64,000 bases of DNA. It comes from Sphaerochaetaceae bacterium. GTDB taxonomy: Bacteria; Spirochaetota; Spirochaetia; Sphaerochaetales; Sphaerochaetaceae. The stretch spans positions 11,405 to 75,404 of the forward strand of contig JAXEWB010000024.1 in assembly GCA_034114085.1 (NCBI GenBank), written 5' to 3'. The position numbers and the translations under genes are program-made. The notes below the pieces were generated by a model. That model did no database searches. It was given only the letters and a program-made list of their open reading frames with translations, and was not told where the DNA came from. Positions 1 through 64,000 of this stretch are shown in pieces; position 1 is the first letter of the stretch; every line of letters begins with the position of its first letter.

Positions 1-417
1 CGGCATGACCTTGCGGGCCGCTTCGATACCCATGATATTGGCCGGCATATGAAGTGGGCCAAGCGGGATGATTCCCTTAAGATCTTCAACTACTTGATCA
101 GTTACCAGCGTTGACTTCTTGAACAGTTCGCCTCCATGCAGTACCCGATGTCCGACGGCACCGATTTGCGACAGGTCGTCAATGACTCCGTATTCCTTGT
201 CCAGCAGCAGACTGATGATTAGCTCGATGGCTTCCTTGTGGGTAGGGGAAGAGAACTTGGTGGCGTACTGGGGCTTGCCGACAGCGTTATGCTCGATTGT
301 CGAATACTCCAAGCCGATGCGCTCTACTACACCGACAGCCAGGACATCCTTGTTGTCCCAGTCGTATACCTGGTATTTTGCGGATGAACTACCACAATTC
401 AGAGTCAGAATAACCAT
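1..417 (-). CDS. ackA: acetate kinase, N-terminal part (gene continues beyond the left edge)
   Basis: Absent from the ORF track because there is no stop in the window. The reverse complement from ATG (417-415) reads MVILTLNCGSSSAKYQVYDW...GHRVLHGGELF...PLHMPANIMGIEAARKVMP. This is the typical acetate/propionate kinase N-terminus. A GAGGAG RBS lies just upstream on the minus strand. Confidence 0.9.
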   Translation of the reverse strand, partial: MVILTLNCGSSSAKYQVYDWDNKDVLAVGVVERIGLEYSTIEHNAVGKPQYATKFSSPTHKEAIELIISLLLDKEYGVIDDLSQIGAVGHRVLHGGELFKKSTLVTDQVVEDLKGIIPLGPLHMPANIMGIEAARKVMP

Positions 418-691
418 GAAATACACTCCTCGATTCTTGGTTTATCAGAATAAAAATTAAATTTTGGTATTAATGATATGCGTCAAAAATTGTCGCATGA
501 ATTGAAGAAAAAAGCAACGGGAGAAGACTATGGATTCGTTCATCTCGCATGTATTTCCTGGCTCACTGTGTTTTTTTCTGTATCGTTCATTCCAGTTTTT
601 CTTATTGCGGGAAAATACTGAGAAACTTGCTCTGAACGTGGGTTTCTTGAGGTCTTTGAATCACCAGCCGGGTTTTTTCATCTGATATGGT

Positions 692-2152
692 ATGAAGTAC
701 CAACCAGATTTGCCAAATTCCAGTCTGCGTATCCTGTTTCTTCTCCTGATATTCTTGTGGCTGGACACCTTTCTTTCAGGTTCCTCCAAGGCCCTTTCAT
801 CAGGGTCTTCATCGTGGCGTCCCGTTTCCCTGCTTACGACAGGGTTCTGCCAAGATGGGGGAAAACGATGGATTCGAACCGACTTGCGTTCTTTGCATGC
901 AACCGCCGCGTGCATGTTTGAGGGCGATGTCTCGATTCATCATTCCCTGGACCTGCCCGGCGGCGACGTATCGCCAGCGGGGATATCCAGCCCTGTCGTG
1001 CGCTTTGCGGGTAAGCTGACATTTTTAGATGGGCTACAGGTTCAGATTGGATGGCTACGACCCCGAAACCTTGCGTATGACCTGTTTCACCCCATGCGAC
1101 TGTCCGCCGTCGCCGATGGCATCCCCCTTGGAGGCGATTTCTTCAGTTTCCCTACGGCGACTACATCACAACATATATTTCCTGGGATCGCATTAGAGTA
1201 TTCTGCCGACTCCAAGTGGTTGGGAGCCATGACATTCGGCGTAGCGACGGGCTTTCCTTGCTGGACGGGGGAAAAACCGATGCTTTCCATGATGCTTATG
1301 GAATCGCAGCCCTCGGCAATCAGAATTTCCATCGGTCTGTTGTTCGTCCACAACACGGAGGGGTTGTCCTCGGGCGAGGCTCCGACGGTCGCATCGCCAT
1401 CCATTGAATGGTCCGCCGTACATCCTTTTCTTGCATTTGTGGCGTTGGGCAAGGTCGAATCCAGTCCTGTGCCATTCATGGGTTTTGCCATCCGGTCCGG
1501 CGTCTCTTTCAGGATGGGGTTTGATCGTTCCCTCGGCTATGGCGCGACCAGCGGCTGGTTTGTTACTGCGAAACGCCGGGAGACTGAGATCGAAGCGTAT
1601 TGGAAGCACGACGCAGGTGGATTCCAGTTGACCTCGCCAGTCGGTCCGCAACAACGGCCAATTCAACTGTCGCGGTTGGTTTTGCGTTACTGTGCATCAT
1701 GGTTCCTTGTGGAATGCCAGTATGATGACACCCTGTACCAGCCCCCGGTGCATGGAGGTTCGCGGCAACGTCGAAAAGCTACGGGCGATATATCATTCTC
1801 AATATTGAGCAAGGCTGCTTCATATAAGGTGTTCGTCAAAGATGCTGCGACATGGTTTCCAGATGGAAGGCGGAGCGGAATCCGTACCCTTGGGATCAAC
1901 CTGAAAAACACTGTCCGGGGAGTGTCGTGCATACTGACGGGCGAAGTCGCATGGTTACGCGGCGGCGGAAACCTGCCGGAGTTGTTCGGAGGGTATAAGC
2001 TCCTGCTGGATGTCGGTATCGCCCGCATCTCGTGGAGTGCGGACGCATTCTTCGTCTCCTTGAAGTTGCGCGAATCGTTGCGCAACGGCAGCCTGACTTG
2101 TTCCATCGATACGAAAAGACGTTTTTCTCTTTCGTTTTCACTATCGTTGTGA
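692..2152 (+). CDS. hypothetical protein, possibly secreted and beta-rich
   Basis: A 486-codon open frame is unlikely by chance at this GC content. It has a hydrophobic N-terminus (LRILFLLLIFLWLDTFLSG), and its codon usage resembles the neighbours. I recognise no motif. The start is uncertain. Confidence 0.5.
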   Translation: MKYQPDLPNSSLRILFLLLIFLWLDTFLSGSSKALSSGSSSWRPVSLLTTGFCQDGGKRWIRTDLRSLHATAACMFEGDVSIHHSLDLPGGDVSPAGISSPVVRFAGKLTFLDGLQVQIGWLRPRNLAYDLFHPMRLSAVADGIPLGGDFFSFPTATTSQHIFPGIALEYSADSKWLGAMTFGVATGFPCWTGEKPMLSMMLMESQPSAIRISIGLLFVHNTEGLSSGEAPTVASPSIEWSAVHPFLAFVALGKVESSPVPFMGFAIRSGVSFRMGFDRSLGYGATSGWFVTAKRRETEIEAYWKHDAGGFQLTSPVGPQQRPIQLSRLVLRYCASWFLVECQYDDTLYQPPVHGGSRQRRKATGDISFSILSKAASYKVFVKDAATWFPDGRRSGIRTLGINLKNTVRGVSCILTGEVAWLRGGGNLPELFGGYKLLLDVGIARISWSADAFFVSLKLRESLRNGSLTCSIDTKRRFSLSFSLSL

Positions 2153-2315
2153 CTGTTGCGTTTCGATACATAGTCCTCTCGCGACATGAGAATTTTAAGC
2201 CGTGTCGTTTTCTATTGATGTTGGTTCATGGCATATATTTTTGTGATGTTACGGAATAAATGATTTGGCGGACGCTGTTTTTATCTGAGGGATGGTCTGA
2301 TGTCATTGAAATAAT

Positions 2316-3428
2316 ATGAAGACTTTCTGTAATATGGAAAATGCGCCGAATCAGACAAAGGAACAAGCTTCAATGAAGAATAAAAATAAAAGTATGGTTG
2401 CGACGTTTCATGCGTTGTTGGCCGCAGTGTTCTATTCCCTGAACACCCCGTTGTCAAAGGTGTTGTTAAACGATGTGCCGCCGACTTATATGGCGGCGTT
2501 TTTGTACCTGGGCGCAGGGGGTGGTGTCGGTCTGATGTATTTATTCCATTGGAAGAATGAGGATAAAGATGAACGACTCGGGAAAAGCGATCTGCCGTAT
2601 GCTTTTGGAATGATAACGTTGGATATACTGGCGCCAATTTTTCTCATGGTGGGCATAAATATCGGTTCCGCTTCAAATGCATCATTGCTTGGGAATTTTG
2701 AAATTGTGGCGACAGCAGTGATAGCATTGCTGTTTTTCAAGGAGGCTGTATCAAGCAGGCTATGGATAGCGATAGGGTTTATTACACTCTCCAGCATCAT
2801 TCTATCTTTTGAAGGCGGCACTAGCTTTGAGTTTTCATATGGTTCTCTTTTTGTGCTTATGGCCACGATCTGCTGGGGTCTTGAAAACAACTGTACGAGA
2901 AGCATATCGGATAAGAGTACTTATCAGATTGTAACATTGAAGGGCGTATTGTCTGGTAGCGGTTCATTTGTCGTAGCGTCTACGCTGGGAGAGAAACTGC
3001 CTGAATTGAGATTTATCATATATGCGTCGCTACTGGGTTTTGTCGCATATGGCCTGAGCATTTTCATGTATGTCAGGGCGCAACGCAATCTAGGGGCTGC
3101 GAAGACAAGCGCCTATTATGCGTTCGCTCCATTTATCGGCGCTTTTCTGTCTTTTGTTTTAAATGGAGAACATCTAACGCTGATTTACATGGTCGCGCTC
3201 TCTTTTATGGTTGTCGGCACAGTATTTGTCGTGCTTGATACAATGGTCAAGCACCATGCGCATCTGCATGTTCATTCTGTTGAACATACCCATGGCGGTG
3301 TTGCTCATACGCATGTAATTATGCACAGCCATGGACATAACCATATCGTGGGGGCTGAAAAACATGAACATCGTCATAAAGATTATGGACCGAGTGAAGA
3401 GCATATGACCGCCCATGCCAACCCGTAG
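2316..3428 (+). CDS. DMT/EamA-family transporter with histidine-rich C-terminal tail
   Basis: About 10 predicted TM segments and EamA-like repeats (FHALLAAVFYSLNTPLSKVLL..., CWGLENNCTR). The last ~60 aa contain about 18 His (HHAHLHVHSVEHTHGGVAHTHVIMHSHGHNHIVGAEKHEHRH). The start may be an internal Met. Confidence 0.8.
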   Translation: MKTFCNMENAPNQTKEQASMKNKNKSMVATFHALLAAVFYSLNTPLSKVLLNDVPPTYMAAFLYLGAGGGVGLMYLFHWKNEDKDERLGKSDLPYAFGMITLDILAPIFLMVGINIGSASNASLLGNFEIVATAVIALLFFKEAVSSRLWIAIGFITLSSIILSFEGGTSFEFSYGSLFVLMATICWGLENNCTRSISDKSTYQIVTLKGVLSGSGSFVVASTLGEKLPELRFIIYASLLGFVAYGLSIFMYVRAQRNLGAAKTSAYYAFAPFIGAFLSFVLNGEHLTLIYMVALSFMVVGTVFVVLDTMVKHHAHLHVHSVEHTHGGVAHTHVIMHSHGHNHIVGAEKHEHRHKDYGPSEEHMTAHANP

Positions 3429-3518
3429 GCGCATTATGTTTCCGTGATATTTCAAGGAAATTGATTGCCTCGTAGCTTGAATTCTTCTTGTAGCCGAAGA
3501 ATTGAAGTGTTCAACCCA

Positions 3519-4442
3519 TCAGCTTGGTTGGAAATCTTCTTCTCTCCAATCTCCGATCAATTTGATTTCGCGTTGGAGGTCAATGCCGGTAGCTTCCAGC
3601 ACCGTGCGTCTGGCGATCTCCGCCAATCGCCAGATATCCAAACTGGTCGCCTTGTGTTCTGGATTTAAAAAGAAATTTGCATGAGCGACGCTGATTTGCG
3701 CTCCTCCATACCGACGGCCCTTGAGTCCGCGTTCCTCTATGAGTTTGCCTGCGAACAGTCCTTCTTTCGGATTCTTGAACATGCTTCCAGCCGATGGATA
3801 GTCATATTGCCCCGTCTGCCTTCTTTTTGTTTTTGCCTGTTCCTTGCGAAGCCTCGCTTCGGCGGTCTGGTTCGTCGGCGCCAGCCTAAAGCCCGCTTCA
3901 AAAATGACCAAATCGTCCCTATCTGAAAAAGGAGAGTGCCTGTAGGAGAACAGATCTGTAGTCGCTTCCATTCTATGGAGGTTTCCGTCCAGCGTCAGAT
4001 AGTCGATGTATTCCAATGACTGGCTGATCTGTAGTCCCGGTACTCCTGCATTGCCCGCGATTGCACCGCCGACCGTCCCCGGTATGCCCCCCAGCCGCTC
4101 CATCCCCGCAAGTCCGTTCTCAATTGCAAAATTGATTGCCTTGTCTAACGATAAGCCGCATCGGCTACAGAGAAGTTCACCCCGTACATGGCAACTGGTA
4201 AGCTTGCGGGTGAACAACACCATTCCCCGGATACCCCGGTCGCTGACTAGGACATTCGAACCGCCGCCAAGGATAGTGAGCGGCAGTTGCCGTTGTCGCA
4301 CGAATTCTAGCGTTTCCCTAAGTTCTTGCAATGAAGTCGGAGTGGCCGTGTAATCCGCCGTACCGCCACATTTAAAGGTTGTATGTTCGGCAATGGATTC
4401 GTTTTGTGTAATCAGGTTCTCATATGATGATTGTTCGTCCAT
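3519..4442 (-). CDS. murB: UDP-N-acetylenolpyruvoylglucosamine reductase
   Basis: FAD-binding MurB motifs: TTFKCGGTADY, LTILGGGSNVLVSD, GIPGTVGGAIAGNAG, SAGSMFKNP. The start is placed at MDEQSS, which has an AAGGA RBS about 8 nt upstream. The ORF-track start at 4577 has no RBS. Confidence 0.9.
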   Translation of the reverse strand: MDEQSSYENLITQNESIAEHTTFKCGGTADYTATPTSLQELRETLEFVRQRQLPLTILGGGSNVLVSDRGIRGMVLFTRKLTSCHVRGELLCSRCGLSLDKAINFAIENGLAGMERLGGIPGTVGGAIAGNAGVPGLQISQSLEYIDYLTLDGNLHRMEATTDLFSYRHSPFSDRDDLVIFEAGFRLAPTNQTAEARLRKEQAKTKRRQTGQYDYPSAGSMFKNPKEGLFAGKLIEERGLKGRRYGGAQISVAHANFFLNPEHKATSLDIWRLAEIARRTVLEATGIDLQREIKLIGDWREEDFQPS

Positions 4443-4671
4443 ATTGGTCGTCCTTATTTGAATATCCATTTTGTTATTGATGATGATGTTGTTGGAGTGC
4501 ACGACTCTCCCGTTGTAAGGAGTGTCTGAAATAGGCAAGTCGGGCCGGCTTGTCAAAGCCAGCATTGATTTTTTCACCGGTATTGCTTATTGTTGTATCC
4601 ATACGGGTATATTATCCCGTTTTGCTGGCTCAGACAACAAACATCTGTGCTGGCTGAAGGAGCCCAAAATC

Positions 4672-6087
4672 ATGTCAGTTTTTTTGTACAACACGATGTC
4701 CCGCAGTGTCGAACCGTTCAAGCCTATTTCTGATGAACATGTAACGATGTACTGTTGCGGGCCGACCGTGTACAACTACGCCCATATTGGAAACCTTCGC
4801 ACCTATATCTTTGAAGATGTGCTTAAGCGTACTCTGCTTCATGCGGGTTACAAGGTAAAGCATGTCATGAACATCACCGACGTCGGCCACCTGACTGGAG
4901 ACGGTGACGACGGCGAAGACAAGATGGAGAAAAGCGCGCGGGAATCAGGCAAAAGCGTCTGGGATATCGCGTGTTTCTATACCGAAGCGTTTTTCAAGGA
5001 CTTTGATGCCCTTCACAATATTCGTCCTGACATCATCTGTAAAGCGACTGACCACATTTCCGACATGATCGCATTGATCAAGCGTTTGGAAGTCGGCGGA
5101 CATACGTACATCGCCGGAGGAAACGTCTACTTCAGTATCGACACCTTCCCCGACTACGGCAAACTGGCTCGCCTGGATTTGAACGAACTCCGCAGTGGTG
5201 CGCGCATTGACGTGGACGACAACAAGCGCAATCCCAAGGATTTCGTCCTGTGGTTCACCAACAGCAAGTTCGGAGAGCAGGCGATGATGTGGGATTCACC
5301 ATGGGGAAGGGGGTATCCCGGCTGGCATGTCGAATGCTCCGCCATGAGCATGAAATATCTCGGTGAGCATTTCGACATCCATTGCGGAGGGATCGACGCG
5401 ATTCCCGTCCATCATACCAATGAAATAGCGCAGAGCGAAGCCGCGACTGGCCATACGTGGGTCAACTATTGGTTGCATGGAGAATTCCTGTTGAACGACA
5501 CGGGTAAGATGAGCAAAAGCTCCGGTGAGTTCCTTACCTTGCCTGTTATAATCGGCAAGGGCTATGAGCCTGTGGACTATCGGTATTTCATTCTCGGTGG
5601 ACACTATCGTTCTCAGCTCAGGTTCTCGTGGCAGGCTTTGGACACCGCCAGGACCAGCCGCAAGAACCTGTTCGATCGTATCGCTTCCCTCAAGGCTGAG
5701 ACGGCGCCTGCCAGTGAACTTGGCGCCGTTGCGTCAAAATGGGCAGCTTTGTTCGACGAGCATCTGTTCAATGACTTGAACGCACCCCGCGGCCTCGCCG
5801 ACCTTTGGGGAGTGTTGAAGGACGATGCTGTTCCTGCGGCTGAAAAGCTTGCCGCCGCTTATGGCATGGATGCCGTCCTGGGGTTCGGGCTGGAAACTGT
5901 GCGGGCCAGGAAACAGGAAGATGAACTGGTCGACGATCCCCAGGCATTGGCGTTGGTGGAGCAGCGCGCAGTAGCTAAAAAAGCACGCGACTTCAAGCTC
6001 GCCGATGAAATCAGAGCCAAGCTGGATACCTTGGGGTATATTGTAAAAGACACACCTACAGGGACTACGCTTGTAAAAAAGATGTAA
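4672..6087 (+). CDS. cysS: cysteine--tRNA ligase
   Basis: MYCCGPTVYNYAHIGNLRTY (HIGH region), KMSKS present (GKMSKSSG), class I CysRS layout. The start is at MSVFLYNT (4672). Confidence 0.95.
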   Translation: MSVFLYNTMSRSVEPFKPISDEHVTMYCCGPTVYNYAHIGNLRTYIFEDVLKRTLLHAGYKVKHVMNITDVGHLTGDGDDGEDKMEKSARESGKSVWDIACFYTEAFFKDFDALHNIRPDIICKATDHISDMIALIKRLEVGGHTYIAGGNVYFSIDTFPDYGKLARLDLNELRSGARIDVDDNKRNPKDFVLWFTNSKFGEQAMMWDSPWGRGYPGWHVECSAMSMKYLGEHFDIHCGGIDAIPVHHTNEIAQSEAATGHTWVNYWLHGEFLLNDTGKMSKSSGEFLTLPVIIGKGYEPVDYRYFILGGHYRSQLRFSWQALDTARTSRKNLFDRIASLKAETAPASELGAVASKWAALFDEHLFNDLNAPRGLADLWGVLKDDAVPAAEKLAAAYGMDAVLGFGLETVRARKQEDELVDDPQALALVEQRAVAKKARDFKLADEIRAKLDTLGYIVKDTPTGTTLVKKM

Positions 6088-6115
6088 CCAACATCAAGGT
6101 TTGTTGTTAAGGATT

Positions 6116-6646
6116 ATGGAAATCAAAAGTAGCGACGAGCAGACATTTCGGCAAGTCTATGAGGATGTATTTCCTATTGTGATGAAAGTTGCGTACCATG
6201 TGACTTTCAACATTGATGTAGCCGAGGATATCTGCCAGGAAGCGTTCATCAGGTTCTATGACAAGGGCATGGAGTTCGCTTCCGAGGATGACGCCAAGTA
6301 TTGGCTGATCCGGGTGACGAAGAATCTCGCCATCAACCATGTGAAACGCAAGATGCGGGAGCAGGGGATGGTGGACAAGATCAAGAAGATGCCGGCTCCT
6401 GGTTCATATAAAGACGGTGGGGATGAGCTGGTATTCAAGGAGACTCGGGCGTTGGTGCGTGAGGCCGTTGAAAAGCTACCGGAGAAGTTCCGGTCTGTCA
6501 TCGTACTGAAAGAGTACGCTGATATGGATTACAAACAGATCGGCAAGGTTCTCCAGATTTCTGAAAGCAACGTGAAGGTCAGAGTGCATCGGGCCCGTAA
6601 GATGATGGAGTCGATGCTAGACCGGGAGGAAGTGAATGTGCCTTGA
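6116..6646 (+). CDS. ECF-family RNA polymerase sigma factor (sigma-70 regions 2 and 4)
   Basis: The region 2 pattern is FRQVYEDVFPIVMKVAYHVTFNIDVAEDICQEAFIRFY...YWLIRVTKNLAINHVKRK. The region 4 HTH is VIVLKEYADMDYKQIGKVLQISESNVKVRVHRARKMM. A TTG at 6101 is an alternative start. Confidence 0.85.
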   Translation: MEIKSSDEQTFRQVYEDVFPIVMKVAYHVTFNIDVAEDICQEAFIRFYDKGMEFASEDDAKYWLIRVTKNLAINHVKRKMREQGMVDKIKKMPAPGSYKDGGDELVFKETRALVREAVEKLPEKFRSVIVLKEYADMDYKQIGKVLQISESNVKVRVHRARKMMESMLDREEVNVP

Positions 6647-7235
6647 TGACCAGATACTCAACACCTATCTTGACGGTGAACTGGCGGAGCCGTGGAAGAC
6701 CCAGGTAGAGGAGCATCTCAGCTATTGTCCGGCTTGTAAAGCCCGGTTTGAACAATTGCGGAAGCTCCATGAGGTCATCGCGGGAGCTGTTCTCACCGAT
6801 GAAGAGATTGCTCCGCATCAGGCGAAGGTTCTTTCTTTCATTGAACACAACTATCTGGACAAGCATAAGAAAGTGAGTTTCTTTCGCCGTAAGCTAAAAG
6901 TCGGTATTCCAACGATCATCACCGCCGCCGCGGCGTTCGTGGTTGTGTTTATCGGCGCATTTGTCCTGTTCGGGACCAATGGACAGCAGACCGCGGAGAT
7001 CATCCCCGGCATGACGATGACCGTGGATAGCGCGAACATCATGCAGGTCCGCGCATCGGACAACATCGCCGCGTCCCGTACTTTGGACAGTTATTCCCTT
7101 GAGGAGATCCTCAAGTATCTTGACGGAAAAGGATATGATGTAGATGTTCGGCTGAAGGGCATCACACCGTTGGACCAGGATCCTTCCGTAAATCAGGATT
7201 CCTTGGGGGATATCGCTAATGAGCCTGTACTTTGA
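6636..7235 (+). CDS. anti-sigma factor, zf-HC2 type, single-pass membrane protein
   Basis: Overlaps the sigma gene by 11 nt. N-terminal zf-HC2 motif (HLSYCPACKARFEQL), one TM segment (IPTIITAAAAFVVVFIGAFVLF), then an extracytoplasmic tail. Confidence 0.8.
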   Translation: MCLDDQILNTYLDGELAEPWKTQVEEHLSYCPACKARFEQLRKLHEVIAGAVLTDEEIAPHQAKVLSFIEHNYLDKHKKVSFFRRKLKVGIPTIITAAAAFVVVFIGAFVLFGTNGQQTAEIIPGMTMTVDSANIMQVRASDNIAASRTLDSYSLEEILKYLDGKGYDVDVRLKGITPLDQDPSVNQDSLGDIANEPVL

Positions 7236-7270
7236 TCTGCAAAAACGGAGACAGGAGCAATGACATGAAA

Positions 7271-7298
7271 TCCGGCGCTGAAAACGCCGGATTTTTTT
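7271..7298 (+). terminator. intrinsic terminator after the sigma/anti-sigma pair
   Basis: The perfect 7-bp stem is TCCGGCG/CGCCGGA with loop CTGAAAA. It is followed by TTTTTTT. Confidence 0.8.
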
Positions 7299-7466
7299 GA
7301 TCCAAGGGGAAGCCTGCGACCGTCGGTACCGGCAGTTTAAAAAGCCGATCCCAAGCTTTATCATCACCAAAGAAAATCCTGGATTTCCGATATATAGCTT
7401 CCCGTGGACAAACTCCATGGGTTAGGGTAGAGTCTGAGGGAACAAAATTCACTCTAGGAACGGGTA

Positions 7467-8924
7467 ATGAAGAAAATCCTATTTGTCGCTTCTGAATGCG
7501 TGCCGTTCGTCAAGACGGGCGGGCTGGCCGATGTCGTAGGCAGTTTGCCCAAAAGCATAGACAAACGACAGTTCGACGTACGTGTCATCATTCCGAACTA
7601 TCATGCCATCAAGGAAGAATACCGCAGTCAGCAACGGGTGCTATACTATTTTCAAATGGACGATAGAGTGTATGTTGGCGTCCATGAACTTGTACTCGAT
7701 GGGATCACCTACTATTTTATTGACAATGAACGGTATTTCGGCGGTCTTGTGCCGTACTATGACATGTTTCAGGATCTGGAACGGTTCGCATTCTTTTCCA
7801 AAGCGGTGCTGTCCAGTCTCCCGCTGATTGATTTCAGGCCGGACATCATCCATTGCCATGATTGGCAAGCCTCGCTGGTGCCCGTCTATCTGAACACCGT
7901 TTTCCAAGGCGATCCGTTTTTCCGTGGCATCCGCACGGTGATGACAATCCACAACATCCGCTTCCAGGGGACGTGGGATGTCGGTCATATCAGATGGGTT
8001 TCCGGCCTGCCCGACGAATGTTTCATGCCGGGGCGTCTGGTGAGTCCGTTCCAGGATCGCTCGGTGGAGTTCTCCAGTTGGAACTGTAGCATGCTTCGGG
8101 GCGGTATCGTGTATTCGGACTATGTCACTACTGTCAGCCGGACCTATGCTCAGGAGATTCAGACGATGAATTTCGGAGATGGTCTGGACGATATCCTCCG
8201 GTGGCGAAGCGACCGATTGATCGGAATCGTGAACGGAATCGACTACGATGTCTGGAACCCCATGACGGACGGACTGCTCGCCACCCGCTATTCTGCCGGA
8301 GACGTCGTAAAAAAGAAAGTCGAAGACAAGCTGGCTTTGCAACAGGAACTTGGCATGGGACGGAACGGCGATGTCTTTACATTGGGGATCGTGTCCCGTC
8401 TGACCGACCAAAAGGGATTGGACCTCATCGACCAGATTATGGATCTGATCTGCCAGAAGGGGATCAATCTTGTCGTCTTGGGAACCGGTGACGGTCATTA
8501 CGAGAACATGTTCCGGTATTATCAAGGCAAATATCCCGGTCGCGTGTCGGCGCAGATCTACTATTCCGAATCGCTCGCCCATAGAATCTACGCGGGTGTC
8601 GACGCATTGCTGATTCCGTCTGCCTTCGAGCCTTGCGGCCTTACCCAGTTGATTTCCCTCCGTTACGGTACTGTCCCCATAGTCCATGAGATTGGCGGCT
8701 TGAAGGATACCGTGGAACCCTACAATGAGTACGAGGACAAGGGGACCGGTTTTTCGTTCGCCGGTTATAGTTCTTGGGAGCTGATGGATCGCATCAACCA
8801 CGCCCACTACATCTTCCAGCGATGCCCTGAATCCTGGCACCGTCTTCAGGTGCGTGGCATGGAACAGGACAATTCGTGGAAAAACTCCAGCGAAGAATAC
8901 CAACGGATGTATGGCTGGATGTAA
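7467..8924 (+). CDS. glgA: glycogen synthase (ADP-glucose type)
   Basis: The N-terminus MKKILFVASECVPFVKTGGLADVVGSLPK is the classic GlgA KTGGL motif. GT5 layout; C-terminal PSAFEPCGLTQL. Confidence 0.95.
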   Translation: MKKILFVASECVPFVKTGGLADVVGSLPKSIDKRQFDVRVIIPNYHAIKEEYRSQQRVLYYFQMDDRVYVGVHELVLDGITYYFIDNERYFGGLVPYYDMFQDLERFAFFSKAVLSSLPLIDFRPDIIHCHDWQASLVPVYLNTVFQGDPFFRGIRTVMTIHNIRFQGTWDVGHIRWVSGLPDECFMPGRLVSPFQDRSVEFSSWNCSMLRGGIVYSDYVTTVSRTYAQEIQTMNFGDGLDDILRWRSDRLIGIVNGIDYDVWNPMTDGLLATRYSAGDVVKKKVEDKLALQQELGMGRNGDVFTLGIVSRLTDQKGLDLIDQIMDLICQKGINLVVLGTGDGHYENMFRYYQGKYPGRVSAQIYYSESLAHRIYAGVDALLIPSAFEPCGLTQLISLRYGTVPIVHEIGGLKDTVEPYNEYEDKGTGFSFAGYSSWELMDRINHAHYIFQRCPESWHRLQVRGMEQDNSWKNSSEEYQRMYGWM

Positions 8925-9376
8925 TTTCGTTTGCTTGAGCGTCTTGCTTCAAAAACAAACCGTCACTTGAAAGACTCAGATATATCATTATCTGGTATGT
9001 TGTTATTTCTGTTTTCTTATATAGGGCCGGTGGCATGTTGGTCGCTAGCTGATGGTGAGTTCATTTCTATCCGGTAGCATCGATGAAGTTGGGGCTGCTT
9101 CGGTTATAATCATAAGATAAAGTCCTGTTCGTTCCATGGAAGCCCCGTCTGACTACCGGAAAAACAGTCGGTGAGCCTGTTTTGAGGAATTGCGCGGAAC
9201 GTAACTAACACCCGCTTCCTGCTTGCTGTGGAGACTGCATGTTTATCCAAACGACATAATCCCATCGCTTTGGGTGTACCATAAATATCAGGCTTCACCG
9301 CCACTTGGTGGATTGTCTTAACAATGCATTTCTGCTACCATGAATCCACTATTTTTTGCTGCCAGGAGGCGTGCCA

Positions 9377-12031
9377 ATGAAGGCTGTGGAACTGGAGAAG
9401 TCCTATAATCCAAAGGACTTTGAAGACCGGATTTACGAAGAGTGGAAGAAGAGCGGACTGTTCGGACCCCAAGAAGGGGAAGGCAAACCGTTTACGATTG
9501 TAATGCCTCCACCGAATGTAACCGGTATCCTCCACATGGGGCATGCCCTGAACAATTCTTTGCAGGATATCGTGATCCGCTATTGGCGGATGAACGGCCG
9601 CCCGACGCTCTGGGTGCCGGGGACGGATCATGCGGGAATCGCCACGCAGAATGTCGTTGAACGCCAGCTTGCCAAAGAAGGCCTGCGCCGTCAGGATCTC
9701 GGACGTGAGAAGTTCGTCGAACGGACTTGGAAGGTGAAGGAGAAGCACCACGACATCATTGCGAAGCAGCTTGAAAAGATCGGTTCTTCCTGCGACTGGG
9801 AGCACGAACGCTTTACCATGGACGAAGGGTTGAGCCGCGCCGTCCGTGAATCGTTCGTAACCCTGTATGAACGTGGACTGATTTACAAGGGCAACTATCT
9901 GGTCAACTATTGCCCCAAGTGCGGGACGGCCCTTGCTGATGATGAAGTTGAATACAAGGAGTTGCCCGGCAAGCTCTATGATGTCCGTTATCCTTATAGC
10001 GATGGTTCTGGCTATATCACAGTCGCCACGACCCGTCCTGAAACGATGTTCGGGGACGTCGCCGTCGCCGTCCATCCCGATGACGAGCGGTACAAGGATG
10101 TCGTCGGCAAGCTGCTCGACCTCCCGCTGACCGACCGGAAGATCCCCATCATCGCCGATAGCTTCGTTGAGATGGAGTTCGGTACCGGCATGGTCAAGAT
10201 TACGCCCGCCCATGACCCCAACGACTGGGAATGCGGCAAGCGCCATGACCTGGCAACCATCAACATCCTCAATCCAGACGGGACGCTGAACGACAATGTC
10301 CCGGAGAAATACAGGAACCTGCCGGCGGTCGATGCACGCAAGCTGGTCGTAGCCGACTTGAAGGAACATGGGTATTTGGTCAAGGAGACCGACCACAACC
10401 ACGAGGTCGGCCACTGCTACCGTTGCGGTACCGTCATCGAGCCTTATCTTTCCGAACAGTGGTTCGTCCGTATGAAAGGAATGGCTGACAAGGCCCTCGA
10501 CGCATGGAAGAAGGGGGAGATAGTCTTCTATCCCCGCCGTTGGGAGAATACCTATTCCCACTGGTTGGAGAATATCCGTGACTGGTGCATCAGTCGCCAA
10601 CTCTGGTGGGGACACCGTATCCCCGTCTGGTATTGCGATGACTGCGGGGAAATGATGGTCTCGCGTGAGGATCCATCCAAGTGTTGTAGATGCGGAAGCT
10701 CGCACATCCATCAGGACACTGACGTACTGGATACATGGTTCTCGTCCTGGCTCTGGCCGTTCAGTACCCTCGGTTGGCCGGACAAGACGCCGGATCTTGA
10801 GAAATTCTTCCCAACCTCCACGTTGATTACCGCGTATGACATTATCTTCTTCTGGGTGTCCAGGATGATTATGGCGTCGTTGGAGTTCATGGGGGAAGTG
10901 CCGTTCCGCGACATCTATATCACCGGGCTGGTCCGCGACAGGCAGGGGCGCAAAATGTCCAAGTCCCTTGGCAACGGAATCGACCCGCTCGATGTCGTCG
11001 ATATCTATGGCGCCGACGCCATGAAGTTCACCCTCTGTTATCTTGCCGCGCAGGGGCAGGACGTGCTCATCGATATGGATTCCTTCAAAATGGGTTCGCG
11101 TTTCGCTAACAAGACATGGAATGCCGCCCGGTTCCTGCTGATGAATCTTGAGGGGCGTGAATTAGTCGACCTGAAGACCGTAGAGCTTGGAACCATGGAC
11201 AGGTGGATATATCATGAACTGAATGAGGCCGCGGCCAAAGTATCCGCCGCCATGGCGAACTATCGGTTCAACGATGCCGCCCAGGCAGTATATGATTTCT
11301 TCTGGAATGATTTCTGCGACTGGTATGTCGAGGCGGTGAAGCATTCTTTGTACAGCGATGATCCTGCGGAGAAGGATAGGGCCATCTCCATCCTCCTTGA
11401 CCTGCTGGCCGAATCCATGAGGCTGATGCATCCGTTCCTTTCGTTCATTACGGAGGAAATCTATGAGAAACTGCCGAATGTTGGTGACCAGTTGATTGTC
11501 TCGACCTATCCGCAATGGATGGAAAACAGAGCCTATCCGGAAGAAGCCGCTGTTGTCGGGGCGATGCAGGCCGCGGTTCGCGCGGTTCGAAATCTTCGGG
11601 GCGAGCTACAGATCGGCCCTGAGAAGAAGATTCATGTCGTCGTCCGACCCGATGATGGTTTTGCGGCGACCGGGTTCTTTGCGGAGCGTAAGGATTTGCT
11701 GGCGGGCTTTATCAACGCCGGCGAGCTCGTGATCGACGCGGCGCATTCCGTTGATGTGTCCGGCGCCGTTCCTGTGGCTGGACCTGGGTTTGAATGCTTC
11801 GTATTCGTCAAGGAGGCGATTGACATCAATCATGAGATTGAACGTCTGGAGGCGGATTTGACGAAGGCCCGGCAAAGCTTGGACGGGGTGTTGAAGAAGC
11901 TTTCCAATGAAAAGTTCGTCGTAAACGCAAAGCCGGAGGCCGTTGAGAAAGAACGCTCCAAACAGGCTGAGTTTGAAGAGAAGCTGGAGAAGGGCGAGAA
12001 ACATCTTGGGGTGCTTCGTTCGTTCCTATAG
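9377..12031 (+). CDS. valS: valine--tRNA ligase
   Basis: PPPNVTGILHMGHA (HIGH), KMSKSLGN, CP1 editing domain, C-terminal coiled coil. An AGGAGG RBS precedes the ATG at 9377. Confidence 0.95.
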   Translation: MKAVELEKSYNPKDFEDRIYEEWKKSGLFGPQEGEGKPFTIVMPPPNVTGILHMGHALNNSLQDIVIRYWRMNGRPTLWVPGTDHAGIATQNVVERQLAKEGLRRQDLGREKFVERTWKVKEKHHDIIAKQLEKIGSSCDWEHERFTMDEGLSRAVRESFVTLYERGLIYKGNYLVNYCPKCGTALADDEVEYKELPGKLYDVRYPYSDGSGYITVATTRPETMFGDVAVAVHPDDERYKDVVGKLLDLPLTDRKIPIIADSFVEMEFGTGMVKITPAHDPNDWECGKRHDLATINILNPDGTLNDNVPEKYRNLPAVDARKLVVADLKEHGYLVKETDHNHEVGHCYRCGTVIEPYLSEQWFVRMKGMADKALDAWKKGEIVFYPRRWENTYSHWLENIRDWCISRQLWWGHRIPVWYCDDCGEMMVSREDPSKCCRCGSSHIHQDTDVLDTWFSSWLWPFSTLGWPDKTPDLEKFFPTSTLITAYDIIFFWVSRMIMASLEFMGEVPFRDIYITGLVRDRQGRKMSKSLGNGIDPLDVVDIYGADAMKFTLCYLAAQGQDVLIDMDSFKMGSRFANKTWNAARFLLMNLEGRELVDLKTVELGTMDRWIYHELNEAAAKVSAAMANYRFNDAAQAVYDFFWNDFCDWYVEAVKHSLYSDDPAEKDRAISILLDLLAESMRLMHPFLSFITEEIYEKLPNVGDQLIVSTYPQWMENRAYPEEAAVVGAMQAAVRAVRNLRGELQIGPEKKIHVVVRPDDGFAATGFFAERKDLLAGFINAGELVIDAAHSVDVSGAVPVAGPGFECFVFVKEAIDINHEIERLEADLTKARQSLDGVLKKLSNEKFVVNAKPEAVEKERSKQAEFEEKLEKGEKHLGVLRSFL

Positions 12032-12054
12032 CGTTACGTTAAAAAAACAACTAT

Positions 12055-12099
12055 CGGCCGTCGGAATATTCTTTGAAGAGGATGTCCGGCGGCTTTTTT
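12055..12099 (+). terminator. probable intrinsic terminator after valS
   Basis: The stem is GCCGTCGGA/TCCGGCGGC with one G-U pair and a long loop. It is followed by TTTTTT. Confidence 0.5.
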
Positions 12100-12237
12100 G
12101 TTGCTTGGGCATGGCGGGTGCTGTGTTTTCTTTCTTATCCATAAAAACTCAACATTATCAAACATTTTGTTTATTTTCTTCCAAGATTATATTATATTTC
12201 ACAATGTATGAGAAAATCGACGGGCAGGTTGGGTGTA

Positions 12238-12804
12238 ATGAAAAGTAACAAGCTTGATAGAAGGGTTCAGTATACAAGGATGATTCTACGCCAAAGTTTG
12301 CTGGAACTGATGAAGGAGCGGTCAATCAACAAGATCACCGTGACGGATATCTGCGAATTGGCGGAAGTGAACCGAGGGACTTTCTATGCGCATTATTCTG
12401 ACCCGTACGATCTCTTGCACCAGATAGAGAAGGAGCTGTACAGCGATATCATCCAATCCTTGGAACGGTCCTTGAAATCGGACTCAATCCAAGTGCTGCT
12501 CCAGGAAATATTCCAGTCCATCGAAAAGAACGGGGACCTTTGCAAGATTCTGTTCAGTGAATATGGAGACAAGGAGTTCATCAGGGAACTGCTCTGCATT
12601 GTCCATGACAAATGCATGGACGAGTGGCAGCAAGTCGCCAAGCACGTCGACAGGAGCCAGCTCGAATGGCTGTATACCTTTACTGCGAATGGCAGCGTCG
12701 GCATCATTCAGGCTTGGGTGCAGGGAGGGATGAAGGAAAGCCCCACGGACATCGCGCAATTCATCTACAAGATAAGCAGTCTGGGGCTCCAGGTCGTCAT
12801 GTAG
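12238..12804 (+). CDS. TetR/AcrR-family transcriptional regulator
   Basis: N-terminal HTH: ILRQSLLELMKERSINKITVTDICELAEVNRGTFYAHY. Confidence 0.85.
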   Translation: MKSNKLDRRVQYTRMILRQSLLELMKERSINKITVTDICELAEVNRGTFYAHYSDPYDLLHQIEKELYSDIIQSLERSLKSDSIQVLLQEIFQSIEKNGDLCKILFSEYGDKEFIRELLCIVHDKCMDEWQQVAKHVDRSQLEWLYTFTANGSVGIIQAWVQGGMKESPTDIAQFIYKISSLGLQVVM

Positions 12805-12846
12805 GCGTCTCTTGTCGCCGTCAGTCCATAGCGGATTCTACTTTGA

Positions 12847-12876
12847 ATAAAAAAACCGGGTTGAGAACCCAACCCG
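12847..12876 (-). terminator. intrinsic terminator of the Hc1-like gene
   Basis: The stem is CGGGTTG/CAACCCG with a 6-nt loop. On the minus strand it is followed by GTTTTTTTATT. Confidence 0.7.
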
Positions 12877-12904
12877 ATTAATGTAGTTCGCCAGAATGCA
12901 CAAC

Positions 12905-13081
12905 TTATTCAGCGGTTTTTTCTTCCTGGATTTCCTTTCTTCTGTCTTTGCAAAGCTTGGCAATTTCACCCAAAGCCTTTCGAGCTCTAGCTGCAGAAGC
13001 CTTTACACCTTTTTCGGTGAACTTTGCGTTTTCGGCGATGTAAGTTTCATACTGTGCTACGATCTGCTCATGAATAGTCAT
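12905..13081 (-). CDS. histone H1/Hc1-like small basic DNA-binding protein (58 aa)
   Basis: Below the ORF-track size cutoff. Hand translation gives MTIHEQIVAQYETYIAENAKFTEKGVKASAARARKALGEIAKLCKDRRKEIQEEKTAE. The GxKA(S/A)xxRxRKAxxEIxKL core matches bacterial histone-H1-like (Hc1 family) proteins. It has a strong AGGAGG RBS and its own terminator. Confidence 0.75.
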   Translation of the reverse strand: MTIHEQIVAQYETYIAENAKFTEKGVKASAARARKALGEIAKLCKDRRKEIQEEKTAE

Positions 13082-13107
13082 GCGAGCCTCCTAAATAGTT
13101 CTTACTG

Positions 13108-13113
13108 ATTATA
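13108..13113 (-). promoter_or_regulatory. -10 box (TATAAT) for the Hc1-like gene
   Basis: A perfect TATAAT on the minus strand lies about 27 nt upstream of the ATG. The only -35 candidate is TTGCGT at a 19-nt spacing. Confidence 0.45.
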
Positions 13114-13207
13114 GTAACATTTTCATCATAAAACGCAAGAAAAAAGTAAGAAATATGCGAAATTAATGCTGATTTTACAGTTTTCTACTGGAAGAAGGCT
13201 GGAAAAT

Positions 13208-14356
13208 TTAGATTGTCCGCCCCTTCCAACTGAACCCTTTCTTCGTAAATGTCCTGAACAATCCGTGGATGTACATCCCGCAAATCCAGAAAAACGTGAC
13301 GCAACCCGTCAATGCGACGCTGACCGGATATCCATGGAACAGGGCCATGACCGCCCATATCCCATACAGCAGCACCGTCCCGATAGTCGTCAGGATGGCT
13401 GGAACGACAAAGCCGACATATCCCATGGCACCGGCTATGATGCATGCCGTCATGGCGGCTGGCGCAAGTCCACAACATAGAAGCACCACTACCGCGAGCA
13501 TGATCAACGGGAAGAGCTTCATCGGGACGACGCCGACGATACTGCGTTCTATGCCTCCGAACGCCTCCTTTGTCGTCGCGTACATGGTGCAGGAGACCGC
13601 GCTGGATGCATCGACCAGGAGCTGCCGGTGTCCCTGTTTGACAAGTTCCCTCGCAAGATGCACATCGTCGGTAATCGTATTCCGAAAACGGGTGAACCCT
13701 TGGATATCCTCTAGGGCGGAACGCTTGATGAACAGGTACTGTCCGATCGCCATTGCGAAAATTGATTTGGGATAGGAACGTTGCAGTGCGAGAGGCACGA
13801 AGAGAACGGTATTGAACAGCATCGCCGAGATAATACTGCCGACACCCCAGCTCGGGCAGATTTCTCTGGGATATCCCGAAACCAGCGCCGCATTGTTTTT
13901 GGTGGCGACGCTATAGCCGAAAGCCACGCTTTGTTGGGCATGCACTGTATCCGCATCTGTGAAAAGGAGATATTCACCCTTGGCGTTTTCAAGCAATTGC
14001 TGCATGGCGAACAATTTGCCTTTCCAGCCGGAGGGGAGCGGTTGTCCTTTGATACCATGTACCCTTGGATCCTCCAAGGCATGGGTTTGTATGACATCCC
14101 AAGTTCTGTCCGTCGAATTGTCGTCAAGGACCAATATCTCGATATTGCGATAAGCCTGCTTTTGAAGCGACTCGATGCAGGCGGGAAGATTCGATTCTTC
14201 ATTCCTTGCCGGGATAAGAATCGAAATCAACGGGCCGTTATCCGTCAGCTTATGTGGAATCTGTTTGCTGAGGACGTGTACATTTGAAATGGAAAGCAAC
14301 AGCGCGTAGATGCCTATGGCGAAGATCAGTATACTGTAGGCTACAATCCACGACAT
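13208..14356 (-). CDS. family 2 glycosyltransferase, membrane-anchored
   Basis: The GT2 motifs are ISILIPARNEESNLPACIESL, ILVLDDNSTD and FTDADT. It has an N-terminal TM segment and several C-terminal TM segments. Confidence 0.85.
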   Translation of the reverse strand: MSWIVAYSILIFAIGIYALLLSISNVHVLSKQIPHKLTDNGPLISILIPARNEESNLPACIESLQKQAYRNIEILVLDDNSTDRTWDVIQTHALEDPRVHGIKGQPLPSGWKGKLFAMQQLLENAKGEYLLFTDADTVHAQQSVAFGYSVATKNNAALVSGYPREICPSWGVGSIISAMLFNTVLFVPLALQRSYPKSIFAMAIGQYLFIKRSALEDIQGFTRFRNTITDDVHLARELVKQGHRQLLVDASSAVSCTMYATTKEAFGGIERSIVGVVPMKLFPLIMLAVVVLLCCGLAPAAMTACIIAGAMGYVGFVVPAILTTIGTVLLYGIWAVMALFHGYPVSVALTGCVTFFWICGMYIHGLFRTFTKKGFSWKGRTI

Positions 14357-14368
14357 GTAAGCTCCTTT

Positions 14369-15169
14369 TTACTTTCGAAGCCCAGCGAGAGCTTCATCAA
14401 TCTGACTGTCTCCTGTATATAGCTGTGTCGCTACCTCCAGATACTGAATCGCCCGTTCGTCCATGCCAAGCTTCTTGCAGGCCATGCCGATGCCTGAATA
14501 GACGGAGAACATATCCCAGGGCGCCATTTGACCCTGGGCCGTCTCCATGAGTTCCAGGAACATCATGAGCGCCCTTTTCGTATCCCCTCCGCCAATGGCG
14601 GGAGCGTAGAGCAATCTGTTCGCCATCATCACCTTGACCGTGATTTCCTCCGGATATAGTTCCCATGCCTTGTCCGTCAGCTTGGTGGAATTCAACCCCT
14701 TTGAAATATTCATGGAGCTGATCAGGTACCAGATGGAATCGATGTCGGCCTCTTGAGTCAGCGCCATGGATTCAGGAACCCCTAGCGCCGTGGCTTTTTC
14801 AAGAATGGCATTCGCCTCTTTGAGCAAGTTTTTTGCGTCATTATTGCGTTTCGGGCGAATTTCGGTATAGTAGCGGGCCAGAATCGTATTCGCTTTTGAA
14901 TGCATCATCAACTGGTTCACTTCTTGGAGGTCGGAAGCTGGTAAGGAATCGAGCACCGCCTGATAGCTCTGGTCCACCTTGTCGACCGGTTCCGCGTTCT
15001 TGACGTCCGCGACGAAATGCACAAAAGGTGTGTAATGGTTCAGAAAGGCCCACTGATCAGTCATGGATGTCGCCGCAAAAAGCGTCATCGGAAGAAAGGC
15101 CAACAGGAGTACCACCAGGAAAATCCCTTTTCCATGGATGTCAGGCTTTGTATTGTTCATGATTCTCAT
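14369..15169 (-). CDS. hypothetical exported protein, helical or TPR-like C-terminus
   Basis: Signal/TM segment GIFLVVLLLAFLPMTLFAA. The C-terminus (MFSVYSGIGMACKKLGMDERAIQYLEVA) is TPR-like. It ends 12 nt upstream of the GT2 gene, so co-transcription is likely. Confidence 0.6.
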   Translation of the reverse strand: MRIMNNTKPDIHGKGIFLVVLLLAFLPMTLFAATSMTDQWAFLNHYTPFVHFVADVKNAEPVDKVDQSYQAVLDSLPASDLQEVNQLMMHSKANTILARYYTEIRPKRNNDAKNLLKEANAILEKATALGVPESMALTQEADIDSIWYLISSMNISKGLNSTKLTDKAWELYPEEITVKVMMANRLLYAPAIGGGDTKRALMMFLELMETAQGQMAPWDMFSVYSGIGMACKKLGMDERAIQYLEVATQLYTGDSQIDEALAGLRK

Positions 15170-15244
15170 ATTCCCCAATTATCTCATCTATAGGATGTGC
15201 GCGTTGTATTTGCTACTATACAACAGTTTCTGGTTAATAAACAC

Positions 15245-16738
15245 TTAATTGTTGATTTGTTCATTAACTCTTCTGATAAGATACCCTTTTTTCACAGGTT
15301 TGTCAGTTGAAAGATAGCATGTCTTTCCATGGTCGATCTGCCCGACTGGTTCAAGATATTCATTGAGAGGGATGTACGTCTCATCGGCGACGCACGATAC
15401 GTCAGGACCGATATATTCAAGCCGCTGTCCCGTCCGTATCTGGTTGCGGATGTCCAAGGCGAACGTCCCCGGCCTCGCTTCTTCTCCGACGATGCCGAGG
15501 AACAGGTAGTCCCTGATATACCCCGGAGTCGCCGCGAAGTCTATTTCTCCGCCGATCCTTGCTTCTGGCGCGATATCGCTGGCGGACTTGGCCGACATGG
15601 CCGACGTGGGTGCCGAAGCGCCTGGTGCTGACGGAATGTCCGTGGATTGAACCGCTTCATTGGCCGATGCGGTTGGCGAAGCCCCTGCCGCCGCTGTGAT
15701 GCCTGAACAAGGCGTCGCGGCATCTGCGTCGTCCATTTCAGGATCGACCGGGCCATGGCCGAAGAAGAATCCCGTGGAATATTCCCTGTGGCTGATATTG
15801 AACAGTTCGTCCCGGAATTCCTTCCACTGGTCTGAGCCTGGAAGCCCTTCCAGCGCGTCCAACGCCTTGCGGTATGCCCGCGTTACAATCGCTACATAGT
15901 AGAGCGATTTCATGCGGCCTTCGATTTTCAAAGAATCGACACCGGCGTCCCGAAGCTCTGCGAGGTGGTCGATCATGCATAGGTCTTTTGAAGAAAGAAT
16001 CGTGGTAAAACCGTCCTGCTCGCTGATAGGGTAGTAGGTTCCCGGCCGTTCAGCTTCTTCCAAGGCCAGGGATTCGCTGCCGAGGATGCTTTCGTCCAAC
16101 AACTTGTCCAGACGTTCGCTACCCATCAACCGATAATTCCACCGGCAGGTATGGGCGCAATCCCCTTGGTTGCCGCTCCTGCCGGTCAGATGACTGGAAA
16201 GCAGGCACCGTCCGGAATAGGCCATGCACATCGCTCCATGGACGAACGCCTCCAGCTCCAGTTCCGGTATCGCGTCTTTGATCCGCCTGATATCGTCAAG
16301 CGGGGTTTCCCGTCCCAGCACGATCCGGGAGAAACCCAGGTCATGGTAGACCTTCGCCGCGGTAGCGTTGATACAGCTCGCCTGGGTGGAAAGATGCAGC
16401 TCCTTGTCAGGAAAGGCTTCTTTGAGAACCGTCGCCGCGCCCATGTCCGTGACGATGAATGCGTCAAACGGCCATTGCGCGATCAACGGCAGCTGTTCCT
16501 TCAGATGAACGATGTCATCTTCATGGAACAGAACGTTGACCGCGCAATACAGTCTGCGGTCGGGCTTCCCCTCCCGCCGCTTCAAAGCGGAAAGCCCCTC
16601 CCATTGCCGGTCCGAGAAATTTCCCGCGTTGGCGCGCATCGAGAAATTCTTGAGCCCCATGTAGACGGCGTCGGCACCATAGTCAAACGCAGTCACAAGC
16701 TTTTCATACGTCCCGGCGGGGGAGAGCAGTTCCATCAT
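15245..16738 (-). CDS. peptidase U32 family protein
   Basis: The N-terminus is MELLSPAGTYEKLVTAFDYGADAVYMG. The central E-x-F-x-H-G-A-M-C motif (LEAFVHGAMCMAYSGRCLLS) is the U32 signature. The ATG follows the lon stop codon with 1 nt between. Confidence 0.9.
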   Translation of the reverse strand: MMELLSPAGTYEKLVTAFDYGADAVYMGLKNFSMRANAGNFSDRQWEGLSALKRREGKPDRRLYCAVNVLFHEDDIVHLKEQLPLIAQWPFDAFIVTDMGAATVLKEAFPDKELHLSTQASCINATAAKVYHDLGFSRIVLGRETPLDDIRRIKDAIPELELEAFVHGAMCMAYSGRCLLSSHLTGRSGNQGDCAHTCRWNYRLMGSERLDKLLDESILGSESLALEEAERPGTYYPISEQDGFTTILSSKDLCMIDHLAELRDAGVDSLKIEGRMKSLYYVAIVTRAYRKALDALEGLPGSDQWKEFRDELFNISHREYSTGFFFGHGPVDPEMDDADAATPCSGITAAAGASPTASANEAVQSTDIPSAPGASAPTSAMSAKSASDIAPEARIGGEIDFAATPGYIRDYLFLGIVGEEARPGTFALDIRNQIRTGQRLEYIGPDVSCVADETYIPLNEYLEPVGQIDHGKTCYLSTDKPVKKGYLIRRVNEQINN

Positions 16739-16739
16739 A

Positions 16740-19247
16740 TCAATCCTTCTGTTGGGCGAGTACAGCCGCCACGGCCTCCGCCACCGCCTTCGCGATAGCC
16801 GAGTTCTGTCGGTTGGCTTCTTCTTGTACTCTCTGCTCCGCTTTCTGTCTAGCCTCCTGCACGTCCATATCGGCAAGATGGGGCATTTTATCGTTCGGGA
16901 AAGCATAGGAGAGCACTTGTTCCATGTCTCCCACCAGATGGAACTCGATTCCTTCCTTGAGATTGGCGTCCAACTTGTCCAGGTCCCGCTTGTTGAATCG
17001 CGGAACGAGAATCGTTTTGACCATGTTCCGTTTCGCGGCGAGGACCTTTTCTTTCAGACCGCCGATCGGCATGACCTTTCCCTTGAGCGACAGCTCCCCG
17101 GTCATGGCCAGGTCAGGGGCGATCGTCTGACCCGTCACCAGCGAATACAGCGCACAGGTCATGGTGACGCCCGCCGATGGACCGTCCTTCGGAGTGGCGC
17201 CTTCCGGTATATGGAGGTGGATGCCGTTCTTGTCGTACCAGGACATGTCTATGCCATGGCGCGGGCTCGCCGCCTTGAGCCACGTATACGCGATGTTCGC
17301 AGACTCCTGCATCACCTCGCCAAGCTGACCGGTGAGCTTCAGCTCGCCCTTGCCCGGTATCTCCTGGGCCTCGATCACGAGAGTGTCCCCGCCCATGCTG
17401 GTCCAGGCCAGTCCCACAGCCATGCCCGGCCTGTCGGCGCGGAGGATTTCATCCTCATGGAAAATCGGCTGCCCCAGATATTTGACGACGCGCTCGCCGT
17501 CCATGGAAATAGGGAGCTTCAGCTGGTCTTCAGGAGTCTCCTCGATCTCAAGGGCCACCTTGCGGTGTATCTTGTCCAGCGCCTTCTCGTAGTTGCGTAC
17601 GCCGGCTTCCCTGGCGTATTCGTCAGCGATCTTGCGGAGGATCGCGGAGGTGTACTTGACTTCCTTGGTCGTCAGACCGTGTTTCTTCATGCTCTTCGGC
17701 ACAAGGTATTTCTTGCCTATGGCCAGCTTCTCGTCGGAAGTGTATCCCGCCAGCTGGATGACCTCCATGCGGTCGAGCAACGGGGTGGGGATCGTGTCCA
17801 GCGAGTTCGCCGTAACGATGAACAGGATCTCGGACAGGTCGAACGGAAGATCGAGGTAGTGGTCTCTGAAGGTGCCGTTCTGCTCCGGGTCGAGGACCTC
17901 CAGCAACGCCGAAGCGGGGTCGCCTTGATAGGAGACTCCCATCTTGTCGATCTCATCGATCAGAAATACCGGATTCTTCGCCTTTACCGTCTTCAGCCCC
18001 TGGATGATCTTGCCGGGCATCGCCCCGATATAGGTCCTGCGGTGACCCTTGATCTCGGCCTCGTCACGCATGCCGCCGACGGAGAACCTGTAGTACTCCT
18101 TCTTCAACGCGCGGGCGATCGACACCCCGACCGAAGTTTTTCCTACTCCGGGAGGTCCGACCAGACATATGATGGAACCCTTCGTATCCTGCTTTTTCTT
18201 GCGGACGGCAAGGAACTCCAGAATCCTGTCCTTGACGTCCTTCATCCCGTAATGGTCCCGTTCCAGGATTTTCCGGGCGCTCTCGATGGAGAAATCCTCC
18301 GGCTTCGGTTCCTTCCATGGCAATGCGGTGACCGTTTCCAGATATGTCCGGCTGATGGAATATTCCGGGCTGTTCGGGTCGAGCAACTGGAACTTCTCCA
18401 GCTCGCTATAGACGGCTTCCTTCGCCTCTCCTTCAAGGGGGAGCGTCTCGATCTTCTTCTTGAGCTTTTCGTAAGTGCTGGTCTTGGGGTCGGTCGTCAT
18501 TCCCAGCTCTATCTGGATCGCCTTGAGTTCTTCGCGGAGGAAATACTCGCGCTGGTTCTTTTCCAGCTTCTGGTTGATGCGCGCCTGTATCTTGGCCTGC
18601 ATGCTCGCCAGCTTCTGTTCCTTCTTGATGAACACGAGGACCTTCTCGATCCGTTCCCTGACATTCAGCGTTTCAAGGATATTCTGCTGTTGTTCCCGTT
18701 CCACGTTGAGGATACTGGCGATGAAATCAGCCAGCTTTCCCGGATGGTCTATGTTGACCATGTTCAGACGCATTTCTTCGGTGAACAGCTGATTGCCCTT
18801 CGACAGCTCCTTCATCTCGCTGATCAGCTGCCGGGTCCACGCCCGCAGCTCGGTGGGCCGGTCCTCGACGTCGTCCAGATACTCGACTTCCGCGACAAGA
18901 TACGGCCCGCTCGGATAGAACTGACGCACCTTGAAGCGTTTGAGCGTCGAGATGAAGATGTTGATGCCGCCGTCCGGCAGCTTGATCTTCTTGATGACCT
19001 TCGCCACCGTCCCTACGGTATGCAAATTGTCCGGATCATATTCCGATCCGTTTATATCGGCCTTCGTCAGTAACAGCCCGATGTTCCCGCCATGGTTGAT
19101 CGCCTGTCCTACGATATCGATATCCTCTTGGTCCGTGACCATGAGAGGCGTAAATAATCCCGGAAATACAGGATTGCCGGTGATCGGCAGAATGAACAGA
19201 TTATTGGGAAGCAGCTGCTCAATAGGCATCAGTTCCTTTTCTGGCAT
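16740..19247 (-). CDS. lon: ATP-dependent Lon protease (endopeptidase La)
   Basis: LON N-domain (LFILPITGNPVFPGLFTP), Walker A GPPGVGKTS, catalytic PKDGPSAGVTM. The start is placed at MPEKELMPIEQ, which is internal to the track ORF. Confidence 0.95.
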   Translation of the reverse strand: MPEKELMPIEQLLPNNLFILPITGNPVFPGLFTPLMVTDQEDIDIVGQAINHGGNIGLLLTKADINGSEYDPDNLHTVGTVAKVIKKIKLPDGGINIFISTLKRFKVRQFYPSGPYLVAEVEYLDDVEDRPTELRAWTRQLISEMKELSKGNQLFTEEMRLNMVNIDHPGKLADFIASILNVEREQQQNILETLNVRERIEKVLVFIKKEQKLASMQAKIQARINQKLEKNQREYFLREELKAIQIELGMTTDPKTSTYEKLKKKIETLPLEGEAKEAVYSELEKFQLLDPNSPEYSISRTYLETVTALPWKEPKPEDFSIESARKILERDHYGMKDVKDRILEFLAVRKKKQDTKGSIICLVGPPGVGKTSVGVSIARALKKEYYRFSVGGMRDEAEIKGHRRTYIGAMPGKIIQGLKTVKAKNPVFLIDEIDKMGVSYQGDPASALLEVLDPEQNGTFRDHYLDLPFDLSEILFIVTANSLDTIPTPLLDRMEVIQLAGYTSDEKLAIGKKYLVPKSMKKHGLTTKEVKYTSAILRKIADEYAREAGVRNYEKALDKIHRKVALEIEETPEDQLKLPISMDGERVVKYLGQPIFHEDEILRADRPGMAVGLAWTSMGGDTLVIEAQEIPGKGELKLTGQLGEVMQESANIAYTWLKAASPRHGIDMSWYDKNGIHLHIPEGATPKDGPSAGVTMTCALYSLVTGQTIAPDLAMTGELSLKGKVMPIGGLKEKVLAAKRNMVKTILVPRFNKRDLDKLDANLKEGIEFHLVGDMEQVLSYAFPNDKMPHLADMDVQEARQKAEQRVQEEANRQNSAIAKAVAEAVAAVLAQQKD

Positions 19248-19535
19248 GAGATACCCTCCAATGCAAGTATTGTTTTTTATCACGTCCGTCCATGTCGGAC
19301 GCGGCGATAATGAAGCTATCTTCCATAATGTAATCAAAGTTCGTCCGATAGGGAAGGTATCGCTGTGGAAGTTTTTCATTGGAACAGAGGAAAATTCCTA
19401 CCGTCATTCCTTCGGTTTTATCCAATGGCCTGAAATTCCTGATTCTTTTCCTTGACTTTTCAAGAACTCATGGAATGATGATTGGAAGAATCCGTCGGCG
19501 GGGCGTATCATATGTCCGCTTTGGTAGTCGTTTGA

Positions 19536-21362
19536 ATGAGAGGTCGCAGTATAATGACGGGATGGAAAGCAAGGGGCTGTCTGGTCACTCTGGCGGTACT
19601 GTCGTGCATGACGCCGGTTTGGGCTTGCATGACGCTGGTCGTCGGCAAGGATGTATCCCCGACCGGACATGTGCTGGTCGCCCACAACGAGGACATCGGG
19701 GGCCGGACCATGGTGGAGCATGGGTGGGTCGAGCCGAAGGTCTGGCCGGACGGATATCTGCTTCCGGCGGAACCCGGACGTGCCGCGATCCCACAGATCG
19801 GTGAGACTTTCGGTTTCTATTGGATCCAGGCCAAGTCCGCAACCGGCGGGCATTCCAATGCCGATGGCTTCTTGAACGAGAACGGCGTACTGGTAGTCAG
19901 CAACAGCTGCGCTGATTCCAAAGTCATGGTATTTGACGATTCCCGACTTACCGACGGCGGCGTCGAATACAACCTGCGTCGCATCGTCGCGGAACGCGCA
20001 ACCAGCGCACGCAATGCCGTGGATATCATCATCGGCATGGTGAATGCCTATGGCTATGCGCCTTCCGGACGTACCTATACGGTGGCCGACAAGGATGAAG
20101 CCTGGCAGGTCCAGATCGCCAGCGGCAAGCTGTATGTCGCCGTTCGCTGTCCCTCGGATGAAGTCGTTGTGATTCCCAACCACTACACCGTCCATAAACT
20201 CTCCGATTTCGCCCCGCAGGACATCATCTATTCAGAGAATCTGATTCCCTACGCGACGGACTGGTGGTTCTATGATCCTGAAACCGACGGCGAGCTTGAC
20301 TTCGCAAAAGCCTATCAAGATGATTTCACCTGGAAATCGGCTGAGAACGTCCACCGCCACGCCCGCGCCATGTCGATCCTCCAGGGCCGTGCCTGGACGG
20401 AGGATTCCTATCCCTTTTCCGTGAAGCCCCGGGGCAAGGTCTCCGTCGACACGCTCAAGCAGATACTGCGCGACCACTACGAGGGTACGTTCAACGATCC
20501 TGCGTGGGGCAGGGCCGCCGTACCCGGCGGCGCCCCCCACGACACGGCAATCCGGCGCATCTGTACGGGTACGACCATCGAGAGCGTCGTCTGCCAGTTC
20601 TCCGATGTTCCCGCGCTGACTACGCTCTGGTCGGCGTTCGGCCGGCCATGCGAGCTGCCCTATGTGCCGTTGCATCCGCTGACGGGCCGGTTGCCCCGGG
20701 AGATTGACCAGATGGAGGATTCCTCGCTGGAACTGGAATGTCATTTGCTTCCTGACTATGCGCTGGTCGCCCACGAGGATAGCGGCTGGCAGCGGTTCAG
20801 GGACTTCGGAAACCGAATGGAGATGGTGTATGAGCAGAACATCTTCGCGCTCAGCCGCCTGCTGTGGAGCATGGAATGCGGCATGGCCGACTCCAACGCT
20901 ACGGCGGTGGAGCGTGCCTCTGCGCTTTTCCAAGCGGGACGCGGGACGGAAGCCATTGCGCTGCTGGCGACCTTCGACCAAATTCAGACAAACAGGGCTT
21001 TGGCGGTTATTACCGATTTCTCTAGGAATTTCAATGAAGCGCCCGCCTACTGCATCGGCGGCATCAGCCTTTCAAATCCCGCATCGACGTTCTATGTGAC
21101 GTTTGACCCGCCAGCGGGGGAGAGGCCGATGGAGGAATCCATGAAATTCGGCCTTGGCTCCCTCGACATCCGGTTGCAGTACGCCTCACCGATGCCCGGT
21201 TCGCTCCGGTGTGTCGGCGATGGGCGCTGGCAGGTGGCGTTCAGTCCATCGGTTCTGATGAACCGGATATACGCGCCCGGTCTGTTCGACTTTTTTCTGG
21301 GTGGACGAACTACGTCGGGCAACTCCTTCGTATCTCAGCTGCTGGTGAGGCTCGTCCAGTAG
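19536..21362 (+). CDS. C69-family dipeptidase with signal peptide and C-terminal extension
   Basis: A signal peptide is followed by ACMTLVVGKDVSPTGHVLVAHNEDIGG. This is the N-terminal nucleophile Cys context of peptidase C69. The start could be the Met at 19554. Confidence 0.85.
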   Translation: MRGRSIMTGWKARGCLVTLAVLSCMTPVWACMTLVVGKDVSPTGHVLVAHNEDIGGRTMVEHGWVEPKVWPDGYLLPAEPGRAAIPQIGETFGFYWIQAKSATGGHSNADGFLNENGVLVVSNSCADSKVMVFDDSRLTDGGVEYNLRRIVAERATSARNAVDIIIGMVNAYGYAPSGRTYTVADKDEAWQVQIASGKLYVAVRCPSDEVVVIPNHYTVHKLSDFAPQDIIYSENLIPYATDWWFYDPETDGELDFAKAYQDDFTWKSAENVHRHARAMSILQGRAWTEDSYPFSVKPRGKVSVDTLKQILRDHYEGTFNDPAWGRAAVPGGAPHDTAIRRICTGTTIESVVCQFSDVPALTTLWSAFGRPCELPYVPLHPLTGRLPREIDQMEDSSLELECHLLPDYALVAHEDSGWQRFRDFGNRMEMVYEQNIFALSRLLWSMECGMADSNATAVERASALFQAGRGTEAIALLATFDQIQTNRALAVITDFSRNFNEAPAYCIGGISLSNPASTFYVTFDPPAGERPMEESMKFGLGSLDIRLQYASPMPGSLRCVGDGRWQVAFSPSVLMNRIYAPGLFDFFLGGRTTSGNSFVSQLLVRLVQ

Positions 21363-21491
21363 CGGGGGAGCCGCTAGCGAATACGGCTGGAGTAACGCCG
21401 CCATTGGTTCTTCATGCCGGATGAGAACTGCGTTCTTGCAAGGTCGGACCTAGGAACTTGGACTTCGGGGACGGACTGGGGAGCTATACGG

Positions 21492-21896
21492 TCATCGGGT
21501 GACGGCCTTTTTGTTCCTGGCCTTTCTTTCCGCCTCCCACATAAGATTCTCCTCGACCCTGAAACGGACGATCCTCTCGACTAGCTCGTATGGGATGGGG
21601 CGGGAGATAGGGAACTGTATGGCTCCCTTCGATGTCTTGTATCCAGTCAGTTCGCCCAGAAAATGCTCTACGCCGCTCGCGCCAGGATAAAATCCGACAT
21701 GATGCTTGCCCATGGCGAAGTGGACGAGGTTGCCGAACAGGTAGAACGTGGGCATCCGCCAGCTGATTTTCTCGGTTGCTTCTGGAGCAGCCTGCCGTAT
21801 GGTTTGGCGCAATCGTTGCAGGCGTTCTTGTATGTCTTGGGGAAATAATTCAATATATCCGTCTATCGTCGTATAATTTGATATTGCTTCGTCCAT
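21492..21896 (-). CDS. DUF1801 (YdhG-like) domain protein
   Basis: The matching stretch is IDGYIELFPQDIQERLQRLRQTIRQAAPEATEKISWRMPTFYLFGNLVHFAMGKHHVGFYPG. The start is at MDEAIS (21896). Confidence 0.75.
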   Translation of the reverse strand: MDEAISNYTTIDGYIELFPQDIQERLQRLRQTIRQAAPEATEKISWRMPTFYLFGNLVHFAMGKHHVGFYPGASGVEHFLGELTGYKTSKGAIQFPISRPIPYELVERIVRFRVEENLMWEAERKARNKKAVTR

Positions 21897-22128
21897 GATG
21901 TTTTCCCTCCATCGACTGGATGATGAAACGGTACACAAAAACCGCCAGCTGGACAAGACTTTCCCTGATGCTTTCTGTTTTCCCGGTTTGTACCAAATCT
22001 CTTGATAAAATTTGTTGCAATTTGTTGCGTTCATGGTATGATGGGGGTGCCGGACAGCGAAGGACAAGCTGTCGGCGCATATCTTTATCAATCATGTGAA
22101 GCGCCCGAGAATGGGCCGGGAGAAGTCT

Positions 22129-23073
22129 ATGGACAGCAAACTGATTGTCATTGCGATCGGGGGAAACTCGCTTATCGAAGATTCGCGTCATGTCACGGTA
22201 TCAGCTCAGTACGAAGCCGCCCGCAAGACCGCGGCCCATATCGTCAAACTAGTTCAGGCCGGGCACCGGGTGGTTATCGCCCATGGAAACGGGCCGCAGG
22301 TCGGATATATCCTGCTTCGCGCCGAATTCTCCCGTTCCATCCTCCATACCGTTCCGTTGGACAGTTGTGTGGCGGATACTCAGGGAGCAATCGGGTACAA
22401 CCTGCAAATGGCGCTGGACAATGAATTTACGAAAGTAGGGCTTCAGCCGCAGGTCGCGACCGTCGTCACGCAGGTCGAAGTATCCGACTCCGACCCGTCA
22501 TTCCAGAAGCCGACGAAGCCGATTGGTTCCTTCATGACAAAGGAGGATGCGCAATACCATGTCGATCATGACGGCTGGAACGTGGTGGAGGACGCCGGGC
22601 GTGGCTACCGTCGTGTAGTCGCCAGCCCGAAGCCAGTATCCATCATAGAGCTTGGTACGGTAAAGACGCTTCTTGACAACAACATCATCGTCATTGCAGG
22701 CGGTGGCGGCGGCATTCCCGTGGTGCGCAAGCCGGACGGGATGCTCGAGGGCCGGGAGGCTGTCATCGACAAGGATCTTGCCGCGGCTCTGATGGCGAAG
22801 CGGCTCAACGCCGACCTGTTCGTCATTTCGACCGCCGTCGAGAAGGTCTGCCTCAACTACGGGAAGCCTGACCAGAAGGCGTTGGATACCATTACCACTG
22901 AAGAAGCGAAACAATATGTCAAGGAAGGCCATTTCGCCCCCGGCAGCATGCTGCCGAAGGTGCAGGCGATCATCGATTTCGTGGAATCGACCGGCAATAT
23001 GGGCTTGATCACCGATCCTGAACATATCTACGGCGCGCTCTACGAGGGCAAGGGGACGAAGATCGTACGGTGA
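22129..23073 (+). CDS. arcC: carbamate kinase
   Basis: The N-terminus is LIVIAIGGNSLIED...VVIAHGNGPQVGYILL. The C-terminal motifs are IIVIAGGGGGIPV and HFAPGSMLPKVQA. Confidence 0.9.
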   Translation: MDSKLIVIAIGGNSLIEDSRHVTVSAQYEAARKTAAHIVKLVQAGHRVVIAHGNGPQVGYILLRAEFSRSILHTVPLDSCVADTQGAIGYNLQMALDNEFTKVGLQPQVATVVTQVEVSDSDPSFQKPTKPIGSFMTKEDAQYHVDHDGWNVVEDAGRGYRRVVASPKPVSIIELGTVKTLLDNNIIVIAGGGGGIPVVRKPDGMLEGREAVIDKDLAAALMAKRLNADLFVISTAVEKVCLNYGKPDQKALDTITTEEAKQYVKEGHFAPGSMLPKVQAIIDFVESTGNMGLITDPEHIYGALYEGKGTKIVR

Positions 23074-23669
23074 GCAAAACGCTGAAAGCATTCTTTTCCG
23101 ACCACCATGGCGCTATCGTCAGCATTGTGGTGGTTCTTGTCGTAGTCATCGTCGGGGCCGTCATCATGGATGGTTTCAACGGCAATACGCTGAACAGGGC
23201 CCGGGCGGCGGTAGATTCTGCCAGGAAGGAGGTCGACGCACTGCTGGACCGTCGTTTTGAGCTGGCTTCGGAACTATCCCCTGTCCTCCAAGCCCTGACG
23301 ATAGAGGCGCGTTCAATGTCGGACGGCCTGGATGCCACGGTGTCTGCGTATCGGATGGCTGGCGATGCCGCCGTTCCGATTTCCGACTCCTACAACCAGC
23401 TCGATGATATTCTGAAACAACTTCAACGCACATTGATCCTTCGCCCGAGTCTGCAAGAGGGTTCTGACGGACAGACCGTGGTCAGGTTGCTCAAGACGTT
23501 GGGGGAGTGTGAGGAAGCTCTCGTCGGAGCGATGTCTGCGTATGAAGATGCGGCGCTTCAATTGGAGCGCCGCATCGATAGTTTCCCGATGAATTTCAGT
23601 GCTTCCCGCCGCGGTATCTCCACGCCTCCGCGGTTTTCAATCCAGCGGGCGCTGCAGACCAAGCCGTAA
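23070..23669 (+). CDS. LemA-like membrane protein (divergent)
   Basis: The GTG start overlaps the arcC stop (GTGA). It has one N-terminal TM segment (IVSIVVVLVVVIVGAVI). The helical body has a LemA-like pattern (VDALLDRRFEL...YNQLDDIL...SAYEDAALQLERRIDSFPMNF). Confidence 0.55.
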   Translation: MSKTLKAFFSDHHGAIVSIVVVLVVVIVGAVIMDGFNGNTLNRARAAVDSARKEVDALLDRRFELASELSPVLQALTIEARSMSDGLDATVSAYRMAGDAAVPISDSYNQLDDILKQLQRTLILRPSLQEGSDGQTVVRLLKTLGECEEALVGAMSAYEDAALQLERRIDSFPMNFSASRRGISTPPRFSIQRALQTKP

Positions 23670-23736
23670 ATAATCCCCCGTATTCTGACGGTTCTGGATT
23701 TTCCTTACATTATTCTGGTGTGACTGCGTACCGCTG

Positions 23737-25332
23737 TCAGGCTTTTTCACTATCGGAAACGGGAGCGTCCCCTGTGTCCTGATGTCCTGTAGCTTGGTCA
23801 TCCTCATAAACAGGATGTTCATCCTGCGGCGAAACGGATGATTGCGGGGTGATGGCGACCGTCGCCGGGCGATGGTCCGTTTCCTCTAGTCCCTCCGCCC
23901 GTAACCTGTTCTGCCGCCGGATTTCTCTTGTCAGCTCCTTTTCCCGCCGGCGTTCATCCCTGCTCTTTCGTTTCGGACGCTTCCTTGGAGCGAACCTGAT
24001 TACCCAGCCCTGCAACGCATAGTAGGGGAGCAGGACGGCCAGGATCGGGAAATTCGCCTGATGGAAAATGTCCGGCAAAGCTCCTTTGAGGATCAGCAGC
24101 ACAAGGCCAAGGGCGGAGAGCGTCCTGAAGCCCCTCTGCAATCCATGGATATTGCCTCTGATGCTGAACGCGATGACGAATGACTGAACCGCCATGACCA
24201 GCAGCCATGGGTTGGCGAAAACAATGTTCTCATTGTACCAAGTGACATCGTGTGTGGAGCATGTCATCATGAATAGCAGTACAGAGGATACAATCCCTAG
24301 AACCAGGCACAACACGCCGTTGTAGAAGCCAAAAAGGAAACGGGGCAACGCATATCCATATTCTTTGTTGCAATGCCTGCGGTACCACCAGAGCAATCCA
24401 AGCCCGATGCCGCCGAGGATAAATCCGGCGAGCAGCGAAGGGAGGAATGTGCGGGGTGCCTCGGTCTTGTCCGCGGGACGCACGCCGAGACCTTTCGTGT
24501 CGTTGCGTATTTCCGTGGATTGGACGAGTGGCCGCGTAGTGCCGTCCGGCCAGGTCCATGAGAAATCACCTGCGGCCTGTTCAAGGATTTCCGGCAGGAA
24601 CATTTCGTCCCAGAGCGTGATGCGATGGTCTATTTCCCCGCTTTGAAGAAAGTTAAGCCCCCAATCCACAATCGGGTCGCTAATCGTATGCCGCATGACA
24701 TGCTGGCGGTACGTACCAGTTCCTGGAATTCCCTGCGCCCAGGTCTTGAATGCTCCGCCGGTCGCCGCATTGATGATATCCCTGATTCGTGTGGCGCAGT
24801 TGTCCTTGAAATGATGGTACAGGTAGGTGTTGTTCTCTGGCTGGATGTTGGCGTTGAGGAACTCGATTGCCGCGAGTTTCGCGGACGGGGGAAGGTCGAG
24901 CGTCTGCACCCGCACGTCCCGCTGTTCCTTGACGGCTTCGTCAAGCCGCCAGTCGGCGGCTGAACCCATCACATTGTAATACAGGCGTCCCAATGCGAAA
25001 TTGCGGTAGAAATGATCTTGTTTGAAATTGAAGATTCCGTAGTCGAACATCACCGAAGTCCCCTCCGGCGGCACAACGACCAGCGAAGAATGCCCGAACC
25101 AGGCGTAGAGCGGGTTGCCCCTGCCGATTGTGACGAGCTGTATTTCGCAGGTTTCGGCGAATTCCCTCTGGGACTCCGGAATTGAAAAGTCGAAGTTCCA
25201 CTGTGCGAGCATCCCCTCAGAATCGAAAGGCTGGACGGCGTGTACGTCTTCAATGACGGAAAAAGCCGACGCCGAGGCCGCCGCGACGAATATCAGGCCC
25301 ACTGCCAACCAGAACGCTCTTCGAATTTTCAT
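23737..25332 (-). CDS. DUF4105 (Lnb N-terminal domain) membrane protein
   Basis: The signal peptide is followed by LVTIGRGNPLYAWFGHSSLVV...YHHFKDNCATRIRDII, typical of DUF4105. The C-terminal half has several TM segments and a charged tail. Confidence 0.75.
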   Translation of the reverse strand: MKIRRAFWLAVGLIFVAAASASAFSVIEDVHAVQPFDSEGMLAQWNFDFSIPESQREFAETCEIQLVTIGRGNPLYAWFGHSSLVVVPPEGTSVMFDYGIFNFKQDHFYRNFALGRLYYNVMGSAADWRLDEAVKEQRDVRVQTLDLPPSAKLAAIEFLNANIQPENNTYLYHHFKDNCATRIRDIINAATGGAFKTWAQGIPGTGTYRQHVMRHTISDPIVDWGLNFLQSGEIDHRITLWDEMFLPEILEQAAGDFSWTWPDGTTRPLVQSTEIRNDTKGLGVRPADKTEAPRTFLPSLLAGFILGGIGLGLLWWYRRHCNKEYGYALPRFLFGFYNGVLCLVLGIVSSVLLFMMTCSTHDVTWYNENIVFANPWLLVMAVQSFVIAFSIRGNIHGLQRGFRTLSALGLVLLILKGALPDIFHQANFPILAVLLPYYALQGWVIRFAPRKRPKRKSRDERRREKELTREIRRQNRLRAEGLEETDHRPATVAITPQSSVSPQDEHPVYEDDQATGHQDTGDAPVSDSEKA

Positions 25333-25531
25333 ACCGACAGAATAGCACATAAGGTGCGTTCATCCAATAACCTGCCGTGGAGAAACTCTTTCTCTTTTCC
25401 TCGTGTGATGTCGGTGATGAAAAATCTCCCTGTATGTCCGGATTCTTGTCGTCCGGGACGGTGATTCCTATTCGATAGCAGGTTGACAGGGGCGGGCTGA
25501 CCGTCTACTCTGGACGGTACAGGGAGGCGAG

Positions 25532-26266
25532 ATGGAGCGGAACATCACCACGTTGGCAGTCGTGCTGCAAAGCCGCAGATGGGGTGAACTGCACCGCAAG
25601 GTCTCGTTGCTGACTCCCGAGCTGGGGATCATCGACGTCCTGGTGTATGGCGCGAGGAAGGGGCGTCAGGCGGGAAAGGCCGAAAGATTCCTTACCGGTA
25701 GGTTTTTTTTGTATTATAATCCTGTCAGGCAGGAGTATTCGTTGGTGGATGTCGAACCGCTGGCGGCGCATGAAGTGTTGGGGGAGGATCTCCGCCGGGT
25801 ATGGGCCGCCTCGTTTTGCGTCGAGCTGATTTTGCGGACCGGAGGAGGGGAAAGCCTGCTGTTGTTCCTGTTGCTGACGCAGACGCTGGACCTGCTGTCT
25901 GACGGGGCCGTGGTGGACAGGGTGCTGATTCAATACGTCTGGAAATTGCTCCATATCGCGGGCAACGCCGCCGGCTTGGAGTCCTGTCCGGTGTGCGACC
26001 GGTTGTACGAACCGGATGAAATCCTCGGTTTCAGCCTATCGTTACTGGCGCCCTGTTGCCGTTCCTGCGCCGGAGAAGGCTACGAGATGATACTGCCGCC
26101 CGGCGCGAGGCGATACCTGGCGCTGACGGAAAAGCTGGAGATGCCCGAGGCCGTTTCCGTGGAATTGAGCGAAGCCGCCCAACAGCGAGTCAAGGCGTAT
26201 ATGCTACGGTATGCGTCGTTGTTTGCTGGCGAAGGACTGAAGACTCTCGCCGCCGGAGTCCTGTAG
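25532..26266 (+). CDS. recO: DNA repair protein RecO
   Basis: N-terminal OB-fold pattern (AVVLQSRRWGELHRKVSLLTPELGIIDVLVYGARK) and C-terminal zinc motif CPVCDR...CRSC. Confidence 0.85.
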   Translation: MERNITTLAVVLQSRRWGELHRKVSLLTPELGIIDVLVYGARKGRQAGKAERFLTGRFFLYYNPVRQEYSLVDVEPLAAHEVLGEDLRRVWAASFCVELILRTGGGESLLLFLLLTQTLDLLSDGAVVDRVLIQYVWKLLHIAGNAAGLESCPVCDRLYEPDEILGFSLSLLAPCCRSCAGEGYEMILPPGARRYLALTEKLEMPEAVSVELSEAAQQRVKAYMLRYASLFAGEGLKTLAAGVL

Positions 26267-26524
26267 CCCCTCTCGTTTGGAGGAGCGCCGTCGGACTCTT
26301 GCGAACCCCTTGGCGGCGTCGAGTCCCTTGATGTTTTTTCGCCGGGAACGCCGGCCCTGATCCTTTTCTTCCGCGAAGGGTCTTGCAATACATGGAACCG
26401 GCGATGCCGTTCCCTTCAGGAACTTCATCGCACGGCCTATGACAGCGGAAACGGACGTTCCTTGGCCTTGGTCCTTCGACGTCCGTTGAATGCGTAAAAA
26501 CAATAACAAGGTTGATGATTGTAT

Positions 26525-28660
26525 ATGACATGGAAAAAGACTCGCATTTCCGCCGAAGTGGTTCGGCAGTTGCATGAGCGGTTCGGGATCGACTTGATAA
26601 CCGCCTCGATTCTTGCCCGGCGGGATGTGCAGACGCCCGACCAGGCGAAGTTCTATCTTGAATCCGAACTGACGTACCTGCGCAATCCGTTTCTGTTCGA
26701 TGACATGGAGACGTTTGTTGACCGTATCGCGAACGCCAGGGAAGACGCTGAGAAAGTCAGGATTTTCGGAGACCGCGACGTAGATGGCATTACCAGCACC
26801 GTGCTGCTCAAGCAGGAGCTGGACCGGCTGGGGATCGAGACTTCGTACAAGCTTCCTGAGGGAGATGAACCGTACGGTATTACGATAGCGGGGGTGGAAC
26901 AGGCGCATGCCGATGGGGTGACGCTGATTATTACCGTGGACTGCGGCATTTCCAATTATGAAGAAATAGCCCGTGCCAGTGAGCTCGGCATCGATACCAT
27001 CATCCTTGACCATCACATTTCGGGAGACTTGATTCCTCCCGCAGTGGCGGTGATCGACCCGAAGGCTGAAGGAAGCGGTTATCCGTTTCCCCATCTGGCG
27101 GGATGCGGCGTCGTGGCCAAGTGTATCTGGGCATTGAGATTTTCACAGACCGATTTCTATCATGAGGAGTTTATCCTGCTTCATGCGCAGCCCGGCAACG
27201 ATACCGTGATCATCCAGGCCGTCAGGCTTGAAAACCTACTGGAGGTCGACAGGGTGGTCGAGGAGGTCGTTCCCGGAGTCCTTCCCGCTTCGCAAAGCCG
27301 TCTGATCGACTTCCTGTCCTGCGGGTTGCCGATACTCGTGCTGGACACCGATGTCGAGACACAGCAGTTGCGCAAGGCGTTCGGCAAGAACGTCGACATC
27401 CACCTCGCCGACCTCCGTCCTGAGATGGAGCTCGTACTTCCTGTCATCAAGGGACGTAGCCTGTTCACGCTTTCGACGATGAGCCGTGCCGTCCGATACA
27501 GCGGCAACCATGGAAGGGACGAGTTGGAAGCGCTGGTTTCGTTGTTCAACGCTTATGTATTGAAGAAATATCCGTCCCTTTCCACCGACTATGAGAAGAT
27601 TCTCGATCTGGTGGCGATCGGTACGGTCGCCGACCTGATGCCGATGGTGGATGAAAACAGAATCCTGGTGAAGAAGGGGCTGAAGGTGCTGATGGAAGGC
27701 GACCGTAAGAACCTGCTTCCCCTGATGACCATGCAGAACCTGTCGGGCAGGGCGATCGGGACGACCGATTTGGGGTGGCAGCTTTCGCCGATCATCAACG
27801 CGTCGGGTCGGATGGGCTGTCCCGGTGTCGCCGCCGACATGCTGCTGGTGGAGGACCTTCGCGATTGTGAGCAGTTGGCCGGCAATCTGATTCGGTTGAA
27901 CAAAGAGCGTCAGAAGCTCGGAGAGGATTCCTGGGATCGTCTGCTTCCCAAGGCGAAGGAGAGCCTGGAGGAGTTCGGCAGCAAATTCCTTATGGTCGAG
28001 GATTCCTCGCTTTCCCGCGGTATCACCGGGGTGATGGCCGCTCGGTTGCTCAAGCAATTTTCCGTACCATCGCTTGTGATAGCCCAGGTCGAAGGTGCTC
28101 GCGCTACAGGTTCGATGCGTAGTCCCGCCGGTTTTAACGTCAGGGATTTCCTCGCCCGGTTCGACGACTTGTTCCTTGATTTCGGCGGACATGCCTGTGC
28201 TGGCGGATTCTCCATCGATTCCAAGGATTTGGCGGTGCTTCATGATCGTATGATGGAGCAGATTGATTGTATGGATATCGCGGATGAGGAAGAGGAATCC
28301 ATCAGGGTCGACTGCACGTTGCCTCCCGATTATCTTAATCCCGACATTATCAAGCTGGTCGAGTTCTTTGAGCCGTATGGCGAGCAGAATCCTCCGCTTC
28401 AGTTCCTGATGGAAGGCGCCCTCATAGAGGACATGCAGTTCCTCAACAACGCGAAGGCTGGCCCCGCCCACCTGAAGCTGACTTTCGGCTTTGGAAGCTA
28501 CAAATGGCCCGCGGTGTTTTGGAAGGCCGGAGACAGGGTGGGGAAGGACTTTGATGCCGGGGATTGCGCCGATGTCGTGTTTCGCCTTGGGCGCAATTAC
28601 TACAAGAACCATGAGACCTTGCAGTTGACCGTCCTTGACATGAAGCGGCATGGAGCGTAA
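26525..28660 (+). CDS. recJ: single-stranded-DNA-specific exonuclease RecJ
   Basis: The DHH motifs are IFGDRDVDGITS, TVDCGISN and ILDHHISG. The DHHA1 motif is GGHACAGGFS. Confidence 0.9.
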   Translation: MTWKKTRISAEVVRQLHERFGIDLITASILARRDVQTPDQAKFYLESELTYLRNPFLFDDMETFVDRIANAREDAEKVRIFGDRDVDGITSTVLLKQELDRLGIETSYKLPEGDEPYGITIAGVEQAHADGVTLIITVDCGISNYEEIARASELGIDTIILDHHISGDLIPPAVAVIDPKAEGSGYPFPHLAGCGVVAKCIWALRFSQTDFYHEEFILLHAQPGNDTVIIQAVRLENLLEVDRVVEEVVPGVLPASQSRLIDFLSCGLPILVLDTDVETQQLRKAFGKNVDIHLADLRPEMELVLPVIKGRSLFTLSTMSRAVRYSGNHGRDELEALVSLFNAYVLKKYPSLSTDYEKILDLVAIGTVADLMPMVDENRILVKKGLKVLMEGDRKNLLPLMTMQNLSGRAIGTTDLGWQLSPIINASGRMGCPGVAADMLLVEDLRDCEQLAGNLIRLNKERQKLGEDSWDRLLPKAKESLEEFGSKFLMVEDSSLSRGITGVMAARLLKQFSVPSLVIAQVEGARATGSMRSPAGFNVRDFLARFDDLFLDFGGHACAGGFSIDSKDLAVLHDRMMEQIDCMDIADEEEESIRVDCTLPPDYLNPDIIKLVEFFEPYGEQNPPLQFLMEGALIEDMQFLNNAKAGPAHLKLTFGFGSYKWPAVFWKAGDRVGKDFDAGDCADVVFRLGRNYYKNHETLQLTVLDMKRHGA

Positions 28661-28688
28661 AAAGTGCCATGCGATTGTCGTTTTTCGC

Positions 28689-28718
28689 TTGACATTTTAA
28701 TTTTTTTTCAAGATTATT
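28689..28718 (+). promoter_or_regulatory. possible promoter of rpsU
   Basis: A TTGACA at 28689-28694 is followed by an 18-nt T-rich spacer. The -10 candidate ATTATT is weak. Confidence 0.35.
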
Positions 28719-28769
28719 ACAGAGCATTTTGACCCGAGGCGAAATACGGGAAGGGGGTGATGTTAGTTT

Positions 28770-28979
28770 ATGGCCTATGTAAAAGTTGATGACAACGAAC
28801 CATTGGAGAAGTCGATTAAGCGCTTCAAGAGAATGGTTGAGAAAGAAGGCATCATCCGCGAGTGGAAGAAGCGCGAGTATTTTGAAAAGCCCTCCACCAT
28901 CCTGAACCGGAAGAAGAAGGCTCTCGCCCGCAAGCAGATGAAGAAGGTGCGCAAGTTGCATGCCTCCAAGAGCTATTAA
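28770..28979 (+). CDS. rpsU: 30S ribosomal protein S21
   Basis: The 69-aa sequence contains [31 protein letters not shown]. This is the canonical S21 sequence. Confidence 0.95.
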
Positions 28980-29010
28980 GCTTGAGCAGTCCGTACTGAA
29001 ACAGCGTTTA

Positions 29011-29045
29011 CTCCCTCTGTAGCCGAAAGGTTGCGGAGGGTTTTT
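29011..29045 (+). terminator. intrinsic terminator after rpsU
   Basis: The stem is CCTCTGTAGCC/GGTTGCGGAGG (11 bp including three G-U pairs) with a GAAA tetraloop. It is followed by TTTTT. Confidence 0.75.
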
Positions 29046-29292
29046 CTTACTTTCTTGACGTTCATGTTCATGGACAAAATCGGTGTTTCCATGTATAACA
29101 TGAACAATGCGGGCGATGTGGTGTTCTGTCTCCCGTTTTGCCCGTCTGGATTTTTTTCTCGCACTGCGGTTCTGTTGTTTCTCCCTGAATCGGGCGTTGG
29201 CTCGGCTTTTGACTTGTAAGGATTTTATTAATTATTTTTTCATCAACAATTACGCCTCAAATTTATCATAACGTAAATTTAATAAAAAAAAT

Positions 29293-29322
29293 TTGACAAA
29301 TACATTACTTGCACGGTACAAT
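29293..29322 (+). promoter_or_regulatory. strong sigma70-like promoter upstream of serA-like/serC
   Basis: The elements are TTGACA (29293-29298), an 18-nt spacer and TACAAT (29317-29322). An A/T-rich UP-like stretch including A8 precedes them. Confidence 0.6.
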
Positions 29323-29471
29323 AAACATGCTTGGCTAAAATAATGCGTCTGCATGTTTCTGTAGGCGTTCATTTTTTGGCGGCGTGGTTTTGTGCGGGGC
29401 GCCCCCGCAAGAAGTTTCAAGACGGGTCTTGTTGGATGGACATCCAGGACCTAGCAATAAGGAGCGGATAA

Positions 29472-30356
29472 ATGCTTATTCTTATTTCTGATGCGTTTGA
29501 TGCATCCCTGCCGGGACGTTTGGCGGAGTTCGGTGAAGTCACCGACGACAAAAGCCGTTTGGCCGAAGCGAATGTCGTTTTGGTCAGGGCGAAGACAAAG
29601 TGCACCAAGGAGTATATCGATCAGGCCCCGAACCTGAAGCTGATTATCCGTGGTGGCGTCGGAATCGACAATATCGACAAGGCGTACGCTGAAAGCAAGG
29701 GGATTATGGTTCGCAATACTCCCAAGGCGTCGTCAATCGCCGTCGCGGAGCTGGCTTTTGCATTGATGCTCAGCACGCCGAATCATTTGGTTCAATACCA
29801 TGAAGGGATGAAGGCTGGTGAATGGCTGAAGAATATCAAGCGTACCGAGCTGTATGGCAAGACCCTGTGTCTGTTCGGCATCGGCAACATCGCCCGTGAA
29901 GTGGCGAGCCGGGCGAAAGCTTTCGGCATGAAGGTCGTCGCCTACGACAAATATGTGCAGCAGAGCCCGGCGGCTGAGATGAAGGCCACTCCGGAAGAAG
30001 CGGTAAAAGACGCCGACTATATTTCCATGCATCTGCCGTTGACCGATGAGACGCGTGGTATGATGAACAAGGATTTGATTGCTTGTTGCACCCGCAAACC
30101 CGTCGTCATCAATACTGGACGCGGCCTGTGCGTGGACGCGGACGACATGGTGGCGGCCTTGGCTGACGGAAGCGTCTCCTGGTATTGCGCCGACGTCTAT
30201 CCCTCCGATCCTCCCGCAGAGGATTATCCGATTCTGAAAGCTGAACATGTTACGCTGACCCCCCATGTGGGAGCCAATAGCGTCGAGAATCTGAACCGCA
30301 TCGGTGATGAAGTCCATGGGATGATCGCTGAACTCGCAAAGGAAGGAAAAATCTGA
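29472..30356 (+). CDS. serA: D-isomer-specific 2-hydroxyacid dehydrogenase, short D-3-phosphoglycerate dehydrogenase type (no ACT domain)
   Basis: The NAD-binding motif is GKTLCLFGIGNIAREVA. Other family motifs are RGGVGIDNID, NTGRG and TPHVGA. It abuts serC, with the ATG sharing the stop region. The gene symbol is inferred from this context. Confidence 0.75.
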   Translation: MLILISDAFDASLPGRLAEFGEVTDDKSRLAEANVVLVRAKTKCTKEYIDQAPNLKLIIRGGVGIDNIDKAYAESKGIMVRNTPKASSIAVAELAFALMLSTPNHLVQYHEGMKAGEWLKNIKRTELYGKTLCLFGIGNIAREVASRAKAFGMKVVAYDKYVQQSPAAEMKATPEEAVKDADYISMHLPLTDETRGMMNKDLIACCTRKPVVINTGRGLCVDADDMVAALADGSVSWYCADVYPSDPPAEDYPILKAEHVTLTPHVGANSVENLNRIGDEVHGMIAELAKEGKI

Positions 30357-31441
30357 TGAACAGGAAGAAGAATTATTTCGCCGGCCCCTCTGTAATGCCT
30401 GTAGAGGTGCTTGAACAACTGAAGGAACAGATAGTCGATTATGAAGGGCAGGGACTTTCCATGATTGAGGCCAGTCACCGTGGCGGTATGTTCGAGGCCA
30501 TGTACGATGAATGCCTCGGCCTGATGCGTGAGCTGCTGAACATTCCTGAGGACTACGACGTGTATTTCCTTGGTGGCGGCGCGACGTTGCAGTTCGCCAT
30601 GATCCCCATGAACTTCCTCCGCCCCGGAACCGTCGCTGACTACATCAAGAGCGGTACCTGGTCCAACAAGGCCACCGACGATGCTCAGAAGTTCGGTAAC
30701 GTCCATCTGTATTTCGACGGTACGGACGGCAAGTTCACGACATTGCCCGACCCCGCGACGGTAAAGCCGAGCATAAACAGCTCTTACCTCTATCTCTGTT
30801 CGAATGAGACAATCCATGGCGTCGAATGGCAGTCGTTCCCTGATACCGGTGATGTTCCGATGATTGCGGACATGTCCAGTGACATCCTTTCCCGTCCTGT
30901 TCCCGTCGGGAAGTTCGACATGATCTATGGCGGCGTCCAGAAGAACCTCGGCCCCGCCGGAGCGACCTTCATCATCATGAAGAAGTCCCTGCTTGAGAAG
31001 CAGAACGACAACCTGCCCGCATACCTGAACTACAAGCTGCATGCGAAGGAGAAGGGACTGTACAACACGCCTCCCGTGTTCTCCATCTGGGCGGTCAAGC
31101 TCGTCCTTGAATGGATCAAGAAAAATGGCGGCGCGGAAGGAATGCGTAAGCGCGCCGTTGAGAAGAGTTCGATTGTCTATGATACGATTGATGGAAGCGA
31201 TGGGTTCTATCGTTCCCCCGTCAATCCCGCGTTCCGTTCAAAGATGAATATCCCGTTCCGCCTGGCAAGCGAGGATTTGGAGAAGGCTTTCCTTGCGGAG
31301 GCTTCCGCTAATGGCATGCTGGGGCTGAAGGGGCATCGGTCCGTCGGTGGAATCCGGGCTTCCGTCTACAATGCCCTGCCTATCGAGGACGTGCAGGCGC
31401 TTGCTGATTTCATGAAGGATTTCCAGAAGAGAAACGGTTGA
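30356..31441 (+). CDS. serC: phosphoserine aminotransferase
   Basis: The N-terminus is NYFAGPSVMPVEVLEQL...GLSMIEASHRG. The PLP-lysine context is GGVQKNLGPAG. The C-terminus is GHRSVGGIRASVYNA. Confidence 0.95.
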   Translation: MNRKKNYFAGPSVMPVEVLEQLKEQIVDYEGQGLSMIEASHRGGMFEAMYDECLGLMRELLNIPEDYDVYFLGGGATLQFAMIPMNFLRPGTVADYIKSGTWSNKATDDAQKFGNVHLYFDGTDGKFTTLPDPATVKPSINSSYLYLCSNETIHGVEWQSFPDTGDVPMIADMSSDILSRPVPVGKFDMIYGGVQKNLGPAGATFIIMKKSLLEKQNDNLPAYLNYKLHAKEKGLYNTPPVFSIWAVKLVLEWIKKNGGAEGMRKRAVEKSSIVYDTIDGSDGFYRSPVNPAFRSKMNIPFRLASEDLEKAFLAEASANGMLGLKGHRSVGGIRASVYNALPIEDVQALADFMKDFQKRNG

Positions 31442-31513
31442 TTTTGCAGAGGCCTTCATGCGGTTCGTATGCGTTTGCGTCCGTATGAAGGCCTTGTCGT
31501 ATATTGGGAGTGT

Positions 31514-31969
31514 GTGGTGAAAAAGATAGATGAAACCAACAAAGCGATAATCAAACAGCTGTGTGATGGACGTAAAGCGTATAGCGCGATCGCGGAAGAA
31601 TTGAATATCACTGAGAATACGGTGAGGGCTCGCGTCAACAAGCTCATTGAGGAAGGCGTATTGCAGATTTCCGGTCTGATTGATCCTGAATGCATTCCTG
31701 GATTGCAGGTCGTAATGATGGGCGTAAAACTCAAGACGCTGGATCTTGAGCGCAAGGCAAAGGAGTTCTCCCGCTTGCGTGGCGTCATTTCATCAGCTGT
31801 CGTGACCGGTCGCTACGATCTGATTGTACAGTTGATTTTGAGCGAAGATGAGAATCTCTCTTTGCTGGATTTCTTTAAACATGAACTGGTGAAGATCAAC
31901 GAAGTGCTTGAAGTCGAGACTTTTGTTGTCTACCAGTCCCATAACTATAGGATTCCCTACATTCTGTAA
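31514..31969 (+). CDS. Lrp/AsnC-family transcriptional regulator
   Basis: The HTH is IDETNKAIIKQLCDGRKAYSAIAEELNITENTVRARVNKLIEEGVL. An RAM/AsnC_trans_reg C-terminal domain follows. A GTG start at 31514 or 31517 follows a GGGAG RBS. Confidence 0.85.
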   Translation: MVKKIDETNKAIIKQLCDGRKAYSAIAEELNITENTVRARVNKLIEEGVLQISGLIDPECIPGLQVVMMGVKLKTLDLERKAKEFSRLRGVISSAVVTGRYDLIVQLILSEDENLSLLDFFKHELVKINEVLEVETFVVYQSHNYRIPYIL

Positions 31970-31997
31970 TTGTACAAGTAGCCCTTGTTGTTTCAGA

Positions 31998-32034
31998 AGG
32001 CCGTCGTAAAAAATATTTGCGACGGCCTGTTTGC
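31998..32034 (+). terminator. probable terminator after the Lrp gene
   Basis: The 9-bp stem is AGGCCGTCG/CGACGGCCT with an A/T-rich loop. The T tract that follows (GTTTG) is weak. Confidence 0.5.
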
Positions 32035-32300
32035 ATACGCTTTTTCCGCTTTGCCGTCTTGTGGACGGCCTGCCGCCGTGTTCATCGGCTTACGGGACGA
32101 TTGATCCATGACCAACGGGGGAGTTGTTCGGCGACTGGCATCGTCCTTCTGCGTTGCGCAAGTCCTGGTGCGTGTACATCGGAGAGCGGCAAATAAAATC
32201 GTCTCTAATCATTGCTTTGGTACAGCCAAAAAGGTCAGAACATGCTATGATGGGAATATCATGGTGGATTGTGTCTTCAATCCCTTGGCCAGGAGGTGGT

Positions 32301-33287
32301 ATGATTTCTCTACAAACGAAATATATGGGTCTTACCCTGAAGAATCCGATTATCATCGGCAGCAGTCCGCTGACTGCCAGTTTGGACAGTCTGCGCAAAT
32401 GTGAGGATGCCGGCGTGGGAGCCGTGGTCATCAAGTCGATTTTTGAAGAGCAGATTGACGCAGACGCTTCGGCTGTGGTTTCCGATGCGCAGGAATATCT
32501 CACCCATGCGGATGCCTACGGTTTTCTCGAAGGTGCGAGCAAGGATCACTATATCGATACCTATCTTGCGTTGGTAGAAGGTGCGAAACGGGCTCTCGAT
32601 ATTCCTGTAATCGCGTCCATCAATTGTAAAGACGCGGGGACATGGCTTGACTACGGGCAGCGTTTCGTTTCCTGCGGGGCTGATGCTCTGGAACTCAATC
32701 ACTATGTGGTCGCGGCAGACGCGAAGGTTCCGGGCGAAGAGGTTGAGAAGGAGTATCTCAAGCTTGTGAAGAACGCCCGCAAGGAGTTCAAGCTGCCATT
32801 GAGCCTGAAGCTTGGCTACAAGTTTTCCAGCCTCGCCAATATGATCAGGCAGTTCGACAAGCTTGGTCTGGATGCGCTCGTGCTGTTCAACCGGTTCTAC
32901 CATCCGGATATCGACATTGACAATTTGACGTTCAAACCCGCCGAGGTCCTCAGTACTGCACATGAATATGTCGAATCGCTTCGCTGGACAGCCTTGATGA
33001 GCGCTGAGATTAATTGTGACATCTGTGCGACTACAGGAATCCATACCGGGGAAACCGTTGTGAAGCAGCTGCTCGCCGGAGCAAAGGCGGTTCAAGTATG
33101 TTCCGCCATCATCAAATACGGTTTTGGCCGCGTCGGGGAGATGCTTGGCAAAGTCGAGTCATGGATGGAGAAGCACGAATATTCAGAAGTCGCGCAATTC
33201 AATGGGATACTGGCCCAGGAACGTATGTCCGATCCATCGGCTTGGGAACGGAGCCAGTATATGAAATCATTGCTGGGAAGCAAATAG
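32301..33287 (+). CDS. dihydroorotate dehydrogenase-like (DHOD/DHPD family) flavoprotein
   Basis: The TIM-barrel DHOD family pattern is MGLTLKNPIIIGSSPLT...GVGAVVIKSIFEEQ...IPVIASIN...ELNHY. A GGAGG RBS precedes the ATG at 32301. The exact substrate is not assignable. Confidence 0.75.
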   Translation: MISLQTKYMGLTLKNPIIIGSSPLTASLDSLRKCEDAGVGAVVIKSIFEEQIDADASAVVSDAQEYLTHADAYGFLEGASKDHYIDTYLALVEGAKRALDIPVIASINCKDAGTWLDYGQRFVSCGADALELNHYVVAADAKVPGEEVEKEYLKLVKNARKEFKLPLSLKLGYKFSSLANMIRQFDKLGLDALVLFNRFYHPDIDIDNLTFKPAEVLSTAHEYVESLRWTALMSAEINCDICATTGIHTGETVVKQLLAGAKAVQVCSAIIKYGFGRVGEMLGKVESWMEKHEYSEVAQFNGILAQERMSDPSAWERSQYMKSLLGSK

Positions 33288-33301
33288 GAGAGGCCGGTAT
33301 C

Positions 33302-34438
33302 ATGGATAAGGCAAAATATAGAGACATAGCTCCCTATGATCCCGATGCAGTCGCCCAGGCGATAGATCGTTTGCGGAATTCGCCGCAGTTCATGATAGGT
33401 CTTGGGGAATTGCTTTCTTCGGACGATGATGATGCCAGAAAAGCCGTAGCGGCATTTCAAGAACGGCTTCCCGTCCTTTTGGACCAGGTAAGGACTTATG
33501 AGGATTTCCAGCGGATTATTACGGCTGGCATGATGATTCCTACTATCCTGAAGAAGTCAGTTGACAAGTTCTCCTTCACTGGTTCGGAGAATCTTGACAA
33601 GGAGAAGCCGTTCCTGTTCATCAGCAACCACCGTGATATTGTGTTGGATTGCACGCTTCTCGATTATGCGTTGCTCCAGTCGGGAATGATGCTTTGCGAG
33701 ATGGCCATAGGCGACAACCTCCTGGTGAACCAATTCGCGACTGACATGTTCAAGCTCAACGGGGGCATCACCGTCAAACGGGAGCTTCCGATGCGTGAGA
33801 AATATCTGGAGTCGATTCGTCTCAGCGAGTATTTTATTGAACTGATCACTGAGGAACGTCATTCAATCTGGGTCGCGCAGAAGAGCGGTCGGTCCAAGGA
33901 TGGAATTGACACAACCAACGCGGCGATTATCAAGATGCTCTATTTGTCCAAGAAAAAGACCGGTGTGAAATTCTCCGACTTGATAAAATCCTGCAACATC
34001 GTCCCTGTGTCAATCAGCTATGAATACGATCCCTGTGATATCAACAAGGGGAGGGAGGAAGTCAGCAAGCTGCTGCATGGTGGTGAATATCGGAAAAAGA
34101 AGTACGAGGATTTGCTGAACATGCTCCGGGGGCTTCGGAAGTACAAGGGCAACATCCATCTTGCGTTCGGCAAACCGCTGGTTGACGACTACGAGACTCC
34201 TGAGGCGGTGGCGCGGGAGATTGACCGGCAAATCCACCTTGAGTACAGGCTTTGGGACACCAATTGTTTCGCATACGATTATCTGGAGGGGACCGGCAGG
34301 TTCTCCGAGCGCTACGCTGACATGGATACTGAAAAGTTTCTTGACCGGTACAGGGGGCTAAAAAAAGATGTCAGGGAATTCGTGCTCAATTCCTATGCTA
34401 ATCCGGTACGTTCCTACCTTGCGGAAACTGATGCATAG
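33302..34438 (+). CDS. PlsC-type acyltransferase family protein
   Basis: The HxxxxD motif is in FISNHRDIVLDCTLLDYAL. The downstream blocks WVAQKSGRSKDG and IVPVSISYEYDP match the acyltransferase blocks. Confidence 0.75.
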   Translation: MDKAKYRDIAPYDPDAVAQAIDRLRNSPQFMIGLGELLSSDDDDARKAVAAFQERLPVLLDQVRTYEDFQRIITAGMMIPTILKKSVDKFSFTGSENLDKEKPFLFISNHRDIVLDCTLLDYALLQSGMMLCEMAIGDNLLVNQFATDMFKLNGGITVKRELPMREKYLESIRLSEYFIELITEERHSIWVAQKSGRSKDGIDTTNAAIIKMLYLSKKKTGVKFSDLIKSCNIVPVSISYEYDPCDINKGREEVSKLLHGGEYRKKKYEDLLNMLRGLRKYKGNIHLAFGKPLVDDYETPEAVAREIDRQIHLEYRLWDTNCFAYDYLEGTGRFSERYADMDTEKFLDRYRGLKKDVREFVLNSYANPVRSYLAETDA

Positions 34439-35297
34439 GATTTTTCCAGTGGTACGTGCCGGTGGAGTCGCATTGTTCTTGGCGATTCTACTGGCTTGCG
34501 TTTCCTGTTCCCGTGAAGATTTTTCGTTGCGTGAAGAACAATCTACCATCGTAGTTTCGGTCGATGTCGATAGTTCCGGCGCTTTTTCGCCTGCACGGTA
34601 TTCTTTGTCCTTGTATGTGGATGTTGGTTTTACCATAGAACCGGAGGAACTCCAGTTTTCCGTCACCACTCCTGACGGTCTGGATAATTGGGAGTTCTTT
34701 CCCGCTCTGATTGAGTTTGATGGTGTTCGGTGGCTTGGTCATTCGAACATATCTCTAGGTGCGGAAGTGCCTGTACCAAAGGGCGACTGGTCGTTGCGGT
34801 TGTTCCTGAAAGACGGGCGAACGATAGAGCATTCCTTTTCCGTTGCGTATGATGGAGTATCACCCGTATCCTATCCCGTCGTAGCTTTCGCTTCGTCAGC
34901 CGACGGGCAGCGTGTCGTGGTATTGACGACTTCTGGTCAGCGAGAAGCTATGCGGAACGTACTACTGGATGTACCGCGGGAGCTGAATGAGAAACTTCTG
35001 CCCGTCGTCCATGCCGATTATAGTGGCATGCCGGATTCTTCCGGTTCCAGTACCCTTGTACCTGCCGTTTCCGTCGCCCCTCCGTCTTCCTTCGCCCAGT
35101 CCGTTTCGGTCGCATGGAACTTTGAGCTGATGAATCAGACAGGGGAGATGCTCTACCAGGGTGAAATATCCCCGGGCCTTCATTCTCTGACGGAGCTAGG
35201 GGGGACCCTGTGGGACAATGCGAAAACATTGGTCCTGTATCGGTATATTCCTGAGTCCCGCATCACGTTCGTCTGTCGGCAGACGTTACGCGATTAA
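34431..35297 (+). CDS. hypothetical lipoprotein
   Basis: The ATG overlaps the end of the upstream gene. The signal peptide has a lipobox (VALFLAILLAC-VSCS). I recognise no domain. The stop overlaps the mutL stop on the opposite strand (TTAA). Confidence 0.6.
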   Translation: MHRIFPVVRAGGVALFLAILLACVSCSREDFSLREEQSTIVVSVDVDSSGAFSPARYSLSLYVDVGFTIEPEELQFSVTTPDGLDNWEFFPALIEFDGVRWLGHSNISLGAEVPVPKGDWSLRLFLKDGRTIEHSFSVAYDGVSPVSYPVVAFASSADGQRVVVLTTSGQREAMRNVLLDVPRELNEKLLPVVHADYSGMPDSSGSSTLVPAVSVAPPSSFAQSVSVAWNFELMNQTGEMLYQGEISPGLHSLTELGGTLWDNAKTLVLYRYIPESRITFVCRQTLRD

Positions 35298-37207
35298 GTC
35301 CTTCCTACCGCCTGCCATAGCTCCTGCTTGCTGATTCTGACCAGAAACGTCCGGCCATGGGGGCAGCAAGGATCCTGCATGGCGAATACTTTTTCTAGAA
35401 TCGCTTTCGCCGTATATGCGTCTATGGCATCCCCGTCTTTGATTGCCGCGTGACAGGCGATGATCGCGTAAAGTCCCTTTTCTATTTCATCCAGATCTCC
35501 CGTCTGCGTGCTGATGAACCGTACAATTGCCTGCTCCACCGGTTTGCATAACGCAGGAAGCGACGCAAGTTCCCAAAGCAGATCTTCCGGTCTGGACAGC
35601 TCCATGCCAAACTCAGCGTATATGTAGGAATTCTCCTGCAAAAACATATCAACATCCCTGTCTACTTCAAAAGATAGCGGTACCATCAGTTTCTGGATGT
35701 CCTTGTGTTCCTTGATTTCATCGAACAGAATCCGTTCATGGGCGGCATGCTGGTCCACCAAGTAGATGTCGTCCCCCTTCTGTGCTATGAGAAAAAGACT
35801 GAATGCTTGACCGAGATATGTAAAAGCTTGTTCCTCCATTGTCTGCGCCATCCACTCCGATGCGTCAGGACTCCGACGGTCGGCTATCGCCTGAAGCGAA
35901 TCTTCACGTTCTACGACAGGTCTCGCCTCATTCTGGCGCTGGGGATGAAGCATGGCTTTCGCCTTCGCGAACCATGCGGGGTCGCTCGGGCGTTGCTCCT
36001 GGGGGGACGAGCCGGTTCCCCTCGTGCCAGAACCGCCGCCCGTCCCTGCGCCGTAGATACTTGGTCGGATACCAGCATAAGGTCTGTCTGGCTCTGCGGA
36101 AAGGTTTCTGAAAGTCGGTTGTGAATCCTTTGGCTCCTCGTCTTGTCCGTTGGGCCGGGATTGTCCAAGCTCCAGCTGTGCGGCTCCTTGGTGCGCCTCT
36201 ATCCTAAGCCGGGGAATTGCCCTGCGAACCTGAGTTCTGACCATCTCGACGACTTGATGATGTATCTCCGCCTTGTTGCGGAGCTTCACTTCACGCTTCG
36301 CCGGGTGAATGTTGAAATCGACGAGGGTAGGATCGACCGTCACAAACAGGTAGCAGTACGGATAACTGCCTCCGGGTAGCATTTCCCCGTATCCGTAGAC
36401 CACCGCCTGAACTAAAGCGAATTCCTCCACTGGGCGATTGTTTATATAGATTTTGATATGGGATCTGTCCGAACGGTAACATGCGGGTGTAGAAGCTACC
36501 GCGTACAACGAAAATTTTCCCGCTGTATCATACAGTTCCAAAGTCTCTCCGCGGACAAGATTCTTGTCGGTGGCGAGAGCATCAAGCACCCGGTCCTTCT
36601 TTGAAGCCGGCGGCAGATGAAGTCGCAGAACATCATCCGCATAGAACTTGAATTCTATATCGGGAAAAGCCAAAGCCTTTTCTGCCATGACGTTTTTGCA
36701 CATCGTGGCTTCGGTGGACGGACGCTTGAGAAACATTCTGCGTGCGGGGATATCATGGAACAAGTCTTCGACATCTACTTGCGTCCCCTTGCCCGGTCCC
36801 CCCGGCGCCACAGGACCTTCCGTCCCGTTGTCTACCGTAATCTGCCACGGCGTTCCTTGCGCCCTGCTGCTGGCAATAGTTACTCTTGCGCAGGCGGCGA
36901 TACTGTAGAGTGCTTCGCCCCTGAACCCCATCGTAGAAAGATGATACAGATCGTCCAGCGTGGAAACCTTGCTGGTCGCATGACTTTTGCAGCATAACGG
37001 CAGGTCTTCCTTGTCGATGCCGTCTCCGTCATCGATGACCGTTATTCGTTTCAGCCCCCCCTCCTGGACATACACGCCGATCGAGGCCGCATGGGCGTCA
37101 ATGGCGTTGTCGATCAGCTCCCGTACTACGGACGACGGCCGTTCTATCACTTCCCCCGCGGCGATGCGTTGTGCGACGATCGGGTCTAGCAATTGAATTC
37201 TGTTCAT
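35294..37207 (-). CDS. mutL: DNA mismatch repair protein MutL
   Basis: The GHKL ATPase N-terminus is IQLLDPIVAQRIAAGEVIERPSSVVRELIDNAIDA...DDGDGI. The C-terminal dimerisation/endonuclease region is QHAAHERILFD and CPHGRTF. Confidence 0.95.
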   Translation of the reverse strand: MNRIQLLDPIVAQRIAAGEVIERPSSVVRELIDNAIDAHAASIGVYVQEGGLKRITVIDDGDGIDKEDLPLCCKSHATSKVSTLDDLYHLSTMGFRGEALYSIAACARVTIASSRAQGTPWQITVDNGTEGPVAPGGPGKGTQVDVEDLFHDIPARRMFLKRPSTEATMCKNVMAEKALAFPDIEFKFYADDVLRLHLPPASKKDRVLDALATDKNLVRGETLELYDTAGKFSLYAVASTPACYRSDRSHIKIYINNRPVEEFALVQAVVYGYGEMLPGGSYPYCYLFVTVDPTLVDFNIHPAKREVKLRNKAEIHHQVVEMVRTQVRRAIPRLRIEAHQGAAQLELGQSRPNGQDEEPKDSQPTFRNLSAEPDRPYAGIRPSIYGAGTGGGSGTRGTGSSPQEQRPSDPAWFAKAKAMLHPQRQNEARPVVEREDSLQAIADRRSPDASEWMAQTMEEQAFTYLGQAFSLFLIAQKGDDIYLVDQHAAHERILFDEIKEHKDIQKLMVPLSFEVDRDVDMFLQENSYIYAEFGMELSRPEDLLWELASLPALCKPVEQAIVRFISTQTGDLDEIEKGLYAIIACHAAIKDGDAIDAYTAKAILEKVFAMQDPCCPHGRTFLVRISKQELWQAVGRT

Positions 37208-37213
37208 GCTGTC

Positions 37214-37222
37214 ATTGTACCA
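37214..37222 (-). promoter_or_regulatory. extended -10 element (TGgTACAAT) immediately upstream of mutL
   Basis: On the minus strand the sequence is TGGTACAATgacagcATG. The -10 ends 6 nt before the ATG, and no Shine-Dalgarno is present. Confidence 0.4.
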
Positions 37223-37232
37223 CATCTGCATG

Positions 37233-37280
37233 GAAAAAGTAAAAAGGACCGCGCTCAGCCATGGGACGTTCGCGCGATCC
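37233..37280 (-). terminator. probable terminator after the 1333-aa gene
   Basis: On the minus strand the stem is GGATCGCGC/GCGCGGTCC (one G-U pair) with a 17-nt loop. It is followed by TTTTTACTTTTT. Confidence 0.5.
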
Positions 37281-37306
37281 TCAGTTTTGATCCATCCAGA
37301 CAAGAG

Positions 37307-40300
37307 TTAGAAGCCGATCTTGACTCCCATGGAGAGCGCGGGCTTGACGTTTCCAGTCGGTTTGCCGTCTGTATCGTAGACCTCGGTGGTCGATATCCTT
37401 CCAGTTACAGTGGCAAGCCCCGCCTTGATATCGAGCTGGCCGTATGCCACCGCGTTCTCATTGACGAAGAACGCATTCAGTCCGCCGAGGAGGGACGGCC
37501 TGGTATTGAACAGGCTCCTGATCTCACTAAAGATATTCTGTTTCACGAAGCCGGCGGAGACATCGACGACCGAAGTGCTGATTTTCAATTCAAGGTTGAA
37601 TTTGTCTCCGACATAGCTGAGGCTTGAGAAGTTCGGCAGATCGACGTCAAGGATATAACCAGTATGGATCGAGAACACATTCGAGGCGTATCCGAACGCA
37701 ACTTTACCGAAGAAGGTCCTGGCGGCGGTTTCGACTCCGACGAAATCAGTGTTGCGCCGCAAATAGTATTCATCGAACATTCCATAGGAGAGGATGCCGG
37801 ATTGGATTCCTCCCGCTAGCGTAAAATTGAAGTTGCCGAATGTTCCGTCAAGAGAGCCCGCGAGCAGGTAATTTTTCAATTGTGAGTTCTCGTCAAGCAA
37901 CAAGAACTTGTTGCCGGCGGTCCCGCTCAGTTGCGCTGCTGTTGAAGCATGGATGCCAAGGGACAGGGAATCAAGCCCCTTGTTGTAGATGATTGGTAGA
38001 GTGATGTCCACCGTGGGATACAGCCTGAAGGCTTCATAGGATGGTCGTTTCGCCTGCGCAACGGCCGATATGCCAATCTTGAACGGATAGCTCATCGCGA
38101 TTGGTTTCGCGGAAATGGCAAGTCCGGCCAAGGTCGGGAACGTCATGTCATCAATGAACAGTTCATACCCGAAGTAGAGGGTGTTCAACCTGTTGTACAA
38201 CGGCAATGCGGTAAAATACGGTGCTTCGATGTCGGGCAGGATGTTGTCAACCAGCGTACCCCCCGCGAACGTGAGGGCCTGTTCCCTGTCCATGAGCAGG
38301 TAGAAGGAGCTCAACGGTTTACAGATACGCAGGTGTTCGACAAGATTGAACACATCGGTTACGAGATCGAGCACCTTTTGCGGAGTTGAAAGGGAACTTG
38401 TATCGAACACACCGAAATCCCAGAACCTGTCGCCTCGCGGCGCATACCATGAAGCGGGATCGAATACTGTATGATAGCCGAGGCTGGCACCGAAGTTAAT
38501 GCCGACTCCTAGGGAGAAATTATCGGAATCAAATAGCAATACCGGTTTGATGAACAACATTTGGTCATTGGAATTCTTGTTCGACGGGGTAGATGAGAAC
38601 CTGCGGTTCACATAGGTCGCCCCGATGCTGCCAGAAATCTTGACTTTACCTTCTTTGGTCAATAGAGGGGATTCTCCGAATTGCGGGAACGTCCCCGTTC
38701 CAAGCCGCATCGTCATGCCGAGGTCCAGGACCGGTGCTATGCCCATGTTCGTCTGTCCCGGCGTAGTCTTTGCGGTGGATAGCTTCATGTCGAGCCGAAC
38801 CGCGCCGGCGTCATACTCCGCATAGGCGTATACGTTGGTGTATTCGGGATTCAGAAACGCGCCGATTTTTTCACTGGCGCTACCGCTTCCTGTGAACAAG
38901 GCACTGTAGGCGCCGATCATGTCAATCTGCTGGAGTCCTGCCCCAAAACTCCACGCCGTCCCTGCGTACCCAAGCTCCAACGATGAAATGTCAGCCTTTC
39001 TTCCATGCGCATCGCCGGCGAGCGGCGCCAGTCCAAAGTCTCCGGAAAGCTTGAATGGTAGGTTCCACGAACCGGCAATCTGGAAACCGTTGACCGCATA
39101 GGAACCATTGAGCATGAGGTCGAGGATATTTCCAGTCGTCATGGGTTTTCCACTGTAGGAGGTGTTGTTGATCAGATTCGATACAACCTTACCTCTGTTG
39201 AACGCTACTGTAGCACCGAGTTTCGCACCGCCGAAAGTTGCATCAAGACCGGCGCTAGCGAGGAAATTCGGAAATTTCTCCATGAGGGATGCCGCGTCTT
39301 TGTCATAGATATCCGAAACCTTGAAGTCCGGGTAGGCTTGCAGGTACAACGCTCCGCCGATATTCAGGTTCATCCTTAGCTTCCGGTTGTTGACTAGCGG
39401 GAAACTGAAATCCAAGGAAGGATACAAATCCACTACGAGGCTTGCGGATGGTCTTGATAGAACGACAAGGGAGGATATCCCGATACTGAACGGATATGCC
39501 TGAGTCGGTGTAAAACGGAAACGGACGCCACCGGTCTGCTGTCTGTTCGCCAGCAGGTCGTTCAAGTAGAGATCGTCGAAATATATCTGATGCCCGTACC
39601 AGGAGGTGTTCACCTGATTGTAGAATCCAAGCATCGACGTCTTGTCAAAACGATGGTTGATGCCTCCCATCATGGAGTTGACGCCGAAGCTGATCGGAGA
39701 AGTCGTATCCACGTTGAAATATACTTTGCCTGATGTCGTTCCGAACTTGAAATAGTCAATGAAACTGGTAATCGACGCAATAGTGTTCAGTGGAGAGGAC
39801 GCATCGAACTTCAGCGTTCCACCAATATCTTCCCATTTCAGGGAACCTGTCGTACTGAGTGTCGCCCGGAGTCCCAGTTTAAAGGTATTGTAGCTGAAAT
39901 ACGGCTTGACGGCGATCGTGGAAAGCGGCTGCACATCCGCGTCAGCGGATGAACCGTCATAATGGAGCGAATAGGAGAGGGCCACCCCCGCGTCGAGCTT
40001 GGTCTTCTCCGGCGCAGCACCGGAAATCAATCCGCTGGGCTGTCGGACGGTGAGCTTGTCATCTTCTCCTGGTGTCGATGCCGATGTCGCTGGGGCTGCG
40101 GCAGGCTCTTCCATGGGCGTTGACGCGATGGGCTCTTCCAATATGACCTTTGGTTCTTCAAAAGATTGAACGGATGGTCGATAGTAGGATATTTTCGCCG
40201 GTGTGAACACCGGCGCTCTGGGGACGGGCTTGTTTATTGTGGGAAGCGATTCAAAAACCGGTGCTTCGGGAAACAGCGGCTTGCTTTCAGCTGTTCCTGC

Positions 40301-41308
40301 GAATAACGGAGCTTTTGGAGCTAGCGGAGAAATAGCAACGACATCGGAGAATGCCGGGGCTTTTGGTGTCATCGGGGAAATTCCGATGATGTCGGAGAAT
40401 ACTGGAACCGCTGGAATTTCCGGAACCACCGTCCCTGCAAGAACCACAGGAGCGGCTGGAATTCTGGAAACGGTTGCTTCTTCCTGTATCGCCGGCGCGA
40501 CCGTAGCTACCGGCGCCGTAGGGGCTACGGGTGTCGCAGGTGTGGCTTCATCTACCTGTTCGCCTGGCGCTGCTGGTTCAATCAGAGCCGAGGCCGGTTC
40601 GGCCAGAACCTCCGTCGCAGGAACTTCATCCACGGCTTTCGCCTCGACCGAAGCGATTACCGGCTGGACGGGTGTCCCCGGAAGGCTCGCCACGATAGCT
40701 GGGTCGGGATTGTATGCCATCGACATATATGCCTGCTGATTGACCGCCTTGGGGTCCATCAATGGAATCATCATGTCGAGGTAATAATAGGAAGGAACGG
40801 TCGTCTTCCGCTTGGTAATGACATTGAAAGCGGCGACATTTCCACCGAAGGAATATATCAATTCACCCAAATCGGAACTGACCCATATCTGACTGGTTCC
40901 CGTCACTTGGTAACGGGATACCGGCGTCACCACGTTGAGCGTCCCCGCAAAGCCTTTGTCCGTCTGGAAAATCGCCGAACCGGAGACCAGATAGAATACA
41001 GGGTCTTCATAGGTCAGCCTGCTTATCCCAAGAATCGACTGTGGTTGCAGGACGATGGCGCCCGCTGGACTTCCCAGTGCCACGATGGAGTCTTCCGTCC
41101 GCAAAATCCAGCCTTCATACAGTCCGTCGTCCAGCATCTGGTCCGGGTTTACCGCCTTGCCTTGGGAGTCGTACGCTTTGAATCCCGAGACGTCTCCGTT
41201 GGAGACGTACAACGGAGAACTGGAGAATGCCATCGAGGGCATCAGGACTATTGCTATCACAATCAACGCGAAACGAAAACCTTTATGTGTGTTTTTCATC
41301 AATTCCAC
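37307..41308 (-). CDS. giant exported protein: signal peptide, FecR-like domain, Pro/Ala-rich repeat linker, two tandem beta-barrel-like modules
   Basis: 1333 aa.
- Signal peptide: FALIVIAIVLMPSMAFSS.
- aa 30-165 resemble a FecR domain (ILRTEDSIVALGSPAGAIVLQPQSIL...LVSGSAIFQ...LNVVTPVSRYQVTGTSQIWV).
- aa 205-435 are Pro/Ala/Val-rich.
- aa 440-905 and 905-1333 are homologous modules.
- It ends ...SMGVKIGF, a terminal Phe typical of outer-membrane beta-barrels.
- An AAGGTGG RBS is present. Confidence 0.8.
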   Translation of the reverse strand: MELMKNTHKGFRFALIVIAIVLMPSMAFSSSPLYVSNGDVSGFKAYDSQGKAVNPDQMLDDGLYEGWILRTEDSIVALGSPAGAIVLQPQSILGISRLTYEDPVFYLVSGSAIFQTDKGFAGTLNVVTPVSRYQVTGTSQIWVSSDLGELIYSFGGNVAAFNVITKRKTTVPSYYYLDMMIPLMDPKAVNQQAYMSMAYNPDPAIVASLPGTPVQPVIASVEAKAVDEVPATEVLAEPASALIEPAAPGEQVDEATPATPVAPTAPVATVAPAIQEEATVSRIPAAPVVLAGTVVPEIPAVPVFSDIIGISPMTPKAPAFSDVVAISPLAPKAPLFAGTAESKPLFPEAPVFESLPTINKPVPRAPVFTPAKISYYRPSVQSFEEPKVILEEPIASTPMEEPAAAPATSASTPGEDDKLTVRQPSGLISGAAPEKTKLDAGVALSYSLHYDGSSADADVQPLSTIAVKPYFSYNTFKLGLRATLSTTGSLKWEDIGGTLKFDASSPLNTIASITSFIDYFKFGTTSGKVYFNVDTTSPISFGVNSMMGGINHRFDKTSMLGFYNQVNTSWYGHQIYFDDLYLNDLLANRQQTGGVRFRFTPTQAYPFSIGISSLVVLSRPSASLVVDLYPSLDFSFPLVNNRKLRMNLNIGGALYLQAYPDFKVSDIYDKDAASLMEKFPNFLASAGLDATFGGAKLGATVAFNRGKVVSNLINNTSYSGKPMTTGNILDLMLNGSYAVNGFQIAGSWNLPFKLSGDFGLAPLAGDAHGRKADISSLELGYAGTAWSFGAGLQQIDMIGAYSALFTGSGSASEKIGAFLNPEYTNVYAYAEYDAGAVRLDMKLSTAKTTPGQTNMGIAPVLDLGMTMRLGTGTFPQFGESPLLTKEGKVKISGSIGATYVNRRFSSTPSNKNSNDQMLFIKPVLLFDSDNFSLGVGINFGASLGYHTVFDPASWYAPRGDRFWDFGVFDTSSLSTPQKVLDLVTDVFNLVEHLRICKPLSSFYLLMDREQALTFAGGTLVDNILPDIEAPYFTALPLYNRLNTLYFGYELFIDDMTFPTLAGLAISAKPIAMSYPFKIGISAVAQAKRPSYEAFRLYPTVDITLPIIYNKGLDSLSLGIHASTAAQLSGTAGNKFLLLDENSQLKNYLLAGSLDGTFGNFNFTLAGGIQSGILSYGMFDEYYLRRNTDFVGVETAARTFFGKVAFGYASNVFSIHTGYILDVDLPNFSSLSYVGDKFNLELKISTSVVDVSAGFVKQNIFSEIRSLFNTRPSLLGGLNAFFVNENAVAYGQLDIKAGLATVTGRISTTEVYDTDGKPTGNVKPALSMGVKIGF

Positions 41309-41346
41309 CTTCTTTCTGGTCTGGCGATTTGGTACGAATCATATAT

Positions 41347-42756
41347 TTAAAAAAATGTGAGACGGAAACCGATGTCAAACTTGACGCCGGTGTTTTTCCC
41401 ATTCTCATCGAAAACTGTGGACAGCCCGAGATCAATATCCACTGGTCTGAACGTAACCAGCGCGTCCATGCCGATAGTGACGTTTTTCAACGTAATCAGT
41501 CCATTGCCGAACGGTTCCGTCTCTCCGGTCAGCGTATTCTTGTGATAGCGTTTGTCATAGGTGAGGTCGAGCCCCAGGAAACTGAGCAGTTCCTTGTCGA
41601 TATGCACCCGCATGCCAAACGCATAGTTGTTCCAGTCCTTTTCGGCGCTGTAGTTCGCTTTTGCGAGGACGCCCGCATAGATTGCGGTATCCAGCACCTG
41701 TACGCCCAGCCTACCGTCAAAATGCATTTCTCCGACCCGCATCCTGTTTACCGTCAACTGCTCCGTGGTGCGCTTGTTGAAGCCCGCCTCAAAATAGCCG
41801 GGGATGAATCCGTTGCCAGTGGGGAACGTCACCGCTCCGTTGAACAATATCCATGGCGTGACGGTTCCCCCGAGTCCTAGTCTGAACGCATGGGATGCGC
41901 CAAGTACCTTCTGGTCGGGGAACTGTATGATGAAGTCGCTGTAGAACGAAAGGCTGACCCACTTCTCCGAGAGCAACGGAAGCACGATGTCCACCGCCGC
42001 ATTGGTGAGCGGGGAGATTGAGTCGGTCACGACTTGCTTCCCTGTTATTTCATCTAACCCGAAAATGGAATGTCCGTAGGGATCCGTCACGAACGAGAGG
42101 CCGACTTCCATGTCCTTGATCACAGGTACCGTTGTCGCCGTACATGGACGGACGAACAACCGCGAAGCGAGCAGGGACGGATGGAACAGGTCATCGGATA
42201 TGAATTCCATACCGAGCCATGGAAAATCGAACGCCTTTGCATCTAGCTTAAAGGTAATCCCCGGTCTGGTCGTTCGCCTGTCCACGGTTTTGTCGTGATA
42301 TGAGGTAAGGAGCGCGCCGTCGCCCATCGTCACACCTGTCAGCTTGCCCCAACGAAAATAGATCTCATCGTTCCGACTGCCGTAAGAGATATAGTTAATG
42401 ATACCGCTGTAATGGCTGGCGACCCGCATTGCATAGGAAAAGTCGCTTTCCTCTGGTTCCCGCGTCGGAGGCAGCCAGTTGTCCGGCCAGAACCCGAAAT
42501 CGGATGCAAACGGATTGACTCCGAAGAACAGGTAGGCGTCGAGTTGCATGGCGAATTTGCCGTAGGAGAACGACGGGCTGATCTCCAGCCCCAACTTGTG
42601 GCTCGCGTTTTTGATATCAGGGACGTTTTGCTGTTGGGTGAGCGTGTAGTTCAGTCCAAGACCGAGCCGGAATTTCGAAGACTGCGCGGTGAGCGCTATC
42701 GTTGATGAAACCACGCAGAGCAGGCAACACAATAGAACGACTCTTGTCTTTTTCAT
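41347..42756 (-). CDS. predicted outer-membrane beta-barrel protein, single-module paralog of the downstream giant gene
   Basis: 469 aa with signal peptide VVLLCCLLCVVSSTIALTA. Beta-strand-like alternating pattern throughout. The C-terminus is KFDIGFRLTFF. It shares module landmarks with the 1333-aa protein (FISDDLF...LLASRLFVRP, VGLSFVTD, VDIVLPLLSEKWVSLSF). Confidence 0.8.
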   Translation of the reverse strand: MKKTRVVLLCCLLCVVSSTIALTAQSSKFRLGLGLNYTLTQQQNVPDIKNASHKLGLEISPSFSYGKFAMQLDAYLFFGVNPFASDFGFWPDNWLPPTREPEESDFSYAMRVASHYSGIINYISYGSRNDEIYFRWGKLTGVTMGDGALLTSYHDKTVDRRTTRPGITFKLDAKAFDFPWLGMEFISDDLFHPSLLASRLFVRPCTATTVPVIKDMEVGLSFVTDPYGHSIFGLDEITGKQVVTDSISPLTNAAVDIVLPLLSEKWVSLSFYSDFIIQFPDQKVLGASHAFRLGLGGTVTPWILFNGAVTFPTGNGFIPGYFEAGFNKRTTEQLTVNRMRVGEMHFDGRLGVQVLDTAIYAGVLAKANYSAEKDWNNYAFGMRVHIDKELLSFLGLDLTYDKRYHKNTLTGETEPFGNGLITLKNVTIGMDALVTFRPVDIDLGLSTVFDENGKNTGVKFDIGFRLTFF

Positions 42757-42798
42757 ACGCTCCTCCCATCAGCATTCCCCAAAACAGGACACATGTTC

Positions 42799-42827
42799 AT
42801 TATCAAGTATACCCGATTGGCTGACAA
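42799..42827 (-). promoter_or_regulatory. sigma70-like promoter for the two beta-barrel genes
   Basis: On the minus strand the elements are TTGTCA, a 17-nt spacer and GATAAT. The -10 lies about 45 nt upstream of the ATG at 42756. Confidence 0.5.
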
Positions 42828-42912
42828 TGGAAAAGTATTTCTCTTTCGTATCATGCTATAATGAGAGGCAAAGATGTTTCTCCATGATGTCGGGAGAGTG
42901 CTTTTTGCATAC

Positions 42913-43734
42913 CTACTTGGAGGTACCCCCCTCTGTTTTCCGTTCTCTTGGTATGCGATACTCAAACGTATGGGCATGGTACATATGTTCCCTGGTGAGT
43001 TTATCCAGCTTGGTAAGCTGGCTGATGATTGGTTTGACGCTTGACCTGATGTTCGTCTGGTCATATGGGCAGACCGGCTTTACCACCGGCAATGTATATT
43101 GTTCGGCGAGCCTTTTTGTCGTCTGCTCATGGACTTCTATCATCGGTCTGATGATATGGAGCTTGCCTTTGAAGAATTCCTGGATCGGCTGCATAGTGGC
43201 GAAATTGGCCCTGAAGCACAGGTTGATCATAGTCGTCTCCACCAGGTCGTCCAGATGATGTCCCATGGCGATGAGTTCAAGACCATTCTCGCTGGCGTAT
43301 TCAAACAATATTCTCCGTCTGTTCCGCGAGCAGAGGTAGCAGTTGAACTCACCTGCGAACGAGTCGGGAAACATGAGCTCATCCTTGATGAGGAAGTCGA
43401 TATCAAGGTCGGCGAAATACCGTTGCAGCGGTTCTCTTGCTTCTTGAGGTATGGGGTGTTCCACCCAATTGATCATGACCGCCTTCAGGTCGTAATGCAC
43501 GGGGAGCCATTTCCTGCGGAGCGAAAGCGCCAGCGCCAATGCCAGCGAATCCTTCCCGCCGGAAACTCCGAGCAGTACGGTATCGCCCTCTCGGATCATA
43601 TCGTATTGGTTGATGACTTTTCCCGTCAGCTTGATGAACCGCATCACCCAGGGGGGAATGTCGCCCGCTATCAATTTCTGATAGGGAATCTTTTCGGGTG
43701 TCTGTTTGCCGTCATGTATCGTGATGTCGTCCAT
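42913..43734 (-). CDS. ttcA: TtcA-family tRNA 2-thiocytidine biosynthesis PP-loop ATPase
   Basis: The PP-loop is LLGVSGGKDSLAL. The Cys motif is CYLCSRNRRRILF. An AAGGAGA RBS precedes the ATG at 43734. Confidence 0.85.
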   Translation of the reverse strand: MDDITIHDGKQTPEKIPYQKLIAGDIPPWVMRFIKLTGKVINQYDMIREGDTVLLGVSGGKDSLALALALSLRRKWLPVHYDLKAVMINWVEHPIPQEAREPLQRYFADLDIDFLIKDELMFPDSFAGEFNCYLCSRNRRRILFEYASENGLELIAMGHHLDDLVETTMINLCFRANFATMQPIQEFFKGKLHIIRPMIEVHEQTTKRLAEQYTLPVVKPVCPYDQTNIRSSVKPIISQLTKLDKLTREHMYHAHTFEYRIPRERKTEGGTSK

Positions 43735-43877
43735 TGTATGTAAATCTCCTTCGTTGCCCGTCCGTTCGTCCCTGAGGCTTTCATGCGGCTGCCGATTCTG
43801 CATCGCTCCGTTTGAAGTCAACTAAAAGTACGACATGCCTGTCACTACCGAGGGGGCCGATTCCGTTCCGTTTGAAG

Positions 43878-45164
43878 TCAACCGGGCAGCATGATCCGTT
43901 CGACGGCCGCCGCAAGCCGGGAAGCGTCGAGATAGTCCGGTCCGAATATCCTGACTTTGCGTAGCGTAGAGGCAAAGGTCTGTACGACTGGTTCCGTAAA
44001 CAGCTCATCGACCTTGTTGAAAGGTCTGGTCGTTCCATTGTCATCGAGAACTGGAATGTCCGATTCAAACGATATCGGTTCAGGGATGTCGATGATCACT
44101 TCCCAACTTTTCAGTTGCGGGTATTCTTCGGATAGCGCCGCATACAGCTTTCCTTCGCATTCGAGACGGTTCTCTAATCGTTTGGCCCTCTGATGCAACG
44201 GCTCTGTTTCGGAATACTGCCGTTCATATCTACAGGAAAGCAACTGATTATCCTTGACCCGGCTGACCAGTTCAAGGGCGGGTGAATCCAGTAGCTCCGG
44301 CAACCTGAAGAACTGTTCATCGTCGATGCCATACAGGTCCTGAGCTTTGATAGTCCCTTCCCGCAGGGTCGTCAGCAACGCCTTCTTGATCATTGAAGTC
44401 GCGGCTCTGGTTCCCTTGTGCCAATATACGTTTTTGTACATCAGGTACTTACTGAACAACAGATGCTCAACCGAGCCCAGCGCATGGTTGGAAACCGCAG
44501 GGCGTCTGTTCGCCAACGCAAGCCTGTCTATAATATATGAGGCATCTTGCACTCCGTATGGAATCCCGCAGAAATATGCGTCCCGGCTCAGATAATCGAG
44601 TTTGTCCGGATCCAGCGTTCCTGACAGCAAGGCTCTGTAGAAACTGGTTTCTTCCGAACTGCTCGGCATTGAATCGTCGATAATGGCGCACACCTGCCCG
44701 ACATCACAGCCGATTTCCTCCAATGTCCGCCGAATCTGTTCGTCTTCCTGGATGATGACGGCGGCAAGGTGTTCATGTTCCTCCAGCGGCAGTTCCTTCA
44801 AAGAATGGGCGTAGGGAAAGTGACCGAGGTCGTGGAGCATCGCCGCCGCGAGAAACGCGAGCATTCCCCGTCTCGTAAGTAGCATCGCCCCCTGCTCCGA
44901 CCGTAGGAATGAGGTCAGCATGAGCCTGGCCACATGGTACACTCCGAGGCTATGGTCGAGCCTGGTATGGACCGCTCCCGGATAGACATGGAACGTAGGT
45001 CCCAGCTGTTTGATTCTCCCAAGTTTCTGGACAGCCGGTAAGCGGTATAGCTTGCTGAATCCCGGAGTGAGCATGATGTCCTTCCACAGGGGGTCCCTGA
45101 TGGAAATAGTGAAATCGCCGTAGAGAAATGCGAGATTTTCTTTCTGATTGCTGGTGTCGGTCAT
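43878..45164 (-). CDS. HD-domain phosphohydrolase (dNTP triphosphohydrolase/SAMHD1-like family)
   Basis: The HD-domain motifs are RIKQLGPTFHVYPGAVHTRLDHSLGVYHV and HDLGHFPYAHSLKE...DPDKLDYLSRD. The start is either 45164 (MTDTSN) or 45203. Confidence 0.8.
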   Translation of the reverse strand: MTDTSNQKENLAFLYGDFTISIRDPLWKDIMLTPGFSKLYRLPAVQKLGRIKQLGPTFHVYPGAVHTRLDHSLGVYHVARLMLTSFLRSEQGAMLLTRRGMLAFLAAAMLHDLGHFPYAHSLKELPLEEHEHLAAVIIQEDEQIRRTLEEIGCDVGQVCAIIDDSMPSSSEETSFYRALLSGTLDPDKLDYLSRDAYFCGIPYGVQDASYIIDRLALANRRPAVSNHALGSVEHLLFSKYLMYKNVYWHKGTRAATSMIKKALLTTLREGTIKAQDLYGIDDEQFFRLPELLDSPALELVSRVKDNQLLSCRYERQYSETEPLHQRAKRLENRLECEGKLYAALSEEYPQLKSWEVIIDIPEPISFESDIPVLDDNGTTRPFNKVDELFTEPVVQTFASTLRKVRIFGPDYLDASRLAAAVERIMLPG

Positions 45165-45248
45165 GGTCAGTCCAGTGTATGCGACTCTTCCTTTTCTGTC
45201 CACCCGTTCTCCGTCTGAGGACGCTGACCGGCATCGTCACTTCGTCAA

Positions 45249-45286
45249 GGCCGTACTGGAGTGCTATCCTCTCCTTGTTCCTTGCC
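45249..45286. repeat. copy A of an imperfect ~38-nt direct repeat
   Basis: Copy A (GGCCGTACTGGAGTGCTATCCTCTCCTTGTTCCTTGCC) aligns with copy B at 45351-45389. They share the ends GGCCGTAC.GGAGT.CT.TCC and GTTCCTTGCC. Confidence 0.7.
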
Positions 45287-45350
45287 ATTTCGCACCCCCA
45301 GACGGAGAAACTCTTAGTGGCCGGGACGCCATGCTGCGCTACGTTCACTG

Positions 45351-45389
45351 GGCCGTACCGGAGTACTGTCCCTGTTCCCGTTCCTTGCC
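45351..45389. repeat. copy B of the imperfect ~38-nt direct repeat
   Basis: Copy B is GGCCGTACCGGAGTACTGTCCCTGTTCCCGTTCCTTGCC. See copy A. Confidence 0.7.
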
Positions 45390-45487
45390 TGGTATCCCGT
45401 ATCTTTCGTAGAAATAGGGGATGTCGGTTGGCGTAGTTGCTTTGTCGAGGCTGTACTGCTAGCTTTTTCTCTGGCTTGTAGAAAATT

Positions 45488-45749
45488 CGTCCTTTAAGTG
45501 GGGATTGCGTCCTTTATGTGGGAGCTACCTGTCGCCTACGTCCTGTATCTATCGATTACGTCCTTTATGTTGTTGCTACGTCCTTTATGTCGGGATTGCG
45601 TCCTGTATGATGGGATTACGTCCTTTATGTCGGAGCTACCTGTCGCCTACGTCCTGTATGTCGGGATTACGTCCTGTATGTCGGGATTACGTCCTGTATG
45701 TCGGGATTACGTCCTGTATGTCGGGATTACGTCCTGCTTGCTGTTGCTG
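45488..45749. repeat. array of 12 head-to-tail tandem repeats, 20-bp unit, consensus CGTCCTGTATGTCGGGATTA
   Basis: Units start at 45488, 45508, 45539, 45559, 45579, 45599, 45619, 45650, 45670, 45690, 45710 and 45730.
- Four identical copies lie at 45650-45729.
- Copies diverge progressively toward the 5' side.
- Two 31-nt units (45508-45538, 45619-45649) share the same extra segment AGCTACCTGTCGCC. Confidence 0.95.
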
Positions 45750-45859
45750 TGGGTATCGTGCTGAACCCGTGGCGGAGTCGCGTCATCATGCTTATCGCTG
45801 TTTTACTGATTCCGCAATGGGAGTTTGACAAACGGCTGTCCATAAGGTACACCTAATAC

Positions 45860-46324
45860 ATGCGTCGAACCTGTATCGTTGGTGTTGCGGCATTTCTATT
45901 GCTTTTGATGCCCGTAGGTACGTTGAGTGCCGCGGTGGGCGTGCGGGATTATCTGCCGTCACGATCAGCTCCTGCGATTCTTCCTGTGGATTCAGTTGCC
46001 GGGCGTTTGGTCGAAGTATCTTCCGATCCGTTGTTGGAGCGGTGTGTCGAAGCGTTTTCCCAGCCTTGGTCGGCGCAATGGGTCGCGACCTATGTGGAAC
46101 CATCCGTCCGGTCTATGTTCACACATACTTGGGATGCAATGATGGTCGAGCAGCTGCCTGTTTCCTGTTTATTGTGTTCCGCTCCTGTCGGGGACGCCTC
46201 GACCAAGACGGTCGCCGTCAGATTCTTTCATTCGCAAGACAGTGCTTCCAGTGCTTATTCGCTCATTTGGAGTCTGTCCGAGACTGATGGGCAATGGTAT
46301 CTGATTGCGATGAGCGTTCTGTAG
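45860..46324 (+). CDS. hypothetical secreted protein
   Basis: 154 aa with signal peptide (IVGVAAFLLLLMPVGTLSA-AV). I recognise no domain. Confidence 0.55.
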   Translation: MRRTCIVGVAAFLLLLMPVGTLSAAVGVRDYLPSRSAPAILPVDSVAGRLVEVSSDPLLERCVEAFSQPWSAQWVATYVEPSVRSMFTHTWDAMMVEQLPVSCLLCSAPVGDASTKTVAVRFFHSQDSASSAYSLIWSLSETDGQWYLIAMSVL

Positions 46325-46499
46325 CGCGGTACGTCATGCGACGGGGGGCCTTCATGACGAAGTGGAATCCCAGTGACGTTTTTAGTCTTGGGCTTTACCA
46401 CATGCATACTGGCAAGTTGGAACATTATTAACTTTCATTTCGTAGTTTTCTCATGATTATCGGATAGCCTCTCCATAGTTCATTATTTGGAGGAACTAC

Positions 46500-47972
46500 A
46501 TGAAAAGAAAGTTTGTCGTGGCATTGTTGGCCCTGCTCATGGCGATGGGCGCGGTTTTCGCACAGGGAACGCAAGAGGGGGGCTTCTATGGCACGGCCTC
46601 CGGTGCTCCGAAGTATGTGTTCATGTTCATTGGTGATGGCATGGCTCTTCCTCAGACCAACGCAGCGCAGATACTGGCCGGAAACAACGTGCCGGGACAG
46701 ATTGAGCTTGACCCGCTCGTATACACCCAGTTTCCGGTGCTTGGCATCCAGTACACCCAGGACTCCACTTCCTTCTGTCCTGATTCAGCCTCAACCGCGA
46801 CATCCCTTTCCTCAGGGTACAAGACCCACAGCGGAGTGATCGGGATGGGGCCAGACCGCAAGACCGCGGGGGAGACCATCGCGGAAAAGGTGAAGAAGCA
46901 GCTCGGCTGGAAGGTCGGCATTGTTTCTTCCGTCACCATCAACCATGCGACGCCCGCCGCTTTCTATTCCCATGTGGCTTCTCGCAACAGTTACTATGAC
47001 ATTGGATTGCAGATGGCTGCCAGCGGGTTCGACTATTTTGCCGGCGGTTCCGTAAACAAAGCCGAGGACAAGGGACAGAAGAGCATTTATACAGTTTTGG
47101 CTGAGAATGGCTACAAGGTGACCAATGACCGGGATGAGATACTTTCCTTGCAGAACGGCGAGAAGGTATACGCCTATGCGCCAGAACTTCAGGACGGCGG
47201 CGCCATGAAGTATGGCATCGACAATAGGCAAGGGGACCTCACCCTCGCTGACTTCACCCGCAAGGGTATTGAAGTTCTCGCCAATCCCGACGGGTTCTTC
47301 ATGATGGTCGAAGGTGGAAAGATCGACTGGGCCTGCCATGCCAACGATGCGGCTACCACAATCAAGGACGTCTATGAATTTGACAAAGCCGTCAAGGTGG
47401 CCGTCGATTTCGCCAAAGAGCATCCCACTGACACCCTCATCATCGTGACCGGCGACCATGAGACCGGCGGTTTGACGATCGGTCAGGCCACCACCGGCTA
47501 CAACACCGCCTTCGCGCTGATCGAGAACCAGACGATGAGCTATGTCGCCTTCGATAAAATGGTCAGCGAGATGAAGGCCTCAAATCCGAACTTGAGCTTT
47601 GGGGAAATCCTGTCGGTGATCAAGGACATCTTCGGCCTTGTCGCTCCGGGCGAGACTGCGGTTGATCCCGCGCTGGTCTTGAACGACTATGAATACGCCA
47701 AACTATCCGCCGCATTCAAGGAATCCATGAAAGCCGCCAACGAAAGGACGACTGGATACGAAGCCAATCTTCTCTACGGCGGATATGATCCGCTTTCAGT
47801 GACGCTAACCCATATCCTGAACAATAAGGCCGGAATCGGCTGGACAAGCTATGCTCATACCGGCGTGCCCGTACCAGTATATGCAATCGGCGCTGGAAGC
47901 GCTGTGTTCAGCGGTGTATACGACAACACCCAAGTCGGACAAAAGCTTTTCGGAGTCTGTGGCGTCAACTGA
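46500..47972 (+). CDS. phoA: alkaline phosphatase (PhoA family), secreted
   Basis: Signal peptide; the active-site Ser context is CPDSASTATSLSSGYKT. Metal ligand blocks are GDGM, KIDWACHAND and VTGDHETGG. Confidence 0.9.
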   Translation: MKRKFVVALLALLMAMGAVFAQGTQEGGFYGTASGAPKYVFMFIGDGMALPQTNAAQILAGNNVPGQIELDPLVYTQFPVLGIQYTQDSTSFCPDSASTATSLSSGYKTHSGVIGMGPDRKTAGETIAEKVKKQLGWKVGIVSSVTINHATPAAFYSHVASRNSYYDIGLQMAASGFDYFAGGSVNKAEDKGQKSIYTVLAENGYKVTNDRDEILSLQNGEKVYAYAPELQDGGAMKYGIDNRQGDLTLADFTRKGIEVLANPDGFFMMVEGGKIDWACHANDAATTIKDVYEFDKAVKVAVDFAKEHPTDTLIIVTGDHETGGLTIGQATTGYNTAFALIENQTMSYVAFDKMVSEMKASNPNLSFGEILSVIKDIFGLVAPGETAVDPALVLNDYEYAKLSAAFKESMKAANERTTGYEANLLYGGYDPLSVTLTHILNNKAGIGWTSYAHTGVPVPVYAIGAGSAVFSGVYDNTQVGQKLFGVCGVN

Positions 47973-48051
47973 TTGACGATCGATTCTACAATGAAATTCC
48001 TGGTTGCCGGTTTTTAGCGGACCGACAGCCGGGATTCCCATATATATCATC

Positions 48052-64000: not shown

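Follow-up and report, generated by a model that had tools for sequence, protein, structure and literature searches.

Gene layout and export signals

The window, the whole 64,000-nt stretch analysed here, comes from contig JAXEWB010000024.1 of a Sphaerochaetaceae bacterium and carries two adjoining genes, which we refer to as the small and the large gene (Table 1). Two co-oriented genes 38 nt apart had been described from the sequence, and both ORFs are present as described: 37307..41308(-), 1333 aa from a GTG, and 41347..42756(-), 469 aa, in the same orientation with 38 nt between them. The start of the large gene needs correction. Because the GTG at 41308 lies inside a GGTGG ribosome-binding site and all homologues use the ATG at 41299 (MKNTHKG...), the listed GTG is not the start; the corrected protein has 1330 aa and the gap grows to 47 nt. 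Domain positions in the large protein are given in 1333-aa numbering throughout. A shared sigma70-like promoter had also been proposed. A site is indeed present, matching at 10/12 positions, but it stands as a consensus match only, at a frequency equal to the shuffle expectation: seven sigma-70-like sites were found in the region versus 6.7 expected from shuffled sequence. The pair is probably co-transcribed with mutL.

Table 1. Coordinates of genes, domains and other features at the locus (window positions)
Feature	Position	Strand	Details
Sigma-70-like promoter consensus match, 5' of small gene	42799..42827	(-)	TTGTCA, 17-nt spacer, GATAAT; 10/12 positions
Small gene, 469-aa stand-alone barrel protein	41347..42756	(-)	ORF; GGGAGG ribosome-binding site 5 nt before ATG
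Signal peptide, small protein	42685..42756	(-)	aa 1-24, cleavage after ALTA; sole Kyte-Doolittle window > 1.6 in small protein
Barrel module of small protein	41350..42684	(-)	aa 25-469, ends ...RLTFF
Large-protein gene	37307..41299	(-)	1330 aa from ATG 41299; GTG 41308 is part of GGTGG ribosome-binding site
Signal peptide, large protein	41222..41299	(-)	MKNTHKGFRFALIVIAIVLMPSMAFS, signal peptidase I type; hydropathy
FecR-like domain, LipL45/Lsa33 type	40694..41221	(-)	aa 30-205; profile-profile match to relatives
Pro/Ala-rich low-complexity tether	40025..40693	(-)	aa 206-428, 17% Pro and 17% Ala
Five tandem 16-aa repeats, P-x-A-P-x-F, within tether	40175..40414	(-)	start aa 299, 315, 331, 347, 363; exact 16-residue spacing
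Barrel module A, large protein	38699..40024	(-)	aa 429-870; module HMM domain boundaries
Barrel module B, large protein	37310..38659	(-)	aa 884-1333, ends ...MGVKIGF; module HMM domain boundaries
mutL, conserved 3' neighbour	35294..37207	(-)	probable start MNRIQLLDP..., 99 nt past large-gene stop

Both proteins carry the signal peptide and the C-terminal Phe that had been claimed for them. Homologues of the small protein have AFA/G-type signal peptidase I sites, and AFA/AFS cleavage sites are conserved in homologues of the large protein. In a hydropathy scan (Kyte-Doolittle, 19-aa window, threshold 1.6), a single marginal hydrophobic window was found outside the signal peptides, at aa 286 in the spacer of the large protein (1.62 versus the threshold of 1.6); save for this window, the scan indicated no clear transmembrane helix in the mature chain of either protein. 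The C-termini (large, ...MGVKIGF; small, ...FRLTFF) are both aromatic-ended, as in the beta-signal, and the C-terminal strand of the large protein, as read from the sequence, combines alternating hydrophobic residues with the terminal Phe. Of 149 representative proteins, 91 end in F and 8 in Y.

A repeated barrel-type module

The large protein was predicted to contain an internal duplication whose module recurs as a single copy in the small protein. The six landmark motifs of the large protein were found exactly at 576/1050, 604/1073 and 627/1095, as were the four motifs of the small protein, and the self-similarity of the large protein is significant: BLASTP of aa 430-905 versus 880-1333 gave E 1.3e-15 with 22% identity across 374 aa, and hhalign of the module A family versus the module B family gave 99.3% probability (E 5.2e-20, 384 columns). 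For the small protein, the direct comparison is weak: BLASTP aligns the first 175 aa at E 3e-4, and hhalign probabilities are 9-13% (E ~0.003). The single-copy assignment becomes solid by transitivity through relatives of ~740 aa. The C-terminal module of these relatives matches the small protein (hhalign 98.9%, E 2.7e-17), module A (hhalign E 2.8e-9) and module B (hhalign 99.6%, E 1.1e-23). Since each of the three matches this module, they form one family, and by these profile comparisons the three modules at the locus are homologous. Conservation within the module is highest in its first ~150 residues, which include non-strand elements; across the whole superfamily, one proline is the sole conserved residue.

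The module was reported to be unassignable to any named outer-membrane protein family, and our searches bear this out. Pfam and NCBIfam searches of both window proteins with E up to 1 returned nothing except FecR, and a profile search of PDB sequences with the module returned no match. Omp85/BamA, LptD, AlgE, OprD, TonB-dependent receptors and autotransporters were each considered as identities for the module and rejected, as none gave a sequence-profile match.

Structure prediction, which had been suggested as a check on the barrel assignment, yielded a beta-barrel-type fold and no soluble fold. For the small protein, AlphaFold2 gave a model (pLDDT 85.7, pTM 0.83) with ~20 predicted strands of 10-14 residues. 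Among the matches listed by Foldseek for this model against the PDB, 50/50 are membrane beta-barrels, nearly all of them bacterial outer-membrane proteins. The model of the fused modules A and B is of low confidence (pLDDT 43 overall), with long beta-hairpins in module A at pLDDT 50-78; with this low-confidence model, Foldseek returned outer-membrane barrels only. In structure, both models come closest to the 16-18-strand barrels of AlgE, OprD/Occ and LamB, with AlgE at E 3.4e-9 for the first model and 1.9e-5 for the second (probability 1.00). The likeness is one of fold class only: TM-scores are low (0.33-0.42 for the two models together, 0.33-0.40 for the small protein), identity is 8-10%, RMSD exceeds 10 Å, and these barrels show no sequence-profile match to the module. 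Going by the predicted model, on which closure and strand number rest, the fold of the module is barrel-type, and the module is most probably an outer-membrane beta-barrel of ~440 residues. Because single-module homologues exist, we infer that the large chain forms two separate barrels and not one giant barrel.

A FecR-like domain in a conserved spirochaetal cassette

The N-terminal region of the large protein had been identified as FecR-like, an assignment that profile comparison supports at the domain level. Pfam PF04773 scores 13.2 bits on the window protein (E 0.12), under the cut-off of 24, and is weak in 4/8 close homologues (best E 0.036). A profile of the window domain matches the N-terminal domain of relatives by hhalign at 96.8% (E 2.9e-10). 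When ten such relatives were tested on PF04773, four scored 32-38 bits and one 23.0, just below the cut-off, and precomputed Pfam annotation places PF04773 in the majority of the 120 listed relatives. Of the named relatives, two exported spirochaetal proteins score best with the domain, Leptospira LipL45 (NCBIfam NF033165) and Lsa33 (NF047849), whose models match 29/37 and 32/37 relatives, respectively (best E 1.5e-17 and 2.1e-15). LipL45 and Lsa33 are lipoproteins of ~300-390 aa without a barrel module, whereas the large protein lacks a lipobox, its cleavage site being of the signal peptidase I type.

An identity as a FecR-type anti-sigma factor was considered and rejected. What the large protein probably has in common with FecR/PupR-type anti-sigma regulators (PF04773) is a FecR-type beta-rich domain, predicted to be periplasmic; in the large protein, however, this domain comes directly after a cleavable signal peptide in a chain that continues into barrels, with no N-terminal cytoplasmic anti-sigma domain or clear transmembrane helix. 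Neither an ECF sigma gene nor a TonB-dependent transducer gene was found in the immediate neighbourhood, either in the window or in relatives; the genes there are mutL, one of the tilS-like PP-loop kind and one with an HD domain. We conclude that the protein is no FecR-type anti-sigma factor; its FecR-like domain lacks all that allows FecR to regulate a sigma factor.

A proline-rich spacer was likewise predicted correctly: ~225 aa with 17% Pro join the FecR-like domain to the barrels. The tandem repeats within it are undetectable at the DNA level. Among homologues, the sequence of the tether varies and its length ranges from ~90 to ~600 aa, and some members carry enzyme inserts in it, 5'-nucleotidase-type among them; this variation in length and cargo fits a flexible spacer with periplasmic cargo.

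The family, not a rare one, comprises 174 representative clusters at 50% identity (one subgroup alone has 454 clusters at 90% identity) and was found in 252 species genomes. Every named source is a member of Spirochaetota, to which the family is, among named members, restricted. We defined a 'small barrel + FecR-barrel' cassette for this analysis and found its order to be strongly conserved: in 70/70 species loci that could be tested, the small gene immediately precedes the FecR-barrel gene, and in 71/76 mutL immediately follows it. Loci L001, L002, L087 and L088 have the same gene order, and neighbouring reading frames, measured from stop to stop, are often contiguous or overlapping. The window has all four cassette features, namely the module match, the N-terminal FecR-like domain, the small paralogue upstream and mutL downstream. 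Single-barrel versions are the norm and the double barrel is a lineage variant; in many lineages, an extra gene of ~1600 aa lies upstream of the pair, with a product that ends in a beta-signal-like ...KITF. The pair is an ancient cassette across the class Spirochaetia that is tied to mutL, a linkage that may be historical instead of functional.

Possible roles and comparison with known systems

In the most likely reading, the pair would form a housekeeping complex of the outer membrane, with a docking domain tethered in the periplasm. Both proteins would cross the inner membrane by Sec and be assembled into the outer membrane by BAM, with their N- and C-termini on the periplasmic side. The barrels, whose paralogues are always co-encoded, two or three together, would serve as membrane anchors or pores and associate with each other. 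By topology rules alone, the FecR-like domain would be suspended in the periplasm by the flexible spacer, which resembles, by analogy, the proline-rich spacers found in TonB and OmpA, and would dock on a partner located towards the peptidoglycan or the inner membrane. Docking of this kind would make the assembly a constitutive envelope-bridging or envelope-sensing complex. Taken as a whole, this reading, a Spirochaetota family of outer-membrane barrels with a tethered periplasmic FecR-like docking domain, is one we favour with modest confidence.

Surface display offers another explanation. In classical autotransporters, a signal peptide is followed by an N-terminal passenger, a stalk and a C-terminal barrel, and the barrel has 12 strands. 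The domain order of the large protein, with its repeat-bearing low-complexity stalk, is the same, and the barrel or barrels could export the FecR-like domain and stalk to the cell surface as an adhesin or a host- or substrate-binding antigen. Among the nearest relatives of the FecR-like domain, the leptospiral Lsa33 and LipL45, Lsa33 is called a surface adhesin by NCBIfam, and the 5'-nucleotidase-type enzyme found in the stalk of some members also speaks for this explanation. Lmp1, the Borrelia protein at the equivalent position, can be reached by protease on the surface, carries a type I signal peptide and has central repeats flanked by conserved N- and C-termini (PMC2644780); it is likened to the large protein by position only. 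We nevertheless judge surface display to be unlikely: a barrel of ~440 aa with ~20 predicted strands departs from the 12-strand autotransporter barrel, Pfam Autotransporter gave no match, the small paralogue lacks a passenger, and double-barrel versions fit poorly.

The two proteins might instead form a specific pair of outer-membrane channels, acting as a porin or as an exporter or importer of polymers or nutrients, with the FecR-like domain as periplasmic adaptor. AlgK-AlgE would be a parallel, as would PgaA and BcsC, in which a periplasmic domain is combined with a barrel. Both models have the 18-strand AlgE as top structural match and, after it, barrels of OprD/Occ, LamB and TonB-dependent transporters, and the non-strand elements in the first ~150 residues of the module could form a plug or constriction. 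The structural similarity is generic, however, with TM-scores of at most 0.42, no polysaccharide synthesis or transport genes adjoin the pair in the loci with neighbours examined, and conservation across the superfamily comes down to the one proline. A role as a specific channel pair is, on this evidence, improbable as well.

The third alternative turns on Leptospira ImpL63 (NCBIfam NF047543), the one named protein in which similarity to the barrel module could be detected. Its profile, whose 525 positions approximate the length of the stand-alone small protein, matches 10/37 relatives at roughly collinear positions (best E 5.6e-7), as well as a single small-family protein of L083 (E 1.2e-4). 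The best match reaches 28.6 bits versus an equivalog cut-off of 1000, matches cover 75-90 residues only, and neither window protein matches ImpL63 in the NCBIfam search; at best, the relation would be one of remote homology. ImpL63 fractionates with the protoplasmic cylinder and has been taken as an inner-membrane marker because it is Triton X-114 insoluble and poorly surface-biotinylated (PMC2698987, PMC2780356). In one of these studies, OmpL36 and OmpL37, which are predicted barrels, were likewise Triton X-114 insoluble, so insolubility is no proof of an inner-membrane location. That the window proteins are beta-rich proteins of the inner membrane or peptidoglycan, as reported for this closest named relative, strikes us as very unlikely, given a link of 28.6 bits across ~75 residues, mature chains without a clear hydrophobic helix and a fold model whose listed matches are membrane beta-barrels, nearly all from the outer membrane.

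We found no literature on an architecture of FecR-like domain, tether and double barrel. A bolder extension, which we hold to be doubtful, is that the pair forms the core of an unrecognised Spirochaetia envelope machine, built from paralogous barrels of ~20 strands and the tethered FecR-like domain, with the gene for the ~1600-aa protein upstream in most lineages and, in some lineages including this one, two complete transmembrane barrels per polypeptide, and that the mutL-adjacent Borrelia bb0209-lmp1 and Treponema pallidum TP0304 could be divergent members. If so, an uncharacterised outer-membrane family would be tied to a virulence factor already known and to antigens considered as vaccine candidates.

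Compared by position and description only, the bb0209-lmp1(bb0210)-mutL(bb0211) locus of Borrelia burgdorferi has the same layout, with an upstream gene that overlaps the one for a large exported protein and mutL immediately 3'. Lmp1 and BB0209 are, however, described with TPR-like regions, whereas the window proteins have predicted barrels. In its general architecture, the large protein is like BamA, LptD, PgaA, BcsC and the ushers, in which an N-terminal periplasmic interaction domain precedes a C-terminal barrel. Pfam and NCBIfam detected no POTRA, LptD, TPR or usher domain in the window proteins, and a long Pro-rich tether together with two tandem barrels per chain sets the large protein apart from those families.

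Gene models and barrel modules

Both reading frames lie where they had been placed, and the landmark motifs read from the sequence (six in the large protein, four in the small protein) were all recovered at exactly the noted residues. The start of the large gene had to be revised. The GTG at which it had been put belongs to a GGTGG ribosome-binding site, and an ATG follows five bases later; because all homologues begin at the equivalent MKN..., the large protein is 1330 aa long, and the gap between the two genes becomes 47 nt rather than 38 nt. The promoter proposed ahead of the small gene is present with 10/12 consensus positions, but such sites are no commoner than in shuffled sequence.

Coordinates of features in the window and in relatives' loci and proteins
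Feature	Position	Strand	Detail
Small gene	41347..42756	-	469 aa
Large gene, as first read	37307..41308	-	1333 aa from GTG
Large gene, true start	41299	-	ATG
Tether repeats	40175-40414 (-)		aa 299-378: PAVPVF.., PKAPAF.., PKAPLF.., PEAPVF.., PRAPVF..
Promoter-like site, small gene	42827..42799
Listed mutL ORF	35294-37303	-	TTG start, 4 nt after large-gene stop
Conserved MutL N-terminus	from about 37207		MNRIQLLDP...
Promoter-like site before mutL	37243..37214		extended -10 TG
Tandem repeat array	45501-45736		about ten 20-nt repeats (TACGTCCTGTATGTCGGGAT), 76% matches; a period of 111 also fits
Enzyme-insert members	P0085 aa ~250-480; P0093/P0298		JGI name of P0093/P0298: 2',3'-cyclic-nucleotide 2'-phosphodiesterase, 5'-nucleotidase family
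Upstream gene for ~1600-1670-aa protein	L083:2735-7558; L085:2448-7448; upstream flanks of L003-L077
FecR-like domain with two barrels	L087:9001-13653		Sphaerochaetaceae, 1550 aa
Duplicated pair	L057:2211-9804		Spirochaetaceae

The internal duplication claimed for the large protein was far above chance by both BLASTP and hhalign: residues 430-905 and 880-1333 aligned at E 1.3e-15 (BLASTP), and the two module families, A and B, matched with 99.3% probability (E 5.2e-20, 384 columns; hhalign). That the small protein is a third copy of the module held up through the profiles of relatives, while direct comparison was thin (BLASTP E 3e-4 for the first 175 residues; hhalign probability 9-13%). We therefore replaced the direct comparison with one that passes through a broad subgroup of ~740-aa relatives, taking the C-terminal module of 37 sequences as the bridging reference. 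In profile-profile comparison this module was matched by the small protein (98.9%, E 2.7e-17), by module A (96.1%, E 2.8e-9) and by module B (99.6%, E 1.1e-23), so the small, A and B modules of the window locus are homologous. In many distant members, the module-B and small-protein profiles matched one and the same region.

As originally judged, the module fits no named family. Pfam and NCBIfam searches of both proteins returned only a sub-threshold FecR match, and three queries of PDB sequences (module profile, broad family profile and N-terminal 426 aa) gave nothing significant. For the mature small protein, AlphaFold2 (123-sequence alignment; pLDDT 85.7, pTM 0.83) predicts a barrel-type fold with about 20 long strands and a few short helices. 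All 50 listed Foldseek matches in the PDB were membrane beta-barrels, nearly all of them bacterial outer-membrane proteins; AlgE came first, followed by TonB-dependent receptor barrels, OmpG, LamB, porins and BamA, with TM-scores of only 0.33-0.40. Modules A and B were modelled together from an 8-sequence alignment; this model (pLDDT 43) is too uncertain to stand alone and gives the same barrel picture. Hydropathy was high enough for a helix only in the signal peptides and, marginally, in one spacer window (1.62, aa 286), and the C-terminal residue was Phe in 91/149 family representatives. We conclude that the module is a predicted outer-membrane-type barrel outside any described family.

The FecR-like domain and its tether

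The FecR-like domain proposed for the N-terminus of the large protein, directly after the signal peptide, was supported at domain level by relatives and by profile comparison. The window protein itself scores 13.2 bits against PF04773, below the Pfam cut-off of 24; four of the ten relatives tested score 32-38 bits and another 23.0, and precomputed annotation assigns PF04773 to most of the 120 clusters listed from the subgroup search, of which the named ones are labelled 'FecR domain-containing protein'. The N-terminal domain of the window family matched that of the relatives at 96.8% (E 2.9e-10, profile-profile), and among named proteins it comes closest to the leptospiral lipoproteins LipL45 and Lsa33. 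We found no anti-sigma domain or membrane helix in the large protein and saw no sigma factor or TonB-dependent receptor gene in the immediate neighbourhood of the pair; because all of these are absent, the identity of a FecR-type regulator was ruled out. The protein has the domain in common with FecR regulators, but their other defining features are missing. Database labels of family members, which read only 'FecR domain-containing' or 'hypothetical', are misleading in the former case, as they imply iron-signalling anti-sigma factors.

The predicted proline-rich spacer was borne out, at about 225 aa with 17% Pro and 17% Ala, and it includes five tandem 16-residue P-x-A-P-x-F repeats in exact spacing; no tandem repeat was detected in the tether at the DNA level. 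In some members a metallophosphoesterase/5'-nucleotidase-type domain follows the FecR-like domain and precedes the barrel, and the tether can therefore hold cargo domains.

Distribution and gene order

Word-indexed searches gave only 8 and 5 relatives, and the tiny family they implied was rejected when the double-module profile, in an exhaustive HMM search, gave 174 representative clusters. A genome scan placed relatives in 252 species genomes. All named members are spirochaetal, from Sphaerochaeta globosa (ADY13460), Sphaerochaetaceae, Spirochaetales, Sediminispirochaeta, Treponemataceae and Gracilinema. Two barrels occur in 43/156 proteins with module hits, and the FecR protein carries one barrel in most lineages. 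The number of co-encoded barrels per locus is two or three, varying among lineages, which argues for each module being an autonomous barrel. One Sphaerochaetaceae protein combining the FecR-like domain with two barrels lies between a tilS-like gene and mutL at a locus where the small-barrel gene is absent.

Synteny was scanned at 80 loci out of the 252 species genomes, with counts limited to loci that had enough flank. The small-family gene lay directly upstream of the FecR-barrel gene at 70/70 loci and mutL directly downstream at 71/76, an order also found in the window and its close relatives; neighbouring reading frames, measured stop to stop, frequently touch or overlap. The pair is kept without mutL immediately downstream at five loci (L066, L073, L075, L043 and L056), which belong to a few genomes, Treponema/Gracilinema-like and others, so the pair is conserved more tightly than its link to mutL. 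One Spirochaetaceae locus has the pair duplicated in tandem (small, FecR-barrel, small, FecR-barrel, mutL). In the window, the conserved MutL N-terminus begins inside the listed mutL reading frame, leaving a 99-nt gap after the large gene that holds a promoter-like site.

Directly upstream of the small gene, 47/61 testable species loci, in non-Sphaerochaeta lineages, have a co-oriented gene whose product is ~1600-1670 aa long. This protein has a beta-signal-like C-terminus (...GLRAKITF) and DGDG/NGNG calcium-binding-like motifs, no Pfam or NCBIfam match, and no homologue within the 64-kb window. Elsewhere in the window, a repeat array between an HD-domain gene and an ORF at 45860(+) gives rise to spurious repetitive ORFs, and no Rfam families were found at 33-48 kb.

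Possible roles and known systems

The locus encodes three homologous modules of barrel type together with Sec signals and a FecR-like domain on a tether, and it is deeply conserved with mutL. A conserved housekeeping role in the envelope is suggested by presence in 252 species genomes and by the near-invariant place before mutL. Most likely, the small and large proteins assemble into an outer-membrane complex, from which the FecR-like domain would extend into the periplasm on the flexible spacer and may dock to a partner, in an envelope-bridging or envelope-sensing role. A rival reading is that the N-terminal domain is displayed on the surface in the manner of an autotransporter; it is favored by the domain order of the large protein, the annotation of Lsa33 as an adhesin, the enzymes inserted in some members and the surface-exposed Lmp1 of Borrelia, which is equivalent by position. 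The AlgE-like structural matches of the model suggest a possible specific channel. A location outside the outer membrane is raised by remote similarity of relatives to ImpL63 (10/37, best E 5.6e-7), which is in use as a leptospiral inner-membrane marker (PMC2698987, PMC2780356), but this assignment is not decisive because predicted barrel proteins were likewise detergent-insoluble in the same study. The link raises the question of whether this standard marker is really a beta-barrel.

If two tandem barrels in a single chain are confirmed, they would make an unusual BAM substrate. Integral proteins are few in the outer membranes of spirochaetes, and any new family of barrels is a candidate for a surface antigen or an essential envelope component. 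There is no Pfam model for the module family and we found no literature on it; nor was a description of the architecture found in literature searched for FecR together with outer-membrane proteins of spirochaetes, for TP0484, for TP0304 and for Lmp1 with FecR, in keeping with the original remark that it was not known to be characterised. The barrel family is uncharacterised and spirochaete-specific, its domain combination is unusual and, in the window lineage, one chain would hold two barrels.

In T. pallidum, TP0304 adjoins mutL (TP0303). The TP0304 gene contains repeats and has a high density of SNVs (PMC10499264, PMC12482175). In B. burgdorferi, Lmp1 (bb0210), a large exported repeat-containing virulence protein, is encoded directly before mutL (bb0211), and bb0209 overlaps lmp1 upstream, giving the order bb0209-bb0210(lmp1)-bb0211(mutL) (PMC2644780). 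Lmp1 was considered as a possible member of the set of listed matches, but the 54-aa repeats described for it are absent from all of those with ~1100 aa (P0083, P0085 and P0101). The pair can be likened to other outer-membrane proteins with an N-terminal periplasmic domain and a C-terminal barrel, while being a member of none of these groups, and the Borrelia bb0209-lmp1-mutL locus resembles the present family by position.

Follow-up and report, generated by a model that had tools for sequence, protein, structure and literature searches.

The window, by which we mean the whole 64-kb stretch of DNA analyzed here, contains a tandem repeat array (45488..45749, forward strand) lying between two divergent genes, one encoding an HD-domain/HD_assoc_2 protein of 428 aa (43878..45164, reverse strand) and the other a small signal-peptide protein of 154 aa that belongs to no Pfam family (45860..46324, forward strand). 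Both genes are neighbors of the element and not part of it: 110 bp separate the end of the array from the ATG at 45860, and 324 bp separate its start from that of the HD gene at 45164. The gene neighbors in the window comprise this HD hydrolase, a TtcA-like protein, an alkaline phosphatase and YibE/F; no replication gene and no GC-skew turn were found nearby, and the locus has no regulator gene.

Predicted promoters frame the variable intergenic segment. On the left, a consensus scan placed the promoter of the HD-domain gene, TGGACA-N17-TACACT, at 45174..45202 (reverse strand), and this block, which is kept in L003, L004 and L005, forms a conserved boundary. On the right, the promoter of the small secreted-protein gene, TTGACA-N17-TACACC (45825..45853, forward strand), was predicted from the sequence and its conservation; the block lies outside the repeat, is kept in L003, L004, L094, L095 and L096, and marks the other conserved boundary. 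Since it stops 6 nt before the ATG, the small-gene mRNA would be near-leaderless. The divergent spacer measures 695 bp here and about 130-140 bp in one sister species. To the left of the array, a flank unrelated to the repeat family (45240..45487, forward strand) carries three diverged copies of a motif of approximately 45 nt, at a spacing of approximately 100 nt. Decayed family units were sought in 45100-45487 with a position weight matrix (PWM) and an nhmmer profile, and nothing above 4 bits was obtained outside 45488-45749; the extra 260 bp or so on this side are therefore not detectably array-derived.

Structure of the array

The array consists of 11 full head-to-tail units (9 of 20 nt and 2 of 31 nt) followed by a terminal decayed unit. 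An array of 20-bp head-to-tail repeats had been predicted originally, and direct reading, Tandem Repeats Finder and shuffles all agree with it. Tandem Repeats Finder reported a period of 20 (10.4 copies, score 197) and also a period of 111 (2.1 copies, 87% matches, score 358), and a separate repeat search of the window returned the same register. The core ACGTCCTKTATG, with at most one mismatch, has 10 matches in the 64-kb window, all within the array, for 0.35 expected, and none of 100 shuffles attained this number. The units abut without spacers, and their size is that of the tandem units, about 10-100 bp long, of interspersed minisatellites.

The first, or edge, unit, CGTCCTTTAAGTGGGGATTG (45488..45507, forward strand), immediately precedes position 45508 and is present in every recovered allele whose contig reaches this edge: it opens the array in the window, in L101, in L102 and in the Logan contigs L103-L107. 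Units 2 (45508..45538) and 7 (45619..45649), both on the forward strand, are the two 31-nt units. The former is a head with two tails (ATGTGGGAGCTA + CCTGTCGCCTA) and has one mismatch relative to a canonical 31-mer of the family, while the latter is itself a canonical 31-mer and has identical copies in two other arrays. Units 8 to 11 (45650..45729, forward strand) are four identical copies of the 20-nt CGTCCTGTATGTCGGGATTA, which is found 29 times across 13 other arrays. The terminal unit, CGTCCTGCTTGCTGTTGCTG (45730..45749, forward strand), begins with CGTCCTGC and constitutes a fixed right edge, being common to all alleles, with the sole difference that L102/L090 lack 1 nt of it. The lengths of units 2 and 7 and the identity of units 8 to 11 are thus as first described. 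So is the non-coding status of the array, which follows from a period that is not a multiple of three and from the stop codons brought by the ATGA unit variants.

An assembly artefact was ruled out: the array sequence of the window recurs identically in a JGI contig (L001/L108), allelic versions of it are present in an NCBI MAG and in an ENA assembly, and short-read Logan contigs end inside the array, entering it from both sides.

A family of arrays in one genome

The original prediction had proposed to search for other copies and for copy-number variation, and both were found, the former as 31 further arrays and the latter as strain alleles (see below). A metagenome scan, in which two phased cores were taken as the criterion, returned 38 stretches that correspond to 31 distinct further arrays on 8 contigs of assembly Ga0208436 (2.97 Mb). 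The tetranucleotide signature of these contigs correlates with that of the window (r = 0.986), and Ga0117888, a sample with a 100% copy of the window, carries identical copies of arrays. The same family of units thus occupies many dispersed intergenic loci of one genome. Including the window array, the family amounts to at least 32 arrays and 466 units (374 of 20 nt and 90 of 31 nt), or 10.35 kb.

Among the 466 units, 77 sequences are distinct and about 12 types dominate. All follow a common plan, in which a constant head, (TA)CGTCCT-K-Y-AT, precedes a 12-nt tail, of which there are about five kinds, and the 31-nt unit is a head with two tails. The extra segment of the long units is therefore not an insertion peculiar to this locus, as 31-mers are a standard class accounting for 90 of the 466 units. 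They recur every one to four 20-mers in all arrays, an observation that supersedes the private 111-bp duplication first proposed. Likewise, the divergence of units toward the 5' end does not reflect decay: the differing units are canonical subtypes, and 10 of the 11 full units of the window are letter-identical to units at other loci. Heterogeneous blocks up to 95 nt long are also letter-identical between loci, and runs of identical units reach four copies in the window array and up to ten in L052.

Because at least 32 look-alike arrays lie between genes, the window array is not a control site private to its locus. We consider it probable, at about 0.7, that it is one locus of a species-specific, hypervariable and interspersed minisatellite family of an uncultured Sphaerochaeta-like spirochaete.

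Placement, orientation and boundaries

Every array is intergenic, and all gene-orientation contexts are represented: in 8 cases the two flanking genes share the strand of the array and in 6 they lie on the other strand, while convergent genes surround 5 arrays and divergent genes 3. Array neighbors are housekeeping genes, such as those for EF-G, ProS, RpoN and S7. Orientation is clustered along contigs, with 19 neighboring pairs in agreement versus 4 that differ (p = 0.003), and the GC skew of the flanks, taken in array orientation, is negative for 23 of 32 arrays (p = 0.02). This polarity counts against a minisatellite family as we propose it, as polarity is not required of a satellite that is entirely passive. 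A Chi-like skewed oligomer was considered as well and rejected, CGTCCT occurring 24 times outside the array and its complement 21 times.

Conceivably, the arrays form the inner minisatellite part of a non-autonomous mobile element, either a BrickBuilt-type MITE or an element served by a transposase in trans, and spread by transposition. They closely resemble BrickBuilt of Porphyromonas gingivalis, and their orientation polarity could be likened to that expected of the single-strand transposition of IS200/IS605. Moreover, many arrays open with a degenerate 31-mer tail, and 23 of the 30 family arrays listed end with CGTCCTGC. Against such an element, the left boundary falls at differing phases of the unit, and neither a leader nor a tail is conserved: when the 500-nt flanks were compared all against all by BLAST, only four isolated pairs emerged, and no 8-mer is common to more than 5 of about 30 flanks. 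Comparison of the two 80-nt flanks of each array revealed an inverted repeat of 8 nt or more in only 1 of 29 arrays (L065, 8 nt, a match at chance level). No target-site duplication is consistent, the direct matches of 6-8 nt being mutually unrelated apart from decayed units. The units have no hairpins, and no transposase or integrase recurs nearby, all-against-all BLASTP of 182 flanking ORFs having returned generic paralogues only. Matches were also absent from viral contigs (0), from phages and from 72,556 plasmids. On this evidence, transposition of a framed element appears improbable.

A transcribed repeat RNA, whether from a CRISPR-like array or from a tandem small-RNA precursor, would be encouraged by the L076/L063 array, which has a perfect TTGACA-N17-TATAAT reading into it from approximately 70 nt upstream. 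Yet no leader or promoter is common to the arrays, no promoter or terminator motif was found within them, and they lie in either orientation relative to their neighbors. Neither strand folds better than shuffled sequences, as RNA or as single-stranded DNA (z = +0.76, +0.48 and +2.62). Rfam, at gathering and E-value thresholds, gave nothing relevant, the best CRISPR-DR score being 15.6 bits for a cut-off of 39, at a position outside the array. The arrays also have no spacers, in agreement with the original exclusion of a CRISPR. We regard a repeat RNA as extremely unlikely.

Allelic diversity among strains and sister species

All strains looked up encode the same HD protein without any difference, and flank identity between the window and L090 is 99.09% over 20.5 kb. 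At least three complete alleles of the array nevertheless exist at this locus. They number 11, 10 and 7 full units, and all three open and close with the same units; Logan contig ends reveal further, partial alleles. The array spans 262 bp in the window and a few bp less in L102, against 171 bp in L101. Beyond copy number, strains differ in the order and type of their units. At this locus, then, the interior is hypervariable between strains and the edge units are fixed. The four identical units 8 to 11, which are missing from the L101 and L102 alleles, are a recent local expansion. The suggestion that the array might be a variable satellite has thereby been substantiated, by three complete alleles and additional partial ones among strains with an identical HD protein. 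Because the interior differs between near-identical strains, we group the family with MIRU, BrickBuilt and similar minisatellite families of bacteria.

Beyond the species, this locus is array-free in the sisters L003 and L095, while L004 and L094 have a different array at the same intergenic site, of the GACATAG/GAGATAC type. The GACATAG-type repeat of the L004 MAG (CAYOWS01) can be written as the pattern GACATAGNNNNNGAGATA. Among the loci compared, the L004-type motif is present only in L004, and L094 has a degenerate version of it. The CGTCCT and the L004/L094 repeat types have only a TAT(G/C)TC sub-motif in common, on opposite strands. At the EF-G locus, a relative at 95% identity carries the family and a relative at 91% has an empty site. 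At the proS locus, no array was found in L088 and L098 (approximately 80% identity), the L086 and L087 sequences being too short to judge.

These comparisons bear on models that assign the array a local role, either as an iteron-like operator for an oligomerizing regulator of the 45860 gene or of the HD/ttcA genes, or as a contingency locus that would tune these promoters by its length. Its position between two divergent genes and its strain-dependent length would suit such models. However, the same units are present at 31 unrelated loci, five of them between convergent genes, and array-less species keep both promoter blocks beside the genes, so that the iteron-like platform of the original prediction does not stand as a local device. 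Nor does a classical contingency switch: the array lies upstream of both predicted -35 boxes, at 75 bp for the small gene and 285 bp for the HD gene, so that a change in its length cannot alter the spacing between -35 and -10, and core promoter spacing is unaffected. Such local roles are therefore very unlikely. We propose instead that the array is passenger DNA that would enlarge the spacer between two divergent promoters, both predicted to be near-leaderless. Nothing indicates that the flanking genes require it, and it should not carry a regulatory- or origin-element annotation at this locus.

Conservation within the unit

Over the 466 units, the head and T19 are essentially invariant, while positions 7, 13, 15 and 17 are nearly free. 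This unevenness of conservation exceeds what simple neutral drift would produce, which counts against the minisatellite family, and could reflect recognition by a protein or by an amplifying machinery. TA steps are found at 8/9, 19/20 and 30/31 within units. With an 11-nt difference between the two unit lengths, close to one helical turn, the spacing of these steps remains at about 10-11 nt and the helical phase is approximately kept, which hints at a constraint acting on the DNA itself.

One explanation for these features is that the arrays are genome-wide platforms for a single sequence-specific DNA-binding protein, for example one that organizes the nucleoid or acts in segregation or at the fork, with one protomer per head TACGTCCT..TAT. 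Since the 20- and 31-bp units keep the sites on roughly one helical face, such a protein could polymerize along the array. Cooperatively bound, phased direct repeats are known from plasmid iterons and from the 20-bp repeats of pSK41 parC. The invariant head and T19 next to variable tails, and an array orientation that is clustered on contigs and correlated with GC skew, would be in line with it. On the other hand, common descent and homogenization can also give an invariant head, and the content and length of the arrays differ freely among strains; close relatives have no arrays at orthologous sites. Solo units are absent from 326 kb, outside arrays the head hexamer shows no enrichment and no strand skew, and no gene for a candidate protein recurs beside them. 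We thus judge a binding platform unlikely, although it is the main rival of the minisatellite reading.

How the arrays may evolve

Returning to the minisatellite family that we favor, the structure of the arrays suggests that whole units and multi-unit blocks are gained, lost and replaced. Slipped-strand mispairing and unequal exchange inside an array are the likely processes, and recombination or gene conversion between arrays probably contributes, as the blocks common to several loci indicate. It is also possible, although we consider it quite doubtful, that a trans-acting machinery (a recombinase, a polymerase or a DNA-binding protein) specifically reads the TACGTCCT head, seeds arrays in intergenic DNA, and extends and homogenizes them genome-wide, with a polarity linked to replication. 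Such a machinery would co-evolve with its repeat, so that each Sphaerochaeta species would have its own satellite 'dialect': the CGTCCT type here and, in the L004/L094 species, the GACATAG/GAGATAC type. Bacteria would then, if this holds, have a counterpart of the concerted evolution of satellites driven by a dedicated factor.

Resemblance to other bacterial repeats

Several known classes of repeats share part of the features of the family. Plasmid iterons and centromere repeats, such as the 20-bp repeats of pSK41 parC, are head-to-tail repeats of approximately 20 bp with a roughly integral helical phasing. The arrays described here are likewise phased direct repeats in, or close to, the 17-22 bp range of iterons, but iterons and centromere repeats occupy one or a few loci beside rep or par, whereas the present family occupies at least 32 chromosomal loci without such neighbors. 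REPs are imperfect palindromes in alternating orientation, linked to RAYT transposases. REP/BIME sequences are, as here, abundant, intergenic, clustered and species-specific; in contrast to them, our units are strictly direct, and are neither palindromic nor hairpin-forming. CRISPRs differ from the arrays, which have no spacers and no common leader, and from the window array in particular, which contains no CRISPR-DR match and has no cas-like neighbors. The tract of a contingency repeat lies within an ORF or between -35 and -10, and the window array lies in neither place, at least relative to the predicted promoter positions.

Closer parallels come from interspersed tandem repeats. The STRR (short tandemly repeated repetitive) sequences of heterocystous cyanobacteria are lineage-specific short tandem units at many dispersed, mostly intergenic sites, and have no established function; they are heptamers, unlike the present units of 20 and 31 nt, which are divided into head and tail. 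MIRUs (mycobacterial interspersed repetitive units) are described as co-oriented with operons and as carrying small overlapping ORFs. The present arrays resemble them in being tandem repeats at tens of intergenic chromosomal loci, with several unit length classes and no transposon-like ends. They differ in that their units are shorter, unrelated in sequence and from another phylum, vary in order and type, and form arrays that lie in either orientation and in all gene contexts, including between convergent genes, with stop codons in unit variants in place of bridging small ORFs. In M. tuberculosis H37Rv, MIRU repeats of 46-101 bp occupy 41 loci, and at 12 of these the copy number differs among strains (PMC3914561). 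BrickBuilt repeats are 23 nt long, without spacers, and cover 10.3 kb in total at 19 strictly intergenic loci (PMC4596501). The likeness to the present family is extensive, as both have units of approximately 20 nt in which the first half is conserved and the second varies, approximately 20-30 strictly intergenic loci, a total of approximately 10 kb and a narrow host range (PMC4596501). BrickBuilt is framed by a conserved leader and tail with terminal inverted repeats and contains promoter elements, none of which the arrays have; nor do they have target-site duplications.

The arrays explain breakpoints in short-read assemblies of this organism, and they would provide high-resolution strain typing by multi-locus VNTR analysis (MLVA) for this Sphaerochaeta lineage in metagenomes. 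To our knowledge, 'naked' interspersed minisatellite families are rare in bacteria, the main examples being MIRU, BrickBuilt and STRR. The family described here is a clean case, with at least 32 arrays, a small and discrete set of units, two unit lengths that are about one helical turn apart, fixed edges, hypervariable interiors and an apparent chromosomal polarity, and the sister species with a different array at the same site adds to it.

The array at the window locus

The repeat array at window positions 45488-45749, read directly from the sequence, consists of 11 full head-to-tail units (nine of 20 nt and two of 31 nt) and one terminal decayed unit. This bears out the original prediction of a twelve-unit array, and direct reading also recovers its 31-nt units 2 (45508-45538) and 7 (45619-45649) and its run of four identical units (units 8 to 11, 45650-45729, each CGTCCTGTATGTCGGGATTA). 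Tandem Repeats Finder detected 10.4 copies at period 20 and, at a higher order, 2.1 copies at period 111 (87% matches), the latter matching a 111-bp block already proposed, and a second repeat search gave the same register. Allowing at most one mismatch, the 12-mer core occurs 10 times in the 64-kb window, always inside the array, for a chance expectation of 0.35. The start of the divergent HD / HD_assoc_2 gene, after which comes a PP-loop (TtcA-like) gene, lies 324 bp from the array start, and the ATG of the small gene (45860), which encodes a 154-aa signal-peptide protein, lies 110 bp past the array end, as had been estimated.

Immediately left of the array, the segment 45240-45487 holds three diverged copies of a motif of about 45 nt (GGCCGTACYGGAGTRCT...GTTCCTTGCC) spaced by about 100 nt. 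The motif was not found beside the other arrays described below; L004, a related species, shows something faintly like it, and in another strain (L090) a 5-nt indel brings copy 3 nearer copy 1. Two further features of the window, a cobalamin riboswitch (56461-56642, plus strand, 104.6 bits) and a tRNA gene (49501-49573, plus strand), are unrelated to the array.

Several readings of the array were rejected. It is non-coding, as first proposed: neither 20 nor 31 is a multiple of 3, the ATGA variants provide stop codons, and every unit carries TAA on the reverse strand. Nor is it a CRISPR, again in line with the initial reading, as spacers, a shared leader, cas genes and any in-array Rfam match are all absent. 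Comparison with shuffled sequences argued against a structured RNA or REP-like hairpin (z-scores of +0.76 for single-stranded DNA, and +0.48 and +2.62 for RNA of the plus and minus strands). No promoter or terminator was found in the window array or in those of L052 and L062, two other arrays of the family. A Chi-like signal was discarded, CGTCCT occurring 24 times outside the array and its complement 21 times, as was an origin: there is no GC-skew turn within the window and there are no replication genes nearby.

A family of at least 32 arrays

Metagenomes were scanned for two cores in 20-nt register (CGTCCTKTATG-N9-CGTCCTKTATG). With sequences shared by two assemblies of one sample counted once, the 38 stretches obtained reduced to 31 distinct arrays, all on eight contigs (37 kb to 788 kb) that make up 2.97 Mb of assembly Ga0208436. 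We concluded that these contigs belong to the window's genome, because contigs of Ga0117888, a sample that also contains a 100% identical copy of the window, are identical to parts of them, because their tetranucleotide signature correlates with that of the window at r = 0.986 (the two halves of the window correlate at 0.964), and because, for the EF-G and ProS genes adjoining two of the arrays, the nearest named relatives are found among Sphaerochaeta and Sphaerochaetaceae MAGs. Other copies in the same genome, which the original prediction had proposed to look for, amount to 31 further arrays. With the window's own the count is 32, a lower bound since the scan missed that array.

The 32 arrays add up to 10.35 kb and 466 full units, of which 374 are 20 nt long, 90 are 31 nt long and 2 are fused 40-mers. 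There are 77 distinct unit sequences, about a dozen of which predominate. Each unit joins a constant head, CGTCCT-(T/G)-(T/C)-A-T, to one of a few 12-nt tails (GTCGGGATTA, GATGGGATTA, GACGGGATTA, GTGGGGATTA, GTTGTTGCTA, CTATCGATTA / CTGTCGYCTA), and the 31-mers consist of the head and two tails (ATGTCGGAGCTA + CCTGTCGTCTA). T19 never varies and A9 is 99.5% conserved, while positions 7, 13, 15 and 17 are almost free; rare head variants such as CGCCCT and CGTTCT sit mostly at array edges. The 31-mers, one per one to four 20-mers, are almost never side by side, and many arrays contain repeats of higher order, such as (L-a-L-d-c-a)x4 in L062 (L, a 31-mer; lower-case letters, 20-mer tail types). 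About 18 of 30 arrays start with a degenerate 31-mer or a CTGTCG-type tail (...CTAYCTGTCGYCTA), and 23 of the 30 listed close with CGTCCTGC and, after it, a decayed unit. Identical heterogeneous blocks of up to 95 nt, that is, four different units, are common to arrays at different loci.

The window array is a member of this family. Ten of its 11 full units are letter-identical to units of other arrays, the unit at 45650 having 29 copies across 13 of them, so that what had been taken for progressive divergence toward the 5' end is not decay, but a succession of canonical subtypes.

Genomic context of the arrays

Every array is intergenic, and the family is dispersed among unique flanks. A long-ORF heuristic placed both flanking genes on the array strand in 8 cases and on the opposite strand in 6, with 5 convergent and 3 divergent pairs. 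Ordinary chromosomal genes adjoin the arrays (EF-G, P-type ATPase, ProS, RpoN, ribosomal protein S7, DeoR regulators, transporters), and no protein family recurs near the arrays. BLAST of the 500-nt flanks yielded just four isolated similar pairs; array flanks share no k-mers and show no consistent target-site duplications, and the one inverted match between an array's two flanks is an 8-nt, chance-level case. No solo units were found outside arrays in 326 kb. The flanks of two arrays (L074 and L077) match over 97 nt on the left (92% identical) and 28 nt on the right, which indicates that this pair, at least, goes back to the duplication of an array-containing segment. Orientation along contigs is non-random (19 neighbouring pairs agree and 4 differ, binomial p = 0.003), and 23 of the 32 arrays have flanks of negative GC skew when read in array orientation (p = 0.02), with the window's array among the exceptions; together these suggest a replication-linked polarity.

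Short tandem repeats of other kinds directly adjoin some arrays: at least six copies of CTCGGTGACTA in L051 (about 1140-1210), two or more of a 16-nt unit in the right flank in L058, and two of TTGTTGTCGA in L053 (about 2765-2800). In L076 (the same as L063, about 2340-2420), a perfect TTGACA-N17-TATAAT is directed into an array from about 70 nt upstream; no equivalent was found at the other arrays.

Variation between strains and species

Other strains were retrieved by exact-sequence look-ups of both flanking proteins. The NCBI MAG GCA_965348075.1 (L090/L102) matches the window at 99.09% identity over 20.5 kb, and its array occupies the same position, starts with the same units and ends in an essentially identical terminal unit that is one base shorter; the interior differs, with 10 full units, three of them 31-mers, and without the block of four identical units. 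ENA assembly ERZ27298066 encodes an identical HD protein next to an array of just 7 full units, one of them a 31-mer. Logan short-read contigs from several runs end within the array from either side, and in these partial alleles both the second unit and the last full unit show additional variants. These allelic differences show the window locus to be a true VNTR, whose edges are fixed while its interior rearranges rapidly. Of the original proposals, those of a satellite and of variability are supported, with alleles of 11, 10 and 7 full units here, and extended. Contigs start or end in family arrays at L052 (1-236), L085 (13713-14099) and the ends of L002, L091-L093, L103-L107 and L111; as contigs of both long- and short-read assemblies do so, the arrays systematically break assemblies of this organism.

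The family is restricted to this lineage. At the EF-G locus, a contig whose EF-G is 95% identical (L111) starts within a CGTCCT-type array at the same place, and a 91% relative (L110) has an empty site, with a 514-bp alignable spacer and no array. Relatives of about 80% identity lack any array at the proS locus, over about 22 kb in each. The family had no matches in viral contigs, phage genomes or plasmids, and in the JGI metagenome collection the scan pattern found this organism only, bar one contig of an unrelated AT-rich bacterium (JGI24025J20009_10013631). That contig ends, at positions 1-100, in at least four tandem units of CGTCCTTTATGTCATTCCCG, which have the same 13-nt head as the family unit and a different tail, and adjoin GIY-YIG and RimO-like genes; the match may reflect chance or a shared theme.

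The HD protein places the window in an uncultured Sphaerochaeta-like spirochaete, with protein-level identities of 85%, 83% and 73% to the best species-representative genomes (L003, L004 and L005, respectively), the first two of which keep the window gene order. Two gene-proximal blocks are conserved across species: gggTGGACAgaaa...TACACTggactgaccATG on the HD side (kept in L003-L005 and in a further relative, L095) and TTGACAaac...ggTACACCtaa..ATG on the small-gene side (kept in L003, L004 and L094-L096). They are the putative promoters of the HD gene (45174-45202, minus strand, TGGACA-N17-TACACT, ATG at 45164) and of the small gene (45825-45853, plus strand, TTGACA-N17-TACACC, ATG at 45860), and both predicted mRNAs would be near-leaderless. 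Both appear to have an unusual -10 box (TACACT, TACACC).

Between these blocks, the DNA is fluid and turns over. The two genes are 695 bp apart in the window and about 130-140 bp apart, without array, in L003 and L095; L096 also lacks an array at this site. The L004 spacer, of about 420 bp, holds at the same intergenic site another tandem array (L004 3605-3790, periods 12 and 51) made of GACATAG, GACATACG and GAGATAGACCCA pieces, and L094 (1-75) has an array of this type, which has only a TAT(G/C)TC sub-motif, on the opposite strand, in common with the window unit. In the short spacer of L003, a 13-nt mini-repeat (GGTCGTCGGCTA/G) is present in 2.5 copies (3922-3953) and in the related strain L095 just once, so that duplication tends to occur even in an array-less spacer.

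Origin and possible role of the arrays

The window array is best explained as one copy of an interspersed minisatellite peculiar to this species. The higher-order repeats and the runs of identical units suggest that arrays change through slipped-strand mispairing and unequal exchange, and the identical multi-unit blocks at different loci, with a common unit set everywhere, indicate that ectopic exchange among arrays probably contributes. The local function initially considered found no support; at the window locus the array would be passenger DNA, merely separating two divergent putative promoters. The main alternative, conceivable though unlikely, is that the arrays are binding sites of one protein, or are recognised by the machinery that amplifies them. 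Three observations fit this alternative and show more order than a purely passive satellite would need: the invariant unit head, the orientation polarity and the two unit lengths. These lengths differ by 11 nt and, at 10.5 bp per turn, 20 bp and 31 bp correspond to 1.9 and 2.95 turns, so that the TA steps at 8/9, 19/20 and 30/31 stay in phase. As an interspersed minisatellite, the family bears on the dispersal of naked minisatellites, and is of practical use in typing strains and in explaining why assemblies break.

Comparison with known repeat families

An iteron set, a CRISPR and REP/BIME were each rejected as the class of the family. It is alike in architecture to the MIRU loci of mycobacteria, with 46-101-bp repeats at 41 loci, some of them variable (PMC3914561). 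It is closely similar to BrickBuilt of P. gingivalis, which has 23-nt units with a conserved first half at 19 intergenic loci, about 10 kb per genome (PMC4596501), but it lacks the frame of leader, tail and inverted repeats that defines BrickBuilt, as well as the promoter elements of BrickBuilt. On present evidence it is not a new kind of system; we file it among the interspersed bacterial minisatellites, a known kind, as a clearly delimited repeat family of a spirochaete lineage that had not been described before.
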